Part shown: piece after piece, positions 1 to 32,000 of the stretch
Position numbering within the stretch: the stretch's first letter is position 1
Layout of the letters: every line of letters begins with the position of its first letter
Source: Sinorhizobium meliloti
GTDB lineage: Bacteria > Pseudomonadota > Alphaproteobacteria > Rhizobiales > Rhizobiaceae
Assembly: GCF_017876815.1 (NCBI RefSeq)
Contig: NZ_JAGIOS010000001.1
Location: forward strand, 2,730,001-2,762,000
Reading direction: 5' to 3'
Length of the DNA: 32,000 nucleotides
Notes under the pieces: model-generated
The model's input: only the letters and a program-made list of their open reading frames with translations
Databases searched by the model: none
Told to the model about the DNA's origin: nothing
Position numbers and translations under genes: made by a program

Positions 1-171
1 TACATGGTGCTGACCTTCATCGACGCGCCGAAGACCGGCGAAGGCGGGGGACGCACGGCCGGTTCGAATGCCGCCCCGATGGTGCGCGACATCATCAGCC
101 GCTCCGCTCCGCTGCTCGGCGTGGAGCCGAAATTCGGAGAAGACGGTTCTGCCTTGCTTGTGTCTTATTGA
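1..171 (+). CDS. ftsI: C-terminal fragment of the division transpeptidase PBP3 (FtsI); the 5' end lies outside the window
   Basis: Frame 1 is open from the window edge to TGA at 169-171. The tail ...YMVLTFIDAPK..GGGRTAGSNAAPMVRDIISR resembles the end of class B PBP transpeptidase domains. It sits directly upstream of murE, as in dcw clusters. Confidence 0.6.
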   Translation, partial: YMVLTFIDAPKTGEGGGRTAGSNAAPMVRDIISRSAPLLGVEPKFGEDGSALLVSY

Positions 172-205
172 CCGTGAAATGAAAGGCGGACGATTCGCGA
201 TTCCG

Positions 206-310
206 CTGCATGGCTCCCTGAACCCGGAGTCGATTCAAGGACGAGACCATGCTGCATTCAAAGTGTTACGGCGACCTTTGCGCGTCTGAAAAGACGCACG
301 GCGCTGTTGG
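206..310 (+). repeat. Bipartite palindromic intergenic repeat, copy A (full length, degenerate first hairpin)
   Basis: Module 1 is CTGCATG...CATGCTGCA flanking a degenerate hairpin. Module 2 is TCAAAGTGTTACGGCGACCTTTGCGCGTCT-GAAA-AGACGCACGGCGCTGTTGG. It aligns along its length with the reverse complement of 25168-25274 and with 3248-3352. Confidence 0.8.
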
Positions 311-337
311 ATCATATCGATGTGAGACGTGCAGTTC

Positions 338-1798
338 ATGAAGATCACGGACCTGGCGGGATCGAATTTCCCGGAACTTTCGGCGCAGCTGAAGGGCGAC
401 GCCGCGACCATCGAGATCGGCGGCATCACGGCCGATAGCCGGCAGGTCAAGCCCGGCGACCTCTTCGTCGCGGTCGCCGGATCGAAGGCGGACGGGGCTG
501 CCTACATAGCGGACGCGCTGTCTCGCGGAGCTTCGGCGGTCGTCGCCGGAACCGGCACCCCGGCAGAAGCGGGTGCGCCCGTCTTTGCGATCTCCGACCC
601 GCGCAGGTTCCTTGCAAAAGCGGCATCCAGCTTCTACGGACGCCAGCCGGAGACGATGGTGGCGGTCACGGGTACGGCCGGAAAGACGTCCGTTGCCTCC
701 TTCACCCGGCAGATATGGGCGCATAGCGGTTTCTCGGCGGCGATGATCGGCACCACGGGGGTCGTGGCGCCCGGCCGCACCGAATACGGCTCGCTGACGA
801 CCCCCGACCCGGTATCCCTGCACAAGCTGCTTGCCGAACTTGCCGACGAGGGCGTGACCCATGCGGCAATGGAGGCTTCGAGCCACGGGCTGGACCAGAG
901 GCGGCTGGACGGGGTCGAGCTCGCGGCCGCCGCCTTCACCAATCTCGGCCGCGATCACATGGATTACCATCCGACTGTCGAGCACTACATGGCCTCCAAG
1001 ATGCGCCTCTTCGGGGCGCTCCTGCCGAAAGGTTCGCCGGCGGTGATCTTCGCAGACGACCAATGGTCCGCCGAGGCGATCGCTGCCGCTCGCAAGGCAG
1101 GCCACGATGTGCGAACCGTCGGGCGCAACGGCGATTTCATCGCGCTGAAGCGCGTCGAGCACTTCCGCCACAAGCAGTCGGCGGAAGTTCATGTCGGCGA
1201 CGACATCTACGAAATTCACGTTCCGCTCGCCGGTGATTTCCAGATCGCCAACGCGCTCGTTGCCGCGGGCCTCGCAATGTCCACCGGGATCACCGCAAAG
1301 GCGGCATTCTCGGCGCTGGAGAGGCTGCAGGGCGCTTCGGGGCGGCTGGAGCTCGTCGGACAGACGAAGGACGGTGCACTCGCCTATGTGGACTACGCCC
1401 ACAAGCCGGACGCACTCGCAAACGTGCTGGAGTCCGTGCGTCCCTTTACCACCGGCCGGGTCGTGGTGGTTTTCGGGTGCGGCGGCGACCGGGACAAGGG
1501 CAAGCGCCCGATCATGGGAGAGATTGCCAGCCGCCTCGCCGACGTCGTGATCGTCACCGACGACAATCCGCGCTCGGAAGTACCGGAAGTGATCCGTGCC
1601 GAGATCATGGCCGCGGCCAAGGGAGCTACGGAAATCGGCGATCGCGCCGAGGCGATCCGCGCGGCTGTCGGCATGCTGAAGACCGGCGATACGCTGATCG
1701 TTGCCGGAAAGGGGCATGAAGAGGGGCAGACGGTCGGTTCCGTGACGCTGCCTTTCTCCGACCACGCGGAGGTCCGCAAGGCACTGGGAGGTCTTTGA
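338..1798 (+). CDS. murE: UDP-N-acetylmuramoyl-L-alanyl-D-glutamate--2,6-diaminopimelate ligase
   Basis: ORF 329-1798. Contains the Mur ligase P-loop VTGTAGKTS and the DNPR motif (TDDNPRSE) typical of meso-DAP-adding MurE. ATG 338 (MKITDLAG...) is preferred over GTG 329. dcw synteny. Confidence 0.95.
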
Positions 1799-1799
1799 T

Positions 1800-3233
1800 T
1801 TGAACTGGCTCTGGACAAGCAGCGATCTTCTGGCCGCGATGAACGGCCGCCCGGTCGGAAACCTGCCGGAAGGTATCACCGGCATTTCGATCGACAGCCG
1901 CACGATCGGCGACGGCGAGGCCTTTTTCGCGATCAGGGGCGATCGCGTCGACGGCCACGACTATGCCGGTATCGCGCTTGCAAACGGAGCCGCGCTCCTG
2001 GTCGTCAGCGAAGCGAAGCTGCCGGCGCTCGGGCGCCTGATCGCCCCGATGATCGTCGTCGACGACGTGCTGGAGGCGATGATCCGGCTCGGTTGCGCGG
2101 CACGCGACCGCAGCGCGGCGAAAATCATCGCCGTCACGGGATCGGTGGGCAAGACCACCACGAAGGAGATGCTGAGGCACGTGCTGTCGCCCCTCGGCCG
2201 GGTCCACGCCTCCGTGGCGTCCTTCAACAATCACTGGGGCGTGCCGTTGACGCTTGCGCGCATGCCGGAGACGACCGATTTCGGGGTCTTCGAGATCGGG
2301 ATGAACCATGCGGGCGAAATTCTGCCGCTGACACGGATGGTTCGTCCGCATGTGGCTGTTGTGACCAGCATTGCCGCCGCCCATCTCGGCAATTTCACGA
2401 GCCTGGACGAGATCGCGGCGGCCAAGGCCGAAATCTTCGAAGGCGTGGTCAATGGAGGTCATGCGGTCATCAATCGGGACAGCGCGCAATACGATCTCCT
2501 CGAAAGGGCGGCTGCCGCGGCCGGGGTGAGCCATGTCCATTCCTTCGGCGCAAATCCGAGATCGGAATTCCGTCTGGCCGAGTTCGCCGGCGGAGCGGAA
2601 GGCTCGGTGCTCTGGGCCGGCATCGGAGGCAGAACGCTTGAAATCGCGATCGGCGCCCCCGGGCGCCATATCGCGGAAAACGCCTTGGCGGCGATCGCCG
2701 CGGCGACGCTGGCAGGCGCGGATACCGACCGCGTCGCCGCGTCGTTTGCGACCATGCAGCCGGAAAAGGGCCGGGGGCTGCGGCATCGCCTCAGGATCGG
2801 CACCGGGCACCTCACCGTGATCGACGAGAGCTACAACGCCAATCCCGCGTCGATGCGGGCGGCGATCTCGCTTCTTCGCGACGCCGAGCCGGCGCCCGGC
2901 GGGCGACGCATCGCCGTTCTCGGCGACATGCTGGAAATGGGCGAGCATTCGGCGGCTGTTCATGCGGCGCTTGCGGGACCCGTTGTCGAGGCGGGTATTG
3001 CCGATGTCTGGCTGGCCGGACCCGAGATGGCCCATTTGCGCGACGCTCTGCCGCCGGAGGTATCCGTCGTTCATCGAGATGTGGTGGGCGATCTCACGGC
3101 CTACGCCCTCGGCGCGGTTTCGGCCGGCGACGTCGTGATGGTCAAGTCTTCGAAAGGCACGGGTTGCGCAAAGATCGTCCAGGCGCTTCTCGATGCCTAT
3201 CCGCAGGAGACGGCCGGAGCAGGGGAAGTATAG
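1800..3233 (+). CDS. murF: UDP-N-acetylmuramoyl-tripeptide--D-alanyl-D-alanine ligase
   Basis: P-loop VTGSVGKTTTKEM. TTG start at 1800 is preceded by GGGAGG (1786-1791) with an 8-nt spacer, and lies 1 nt after the murE stop. dcw synteny. Confidence 0.93.
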   Translation: MNWLWTSSDLLAAMNGRPVGNLPEGITGISIDSRTIGDGEAFFAIRGDRVDGHDYAGIALANGAALLVVSEAKLPALGRLIAPMIVVDDVLEAMIRLGCAARDRSAAKIIAVTGSVGKTTTKEMLRHVLSPLGRVHASVASFNNHWGVPLTLARMPETTDFGVFEIGMNHAGEILPLTRMVRPHVAVVTSIAAAHLGNFTSLDEIAAAKAEIFEGVVNGGHAVINRDSAQYDLLERAAAAAGVSHVHSFGANPRSEFRLAEFAGGAEGSVLWAGIGGRTLEIAIGAPGRHIAENALAAIAAATLAGADTDRVAASFATMQPEKGRGLRHRLRIGTGHLTVIDESYNANPASMRAAISLLRDAEPAPGGRRIAVLGDMLEMGEHSAAVHAALAGPVVEAGIADVWLAGPEMAHLRDALPPEVSVVHRDVVGDLTAYALGAVSAGDVVMVKSSKGTGCAKIVQALLDAYPQETAGAGEV

Positions 3234-3247
3234 GGACGTTGCCACCG

Positions 3248-3352
3248 CTGCATGTTTCCTCGAACCGGAACCGGTTTACGGAAGAACATGCGGCAACTGA
3301 AAGCGTGACGGCGGCTCTTGTACGCCCGAAAGGGTGCGCGGCGCCGCAGTGC
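3248..3352 (+). repeat. Bipartite palindromic intergenic repeat, copy E (full length) in the murF-mraY spacer
   Basis: Module 1 is an imperfect hairpin: GCATGTT (3250-3256) pairs with AACATGC (3285-3291) around CGAACCGG/CCGGTTTACG. Module 2 is GAAAGCGTGACGGCGGCTCTTGTACGCCC-GAAA-GGGTGCGCGGCGCCGCAGTGC. It is collinear with copies A and C. Confidence 0.75.
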
Positions 3353-3474
3353 TGGTGGATACGGCCTTCGGCCAGGGGAAATGGCCTAACATAGTCGAAC
3401 GCAAGCGGGTATCTTCTGGCAGATGATTCTGTTGGACGATGTCCGATTATAAACTTCTGGGGGAAAGGTCCCTT

Positions 3475-4575
3475 ATGCTGATCTGGCTTGTGGAACTGGC
3501 GGACCACTTTCAATTCTTCAATCTCTTTCGCTACATCACCTTCCGTACGGGGGCGGCTCTCTTTACCTCTGCCTTGATCGTGTTCCTGTTCGGCCCCGCC
3601 ATGATCGCCTCGTTGCGCATCCGCCAGGGCAAGGGCCAGCCGATCCGCGCCGACGGCCCCCAGACGCACTTCAAGAAGGCCGGTACGCCGACCATGGGCG
3701 GGTTGATGATCCTGACCGGCATCGTGGTGTCGTCGCTGCTCTGGGCCGATCTGTCCAGCATCTACGTCGTATCGACGCTTCTGGTGACGCTCGGTTTCGG
3801 CGCGATAGGCTTCTACGACGACTATCTCAAGGTGACGAAACAGTCGGAAAAGGGCTTCTCCGGCAAGGCACGACTCGGCATCGAGTTCGTGATCGCCGCC
3901 GTTGCCGTCTTCTTCATGATGCAGGCGGCGCTTTCCGCAGGGGCGGCGGGTTCCACCTTCGGCTCGTCGGTGACCTTTCCCTTCTTCAAGGACCTGATGC
4001 TCAATCTCGGATATTTCTTCGTGCTGTTCGGCGGGTTCGTCATCGTCGGCGCGGGAAATTCGGTAAACCTGACCGACGGCCTCGACGGGCTCGCGATCGT
4101 TCCCGTCATGATCGCGTCGGCCGCATTCGGGCTGATCGCCTATCTTGCGGGTAACGCCGTCTTCGCCAATTACCTGCAGATCCATTTCGTGCCCGGCACC
4201 GGCGAACTCGCGGTGATCCTTGGCGCCGTGATCGGCGCGGGACTCGGCTTCCTGTGGTTCAACGCACCGCCTGCCGCGATTTTCATGGGCGATACGGGTT
4301 CGCTTGCGCTCGGCGGCCTGATTGGCACCGTGGCCGTCGCGACCAAGCACGAGATCGTCATGATCATCATCGGCGGGCTCTTCGTCATCGAGACGCTGTC
4401 GGTGATCATCCAGGTCTTCTGGTTCAAGCGCACCGGGCATCGCGTGTTCCTGATGGCGCCGATCCACCATCACTTCGAGAAGAAGGGCTGGACGGAAAGC
4501 CAGGTGGTGATCCGTTTCTGGATCATCGCAGTGATCCTCGCAATGGTCGGCCTCTCCACGCTGAAGCTGCGGTGA
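3475..4575 (+). CDS. mraY: Phospho-N-acetylmuramoyl-pentapeptide transferase
   Basis: Polytopic membrane protein with the [13 protein letters not shown] and PIHHHFE motifs. ATG 3475 ([12 protein letters not shown]...) has GGGGGAAAGG 7 nt upstream, so the upstream extension from 3439 is unlikely. Confidence 0.94.
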
Positions 4576-4581
4576 GCCACG

Positions 4582-5973
4582 ATGATCCCGGTCACCTCAT
4601 TCAAGGGCAGGAAGGTCGCACTCTTCGGGCTAGGCGGCTCGGGCCTCGCTACGGCTCAGGCACTCGTTTCGGGCGGCGCAGATGTCGTGGCGTGGGACGA
4701 CAATCCTGACAGCGTCGCCAAGGCTGCCGCGGCCGGAATAGCCACCGCTGATTTGCGCGGCGCCGACTGGCATGCCTTCGCCGCCTTCGTGCTTTCGCCC
4801 GGCGTTCCGCTGACGCATCCGAAGCCGCACTGGAGCGTCGATCTCGCGCATCAGGCCGGCGTCGAGATCATCGGGGATGTGGAGCTCTTCGTGCGTGAGC
4901 GGCGCAAACACGCGCCCGATTGCCCCTTCATCGCCATCACCGGCACCAACGGCAAGTCCACGACGACGGCGCTGATCGCCCATATCCTCAGGACAAGCGG
5001 GCGCGACACGCAGCTCGGCGGCAATATCGGCACCGCGGTGCTGACGCTGGACCCGCCGAAAGCAGGGCGCTTCTATGTCGTCGAATGCTCATCCTACCAG
5101 ATCGACCTTGCGCCAACGCTCGACCCGACCGCCGGGATACTGCTCAACCTGACGCCGGATCACCTGGATCGCCACGGCACGATGCAGCACTATGCGGACA
5201 TCAAGGAGCGTCTGGTGGCGGGGAGCGGAACGGCGGTGGTCGGCGTCGACGACAGCCTCTCGAGCCTGATCGCCGACCGGGTGGAGCGGGCAGGAACAAA
5301 GGTCGTGCGTATCTCGCGCCGCCACCCTCTTGCCGAAGGCATCTATGCCGAAGGCTCGGCGCTGATGCGTGCGCAGGACGGGGCATCGTCGCTCTTTACC
5401 GATCTCGCCGGGATCCAGACGCTGCGCGGAGGGCACAATGCCCAGAATGCTGCGGCTGCGATCGCCGCCTGCCTGGCGGTCGGCATCTCCGGGAAGGATA
5501 TCGTCGACGGCCTCAGGAGCTTTCCGGGCCTCAAGCACCGGATGCAGCCGGTTGCGAAAAAGGGAGAGGTCGTCTTCGTCAACGACAGCAAGGCGACCAA
5601 TGCAGAGGCTGCAGCCCCGGCGCTTTCGAGTTACGACCGAATCTACTGGATCGCCGGCGGTCTGCCGAAGGAGGGCGGCATCACGTCACTGGCGCCGTTC
5701 TTCCCGAAGATCGTCAAGGCCTATCTGATCGGAGAGGCGGCCCCCTCCTTCGCCGCGACACTCGGCGAGGCAGTGCCCTACGAAATCTCCGGGACGTTGG
5801 AAAAGGCGGTTGCGCACGCGGCAGCGGATGCGGCGCGGGACTCGCAAGGTCCGGCGGCCGTGATGCTTTCTCCGGCTTGCGCAAGCTTCGACCAGTACAA
5901 GAACTTCGAGGTGCGCGGAGATGCCTTCGTCGGCCATGTGGCGGCGCTCGAGGGCGTGAGCATGCTGATCTGA
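4582..5973 (+). CDS. murD: UDP-N-acetylmuramoylalanine--D-glutamate ligase
   Basis: N-terminal Rossmann motif GLGGSG, P-loop [10 protein letters not shown], dcw synteny. Confidence 0.95.
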
Positions 5974-6030
5974 CGGCTCCGGCCGGTAGTGGATGTTGGC
6001 GCACTAGGCGCCGGGAAAGGGGACAGACTG

Positions 6031-7185
6031 ATGGTAAGCCGAGCCGAACGTGGCCCCGTGGCCGACTGGTTCTGGACGATCGACAGATTTTTTCTCGCCG
6101 CCTTCATCCTGCTGATGGGCGTGGGCTTCATGCTCTCCTTCGCCGCAAGCCCCCCGGTCGCCGAACGGCTCGGCCTCGACAGCTTCCACTTCGTCAAGCG
6201 CCATGCGCTCTTCCTCCTGCCGTCGCTGGTGGTGATGGTCGGCATCTCCTTTCTCTCGCCGCGACAGGTGCGGCGCACGGCGATCATCCTGCTCGTGATT
6301 TCCACGGCGATGATGGTGCTGGCTCTGTTCTTCGGCCAGGAGGTCAAGGGTTCCAGGCGGTGGCTGTCGCTCGCCGGCATTTCGATACAGCCCTCGGAAT
6401 TCATGAAGCCCGCCTTTGTCGTGGTCTGCGCCTGGCTTTTCGCCGAACATGCACGGCAGCCGGAAATTCCCGGCAATCTGCTTTCGATCCTCCTCTTCGG
6501 TATCGTCGGGGCGCTCCTCGTCGCCCAGCCCGACCTCGGCCAGACCATCCTCACGACGGTGGTCTGGGGCGGCATGTTCTTCATGGCGGGCATGCCATGG
6601 CTCTGGATCATCGTGCTCGCGTCGGTGGCGATAGGCGGGTTTTTCGCCGCCTATTCCATCCTGCCTCACGTCGCCGGCCGCATCGACCGGTTCCTGACCG
6701 GAGAAGGCGATACGTTCCAGGTGGATACGGCCCGCGAGGCGATCATTCGCGGTGACTGGTTCGGCCGCGGCCCGGGCGAGGGCGTGGTGAAGCGCATCAT
6801 TCCGGACAGCCATACGGACTTCATCTTCTCCGTCGCTGCGGAGGAGTTCGGCATCGTCTTCTGCATGGTCGTCGTCGTGATTTTCGCCTTCGTGGTTATG
6901 CGCGGCCTCAATCATGCCTTCCGTGAGCGCAACGATTTCAACCGGTTCGCGGTTGCCGGGCTGGTCCTGCAAATCGGCATTCAGTCGATGATCAATATCG
7001 GCGTGAATCTGGAGCTGCTTCCGGCCAAGGGCATGACGCTCCCGCTGATTTCCTATGGCGGGTCGTCGATGGTGGCGATCTGCGTGACAGCGGGATTCAT
7101 TCTGGCACTGACGCGTCATCGGCCCGAGAAGCGTGCCGTCGAGCGCAGCCTCTTTCGATCGGGCGTCGGAGTGCCGGCGGAGTGA
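6031..7185 (+). CDS. ftsW: SEDS-family peptidoglycan glycosyltransferase / division protein FtsW
   Basis: Multi-TM SEDS protein with PDSHTDFIFS and SYGGSS motifs. ATG 6031 is preceded by GGGAAAGGGGA (6013-6023). The ORF is open from 5989, but that extension has no SD. Confidence 0.9.
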   Translation: MVSRAERGPVADWFWTIDRFFLAAFILLMGVGFMLSFAASPPVAERLGLDSFHFVKRHALFLLPSLVVMVGISFLSPRQVRRTAIILLVISTAMMVLALFFGQEVKGSRRWLSLAGISIQPSEFMKPAFVVVCAWLFAEHARQPEIPGNLLSILLFGIVGALLVAQPDLGQTILTTVVWGGMFFMAGMPWLWIIVLASVAIGGFFAAYSILPHVAGRIDRFLTGEGDTFQVDTAREAIIRGDWFGRGPGEGVVKRIIPDSHTDFIFSVAAEEFGIVFCMVVVVIFAFVVMRGLNHAFRERNDFNRFAVAGLVLQIGIQSMINIGVNLELLPAKGMTLPLISYGGSSMVAICVTAGFILALTRHRPEKRAVERSLFRSGVGVPAE

Positions 7186-7188
7186 GAC

Positions 7189-8313
7189 ATGGATAAAGGC
7201 ATCATTCTTCTTGCCGCCGGCGGGACCGGCGGGCACCTCTTTCCAGCCGAGGCGCTGGCGCATGAGCTGAAAGCGACGGGTTATTCCGTGCATCTGGTGA
7301 CGGACAGCCGTGCCGAACGCTTCACGGGGAAGTTCCCGGCCGACGAGATTCATGTCGTGCCGTCGGCGACGATCGGCTCGAAGAATCCGGTGAAACTCGC
7401 CCGGTCGGTGTGGAAGCTCTGGACGGGTCTGAGGGCGGCCCGGCGATTGATTGCCAGGCTTAAGCCCAGGGCCGTCGTCGGCTTCGGCGGCTACCCGACG
7501 GTGCCGCCGCTGCTTGCGGCCACGGGCATGGGCATTCCGTCCATCATCCACGAACAGAACGCGGTGATGGGCCGCGCCAACAAAATGCTCGCATCGCGGG
7601 TCAAGGCCGTCGCCGGCGGCTTTCTTCCGGAAGGCACCGGAGCCTTCGCGGCGAAGACCGTGGCGACCGGAAACCCTGTGCGCCCCGCGGTACTGAAGGC
7701 TGCCGGGGTTCCTTATGCGCCGGCTGCCGGCGATGCGCCCTTTCATCTCGTGGTCTTCGGTGGCAGCCAGGGCGCGCAATTCTTCTCGAAAGCGGTGCCG
7801 CAGGCGGTCTGCCGGCTCGACGACGCGCTGCGCCAGCGGCTGAAGGTGACGCAGCAGGCCCGGCCCGAGGACCGGGAAGGCGTCATCGCGGTCTACGAGA
7901 AGCTCGGCGTTCCCGCTGAGGTCTCCCCCTTCTTCACCGACATGGCCGGTCGGATCGCTTCGGCGCAGCTCCTTATCTGCCGCTCGGGCGCTTCCACCGT
8001 TTCGGAAATCTCGGTCATCGGGCGCCCGGCGATCCTGGTGCCATATCCCTACGCTCTCGACCACGACCAGGCAGCCAATGCCGCCGCACTCGCCGCGAAA
8101 GGGGGGGCGCGCGTGATCGCGCAGGTGGAGCTCAGCGCCGAGCGCCTCGCCGGCATCCTTGCGGATGCGATGAGCAACCCGGATGCGCTGGCGCAGATGG
8201 CGGCTGGCGCCCGCCAGACCGGCAAGCCGGATGCCGCGCGCTTGCTTGCCTTGCTGGTAGAGGCTATTGCCAGCGGCTCGACAGTCGCGAAGTTCAAGGA
8301 AACACGCTCATGA
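7189..8313 (+). CDS. murG: UDP-GlcNAc:lipid I N-acetylglucosaminyltransferase
   Basis: N-terminal [12 protein letters not shown] motif, GT28 fold, dcw synteny. Confidence 0.95.
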
Positions 8314-9725
8314 AGATGCCGAAGACGATCGGGCTCGTACATTTCATTGGTATCGGCGGCATCGGCATGAGCGGTATTGCCGAAGTCCTGCACAATCTCG
8401 GCCATCGCGTCCAGGGTTCCGACCAGGCCGACAGCGCCAATGTGCAGCGTCTGCGGGAAAAGGGCATCAGCATCTCCATCGGGCACAAAGCGGAAAATCT
8501 CGGCGATGCCGAGGTGGTCGTCGTCTCGACGGCGATCAAGAAGGACAATCCCGAGCTCATCGCTGCGCGCGAGAAATTCCTGCCGGTCGTGCGCCGGGCC
8601 GAGATGCTTGCCGAGCTGATGCGCTTCCGAAATGCAATTGCGATCGGCGGGACCCACGGCAAGACGACGACGACCTCGATGGTCGCCGCCCTGCTCGATG
8701 CGGGCGGCCTCGATCCGACCGTGATCAACGGCGGCATCATCAACGCCTACGGCACCAATGCGCGCATGGGCGCCGGCGAATGGATGGTGGTCGAAGCGGA
8801 CGAATCCGACGGCACGTTCCTGAAGCTGCCGGCCGACATCGCGGTCGTCACCAATATCGATCCCGAACATCTCGACCACTACGGCAGTTTCGACGCCGTG
8901 CGCGCCGCCTTCCGGCAGTTCGTCGAGAACGTGCCCTTTTACGGATTTGGCGTGCTGTGTCTCGACCATCCGGAAGTCCAGTCCATGGTCGGCAAGATCG
9001 AGGACCGGAAGGTCGTCACCTACGGCGAGAACCCCCAGGCCGACGTGCGCTTCCACAATATCCGCATGGACGGTGCGACCTCCATCTTCGATATCGAGAT
9101 CCGCCGCCGCCGCACGGGCCAGGTGATCGAGATCAAGGATCTCAGGCTGCCGATGCCCGGACGCCATAATGTCTCGAACGCCACGGCTGCCGTAGCGGTC
9201 GCACAGCGGCTCGGCATCAAGCCCGAGGACATAGCGAGAGGTCTTGCCACCTTTGGCGGCGTCAAGCGCCGCTTCACGCTGACGGGCGAATGGAACGGCG
9301 CGCGCATCTTCGACGATTACGGCCACCACCCGGTCGAGATCAGGGCAGTCCTGAGGGCGGCGCGGGAGGCGTGCCAGGGGCGCATCGTCGCGGTCCACCA
9401 GCCGCATCGCTATTCGCGCCTGTCGAGCCTCTTCGAGGACTTCACCTCCTGCTTCAACGACGCCGATACGATCCTGCTCGCTCCGGTCTATGCGGCCGGC
9501 GAGGAAGCCATAGAGGGCGTCAGTTCGGAAGCGCTTGTCGACCGCATCAAGGCTGCCGGCCATCGCGATGCCCGCCACGTCCCCGGACAGGAGGCACTGG
9601 CGCCTGTTATCGCGAAGATTGCGCAGCCGGGCGATTTTGTGGTTCTCTTGGGAGCTGGCAGCATTACCTATTGGGCCGCGGCCTTGCCCAAGCAGCTCGC
9701 GGAAATTTCAGGAAATCGAGCATGA
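8310..9725 (+). CDS. murC: UDP-N-acetylmuramate--L-alanine ligase
   Basis: [12 protein letters not shown] and [11 protein letters not shown] motifs. ATGA start/stop overlap with murG. Confidence 0.95.
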
Positions 9726-10696
9726 AACAGGTCAACGGTCAGAAACTTCTCGATTCGCTCGGAAGCGGCGTCGCTGCAATCCGCGGACGTCTCACGCCCG
9801 ATGCCCCGATGGACCGCGTCACCTGGTTTCGTGCGGGCGGCCTTGCCGAACTCATGTTCCAGCCGCACGACACCGACGACCTCGTCGCCTTCCTGAAGCT
9901 GGTGCCCGAAGAGGTGCCGGTGATGGTCGTCGGCGTGGGCTCCAACCTGCTCGTGCGCGACGGCGGTATTCCGGGCGTCGTCATCCGGCTTTCTGCGAAG
10001 GGCTTCGGCGATCTCGAACTCGCCGGTGAAAACCGCATCAAGGCGGGCGCGATCTGCCCGGACAAGAACATCGCCGCCATGGCGCTCGACCATGGCATCG
10101 GCGGCTTCTACTTCTATTACGGCATTCCCGGTTCGATCGGCGGGGCACTCCGCATGAACGCCGGCGCCAATAGCGGCGAAACCAGCGAACGCGTCGTCGA
10201 GGTCCATGCCGTCGACCGCAAGGGCAACAGGCATGTCCTGAGCAAAGCGGAGATGGGCTATGGCTACCGCCATTCCGGCGCGGCCAAGGAGCTGATTTTC
10301 ACGCATGCGATCTTCGAGGGTTATGCGGAAGACAAGACCAAGATCCGCACCGACATGGACGCCGTGCGCCAGCATCGCGAAACGGTGCAGCCGATCCGCG
10401 AGAAGACCGGCGGATCCACCTTCAAGAACCCGGACGGCCATTCGGCCTGGAAGCTGATCGACGAGGCCGGCTGCCGCGGGATGATGATCGGCAATGCCCA
10501 GATGTCGCCGCTTCACTGCAATTTCATGATCAATACCGGACAGGCGACGGGCTACGAGCTCGAATATCTCGGTGAGACCGTGCGCCAGCGGGTGATGGAG
10601 CATTCGGGCGTGAAGCTGGAATGGGAAATCAAGCGGGTCGGCAATTTCATGCCGGGCTACGAAATCAGGGAATTCCTCGGCCGCGCCACGGCCTGA
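9722..10696 (+). CDS. murB: UDP-N-acetylenolpyruvoylglucosamine reductase
   Basis: FAD-binding PCMH-type N-terminus ([12 protein letters not shown]). ATG 9722 overlaps the murC stop (ATGA). The 9290-9721 part of the ORF track is an out-of-context extension inside murC. Confidence 0.93.
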
Positions 10697-10715
10697 GCCG
10701 AAATCAGGACCAAAG

Positions 10716-10752
10716 AAAAGGGCCGCGACGGATATCCGCCGCGGCCCTTTTT
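10716..10752. terminator. Bidirectional intrinsic terminator between convergent murB and the transporter gene
   Basis: AAAAGGGCCGCGACGG-ATAT-CCGCCGCGGCCCTTTTT. The GC-rich stem is about 12 bp with one mismatch. An A-run on the left and a T-run on the right let it work on both strands. Confidence 0.8.
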
Positions 10753-10767
10753 CAGGATTATTCCATC

Positions 10768-12078
10768 TCAGCCCGAGACCTCTTCCTCGTTCGAAAGAAG
10801 CAGGCAGACGAGCGTGATCGAAGCCGCCGCCAGCAGATAGTAGCCGACATGGCCGAGGCTGTAATTGGTCGCGAGCCAGGTGGCGATGTAGGGCGCCAGC
10901 GACGCGCCGAAGATGCCGGCGAGGTTGAAGGTCATCGAGGCGCCGGTGTAGCGCACTGCGGTCGGGAAGGGGGCGGCCAGTGCGGCGCCGATCGGCCCGT
11001 AGGTGAGGCCCATCAGGCCGAGGCCGACGATCGAGAAGACGAAGGCCCCGCCGAGACCGGATGACAGGAGCGGTGCCATGAAGAGGCCGAAAACGCCGAT
11101 CCCGATCGTCGTCAGTACCAGCACGAGACGGCGGCCGAAGCGGTCCGAAAGGATGCCGGAGACGGGGATCATCAGGCCGAAGAAGACGACGCCCGTCATC
11201 TGTACGAGGAGGAACTGTTCGCGCGAATAGCCGAGCTTGGTCGTGCCCCAGGAGAGCGAGAAGACGGTCATCAGATAGAACAGGACGAAGGTCGCGAGCG
11301 CCACGAAGGTGCCGAGTACGAGGCTTCGCTTGTGCGAGCGGAAGATCGCGGCGACCGGCACCTCGACGCGCTCGTGCTTGTCGATCGCCTTCTGGAATTC
11401 CGGCGTTTCGGTGATCTTCAGGCGGACATAGAGGCCGACGATCACGAGCAGCACGCTGGCGATGAAGGGAACGCGCCAGCCCCAGGCGAGGAAGGCCTCT
11501 TCGCTCATGACCTCGCCGAGGATGAGGAAGGTTCCGGCCGACAGGATGAAGCCGATCGGCGCGCCGAGTTGCGGGAACATGGCGTACCAGCTCCGCTTGC
11601 CTTCAGGCGCATTCTCGGTGGCGAGCAAAACCGCGCCGCCCCATTCGCCGCCGAGGCCGAGGCCCTGGCCGAAGCGGCAGAGGGCAAGCAGCAGCGGTGC
11701 CACGACGCCGATCGTCGAATAGGTGGGCAACAGGCCGATGACGACCGTCGAGATGCCCATGGTCATCAGCGCGGCGACGAGCGTCGCCTTGCGGCCGATC
11801 CTGTCGCCGAAGTGACCGAAGATCACGGCGCCGAGCGGGCGGGCGAAGAAGGCGATCGAGAAGGTGGCGAGGGACTGCAGCATTGCCGAGGTCGGATCGG
11901 CTGCAGGGAAGAAGAGGTGCGGGAAGATGATCACCGCTGCGGTCGCATAGACATAGAAGTCGAAGAATTCGATCGTCGTGCCGACGAGGCTGGCGAACAG
12001 CACCCGGGCAGGGGAGTTCACGGCCTGCCGATGCAACGCACCATCCTGCGGCGACAGCGAGGTTGTCGCGTCTGTCAT
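10768..12078 (-). CDS. MFS transporter of the metabolite:H+ symporter (MHS; ProP/KgtP/ShiA-like) family, substrate unknown
   Basis: 436 aa, about 12 TM segments. Contains the MFS loop motif GHFGDRIGRK and the MHS-type GLGLGGEWGGA motif. AGGAA lies upstream of ATG 12078. Confidence 0.88.
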   Translation of the reverse strand: MTDATTSLSPQDGALHRQAVNSPARVLFASLVGTTIEFFDFYVYATAAVIIFPHLFFPAADPTSAMLQSLATFSIAFFARPLGAVIFGHFGDRIGRKATLVAALMTMGISTVVIGLLPTYSTIGVVAPLLLALCRFGQGLGLGGEWGGAVLLATENAPEGKRSWYAMFPQLGAPIGFILSAGTFLILGEVMSEEAFLAWGWRVPFIASVLLVIVGLYVRLKITETPEFQKAIDKHERVEVPVAAIFRSHKRSLVLGTFVALATFVLFYLMTVFSLSWGTTKLGYSREQFLLVQMTGVVFFGLMIPVSGILSDRFGRRLVLVLTTIGIGVFGLFMAPLLSSGLGGAFVFSIVGLGLMGLTYGPIGAALAAPFPTAVRYTGASMTFNLAGIFGASLAPYIATWLATNYSLGHVGYYLLAAASITLVCLLLSNEEEVSG

Positions 12079-12480
12079 TGGTTCGTTCCTGGAGCAATTG
12101 GCGGGAAAGCGAGTAACTCTCCCCCGCCGGAATTGCGTAGTTTCATAGGGTTAGATCAGTTCGCTGTCCGATGGACACAATCAAACGATCTGGCGGTCAT
12201 GCCGTCTTGGGAGGCGGGCGGCCGGTTCTTAGCGCAAGTTTTCACATCGAGAAAGCCTGATTTCGTAAGAAATGCGAACTAAATGCGCTTGCCGGCGAAG
12301 GAATATTCCACCGGCATATCGCCGCCCGTGTGCTCGATCAGCCGGCATTCCCGCCTACGCGAATTCATTGTCTTCCCGTATTGCGGGCATCGCCTGAAAA
12401 TACATCTCCCGCTTGACGGGAATCGAATACTGGAGAACTCTCGCCGGCGAAGCGTTTTGCTTCGGTTCGGGGGAATATTC

Positions 12481-13167
12481 ATGTTCAGGAAGCTCTCTGT
12501 GGAATTTCTCGGTACTTTCTGGCTCGTTCTCGGCGGGTGCGGCAGCGCCGTGCTTGCCGCTGCCTTCCCGGAGGTCGGCATCGGCCTGCTTGGGGTCTCC
12601 TTTGCCTTCGGCCTTACGGTGCTGACCATGGCCTATGCGGTCGGCGGGATTTCGGGCGGTCATTTCAATCCGGCGGTATCGGTCGGGCTTGCCGTTGCCG
12701 GCAGAATGCCGCCGGCAAGCCTCGTCGGTTACATCCTCGCGCAGGTCGCCGGCGCGATCGCCGCAGCTGCCGTGCTCTACGTGATCGCCAGCGGCAAGGC
12801 CGATTTCCAGCTTGGCGGTTTTGCCGCCAATGGCTACGGCGAACACTCGCCGGGCGGTTATTCGTTGACGGCGGCGCTCGTCACCGAGGTCGTCATGACC
12901 GCCTTTTTCCTGCTCATCATTCTTGGCTCGACGCATAGCCGTGTGCCTGTGGGCTTCGCGCCCATCGCCATCGGCCTGGGGCTGACCTTGATTCACCTCG
13001 TCTCGATCCCGGTCACCAACACCTCGGTCAATCCGGCGCGTTCGACCGGACAGGCTCTGTTCGTCGGCGATTGGGCGATTTCCCAGCTCTGGCTCTTCTG
13101 GGTCGCGCCGCTGATCGGTGCGGTCATCGCCGGAATCGTATGGAAGATCGTCGGCGACGATAGCTAG
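12481..13167 (+). CDS. aqpZ: Aquaporin Z water channel
   Basis: Two NPA boxes (GGHFNPAVS and SVNPARS) and a six-TM MIP fold. ATG 12481 ([16 protein letters not shown]...) matches the usual AqpZ N-terminus. The 12283-12480 ORF extension is not protein-like. Confidence 0.93.
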
Positions 13168-13197
13168 GTCGAGAAAGATAGCGCGACGCAAGGCCTT

Positions 13198-13231
13198 GTA
13201 GAGCCCGCCTGCACACGCAGGCGGGCTCTAC
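13198..13231 (+). terminator. Intrinsic terminator hairpin downstream of aqpZ
   Basis: GTAGAGCCCGCCTGC-ACAC-GCAGGCGGGCTCTAC, a perfect 15-bp stem followed by a weak T-tract (CTTTCCT). Confidence 0.65.
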
Positions 13232-13343
13232 CTTTCCTAAGATTATTTCCCTTGCAAGCCACAGAAAGCTCTGATTCAGCTAGGAAATCTTGTCTCTGGT
13301 TGATTCTTGACGGGTGTCGCCGAAGCGCGTTTCGCGGCGAGAG

Positions 13344-13372
13344 TTAACCAAAGTAAACACTTCATTAACCAT
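13344..13372 (+). promoter_or_regulatory. Two TTAACCA motifs (CtrA half-site-like) plus a TAAA-N7-TTAAC near-full CtrA box upstream of ddl-ftsQAZ
   Basis: TTAACCAA at 13344-13351 and TTAACCAT at 13365-13372. TAAACACTTCATTAAC at 13354-13369 matches TTAA-N7-TTAAC at 8 of 9 positions. Located in the AT-richer 246-bp spacer before ddl. Confidence 0.35.
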
Positions 13373-13477
13373 AATGTCGTTGTAGTGGTTCTACGCGGCG
13401 GTCTCGCGAATCGCGGCTTCGAAATCAGCCAGGTGCAAGCAAGCTTCGCGATAGTGGCGTATTGTTTGGGGGTTTGA

Positions 13478-14404
13478 ATGAGCAGCAAGCATGTTGCTGT
13501 CCTGTTGGGCGGATTTTCCTCGGAGAGGCCGGTGAGCCTGTCTTCGGGGACTGCTTGCGCGGATGCCCTGGAGGCCGAAGGCTATCGCGTCACGCGCGTC
13601 GATGTCGGTCGCGACGTCGCGGCGGTTCTTCAGGAATTGCGTCCGGATGTCGTCTTCAACGCGCTTCATGGGCCGTTCGGCGAGGACGGGACGATCCAGG
13701 GCATTCTCGAATATCTCGAGATTCCCTATACCCATTCGGGCGTTTTAGCCTCGGCGCTGGCCATGGATAAAGATCAGGCAAAGCATGTCGCCAAGGCTGC
13801 CGGCATTCCGGTTGCCGAAGCCTTGGTCATGGACCGGCGCAGCTTCGGCAATCAGCACCCGATGAAGCCGCCTTACGTGGTGAAGCCGGTCCGCGAGGGG
13901 TCGAGCTTCGGAGTGGTGATCGTCAAGGAGGATCAGTCGCATCCGCCTCAGGTGATCACCTCGAGCGAGTGGCGCTACGGCGACCGCGTCATGGTCGAGC
14001 GCTATATTGCGGGGCGCGAATTCACCTGCGGTGTCATGGGCGACGTCGCCCTCGGCGTCACTGAAATCATTCCGCAGGGGCACGCCTTCTACGATTACGA
14101 CTCGAAATACGTAAAAGGTGGTTCGAAGCACGTCATACCTGCACAGATTTCACCAAATATTTACCAAAAAATACAAACACTGGCGTTGAAGGCGCATCAG
14201 GCGATCGGTTGCCGCGGCGTCAGCCGGTCCGACTTTCGTTTCGACGATCGTGGGGATGGTGAGGGCGAGTTGATCTGGCTCGAGATCAACACCCAACCCG
14301 GCATGACCCCAACATCCCTGGTGCCCGAAATGGCGCAGCATGCTGGCCTTCAGTTCGGTGAATTTCTCAGGTGGATGGTGGAGGACGCGTCGTGCTTGCG
14401 CTGA
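13478..14404 (+). CDS. ddl: D-alanine--D-alanine ligase
   Basis: ATP-grasp enzyme with [12 protein letters not shown]-type N-terminus (here [12 protein letters not shown]) and [13 protein letters not shown] motif. dcw synteny. Confidence 0.95.
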
Positions 14405-15321
14405 GGGGCAGAAGGGGCAAGAGGGTTCGTTACCCGGCCGACGGTGTCGCCGAGGCGGATGAAGCGTTCGTCCTGCCGCGGCCGCTGCGCAGGGGCGTGC
14501 GCTTTCTGATCAGCCTTGGCGCCGGTCGAATCCGCTTCCCGAATCATACCGGAACAGTAGCCGCCGCAGCTTTCATGGTGGCGACGGGCCTCTATGGCAT
14601 GTCGCTCGGCGGCCATACGCAGAGCTTCGCGCAGGTCTCGACGACTGCCGCCGGCTTCGCGATCGAGGACGTCCGCGTCTCCGGCAACGCGCAGACCTCC
14701 GAGATCGACATCCTCCAGCAGCTCGGCCTGGACGGCACGACGTCACTGGTGGCGCTCGATATCGAGGAGGCGCGTCGGCTGATCGGCGAACTGCCCTGGG
14801 TCGAGACCGTCACGGTTCGCAAGGTCTATCCGGGCACGATCGAGGTCGTTCTCAAGGAGCGCGAAGCCTTCGGTATCTGGCAGCACGGATCGGATCTCTC
14901 GCTCATAGAGCGCAGCGGCAGCGTCATCGCGCCGCTCAGGGACAACAAGTTCGCCAGCCTGCCGCTTTTCGTCGGCCGCGACGCGGAGACGGCGGCGGCC
15001 GCGTTCTACGACGAGTTTTCCCGCTGGCCGGAGTTCCGCTCCCGCGTCAAGGCCTTCGTGCGCGTGGCCGGGCGCCGCTGGGATCTGCGGCTCAACAACG
15101 GCGTCGTGGTGAAGCTTCCGGAAAAGGATGTCGCCCGCGCGATGAGCGTGCTCGCCGGTATGCAAGACACGCATCAATTGCTCGAGCGCGACATCGCCGC
15201 CGTCGATCTCAGGCTCGAAGACCGCACGACCGTACAGTTGACGCCGGAAGCTGTGAAGCGCCGGGAAGTCGCACTCAAGGCGAGGGAGAAGATGCTGAAA
15301 GCCCAGGAGAAGCGGATATGA
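14392..15321 (+). CDS. ftsQ: Cell division protein FtsQ (POTRA domain, bitopic)
   Basis: One TM segment ([14 protein letters not shown]) followed by a POTRA-like region (IEDVRVSGN...). GTG 14392 is preferred because GGTGGAGGA (14377-14385) lies 6 nt upstream; this start overlaps the ddl stop by 13 nt. GTG 14371 is the alternative. Confidence 0.85.
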
Positions 15322-16646
15322 GTTTGTTCGGATCCGCCAATTTCGGCCTTCCGCGTCTGAAGCCCTTGCCCTCGAAGCGGTCGCATGTCGTGTCGGTGCT
15401 CGATATCGGCTCGACCAAGGTGGTATGCATGATCGGCCGCCTGACGCCGCGTGCCGAGAGCCAGATCCTGCCCGGGCGCACGCACAGCATCGAGGTCATC
15501 GGCATCGGTCACCAGAAGTCGCGGGGCGTCAAGAATGGCGTCATCGCCGATCTCGATGCGGTCGAAAGCGTCGTCCGGCTTGCGGTCGATGCAGCCGAGC
15601 GCATGGCGGGACTGACGATCGACAGCCTCATCGTGAATGTTTCAGCCGGCCGCCTGCAGAGCGACGTCTATACCGCGACGATCGATCTCGGCGGGCAGGA
15701 GGTCGAGGCGAACGATCTGAAGAAGGTACTCGCTGCCGCGGGGCACCAGTCGCTGCGCACCGACCGCGCCATCCTGCACTCTCTGCCGACCGGCTTCTCG
15801 CTGGACGGCGAGCGCGGCATCCGCGACCCGCTGGCGATGTTCGGTGACGTTCTCGGCGTCGACATGCATGTGCTGACGGCGGAGCGGCCCGCACTGAAGA
15901 ACCTCGAGCTCTGCGTCAATCGCGCTCACCTCTCGGTCGAGGGCATGGTCGCGACGCCTTATGCCAGCGGGCTTGCGGCACTCGTGGATGACGAGGTCGA
16001 GCTCGGATGTGCGGCCATCGACATGGGTGGCGGTACGACGACGATCTCGGTTTTCGCCGAAGGCAAGCTCGTCCATGCGGACGCCGTCGGCCTTGGCGGC
16101 CACCACGTCACGACCGATCTGGCGCGCGGCCTGTCCACCCGCATCGAGGATGCCGAGCGTCTGAAGGTCGTGCACGGTTCGGCGCTTCCGAACAGCGCGG
16201 ACGAGCGCGATATCATTTCGGTTCCGCCGATCGGCGAAGACGACCGCGACCAGCCGACGCACGTGCCGCGCGCTCTGGTCTCGCGCATCGTTCGCGCTCG
16301 CATCGAAGAGACGCTGGAACTCATACGCGACCGCATCCAGCGGTCCGGTTTCAGCCCGATCGTCGGCAAGCGCATCGTCTTGACGGGGGGAGCCAGCCAG
16401 CTGACCGGTCTGCCGGAAGCGGCGCGGCGCATTCTTGCGCGCAATGTCCGCATCGGCCGCCCGCTCGGCGTATCCGGCCTGCCGGCCGCTGCCAAGGGCC
16501 CGGCCTTTTCCACGGCCGTCGGGCTGATGATCTACCCTCAGGTCGCCGACCTCGAGACACATGCCGCCGGCAGCGGCATGTTCTCCACCCTCGGCGGCAA
16601 CAGCCGTTTCGCCCGGATGGGGCAATGGCTGAAAGAAAGTTTCTAG
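15318..16646 (+). CDS. ftsA: Cell division protein FtsA (actin-like ATPase)
   Basis: LDIGSTKV and IDMGGGTT phosphate-binding motifs. ATGA overlap with the ftsQ stop. Confidence 0.95.
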   Translation: MSLFGSANFGLPRLKPLPSKRSHVVSVLDIGSTKVVCMIGRLTPRAESQILPGRTHSIEVIGIGHQKSRGVKNGVIADLDAVESVVRLAVDAAERMAGLTIDSLIVNVSAGRLQSDVYTATIDLGGQEVEANDLKKVLAAAGHQSLRTDRAILHSLPTGFSLDGERGIRDPLAMFGDVLGVDMHVLTAERPALKNLELCVNRAHLSVEGMVATPYASGLAALVDDEVELGCAAIDMGGGTTTISVFAEGKLVHADAVGLGGHHVTTDLARGLSTRIEDAERLKVVHGSALPNSADERDIISVPPIGEDDRDQPTHVPRALVSRIVRARIEETLELIRDRIQRSGFSPIVGKRIVLTGGASQLTGLPEAARRILARNVRIGRPLGVSGLPAAAKGPAFSTAVGLMIYPQVADLETHAAGSGMFSTLGGNSRFARMGQWLKESF

Positions 16647-16739
16647 ATCGGTCGGCATATCGCCGGACGAGACAGGTGTTCGAGTTTGAAGGAATTGGCC
16701 GGCTCGGCAAGGCGGCCAGGGAAAGAGAAGGAACAGGAC

Positions 16740-18512
16740 ATGGCCATCAACTTGCAGAAGCCGGACATTACCGAGCTGAAGCCGCGTATCACGGTCTTCG
16801 GCGTCGGCGGCGGCGGCGGCAACGCCGTCAACAACATGATCACCGCCGGGCTCCAGGGCGTCGATTTCGTCGTCGCCAACACGGATGCCCAGGCACTCAC
16901 CATGACCAAGGCCGAGCGGATCATCCAGATGGGTGTTGCCGTCACCGAAGGTCTTGGTGCCGGCTCGCAGCCGGAAGTCGGCCGTGCGGCCGCTGAAGAA
17001 TGCATCGACGAGATCATCGATCACCTGCAGGGCACGCATATGTGCTTCGTCACCGCCGGCATGGGCGGCGGCACCGGCACGGGTGCTGCTCCGATCGTCG
17101 CCCAGGCTGCCCGCAACAAGGGTATCCTCACCGTCGGCGTCGTCACCAAGCCCTTCCATTTCGAAGGCGGACGCCGCATGCGGATCGCCGACCAGGGTAT
17201 TTCCGATCTTCAGAAGTCGGTCGACACCCTGATCGTCATTCCGAACCAGAACCTCTTCCGCATCGCCAATGACAAGACGACCTTCGCGGACGCCTTCGCC
17301 ATGGCCGACCAGGTTCTTTATTCGGGCGTCGCCTGCATCACCGACCTCATGGTCAAGGAAGGCCTCATCAACCTCGACTTCGCCGACGTCCGTTCGGTGA
17401 TGCGCGAAATGGGCCGCGCCATGATGGGTACGGGCGAAGCCTCCGGCGAGGGCCGCGCAATGGCCGCTGCGGAAGCCGCGATCGCCAACCCGCTGCTCGA
17501 CGAAACCTCGATGAAGGGCGCTCAGGGTCTGCTCATCTCCATCACCGGTGGCCGCGACCTCACGCTCTTCGAGGTGGATGAGGCTGCGACGCGTATCCGC
17601 GAGGAGGTCGATCCGGACGCCAACATCATTCTCGGCGCGACCTTCGACGAAGAGCTCGAAGGCCTCATTCGGGTTTCCGTCGTCGCCACCGGCATCGACC
17701 GCACGGCCGCGGAGGTGGCCGGCCGCTCCGCCGACTTTCGTCCGGTAGCGCCGAAGCCGATCGTCCGCCCGTCCGCCGCCGTTCCGGCTCAGCCGCAGCC
17801 GACTGTCTCGCTGCAGCCGGTGCCGCAGCCGCAGCCGGTGCAGCAGCCGCTCCAGCAGCAGAATGTCGACCACATCGCGCTCGCCATTCGCGAGGCCGAA
17901 ATGGAGCGCGAGCTCGACATCGCTGCGCGCGCCCAGGTCGCCGCACCGGCACCGCAGCCGCAGCCCCACCTCCAGGAAGAGGCCTTCCGTCCGCAGAGCA
18001 AGCTCTTCGCCGGCGTCGCTCCGACGGAGGCCGCACCGGTCATGCGGCCGGCGCAGCCGGCACCGCGCCCGGTCGAGATGCAGGCGCCCGTCCAGCCGCA
18101 GATGCAGGCGCAGCCGGTCCAGCAGGAGCCCACCCAGGTCGTGCGGCAGCAGGCCGAGCCGGTACGCATGCCGAAGGTCGAGGACTTTCCGCCGGTCGTG
18201 AAGGCAGAAATGGATTACCGGACGCAGCCGGCGCCTGCGCATCAGGAAGAACGCGGGCCGATGGGACTCCTGAACCGGATCACCAGCTCGCTCGGGCTGC
18301 GTGAACGGGAAGCGACGAATGTCTCGTCCGACATGACCGCCGCGGCACCGAGCGCCGCCTCGCAACAGCGCCGGCCGCTTTCGCCGGAAGCCAGCCTCTA
18401 TGCGCCGCGTCGCGGCCAGCTCGACGATCACGGTCGCGCTGCACCGCAGATGCGGTCGCATGAAGACGATCAGCTCGAAATTCCGGCGTTCCTGCGCCGC
18501 CAGTCGAGCTGA
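16740..18512 (+). CDS. ftsZ: Cell division GTPase FtsZ with a very long disordered C-terminal linker
   Basis: Tubulin signature [13 protein letters not shown] 16740 ([26 protein letters not shown]) follows GGAACAGGAC. The C-terminal peptide is [15 protein letters not shown]. The linker of about 250 aa is rich in P/Q/A. Confidence 0.95.
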
Positions 18513-18514
18513 TA

Positions 18515-18614
18515 CCTACGGCGCCGTGCGTCCGATCGGACGCGCAATGTCGCCGTAGTACTTTCAGTCGCCGCAGTTTTTCCTGAGCCGGCTCCGGTTC
18601 AGGGAAACATGCGG
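18515..18614 (-). repeat. Bipartite palindromic intergenic repeat, copy B (full length), directly after the ftsZ stop
   Basis: CTACGGCGCCGTGCGTCC-GATC-GGACGCGCAATGTCGCCGTAGTACTTTCAG, then CCGCAG-TTTTT-CCTGAGCCGG/CCGGTTCAGG-GAAACATGCGG. Collinear with 25168-25274. Confidence 0.8.
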
Positions 18615-18636
18615 AGGCTGTTCCTTCACCTTGCCG

Positions 18637-18673
18637 ATGCCCGGGCGCCAGCCCGGGCATTTTTCGATTTTTT
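18637..18673 (+). terminator. Strong intrinsic terminator of the ftsQAZ transcript
   Basis: ATGCCCGGGC-GCCA-GCCCGGGCAT, a perfect 10-bp stem followed by TTTTCGATTTTTT. Confidence 0.85.
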
Positions 18674-18936
18674 ACGCGAAATCAGAAGCTTATCAATTGC
18701 ATTGCGCGCATATGAATTGCGTAACAAAACGAAACGAACAGTGATTTGGAATGGTGCCTCCAAACTCTTATTTTCAAGATCGGAATTGGGGACGCATACG
18801 ATTCGATCGGGCGCTGTTAGTTCGAAGACGAGATTTCCGCCGGCTGCGCGGGTCCCGGTACTTCGTCTTGTGTCTTGAGCAGCGTGGCACCCTTTAGGAT
18901 TTTGGCCGAAGGCCGCCTTGATTGAAAGTGACGAGA

Positions 18937-19890
18937 ATGGGAATCGAACTGCTCGGGTTTCAGACGACGATCGCAAACCCGATAACCCTCAAGGGAATTG
19001 GCGTTCACTCCGGTGCGGAAGTCGAGATCACCTTCCAGCCGGCCGATGCCGACGTCGGGATCGTGTTCCAGCGTGTGCTTGCCGGCGGCCGGCTGAGCGA
19101 ATTCCGGGCCGTCTCGTCGCAGGTCGGCAACACCGATCTGTGCACCGTCCTTGGCCTCTCGCCGGCAACCTCGATCGCGACGATCGAGCATGTCATGGCG
19201 GCGGTCTATGCGCTCGGCCTCGACAACCTGTTGATCGAGGTGCATGGCGCTGAAATGCCGATCATGGACGGCAGCTCAGCCCCCTTTATCGAGGCGATCG
19301 AGCAGGCAGGTATTCATTCGCTTGCCGAGAAGCGCCGCTATATCCGCATTCTCAAGCCGGTGCGCATCGAATCGGGCGCTTCCTGGTCGGAATTCACGCC
19401 CTATGACGGCATGCGCTTCGAAGTCGAGATCGACTTCGACTGCCCGCTGATCGGCCGTCAGGCATGGAAGGGCGACATGACGCCTTCCGTTTTCAAGCGG
19501 GAGCTGTCGCGGGCGCGTACCTTCGGCTTCATGCGCGATGTGGAGCGCCTCTGGGCAGGCGGTTTCGCGCTCGGCTCGTCACTCGAGAACTCCGTGGTAA
19601 TTTCGGACGACAACACGGTCATCAATGTCGAGGGCCTGCGGTATACGGACGAGTTCGTCCGCCACAAGACGCTCGATGCCGTAGGCGATCTTTCGCTGGC
19701 GGGTGCTCCCTTCCTCGGCTGCTACCGCTCCTATCGCGGCGGGCACCGGATGAATGCCAATGCCCTCAAGGCATTGCTCAGCGATCCGACCGCCTATGAG
19801 GTGGTGGAAACGGCAACGCCGCGCCAGCGCACCCGTTCGCGGGACATGGTGGCGGTTGCCGCACCGGGCTTTGCGCCCTGGTCCGCCTGA
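18937..19890 (+). CDS. lpxC: UDP-3-O-acyl-N-acetylglucosamine deacetylase
   Basis: LQTT..NPITLKGIGVHSG N-terminus and HKTLDAVGDL motif. ATG 18937 is preferred; in-frame TTG 18922 and GTG 18928 are alternatives. Confidence 0.92.
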   Translation: MGIELLGFQTTIANPITLKGIGVHSGAEVEITFQPADADVGIVFQRVLAGGRLSEFRAVSSQVGNTDLCTVLGLSPATSIATIEHVMAAVYALGLDNLLIEVHGAEMPIMDGSSAPFIEAIEQAGIHSLAEKRRYIRILKPVRIESGASWSEFTPYDGMRFEVEIDFDCPLIGRQAWKGDMTPSVFKRELSRARTFGFMRDVERLWAGGFALGSSLENSVVISDDNTVINVEGLRYTDEFVRHKTLDAVGDLSLAGAPFLGCYRSYRGGHRMNANALKALLSDPTAYEVVETATPRQRTRSRDMVAVAAPGFAPWSA

Positions 19891-19916
19891 CGGCATAGGA
19901 TATTCCTTCTCCAGTC

Positions 19917-19940
19917 GCCGGCCGAAAGGCCGGCATTTTC
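19917..19940 (+). terminator. Intrinsic terminator after lpxC
   Basis: GCCGGCC-GAAA-GGCCGGC followed by ATTTTC. Confidence 0.6.
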
Positions 19941-20156
19941 ATGATGATTCGATAGTTGCCCTGAGTAACGCGTGTTCTTCGGCACCTATTTTCACGGTGC
20001 CAGAGGCGCTTTACACATCCGAAAAGGGGTGCAGCGCTGCAGCGCGCCACAAATTTGCATGAATTGCCGATCATGACGTTGCGGTCTTGAGGTAACTTGC
20101 TCTAAAACGCGCAAGTCTGGCGCGATGCTAGGCGCTGAGTGAAACGGGAATATCCG

Positions 20157-21023
20157 ATGGTTCTTGCAGTTTCTGTCGACATAAGAAAATCAGCGCGCGT
20201 CGCCGCGGTCGTTCTTGCGGCTATCGCCGGCTCCAGTCTGATCACGGCCTGCCAGAACGATCCGGACATCGACATCACCAAGCTCACGGCCGAGACCGAT
20301 CCGCCGGACGTGCTCTACAACCAGGGCCTCGCAAACCTGAACGCCGGCAAGACGACGGAAGCGGCGCGGAAGTTCGAGGCGATCGACAAGCAGCATCCGT
20401 TCTCCGAATATGCCCGGAAAGCGCTGGTGATGAATGCATTCGTTGCCTATCGCAACGGCCAGTATCAGGACGCGATCAACTCGACCAACCGCTACCTGAA
20501 TCTTTATCCGCAGTCGGAAGACGCAGCCTACGCGCAATATATCCAGGGCCTCGCCTATACGAAGCAGATTCCGTCGGTGACGCAGGATCAAAGACCCGCG
20601 GCGAAGGCGATCGAGGCGATGCAGGTGGTCGTCGACAAGTATCCGGACTCCGAATATGTCGACGATGCGCAGGCAAAGATCCGCTTTGCACGCGACCAGC
20701 TCGCCGGCAAGGAGATGCAGGTCGGCCGCTATTATCTCGAGCGCAAAGAATATCTGGCAGCGATTTCGCGCTTCCGCACCGTCGTCGAGCGGTATCCGAC
20801 CACCAATCAGGTCGAGGAAGCGCTCGCCCGCCTCGTCGAAGCCTATTATGCGATGGGCGTGACCGGGGAAGCCCAGACGGCGGCAGCGGTTCTCGGGCAT
20901 AACTACCCCGACAGCCAATGGTATGCAGACTCCTACAAGCTGCTGCAATCCGGCGGGCTTGAGCCGCGCGAAACCGGCACGTCCTGGATCGCGCGGGCGG
21001 GAAAGAACCTCATCGGCGCGTGA
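20157..21023 (+). CDS. bamD: Outer-membrane protein assembly lipoprotein BamD (ComL/YfiO, TPR)
   Basis: Signal peptide with lipobox LITAC, TPR-like repeats, and the typical BamD core ([11 protein letters not shown]..., [16 protein letters not shown]). ATG 20157 has GGGAA upstream; GTG 20139 is the alternative. Confidence 0.88.
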
Positions 21024-21059
21024 TTTTCCCGGCGCCTGACAACGAAGATATGAAACCGG

Positions 21060-22733
21060 ATGCTCGCCCAGCTCGCGATCCGCGATATCGTCCTGATCGA
21101 ACGGCTTGACCTCAGCTTCGATGCCGGGCTTTCGGTGCTGACCGGCGAAACCGGCGCGGGCAAATCCATTCTTCTCGACAGTCTGTCGCTTGCGCTGGGC
21201 GGCCGCGGCGACGGTTCGCTCGTGCGCCACGGCGAGGACAGGGGCCAGGTTACCGCTGTCTTCGACGTCCCGGCCGGCCATACGGCGCGGCTCTTCCTGC
21301 GCGAGAACGGCATCGACGACGATGGCGATCTGATCTTCCGCCGCGTGCAATCGGCCGACGGCCGCACCAAGGCGTTCATCAACGACCAGCCGGTGAGCGT
21401 TCAGCTGATGCGGCAGGTCGGCCAGACGCTCGTTGAAATTCACGGCCAGCACGACGATCGGGCGCTTGTCGATACCGACGCGCACCGCACGCTGCTCGAT
21501 GCTTTCGGCGGCACCACCGAAGCTGCGGAAGACGTCGCGGCCTTCTATCGCGCCTGGAAGGATGCCGAGCGCTGTCTGAAGAAACACCGCGAGAAGGTGG
21601 AGGCAGCAGCCCGCGAGGCGGACTATCTGCGTTCCTCCGTCGAGGAACTCGAGACGCTTTCGCCACGCGACGGCGAAGAGGAGGAACTCGCCGAGAACCG
21701 GGCCCGAATGATGAAGGCCGAGCGCATTGCCGGGGACATCAGCGAGGCATCCGAGTTTCTGAACGGCAACGCCTCGCCGGTACCGCTCATCGCGTCGCTC
21801 GTCCGGCGGCTCGAACGCAAGAGCCATGAGGCACCCGGCCTGCTCGAAGAGACAGTCGAGCTTCTGGACGGGGCGCTGAACCAGCTTGCGGATGCCCAGA
21901 TGGCGGTCGAGCGCGCGCTCCGCGACACCGAATTCGATCCGAAGGAGCTAGAGCGCGTCGAGGAGCGGCTTTTTGCTCTGCGCGCCGCGAGCCGCAAATA
22001 TTCAGTTCCCGTCACCGAACTGCCGGCACTTGCCGCGCGGATGATCGCAGATCTTGCCGATCTCGACGCCGGCGAAGAGAAGCTGAAGCAACTGGAAATA
22101 CAGGTCGCCGAAGCCAGGGCGGCCTTCGACGTTGCGGCCCGCTCACTTTCCGAGAAGCGCCACAATACGGCTGCTGCACTTTCGGCCGCCGTCATGGAAG
22201 AACTGCCTGCGCTGAAGCTCGAACGCGCCCGTTTCATGGTCGAGGTGACGAGCGACCCGGGATCGCCGACGGCCGACGGGATCGATGCGGTCGAGTTCCA
22301 CGTCCAGACCAATCCCGGCACCAGGCCGGGACCGATCATGAAGGTCGCTTCGGGTGGCGAGCTCTCCCGCTTCCTGCTCGCGCTGAAAGTGGCGCTCGCC
22401 GATCGCGGTTCGGCGCCGACGCTCGTCTTCGACGAGATCGATACCGGCGTCGGTGGCGCCGTGGCGGATGCGATCGGCCAGCGCTTGAAGCGGCTTTCGA
22501 AAACCGTGCAGGTGCTTTCCGTCACCCATGCGCCGCAGGTTGCTGCGCGGGCGGCGACGCATCTCCTGATTTCGAAGGGGCCTTCCGCGGAAAAGACCGA
22601 GATGATCGCGACCCGCGTCGCCCGCATGGACGAAGCGGCACGCACGGAAGAGATCGCCCGCATGCTCGCCGGCGCCTCGATTACCGAGGAGGCGAGGGCC
22701 GCAGCCGCGCGATTGCTCGCCGGCAACGGTTGA
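21060..22733 (+). CDS. recN: DNA repair protein RecN (SMC-like ATPase)
   Basis: Walker A motif GETGAGKS, long coiled-coil middle region, C-terminal signature (ASGGELSR) and Walker B (LVFDEID). Confidence 0.95.
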   Translation: MLAQLAIRDIVLIERLDLSFDAGLSVLTGETGAGKSILLDSLSLALGGRGDGSLVRHGEDRGQVTAVFDVPAGHTARLFLRENGIDDDGDLIFRRVQSADGRTKAFINDQPVSVQLMRQVGQTLVEIHGQHDDRALVDTDAHRTLLDAFGGTTEAAEDVAAFYRAWKDAERCLKKHREKVEAAAREADYLRSSVEELETLSPRDGEEEELAENRARMMKAERIAGDISEASEFLNGNASPVPLIASLVRRLERKSHEAPGLLEETVELLDGALNQLADAQMAVERALRDTEFDPKELERVEERLFALRAASRKYSVPVTELPALAARMIADLADLDAGEEKLKQLEIQVAEARAAFDVAARSLSEKRHNTAAALSAAVMEELPALKLERARFMVEVTSDPGSPTADGIDAVEFHVQTNPGTRPGPIMKVASGGELSRFLLALKVALADRGSAPTLVFDEIDTGVGGAVADAIGQRLKRLSKTVQVLSVTHAPQVAARAATHLLISKGPSAEKTEMIATRVARMDEAARTEEIARMLAGASITEEARAAAARLLAGNG

Positions 22734-22763
22734 ATAGCCCTCACGTTCCTTCGCGTCGGTTAC

Positions 22764-24985
<2,222 letters not shown>

Positions 24986-24996
24986 AGCGTTCACTT

Positions 24997-25155
24997 GCCC
25001 CTCATCCGCCTGCCGGCACCTTCTCCCCGCAAGCGGGGCGAAGGGGACTCGCGGTGATGCTCCGCTTCTCGGGCGCTCAAGGAGAAATGGCGATCCAGCA
25101 GCTTGTCCCTTCTCCCCGCCTGCGGGGAGAAGGTGGCGGCAGCCGGTTGAGGGGC
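24997..25155. repeat. MITE/RIME-like element: two roughly 49-bp inverted arms around a roughly 61-bp spacer
   Basis: Left arm is GCCCCTCATCCGCCTGCCGGCACCTTCTCCCCGCAAGCGGGGCGAAGGG (24997-25045). The right arm (25107-25155) is its reverse complement with 5 mismatches. Each arm also contains its own hairpin, CTTCTCCCCGC..GCGGGG(A/C)GAAG. Confidence 0.8.
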
Positions 25156-25167
25156 ATCCCGTGTGAC

Positions 25168-25274
25168 CCGTTACAGCGGCGCGCGTCTTATCAGACGCGC
25201 AAAGGTCGCTGTAGCACTTTGATCTGCTGCATGTTTTTGTCCTTTAATCGGATACGATTAAAGGAAACATGCAG
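25168..25274 (-). repeat. Bipartite palindromic intergenic repeat, copy C (best-preserved, full length)
   Basis: TTACAGCGGCGCGCGTCT-TATC-AGACGCGCAAAGGTCGCTGTAGCACTTTGATCTG, then CTGCATGTTT-TTGT-CCTTTAATCG-GATA-CGATTAAAGG-AAACATGCAG (10 + 10 bp stems). Confidence 0.85.
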
Positions 25275-25286
25275 TAGTTTAGATCG

Positions 25287-25691
25287 TCACGCCTGCTGCT
25301 GTGCCGACATGTCCATCCACATGAACTCCCAGACGTGGCCGTCCAGGTCCTGGAAGCTGATGCCGTACATGAAGCCGTAGTCGATTGCCGGCTTCCATGG
25401 CTTGCCGCCCGCGGCAATAGCCTTGTCGAACATGTCGTCGCATTCGGCACGGCTCGCGGCGGAGAGCGCAGTGATGACCTCGGTGCCCTTGGCCGTGTCG
25501 CTGATCTCGCCGACTATGAAGCTACGGAATTTCGGCTCGGTCAGAAGCATGGCGAAGATATTGTCGTCGATGACCATGCAGGCGGCGGTCTCGTCGGAAA
25601 ACTGCTCGTTGAATGTGAAGCCCAGAGCGGAGAAGAAGGACCGGGAGGCTTTCAGATCCTTGACCGGCAGGTTGACGAAAATCATGCGCAT
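25287..25691 (-). CDS. Small VOC (glyoxalase/bleomycin-resistance/dioxygenase fold) family protein, function unknown
   Basis: About 134 aa, MRMIFVNLPVKDLKASRSFFSALGFTF... with the typical VOC beta-alpha-beta-beta-beta N-terminus. AAGGAG lies 7 nt upstream of ATG 25691; the longer ORF to 25781 has no SD. Confidence 0.8.
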   Translation of the reverse strand: MRMIFVNLPVKDLKASRSFFSALGFTFNEQFSDETAACMVIDDNIFAMLLTEPKFRSFIVGEISDTAKGTEVITALSAASRAECDDMFDKAIAAGGKPWKPAIDYGFMYGISFQDLDGHVWEFMWMDMSAQQQA

Positions 25692-25911
25692 GGGGTGCTC
25701 CTTGTTGAAGATGGGATGAGCCAAGGACGAAGACATGTGCCGCATGCCGACAGGTCTCGCCGAATTTTGTCGCCCGCTCATAGTCGACTACGTCTGATGC
25801 GCCGATCAGGTGCGGCGCTTCGAATTTGAGCCCATTTCCGTTTGTATTTTTGCGCTGCACAAGATAGAGCTTGCAGCCAAAATTTGTGCAATTGCCTTTT
25901 CGCGGGGCTGG

Positions 25912-25972
25912 CGCCCGCAGCCGCGCGTCTTATCGAACGCGCAACTGTCGCTGTAGCATTTTGACGATGCAG
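25912..25972 (-). repeat. Bipartite repeat, copy D (module 2 only, truncated)
   Basis: CGCAGCCGCGCGTCTTATCGAACGCGCAACTGTCGCTGTAGCATTTTGACGATGCAG is collinear with 25171-25233. There is no second hairpin module. Confidence 0.7.
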
Positions 25973-26029
25973 GAGCCATATCAGCGAAGCGGGGCGTGTC
26001 CAACGTCCCGGCGGATTGGAGGGTCCGGA

Positions 26030-26905
26030 ATGAGAACCATCAGCACCATCGCCGATCTGCGAGAGGCCCTTGCCGAGCATCGGCGCGCGGGCAGATCCAT
26101 CGGATTGGTCCCCACCATGGGCTATCTTCATGTCGGCCATATGGAGCTCGTGCGCCGCGCCGGCAGCGAGAACGACGTGGTCGTCGCCAGCATATTCGTC
26201 AATCCGCTGCAGTTCGGCGCGAATGAGGATCTTGGCAAATATCCGCGCGACCTCGCCCGCGATCAGGCGCTGCTGACCGATGGCGGCGTCGATTTCCTTT
26301 TTGCCCCCGGCGTTTCCGACATGTATCCGCGCCCGATGGAAACGGTGGTCGACGTGCCGAAGCTCGGCTCCGAACTCGAAGGCGCAGTGAGGCCCGGCCA
26401 TTTTGCAGGCGTCGCGACGGTCGTGACCAAGCTCTTCAACATCGTCCAGCCGGACCGCGCCTATTTCGGCGAAAAGGATTTCCAGCAGCTCCAGATCATC
26501 CGGCGCATGGTCGAGGATCTGGCGCAGCCGGTTACGGTCATCGGCGTACCGACGGTGCGCGAGGAGGACGGGCTCGCCTGTTCGTCGCGCAACGTCTATC
26601 TGACGACGCAAGAGCGGCGTGCAGCCGCGATCGTGCCGAAGGCGCTGGACGAGGCCGAGCGGCTGATCGCAAGCGGCGTCACCGAACCGGCCGAGGTCGA
26701 GAAGCGTGTCTTGGAATTTCTCGCCGGCGAGCCGCTGGCCCGGCCGGAAGTGGTGGCGCTGCGCGACCCGGAAACGCTTGGGCCGGTCAGCGAGATCGAA
26801 GAAAAGCCGGTCCTGCTCCTGCTCTTCGTCCGCTTCGGCACCACGAAGCTGCTCGACAACCGCGTGATTGCCCCGAAATCCGCCCGTTTTGCAAAGGTAG
26901 CCTGA
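26030..26905 (+). CDS. panC: Pantoate--beta-alanine ligase (pantothenate synthetase)
   Basis: [10 protein letters not shown] (HIGH-type) motif. ATG 26030 follows GGAGGG with a 7-nt spacer. The upstream part of the 25871 ORF runs through repeat D. Confidence 0.94.
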
Positions 26906-26907
26906 GA

Positions 26908-27729
26908 ATGAGCGTCCAGACCACGAAACGGCGGCTCAGCCCCGCCAGCATCGAAGCCCTGAAGGGTGAGCGCCCGATCGTCAGCCTGACGGCCTATACG
27001 ACGCCGATCGCACGGCTTCTCGATCCTCACGTGGATTTCCTCCTTGTCGGCGATTCGCTCGGCATGGTGCTCTACGGCCTCGATACGACCGTCGGCGTCA
27101 CGCTCGACATGATGATTGCGCATGGCCAGGCGGTCATGCGCGGTTCGGAGCGCTGTTGCGTCGTCGTCGATCTTCCTTTCGGCGCCTATCAGGAATCCAA
27201 GGAGCAGGCCTTCCGCAGTGCCGCGCGCATTCTGAAGGAAACGGGCTGCAGCGCAGTGAAGCTCGAGGGCGGTGCCGAGATGGCCGAGACGGTCGAATTC
27301 CTTGTCAGCCGTGGCATTCCGGTGCTCGGCCATGTGGGCTTGATGCCGCAGCTCGTCAACACGACGGGGGGCTACCGCTCGGTCGGGCGCAACGAGAAGG
27401 AGGTGGCCAAGATCCGCCGCGACGCCAAGGCGATCGACGATGCCGGCGCTTTCGCCATCGTGGTCGAGGGAACGGTGGAGCCGGTCGCCCGAGAGATCAC
27501 TGCCACGCTGCGCGCGCCGACCATCGGCATCGGTGCTTCGCCGGCCTGCGACGGCCAGATACTGGTATCGGACGACATGCTCGGTCTTTTCAACGATTTC
27601 AAGCCGCGCTTCGTCAAGCATTTCGCCGAGTTGGCACCGACGATCTCAAAGGCGGCGGAGGCCTATGCCAATGAGGTGAAGGCGCGCAGCTTTCCGGGCA
27701 TAGAGCACACGTTTCAAGTAAAGCGCTGA
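26908..27729 (+). CDS. panB: 3-methyl-2-oxobutanoate hydroxymethyltransferase
   Basis: LVGDSLGMV motif and TIM-barrel KPHMT family. Starts 2 nt after the panC stop. Confidence 0.95.
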
Positions 27730-27737
27730 CGTGTCGG

Positions 27738-27767
27738 GGCGGGCGTGTTCTTTGCGTCCGCCTTCTT
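27738..27767 (+). terminator. Probable intrinsic terminator after panB
   Basis: GGCGGGCG-TGTTCTTTG-CGTCCGCC, an 8-bp stem including one G-U pair that only works on the plus strand, followed by TTCTTAT. Confidence 0.5.
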
Positions 27768-27933
27768 ATGGTAGGCCGACCGAGCACCAGGTCTCGTGTG
27801 CTCGTTCGGGAATGACGCGCGTCCAACCATCAGAAAATTCAATCGCCGCATCAGAGTAATTGAATTGTCGCGATCTGCGGCAGCCCCTATCTGTCCGGCA
27901 TGCTCGTTACGGGCGGCCCCGCAGGAGAATTTC

Positions 27934-28650
27934 ATGAGCAGAGGCGATTTCCGGGAAGGGCTGCGCGGCGGCTTTCCGATCATGCTGGCGGCGTCGCCCT
28001 TCGGAGCGCTTTTCGGCGCGCTTGCGGTGGATAACGGGTTTTCGATTGCCGATGCGGTATTCATGAGCGCCACCGTCTATGCGGGTGCAAGCCAGATGGT
28101 CGGCATCGAACTCTTCGGAAGCAACGTGCAGCCCTGGCTGGTGGTGCTCTCGGTCTTTGCGGTCAACTTCCGCCACGTGCTCTATTCCGCTTCTCTCGCC
28201 AAGCACATCCGCCATTTCAGCTTCGTTCAAAAGCTGATCGCATTTTTCCTGCTCGTGGACCCGCAATATGCGGAGACCGAACAGCGCGGCCAGCGCGGAT
28301 TGCCGGTCACCTTCGCCTGGTATGCGGGCTTCGGCGTCGTGATCTATGTTCCATGGCTCATCAATACGCTGATCGGTGCGATCTTCGGGCAGTTGATCGG
28401 CGATCCCAAGGCGATCGGCCTCGACGTGCTCCTCCCGATCTACTTTCTGGGGCTCGTGATGAGCTTCCGCACGCGCGACCGCTTTCTGCCGATCGTGGCC
28501 GTGAGCGCCGTCGCTTCCGTCGCTGCGATGCATTTCGTCGGCTCCCCCTGGCATGTCAGCATCGGCGCGCTTGCCGGCGTCCTGCTTGCGGCCTGTCTGC
28601 CGCCGAAGCGACCGGCGACCGAAACCCACGCCGTGGAAAAGGAGGCCTGA
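27934..28650 (+). CDS. azlC: AzlC-family branched-chain amino acid exporter subunit
   Basis: Multi-TM AzlC-like protein (GFPIMLAASPFGALFGALAV...). ATG 27934 is preceded by GGAGA with a 5-nt spacer. Paired with a downstream azlD-like gene. Confidence 0.85.
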   Translation: MSRGDFREGLRGGFPIMLAASPFGALFGALAVDNGFSIADAVFMSATVYAGASQMVGIELFGSNVQPWLVVLSVFAVNFRHVLYSASLAKHIRHFSFVQKLIAFFLLVDPQYAETEQRGQRGLPVTFAWYAGFGVVIYVPWLINTLIGAIFGQLIGDPKAIGLDVLLPIYFLGLVMSFRTRDRFLPIVAVSAVASVAAMHFVGSPWHVSIGALAGVLLAACLPPKRPATETHAVEKEA

Positions 28651-28653
28651 TCC

Positions 28654-28962
28654 TTGGACGCGCAACACCTCGATCTGCTCTATCTCATCGTCGCGGCGGC
28701 GGTCGCCACTTATGTCACGCGCTTCGGCGGCTACGTGCTTATCACGCAGTTGAAGAACATACCTCCGCGCGTCGAGTCTGCGTTGAACGCAGTCCCGGCG
28801 GCTGTACTGACAACGCTGGTGGCGCCCGCCTTCGTCTATGGTGGCATGGACGTCGCCGCAGCGATGCTCGTCGCCTTCGTCGTCGGGCTGCGCTTTTCGA
28901 CGCTTCGGATGCTGCTCGTGGGCTGGATCGCGGTCATGGCGATCCGGCACCTGATCATGTAG
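28654..28962 (+). CDS. azlD: AzlD-family small membrane protein
   Basis: 102 aa, 3-4 TM segments. TTG start at 28654 with AAGGAGG 8 nt upstream. Lies 3 nt after the azlC stop. Confidence 0.8.
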   Translation: MDAQHLDLLYLIVAAAVATYVTRFGGYVLITQLKNIPPRVESALNAVPAAVLTTLVAPAFVYGGMDVAAAMLVAFVVGLRFSTLRMLLVGWIAVMAIRHLIM

Positions 28963-29078
28963 GTTCCCGCCCGCCTCAGCATGGGTCCGGCCGCTCGGAT
29001 TGGCGCCAGGCCGGTTCTGGACTATCATCTTCTCGTTGCCGGGGAGGCAGCCGCCCCCCGGCCCACGGAGGAGCGACC

Positions 29079-29318
29079 ATGATTACCAGAATTTCCGTTG
29101 CGCTGTTTCTCGCGCTTGCGCCTGTTACCGCGTTTGCCAACCAGTGCCCCGCCATGATGCAGGCGATCGATGCGGCCATGCCCAACGCATCATTGTCCGA
29201 GGCCGACATGGCCAAGGTGAAACAGTTGCGCCAGCAGGGCGAAGACTTGCACAAGGCTGGCGACCATGCGGGCTCGGAAGCAGCGCTCGGCCAAGCCAAG
29301 ACGATGCTTGGGATCTGA
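29079..29318 (+). CDS. 79-aa predicted secreted/periplasmic protein of unknown function
   Basis: GGAGGAG SD 5 nt upstream of ATG 29079. Sec-type signal peptide MITRISVALFLALAPVTAFA|NQ. The mature part is helical and charged, with a single Cys. Confidence 0.65.
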   Translation: MITRISVALFLALAPVTAFANQCPAMMQAIDAAMPNASLSEADMAKVKQLRQQGEDLHKAGDHAGSEAALGQAKTMLGI

Positions 29319-29505
29319 CCGGGAAGGGGCCTGCGCTCCATTCAGACTATTGTCGGATTAAGGCTGCGATTCAGTAAAATTCGCGGGTTACGCGAGAGCG
29401 TCGCCGCAAATATAACCATGCTGTTGGTTGAGAAATCGACCCTCCCAACGGAGGCCCGGCGGTACCCCAGCCCCAGCCCACACCGCCGGGCCGCCCGTTC
29501 CGACC

Positions 29506-31341
29506 CTATCGCACGATTGCTTCCGTAGCACTGGCCAGCCAGTCTCTCGTTTCCGTGCCCGACAGCAGCGGCATCAGCTTTTCCAGCGTTTCCGCGTGGT
29601 AGGCGTTCAGCCAGTCAAGCTCGTCGTCGGTCAGCAGGGCGGGAAGGACGAGCCGGCGATCGATCGGGCAGAAGGTCAGCGTGTCGAAGCCGAGCATAGG
29701 CTGGTCGCCGCCCTCGATCTCCTCCGGCTCGCGCACGACGACGAGATTCTCGATGCGGATGCCGAAGGCGCCGGGGCGATAGTAACCGGGTTCGTTGGAA
29801 AGGATCATGCCGGGCAGCAATTCCTGCGTGGCAAGCCGGGCAATGCGCTGCGGTCCTTCGTGGACCGAGAGATAGGAGCCGACACCGTGGCCGGTCCCGT
29901 GCGCATAATCGGCGCCCGCCTTCCATAGCGCGATCCGGGCGAGCGGATCGAGGTCGACGCCGCGTGACCCCTTCGGGAAGCGCGCCGTGCTGATTGCGAT
30001 CATGCCCTTGAGCACGAGCGTGAAGAACCGCTTCTGTTCTTCCGGCACCGCGCCGATCGCGACCGTGCGGGTGATGTCGGTCGTACCGTTGATGTATTGC
30101 GCGCCGGAGTCGATCAGGAACATGGTACCGGCCTCGATCCGCCGGTCGGTTTCGTTCGTGACCCGATAATGCATGATCGCGGCATGCGAACCGGCGCCGG
30201 CGATCGTGTCGAAAGAAACGTCCTTCAGGGGGTTCTGCATGCGCTCGCCGACGGCCGCGCGCGTCGCCTCCAATTGCCTGGTTGCGCCGATTTCGGTGAC
30301 GCTGCCGGGCTCCCTCCCGTCCAGCCAGGCGAGGAACTCGACCATCGCCGCACCATCCTGCAGGTGCGCCCGGGTCGATCCGGCGATCTCGGCTGCATTC
30401 TTGCAGGCGCGGGGCAGGCGGGCGGGATCGACCGCCTCGACCACCGAACCTTCCTTCCTGCGAATCAGCTCGCCGATCGCGAAGGGGGCGAGATCCGGAT
30501 CGATCATGATGGCTGCGCCGGTTGAGGCGAGGGCGGCGAGCCGATCGTCGAAGCTCGCGGGCGCCATTATGTCGGCGAGCTGGGTCAGGTAGGCTTCCTG
30601 CTCGATGCCGGTCTTGCGTTTGTCGAGGAAAAGCTCGGCGCTGCCGTCCGCATGGATGATGGCGCGCGCCAGCGGGTGCGGCGTGTGCGGCACGTCACTG
30701 CCACGGATGTTGAAGGTCCAGGCGACGGAGGAGGGATCCGTGAGAACGACGGCGGCGGCCTTCGCCTTTGCCACGCCCGCCGCGATCTCCGCGATCTTGT
30801 CTTTCGCCAATTGCCCCGCATGCTCGACCGGCTGGATCGTCACCGGGCCGAGCGGCGTTGCGGGACGGTCGGTCCAGAGCCGGTCGAGCGGATTGTGGTC
30901 GAGAAGGACGACACTGCCGCCGATCGCGGCAAGCGCCTTTTCGAGCCGGCGAACTTCCGCCGCGGTGTGTAGCCAAGGATCGATGCCGAGGCGGAAGCCC
31001 TTGGGTCCATGGCGCTCCAGCCAGACATGCGGCGGTTCGCCGATGAGATCGCCGCCGGTGAAGACGCTGCCGTCCACCTGCTCCTTGAGCTGGGTTACAT
31101 AACGGCCGTCGACGAAGACGATCGCTTCGCGCTGGGTCACGAGCGCTACCCCGGCCGAACCGGTAAAGCCCGTCAGCCACGACAGCCGCTCGGAACTGCG
31201 GGGCACATATTCCCCTTGAAATTCGTCGGCACGCGGCACGAGGAAGCCATCGACGCCCAAGGTTGCGAGGGCGGCACGCAGGGCGGTGGTTCTCTCCTTG
31301 CCGAACTGGGGCGTGGAGGTGACTTCGAAGGATTGGAACAT
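29506..31341 (-). CDS. Xaa-Pro aminopeptidase (aminopeptidase P family, peptidase M24B, long form)
   Basis: 611 aa. The C-terminal pita-bread domain carries the metal-ligand motifs HGTGHGVG and SNEPGYY, and a creatinase/prolidase-type N-terminal domain is present. GGGAAAG lies before ATG 31341. Confidence 0.9.
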   Translation of the reverse strand: MFQSFEVTSTPQFGKERTTALRAALATLGVDGFLVPRADEFQGEYVPRSSERLSWLTGFTGSAGVALVTQREAIVFVDGRYVTQLKEQVDGSVFTGGDLIGEPPHVWLERHGPKGFRLGIDPWLHTAAEVRRLEKALAAIGGSVVLLDHNPLDRLWTDRPATPLGPVTIQPVEHAGQLAKDKIAEIAAGVAKAKAAAVVLTDPSSVAWTFNIRGSDVPHTPHPLARAIIHADGSAELFLDKRKTGIEQEAYLTQLADIMAPASFDDRLAALASTGAAIMIDPDLAPFAIGELIRRKEGSVVEAVDPARLPRACKNAAEIAGSTRAHLQDGAAMVEFLAWLDGREPGSVTEIGATRQLEATRAAVGERMQNPLKDVSFDTIAGAGSHAAIMHYRVTNETDRRIEAGTMFLIDSGAQYINGTTDITRTVAIGAVPEEQKRFFTLVLKGMIAISTARFPKGSRGVDLDPLARIALWKAGADYAHGTGHGVGSYLSVHEGPQRIARLATQELLPGMILSNEPGYYRPGAFGIRIENLVVVREPEEIEGGDQPMLGFDTLTFCPIDRRLVLPALLTDDELDWLNAYHAETLEKLMPLLSGTETRDWLASATEAIVR

Positions 31342-31671
31342 GGACTTTCCCGGTAAGCTTGGCGGAGACCGCAGGTGAGATGGGCATGTTAATGCATCTC
31401 TTCCAAAAGTGGAGCAGCGGTTTTGGAATAACGACCTGCATAAAGTAACAACTTAAACTCGTTCGCGCAGGGGGGAGACGAGATTCGCCCATGAACAGCG
31501 TGTACCTCGGGTGGTGCAGGACGCGCATTTGCCCATTTGTCATACATATGCACGCGGCGCATGGCACCCATGCCGGAATGTATCTTTCTCTATCGGAATT
31601 ATGGTTTATAAGCCCGCTCAACGAACACGGACGAACGTCCGCCGGTTCAAAAGACTGCAGTTCCGAGAATA

Positions 31672-31815
31672 GTTGGTCATCTGTTCTCCTCCTCCCTCAG
31701 GGTGGCCAGCTTCGGAACGGTAGAGCCCGCTTGAGCGCTCCTCCTCCTCAAGCTCGCGGGTATGGTCGGCCAAAAGCCGGTCAGCAGGCGATGCTTCGGC
31801 ATCGCCTTTGTTTCG
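31672..31815 (+). ncRNA. Candidate trans-acting sRNA with anti-SD loops (resembles the alpha-rhizobial ar14/'cuckoo' type); the 5' end is not determined and may lie near 31615-31660
   Basis: HP1 (31672-31710) has a 12-bp stem with 3 G-U pairs and loop UUCUCCUCCUCCCU. HP2 (31726-31760) has loop GCUCCUCCUCCUCAA. HP3 (31764-31782) includes 2 G-U pairs. Terminator: AGGCGAUGC-UUCG-GCAUCGCCU plus UUGUUUCG (31786-31815). Confidence 0.6.
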
Positions 31816-31819
31816 AGAA

Positions 31820-31860
31820 GGCTGCCCCGTCATGATGGACCGGGCGGCCTTTTCGTTTTC
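31820..31860 (+). terminator. Second plus-strand intrinsic terminator in tandem
   Basis: GGCTGCCC(CG)...CGGGCGGCC stem of 8-9 bp including a U-G pair, followed by TTTTCGTTTTC. Confidence 0.55.
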
Positions 31861-32000
31861 TCGGTTCCCCTTTCGGTCGATACTCCTTCTATCGTCATCC
31901 CTGCGCTTGGCGCAGGAGGGAGGATCCAGTTCGGCGCAATAGAGCCTGTCCGGGACGGAAGTGCCTGTGGAAACAGGCGGTGTCCACGGGAAAACAAATG

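Follow-up and report, generated by a model that had tools for sequence, protein, structure and literature searches.

The stretch of Sinorhizobium meliloti DNA examined here is 32,000 nt long (the window), and in it the aminopeptidase P gene pepP occupies positions 29506-31341 of the minus strand. Its product, of 611 aa, shares 98% identity with the protein of Ensifer sp. USDA 6670 and 84-89% with those of other Sinorhizobium/Ensifer species. On the plus strand, in the spacer divergent from pepP, lies a small RNA that an earlier note, made from the letters of the sequence, had described as unannotated. That description did not survive comparison with the literature: the locus is an already catalogued and experimentally detected sRNA, and as a transcript it is not new. 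It was published as sm26 (Valverde et al. 2008, PMC2573895) and again as SmelC531 (Schlüter et al. 2010, PMC2873474), and the second of these studies itself equated SmelC531 with sm26. The correspondence was established by a coordinate conversion in which position x of the S. meliloti 1021 chromosome becomes 2352907 - x in the window, and this conversion is anchored at two independent places. The gene SMc01885 (“putative aminopeptidase P”), with strain 1021 coordinates 2321566-2323401 (Schlüter et al. 2010, Supplementary Table S1, PMC2873474), coincides base for base with the pepP coding sequence at 29506-31341, and the 216-nt ORF VBISMc2955 (2321074-2321289) coincides, again base for base, with a minus-strand ORF at 31618-31833. 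The 238-nt SmelC531, placed by RNA-seq at 2321050-2321287 (-) in strain 1021 (Schlüter et al. 2010, PMC2873474), converts to 31620-31857 (+) of the window, with a 5' boundary that was set by read coverage instead of by mapping of the primary 5' end. The published setting agrees as well, since sm26 had been predicted in the spacer between SMc04453 and SMc01885 (Valverde et al. 2008, PMC2573895), the genes that flank the RNA here. Position, strand, ends and flanking genes all coincide, and the element in the window is sm26/SmelC531.

The RNA has been detected by Northern blot and microarray (PMC2573895) and by 454 cDNA sequencing (PMC2873474). On Northern blots sm26 appeared as a doublet, with bands ~135 and ~200 nt long, and under stress (acid, cold, oxidative and salt) it gave signals on a small-RNA microarray (Valverde et al. 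2008, PMC2573895). The positive microarray probe of that study corresponds to window positions 31429-31478, that is, upstream of the RNA-seq 5' end. In a full-text literature search the names SmelC531 and sm26 were confined to these two publications, and the accessible portions of both (PMC2573895, PMC2873474) make no mention of a function, of anti-Shine-Dalgarno (anti-SD) loops or of a link to the cuckoo RNAs. The searchable literature yielded no target, Hfq dependence, phenotype or functional study for sm26/SmelC531; the supplement of the 2013 map of transcription start sites has no entry for the locus, and neither Wilms 2012 nor either of two LsrB/DUF1127 papers mentions it. Three other identifications were considered and rejected. 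SmelC507 (232 nt), a first guess from size and rough position, is flanked by SMc04280/SMc04283 and not by pepP; RcsR1/SmelC587, the trpL attenuator RNA, lies at a different locus, 2.576 Mb; and PmaR of Agrobacterium is confined to that genus and lacks an anti-SD seed.

The plus strand of 31622-31860 folds (RNAfold) with a free energy of -113.3 kcal/mol and a z-score of -5.63, which none of 200 shuffled sequences equalled, whereas the z-score of the minus strand is -2.41; the structure favours the plus strand, to which the earlier note had assigned it from its pairing. The fold is a chain of six independent hairpins, SL0, SL1, SL2, SL3, T1 and T2. At the 5' end SL0 (31623-31648; z = -1.97) is a hairpin free of any motif. 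It is followed by SL1 (31655-31723), a hairpin of 69 nt and 23 bp (-29.6 kcal/mol, z = -4.09) whose 17-nt loop, GUUCUCCUCCUCCCUCA at 31683-31699, carries the exact anti-SD nonamer CCUCCUCCC at 31688-31696, and then by SL2 (31725-31761), of 37 nt and 10 bp, whose 15-nt loop, GCUCCUCCUCCUCAA at 31737-31751, carries the one-base variant CCUCCUCCU at 31740-31748. At the DNA level the two elements read CCTCCTCCC (31688-31696) and CCTCCTCCT (31740-31748), and the plus strand of the 32 kb has no further copy of CCTCCTCC; both strands together hold three copies against 1.3 expected, a number that is unremarkable by itself. After SL3 (31763-31783), a small motif-free hairpin of 8 pairs, come two intrinsic terminators in tandem. 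The first, T1 (31786-31814; z = -5.06), was found by the terminator scan and consists of a 9-bp GC-rich stem at 31786-31807 with a UUCG loop and a UUUGUUU tail. The second, T2 (31814-31860; z = -6.45), has a 17-bp stem at 31814-31855 with an AUGAUG loop, followed by the U-tract UUUUCGUUUUC. Neither terminator loop bears the anti-SD motif. The proposal of a modular, non-coding, plus-strand sRNA with tandem terminators and two loop-exposed anti-SD motifs is thereby borne out; the coordinates first given for the hairpins and terminators hold to within a few bases, with the correction that the first motif hairpin as originally drawn is the inner part of the 69-nt SL1.

The published ends of the transcript can be compared directly with this fold. 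The 3' end seen by RNA-seq, 31857, corresponds to the tail of T2, and a transcript that begins at 31620 and terminates at T1 would measure ~195 nt, a length compatible with the ~200-nt Northern band. Internal cDNA ends lie in loop 1 (31698/31703), at the SL1-SL2 junction (31721) and in SL2 and its loop (31732/31742/31753), and these may reflect processing; a length of ~135 nt can be obtained from either 31721-31857 or 31620-31753.

To what extent has this architecture been conserved? The earlier note had suggested orthologous spacers as a check on the stems, and in a MAFFT alignment of 35 of them the stems do covary. RNAalifold recovers SL1, SL2, SL3, T1 and T2, with compensatory changes in 18 pairs, and when the window's own fold is projected on the 35 spacers 92.9% of the cells are paired. 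Changes on both sides of a pair occur in 24 of the 76 pairs, a figure that falls to 5-12 when the columns are shifted by 1-3 as a control, and the observed covariation score was matched by none of 500 shuffles. The compensatory changes affect 10 of the 23 pairs of SL1, 3 of the 8 of SL3 and 7 pairs of T2, and while these stems covary both anti-SD loops stay fixed: no base at 31684-31698 or 31739-31747 varies among the 35 spacers. SL0, where the alignment between genera is poor, has one inner pair that changes from AU to GC in a 17/17 split. The stem of SL2 is nearly invariant, with 8 of its 10 pairs constant and one that changes from CG to UA (18/17 split). This constancy of sequence in the SL2 stem, which is shared by T1, exceeds what base pairing requires, and it hints at an additional constraint, for example the binding of a protein or a signal for processing.

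The same alignment bears on the minus-strand ORF of 71 aa (31618-31833), which one annotation pipeline has recorded as VBISMc2955. Schlüter et al. (2010, PMC2873474) classed SmelC531 as “cis-antisense”, a label due solely to its overlap with this predicted ORF, and one might suppose with them that the locus encodes a small protein to which the plus-strand RNA is merely antisense. An open frame does exist. It shows, nonetheless, no coding signature among the orthologs in a test of indels and codon positions: each ortholog comparison contains 2-11 indel runs, nearly all of them not multiples of 3, and the variable columns are spread as 21/23/16 over codon positions 1/2/3, with no third-position excess. 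Long stop-free stretches are moreover common on both strands of this GC-rich DNA, and the minus strand, besides folding less well, contains no terminator that the terminator scan could find. The mini-ORF, already judged not credible on first inspection, is thus not a gene on this evidence; we regard a protein-coding explanation as extremely improbable, and the locus encodes an RNA and not a protein.

A covariance model built from 42 orthologs and extending from SL1 to T1 finds exactly one copy of the RNA in 70 of 80 pepP loci of the Rhizobiaceae, every copy being divergent from pepP. Scores over the 70 loci range from 33 to 192 bits, those of Agrobacterium from 53 to 87 bits. The modules differ considerably in their persistence. 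SL2 and T1 form a universal core, SL2 being the most conserved module across the family, Agrobacterium included, and T1 being kept in every homolog. SL1 is variable and is missing in two loci, SL3 is missing from some Agrobacterium homologs, and T2 is present in Sinorhizobium and Pararhizobium and not in Shinella.

This distribution must be weighed against the idea that the element acts in cis, either as a leader or attenuator or simply as a cluster of terminators, for the downstream ORF SMc04453 or for the convergent gene prmA. The tandem terminators do precede SMc04453, a co-oriented 85-aa ORF that begins ~230 nt downstream, beyond the end of the window, and in Agrobacterium T1 lies ~20 nt from the stop codon of prmA. 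Yet SMc04453, together with all of the sequence beyond T2, is not conserved outside S. meliloti, and the RNA beside which it lies is; a discrete RNA-seq species of 238 nt and Northern bands of ~135/~200 nt have been recorded, and a role as terminator would leave the invariant loops unexplained. We therefore consider a cis-acting function very unlikely. The tract GGAGGGAGGA at 31915-31924, to which the earlier note drew attention as a complement of loop 1, does exist. Its suggested significance could not be upheld: it is confined to the conspecific loci L081-L084 and missing from all of L001-L017. As a built-in target it was rejected, being unconserved even in the closest other species and followed by no plausible start codon, and its proximity to the sRNA is treated as incidental.

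The pepP-linked loci fall into two types. In the first, found in Sinorhizobium/Ensifer, Pararhizobium, Shinella and their relatives, the RNA has its own promoter with an upstream dyad. In the second, which comprises at least 13 loci from Agrobacterium, several Rhizobium species, Ciceribacter and others, the RNA begins no more than ~20 nt from the stop codon of a conserved ORF of ~57 aa. In the window no small ORF of this type is present between pepP and the RNA. A library of 1.8 billion proteins yields 176 representative relatives of the ~57-aa ORF at E <= 0.001, and the ORF matches no Pfam or NCBIfam family. Its C-terminal core, LL.LDD.TL..G..R, can be aligned profile to profile with DUF1127 proteins (hhalign: 88% probability, E = 3e-6, 29 columns), a distant link that this comparison alone provides; a Pfam DUF1127 assignment of the ORF was tried and gave no match. 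From the two types we infer that a promoter has replaced the ORF in the Sinorhizobium/Pararhizobium/Shinella lineage, the direction of this change being putative.

A rival explanation is that the RNA serves mainly to bind protein or to act as a sponge, titrating a DUF1127/CcaF-like RNA-binding protein or competing for SD-rich transcripts or for the targets of NfeR1. The retention of SL2-stem and T1 sequence beyond structural need would be understandable on such a hypothesis, as would the position of the Agrobacterium/Rhizobium-type homologs directly 3' of an ORF that aligns with the DUF1127 core (88%, E = 3e-6). There are precedents too, since CcaF1 is a binding and maturation factor of the CcsR RNAs (PMC8034643) and sponge cross-talk has been reported for NfeR1 and SmelC549. 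Against it, such an ORF is missing at the S. meliloti locus and, where present, is not classed as DUF1127 by Pfam or NCBIfam, and the strictest conservation resides in the single-stranded anti-SD loops, as would be expected of seeds. A protein-binding or sponge RNA thus seems to us unlikely, if less so than a cis-acting element.

The closest known RNAs are those of the ar14/NfeR1 and cuckoo/CcsR classes, and formal membership of ar14 was among the possibilities raised at the outset. At gathering thresholds Rfam reports nothing in the window and nothing in 15 homologous loci. In E-value mode the ar14 model (RF02344) aligns both motif hairpins (31668-31765, +), with a score of 15.3 bits (E = 1.9) against a gathering score of 58.8, and the CcsR1 model (RF02791, threshold 65.3 bits) gives no match in the window at E <= 10. 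The ar14 layout has three motif hairpins of which the third is the terminator; in SmelC531 the motif is found in SL1 and SL2 only. Formal membership therefore fails, and what stands is the analogy to NfeR1 and the cuckoo RNAs, which is reasonable as a mode of action. Like NfeR1 (Smr14C2, SmelC397; alpha-r14, RF02344), SmelC531 displays CCUCCUCCC-type anti-SD sequences in hairpin loops, combines variable stems with ultraconserved loops, and has a sigma-70-type promoter with an upstream LysR-type box, the latter a candidate in SmelC531. It differs in having two motif hairpins rather than three, terminator loops devoid of the motif, the additional motif-free SL0 and SL3 and a second terminator, a length of ~200-238 nt as opposed to ~123 nt, and another genomic neighbourhood.

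With the cuckoo RNAs, and with CcsR1-4 of Rhodobacter sphaeroides, SmelC531 shares a modular series of adjacent hairpins that present the anti-SD motif, and a two-hairpin variant is the CcsR type. The Agrobacterium/Rhizobium-type homologs furthermore resemble ccaF1-ccsR, the CIN1 neighbourhood, in lying directly 3' of a small DUF1127-like ORF (PMC8034643), although in the window, unlike in CIN1/CcsR, no DUF1127 gene adjoins the RNA. The catalogue of cuckoo RNAs lists six for S. meliloti 1021, SmelC025, SmelC397 (NfeR1), SmelC398, SmelA075, SmelB161 and SmelA099, of which none has two hairpins, five have three and one has four (Reinkensmeier and Giegerich 2015, PMC4615179); SmelC531 is not counted among them. 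A single two-hairpin RNA has been reported for S. medicae WSM419. The matcher used there required two to four adjacent hairpins of 24-50 nt, with loops of 9-27 nt that each contain CCUCCUCCC or an allowed variant; helices had a minimum of 6 bp, and interruptions and linkers were limited to 6 nt and 10 nt respectively (PMC4615179). The loops (17 and 15 nt) and helices of SmelC531 pass these limits, and SL1, at 69 nt, exceeds the maximum of 50; if SL1 is trimmed to its inner 41-nt hairpin (31671-31711), the linker to SL2 becomes 13 nt and exceeds the maximum of 10. The omission of SmelC531 is plausibly explained by the length of SL1, this linker and the loop-2 variant CCUCCUCCU.

A syntenic copy in Rhizobium sp. 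C4 (L077) provides a bridge to these families. It carries CCUCCUCCC in its terminator loop as well, and it scores 51.6 bits (E = 1e-8) against the Rfam ar14 model and 24.2 bits against CcsR1. Because of this intermediate, similar to ar14 and with the motif in the terminator loop, we place the pepP-linked RNA on a divergent branch of the cuckoo/ar14/CcsR group, outside ar14 as Rfam defines it, and its kinship to the cuckoo/NfeR1 class looks to be unreported. AbcR1 (alpha-r15, Rhizobiales) is a more distant parallel: it too has CU-rich seed regions of the anti-SD type, but its seed motifs differ and its body has neither sequence nor structural homology to SmelC531.

The promoter of the first locus type is marked by a -10 box, TATAAG at 31607-31612 (+), which ends 7 nt before the RNA-seq 5' boundary and is kept as TATAA(G/A) in 44 loci. 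The -35 region, which reads CTTTCT in the window and CTAGAC in Pararhizobium, is weak, and a generic sigma-70 scan returned nothing, a result that would fit a weak promoter dependent on an activator. Upstream, at -61 to -47 (31559-31573), lies the conserved dyad GCATGGCACCCATGC, a candidate site for a LysR-type (LsrB/VtlR-like) activator. It is present once per locus, always at the same place, and its spacing to the -10 box is fixed in the 44 loci of several genera while the intervening and flanking sequence varies. Read on the minus strand as GCAT-GGG-TG-CCA-T (31561-31573, that is, -59 to -47), it fits the LsrB/VtlR consensus GCAT-N3-TG-N3-T, which is found at -61 to -49 in the promoter of abcR1, itself activated by LsrB/VtlR. 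NfeR1 needs LsrB as well, its LsrB-bound box being TGCA-N6-GCAT at -72 to -60. This agreement with the consensus and the precedent of NfeR1 make LsrB a reasonable candidate activator of SmelC531. Two observations count against this part: the bare pattern GCAT-N3-TG-N3-T is not rare, with 4 matches in the window where 3.5 are expected, and no VtlR/LsrB box was found upstream of the small ORF in the Agrobacterium-type loci. A reading of the dyad as a sigma-54 promoter (TGGCAC-N5-cTGC) was rejected, the GC of the -12 element not being conserved in the window and in several Sinorhizobium species.

The functional precedent for such an RNA is NfeR1, which represses ntrB, gdhA and transporter mRNAs at their ribosome-binding sites by means of its anti-SD loops, the pairing blocking translation and triggering decay. 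Its three CCUCCUCCC loops are redundant, and it is inactive only as a triple loop mutant (PMC10746234, bioRxiv 10.1101/2025.11.14.688489). Occlusion by an anti-SD sequence has also been proposed for the CcsR RNAs. SmelC531 contains the same seed twice, in loops that have remained invariant while the stems drifted, and SD occlusion is on this account its probable mode of action. We envisage that transcription, divergent from pepP, would start near 31620 from the weak sigma-70-type promoter with its TATAAG box, the conserved upstream dyad being probably bound by a LysR-type activator, and that some transcripts would end at T1 (~195 nt) and the rest at T2 (238 nt). The product would display two nearly identical anti-SD sequences in large hairpin loops, either of which could pair in trans with the GGAGG ribosome-binding sites of target mRNAs, and this pairing would block binding of the 30S subunit and promote decay of the mRNA. 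The RNA would have originated as a divergent cuckoo/ar14/CcsR branch from whose terminator loop the motif was lost. Taken as a whole, this explanation, of sm26/SmelC531 as a trans-acting Shine-Dalgarno occluder that belongs to a branch of the cuckoo group and is likely activated by a LysR-type protein, is the one that we favour and hold to be reasonably probable. Against it count the failure of the ar14 and CcsR1 models to recognise the RNA, the presence in loop 2 of CCUCCUCCU in place of the canonical nonamer, the constancy of the SL2 stem and T1 beyond the needs of pairing, and the position of the positive microarray probe upstream of the RNA-seq 5' end.

Additional to what was known of the transcript, then, are its placement as an overlooked RNA of the cuckoo anti-SD type with Rhizobiaceae-wide synteny, its two locus types and a candidate regulator site. 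These findings expose a gap in the available models, in that the Rfam ar14 and CcsR1 models and the limits of the published cuckoo matcher all miss the pepP-linked branch. They also permit a more speculative history, which we advance as a possibility that we ourselves rather doubt: SmelC531 might be a seventh, overlooked cuckoo riboregulator of S. meliloti that began as a 3'-UTR RNA of a DUF1127-like gene, became an independent gene in Sinorhizobium/Pararhizobium/Shinella and, by the acquisition of a promoter, entered an LsrB regulon of redox and symbiosis together with AbcR1 and NfeR1, whose function in the case of NfeR1 it could overlap or back up. If the direction is true, the two locus types would offer a tractable case of the passage of a UTR-derived sRNA to an independent gene. 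A broad role in symbiosis has been described for only one rhizobial sRNA, NfeR1. The targets of SmelC531 possibly overlap with those of NfeR1: a chromosomal, expressed and Rhizobiaceae-wide RNA with the NfeR1 seed could share them, and shared targets could mask the phenotypes of nfeR1 mutants. Because of this possible masking, SmelC531 merits inclusion in target and knockout studies.

Upstream of the -10 box of the sRNA sm26/SmelC531 lies a perfectly conserved dyad, GCATGGCACCCATGC (window 31559-31573), which occupies the equal position in 44 loci and keeps a fixed spacing to that box. When read on the minus strand, it fits the box pattern GCAT-N3-TG-N3-T of the LysR-type regulator LsrB/VtlR and is a candidate site for it by sequence. 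In some species the dyad is also similar to a sigma-54 -24/-12 element (TGGCAC-N5-CTGC).

The original sm26 signal on a small-RNA microarray came from a probe at 2321429-2321478 of S. meliloti 1021 (Valverde 2008, PMC2573895); this probe corresponds to window 31429-31478, some 140-190 nt upstream of the 5' boundary indicated by RNA-seq. There may be a longer or a second plus-strand transcript within the spacer that separates pepP from the sRNA.

Downstream of the sRNA, a hairpin (CCTGCGC-TTG-GCGCAGG, window 31901-31924) overlaps the GGAGGGAGGA tract, which is limited to the conspecific loci L081-L084 and is missing from other Sinorhizobium species. Just past the window's end (~32088-32345, plus strand; L081 4997-5254, minus strand) is an 85-aa ORF, SMc04453 by its position, that carries a Cys/His-rich HNH-like motif (CEVCG...HHD...CRRHH); a Pfam search with it gave weak matches only, all sub-threshold, and it is not kept beside the sRNA in other species. 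In one conspecific assembly, the pantoate hydroxymethyltransferase gene (L081 9613-9939) is called at 108 aa rather than 273 aa; a frameshift or an error in the assembly probably accounts for the short call.

At the Agrobacterium- and Rhizobium-type pepP loci, the sRNA homolog is immediately preceded by a conserved ORF of ~57 aa, MAKSFLRTAFDRVVEARERQVSRHVNAALLNLDDKSLEALGMNRADLRRKAKSSYVF (L051 3534-3707, minus strand), whose stop falls at most ~20 nt from the homolog. Copies occur in L048, L049, L054, L056, L042, L071, L064, L067, L068 and the Rhizobium sp. C4 locus L077 (3629-3895, minus strand). In P0006, a 96-aa protein from ENA, a WXG100-like N-terminus (PF06013) is fused to the last 36 residues of this family; the ORF lies on a short contig and is probably either chimeric or mis-called. 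The ~57-aa ORF has no match to any Pfam or NCBIfam family; its comparison with DUF1127 proteins gave an hhalign probability of 88%, and 176 representative relatives were recovered at E ≤ 0.001. It appears to represent an uncatalogued small-protein family that is tied to the cuckoo-like RNA.
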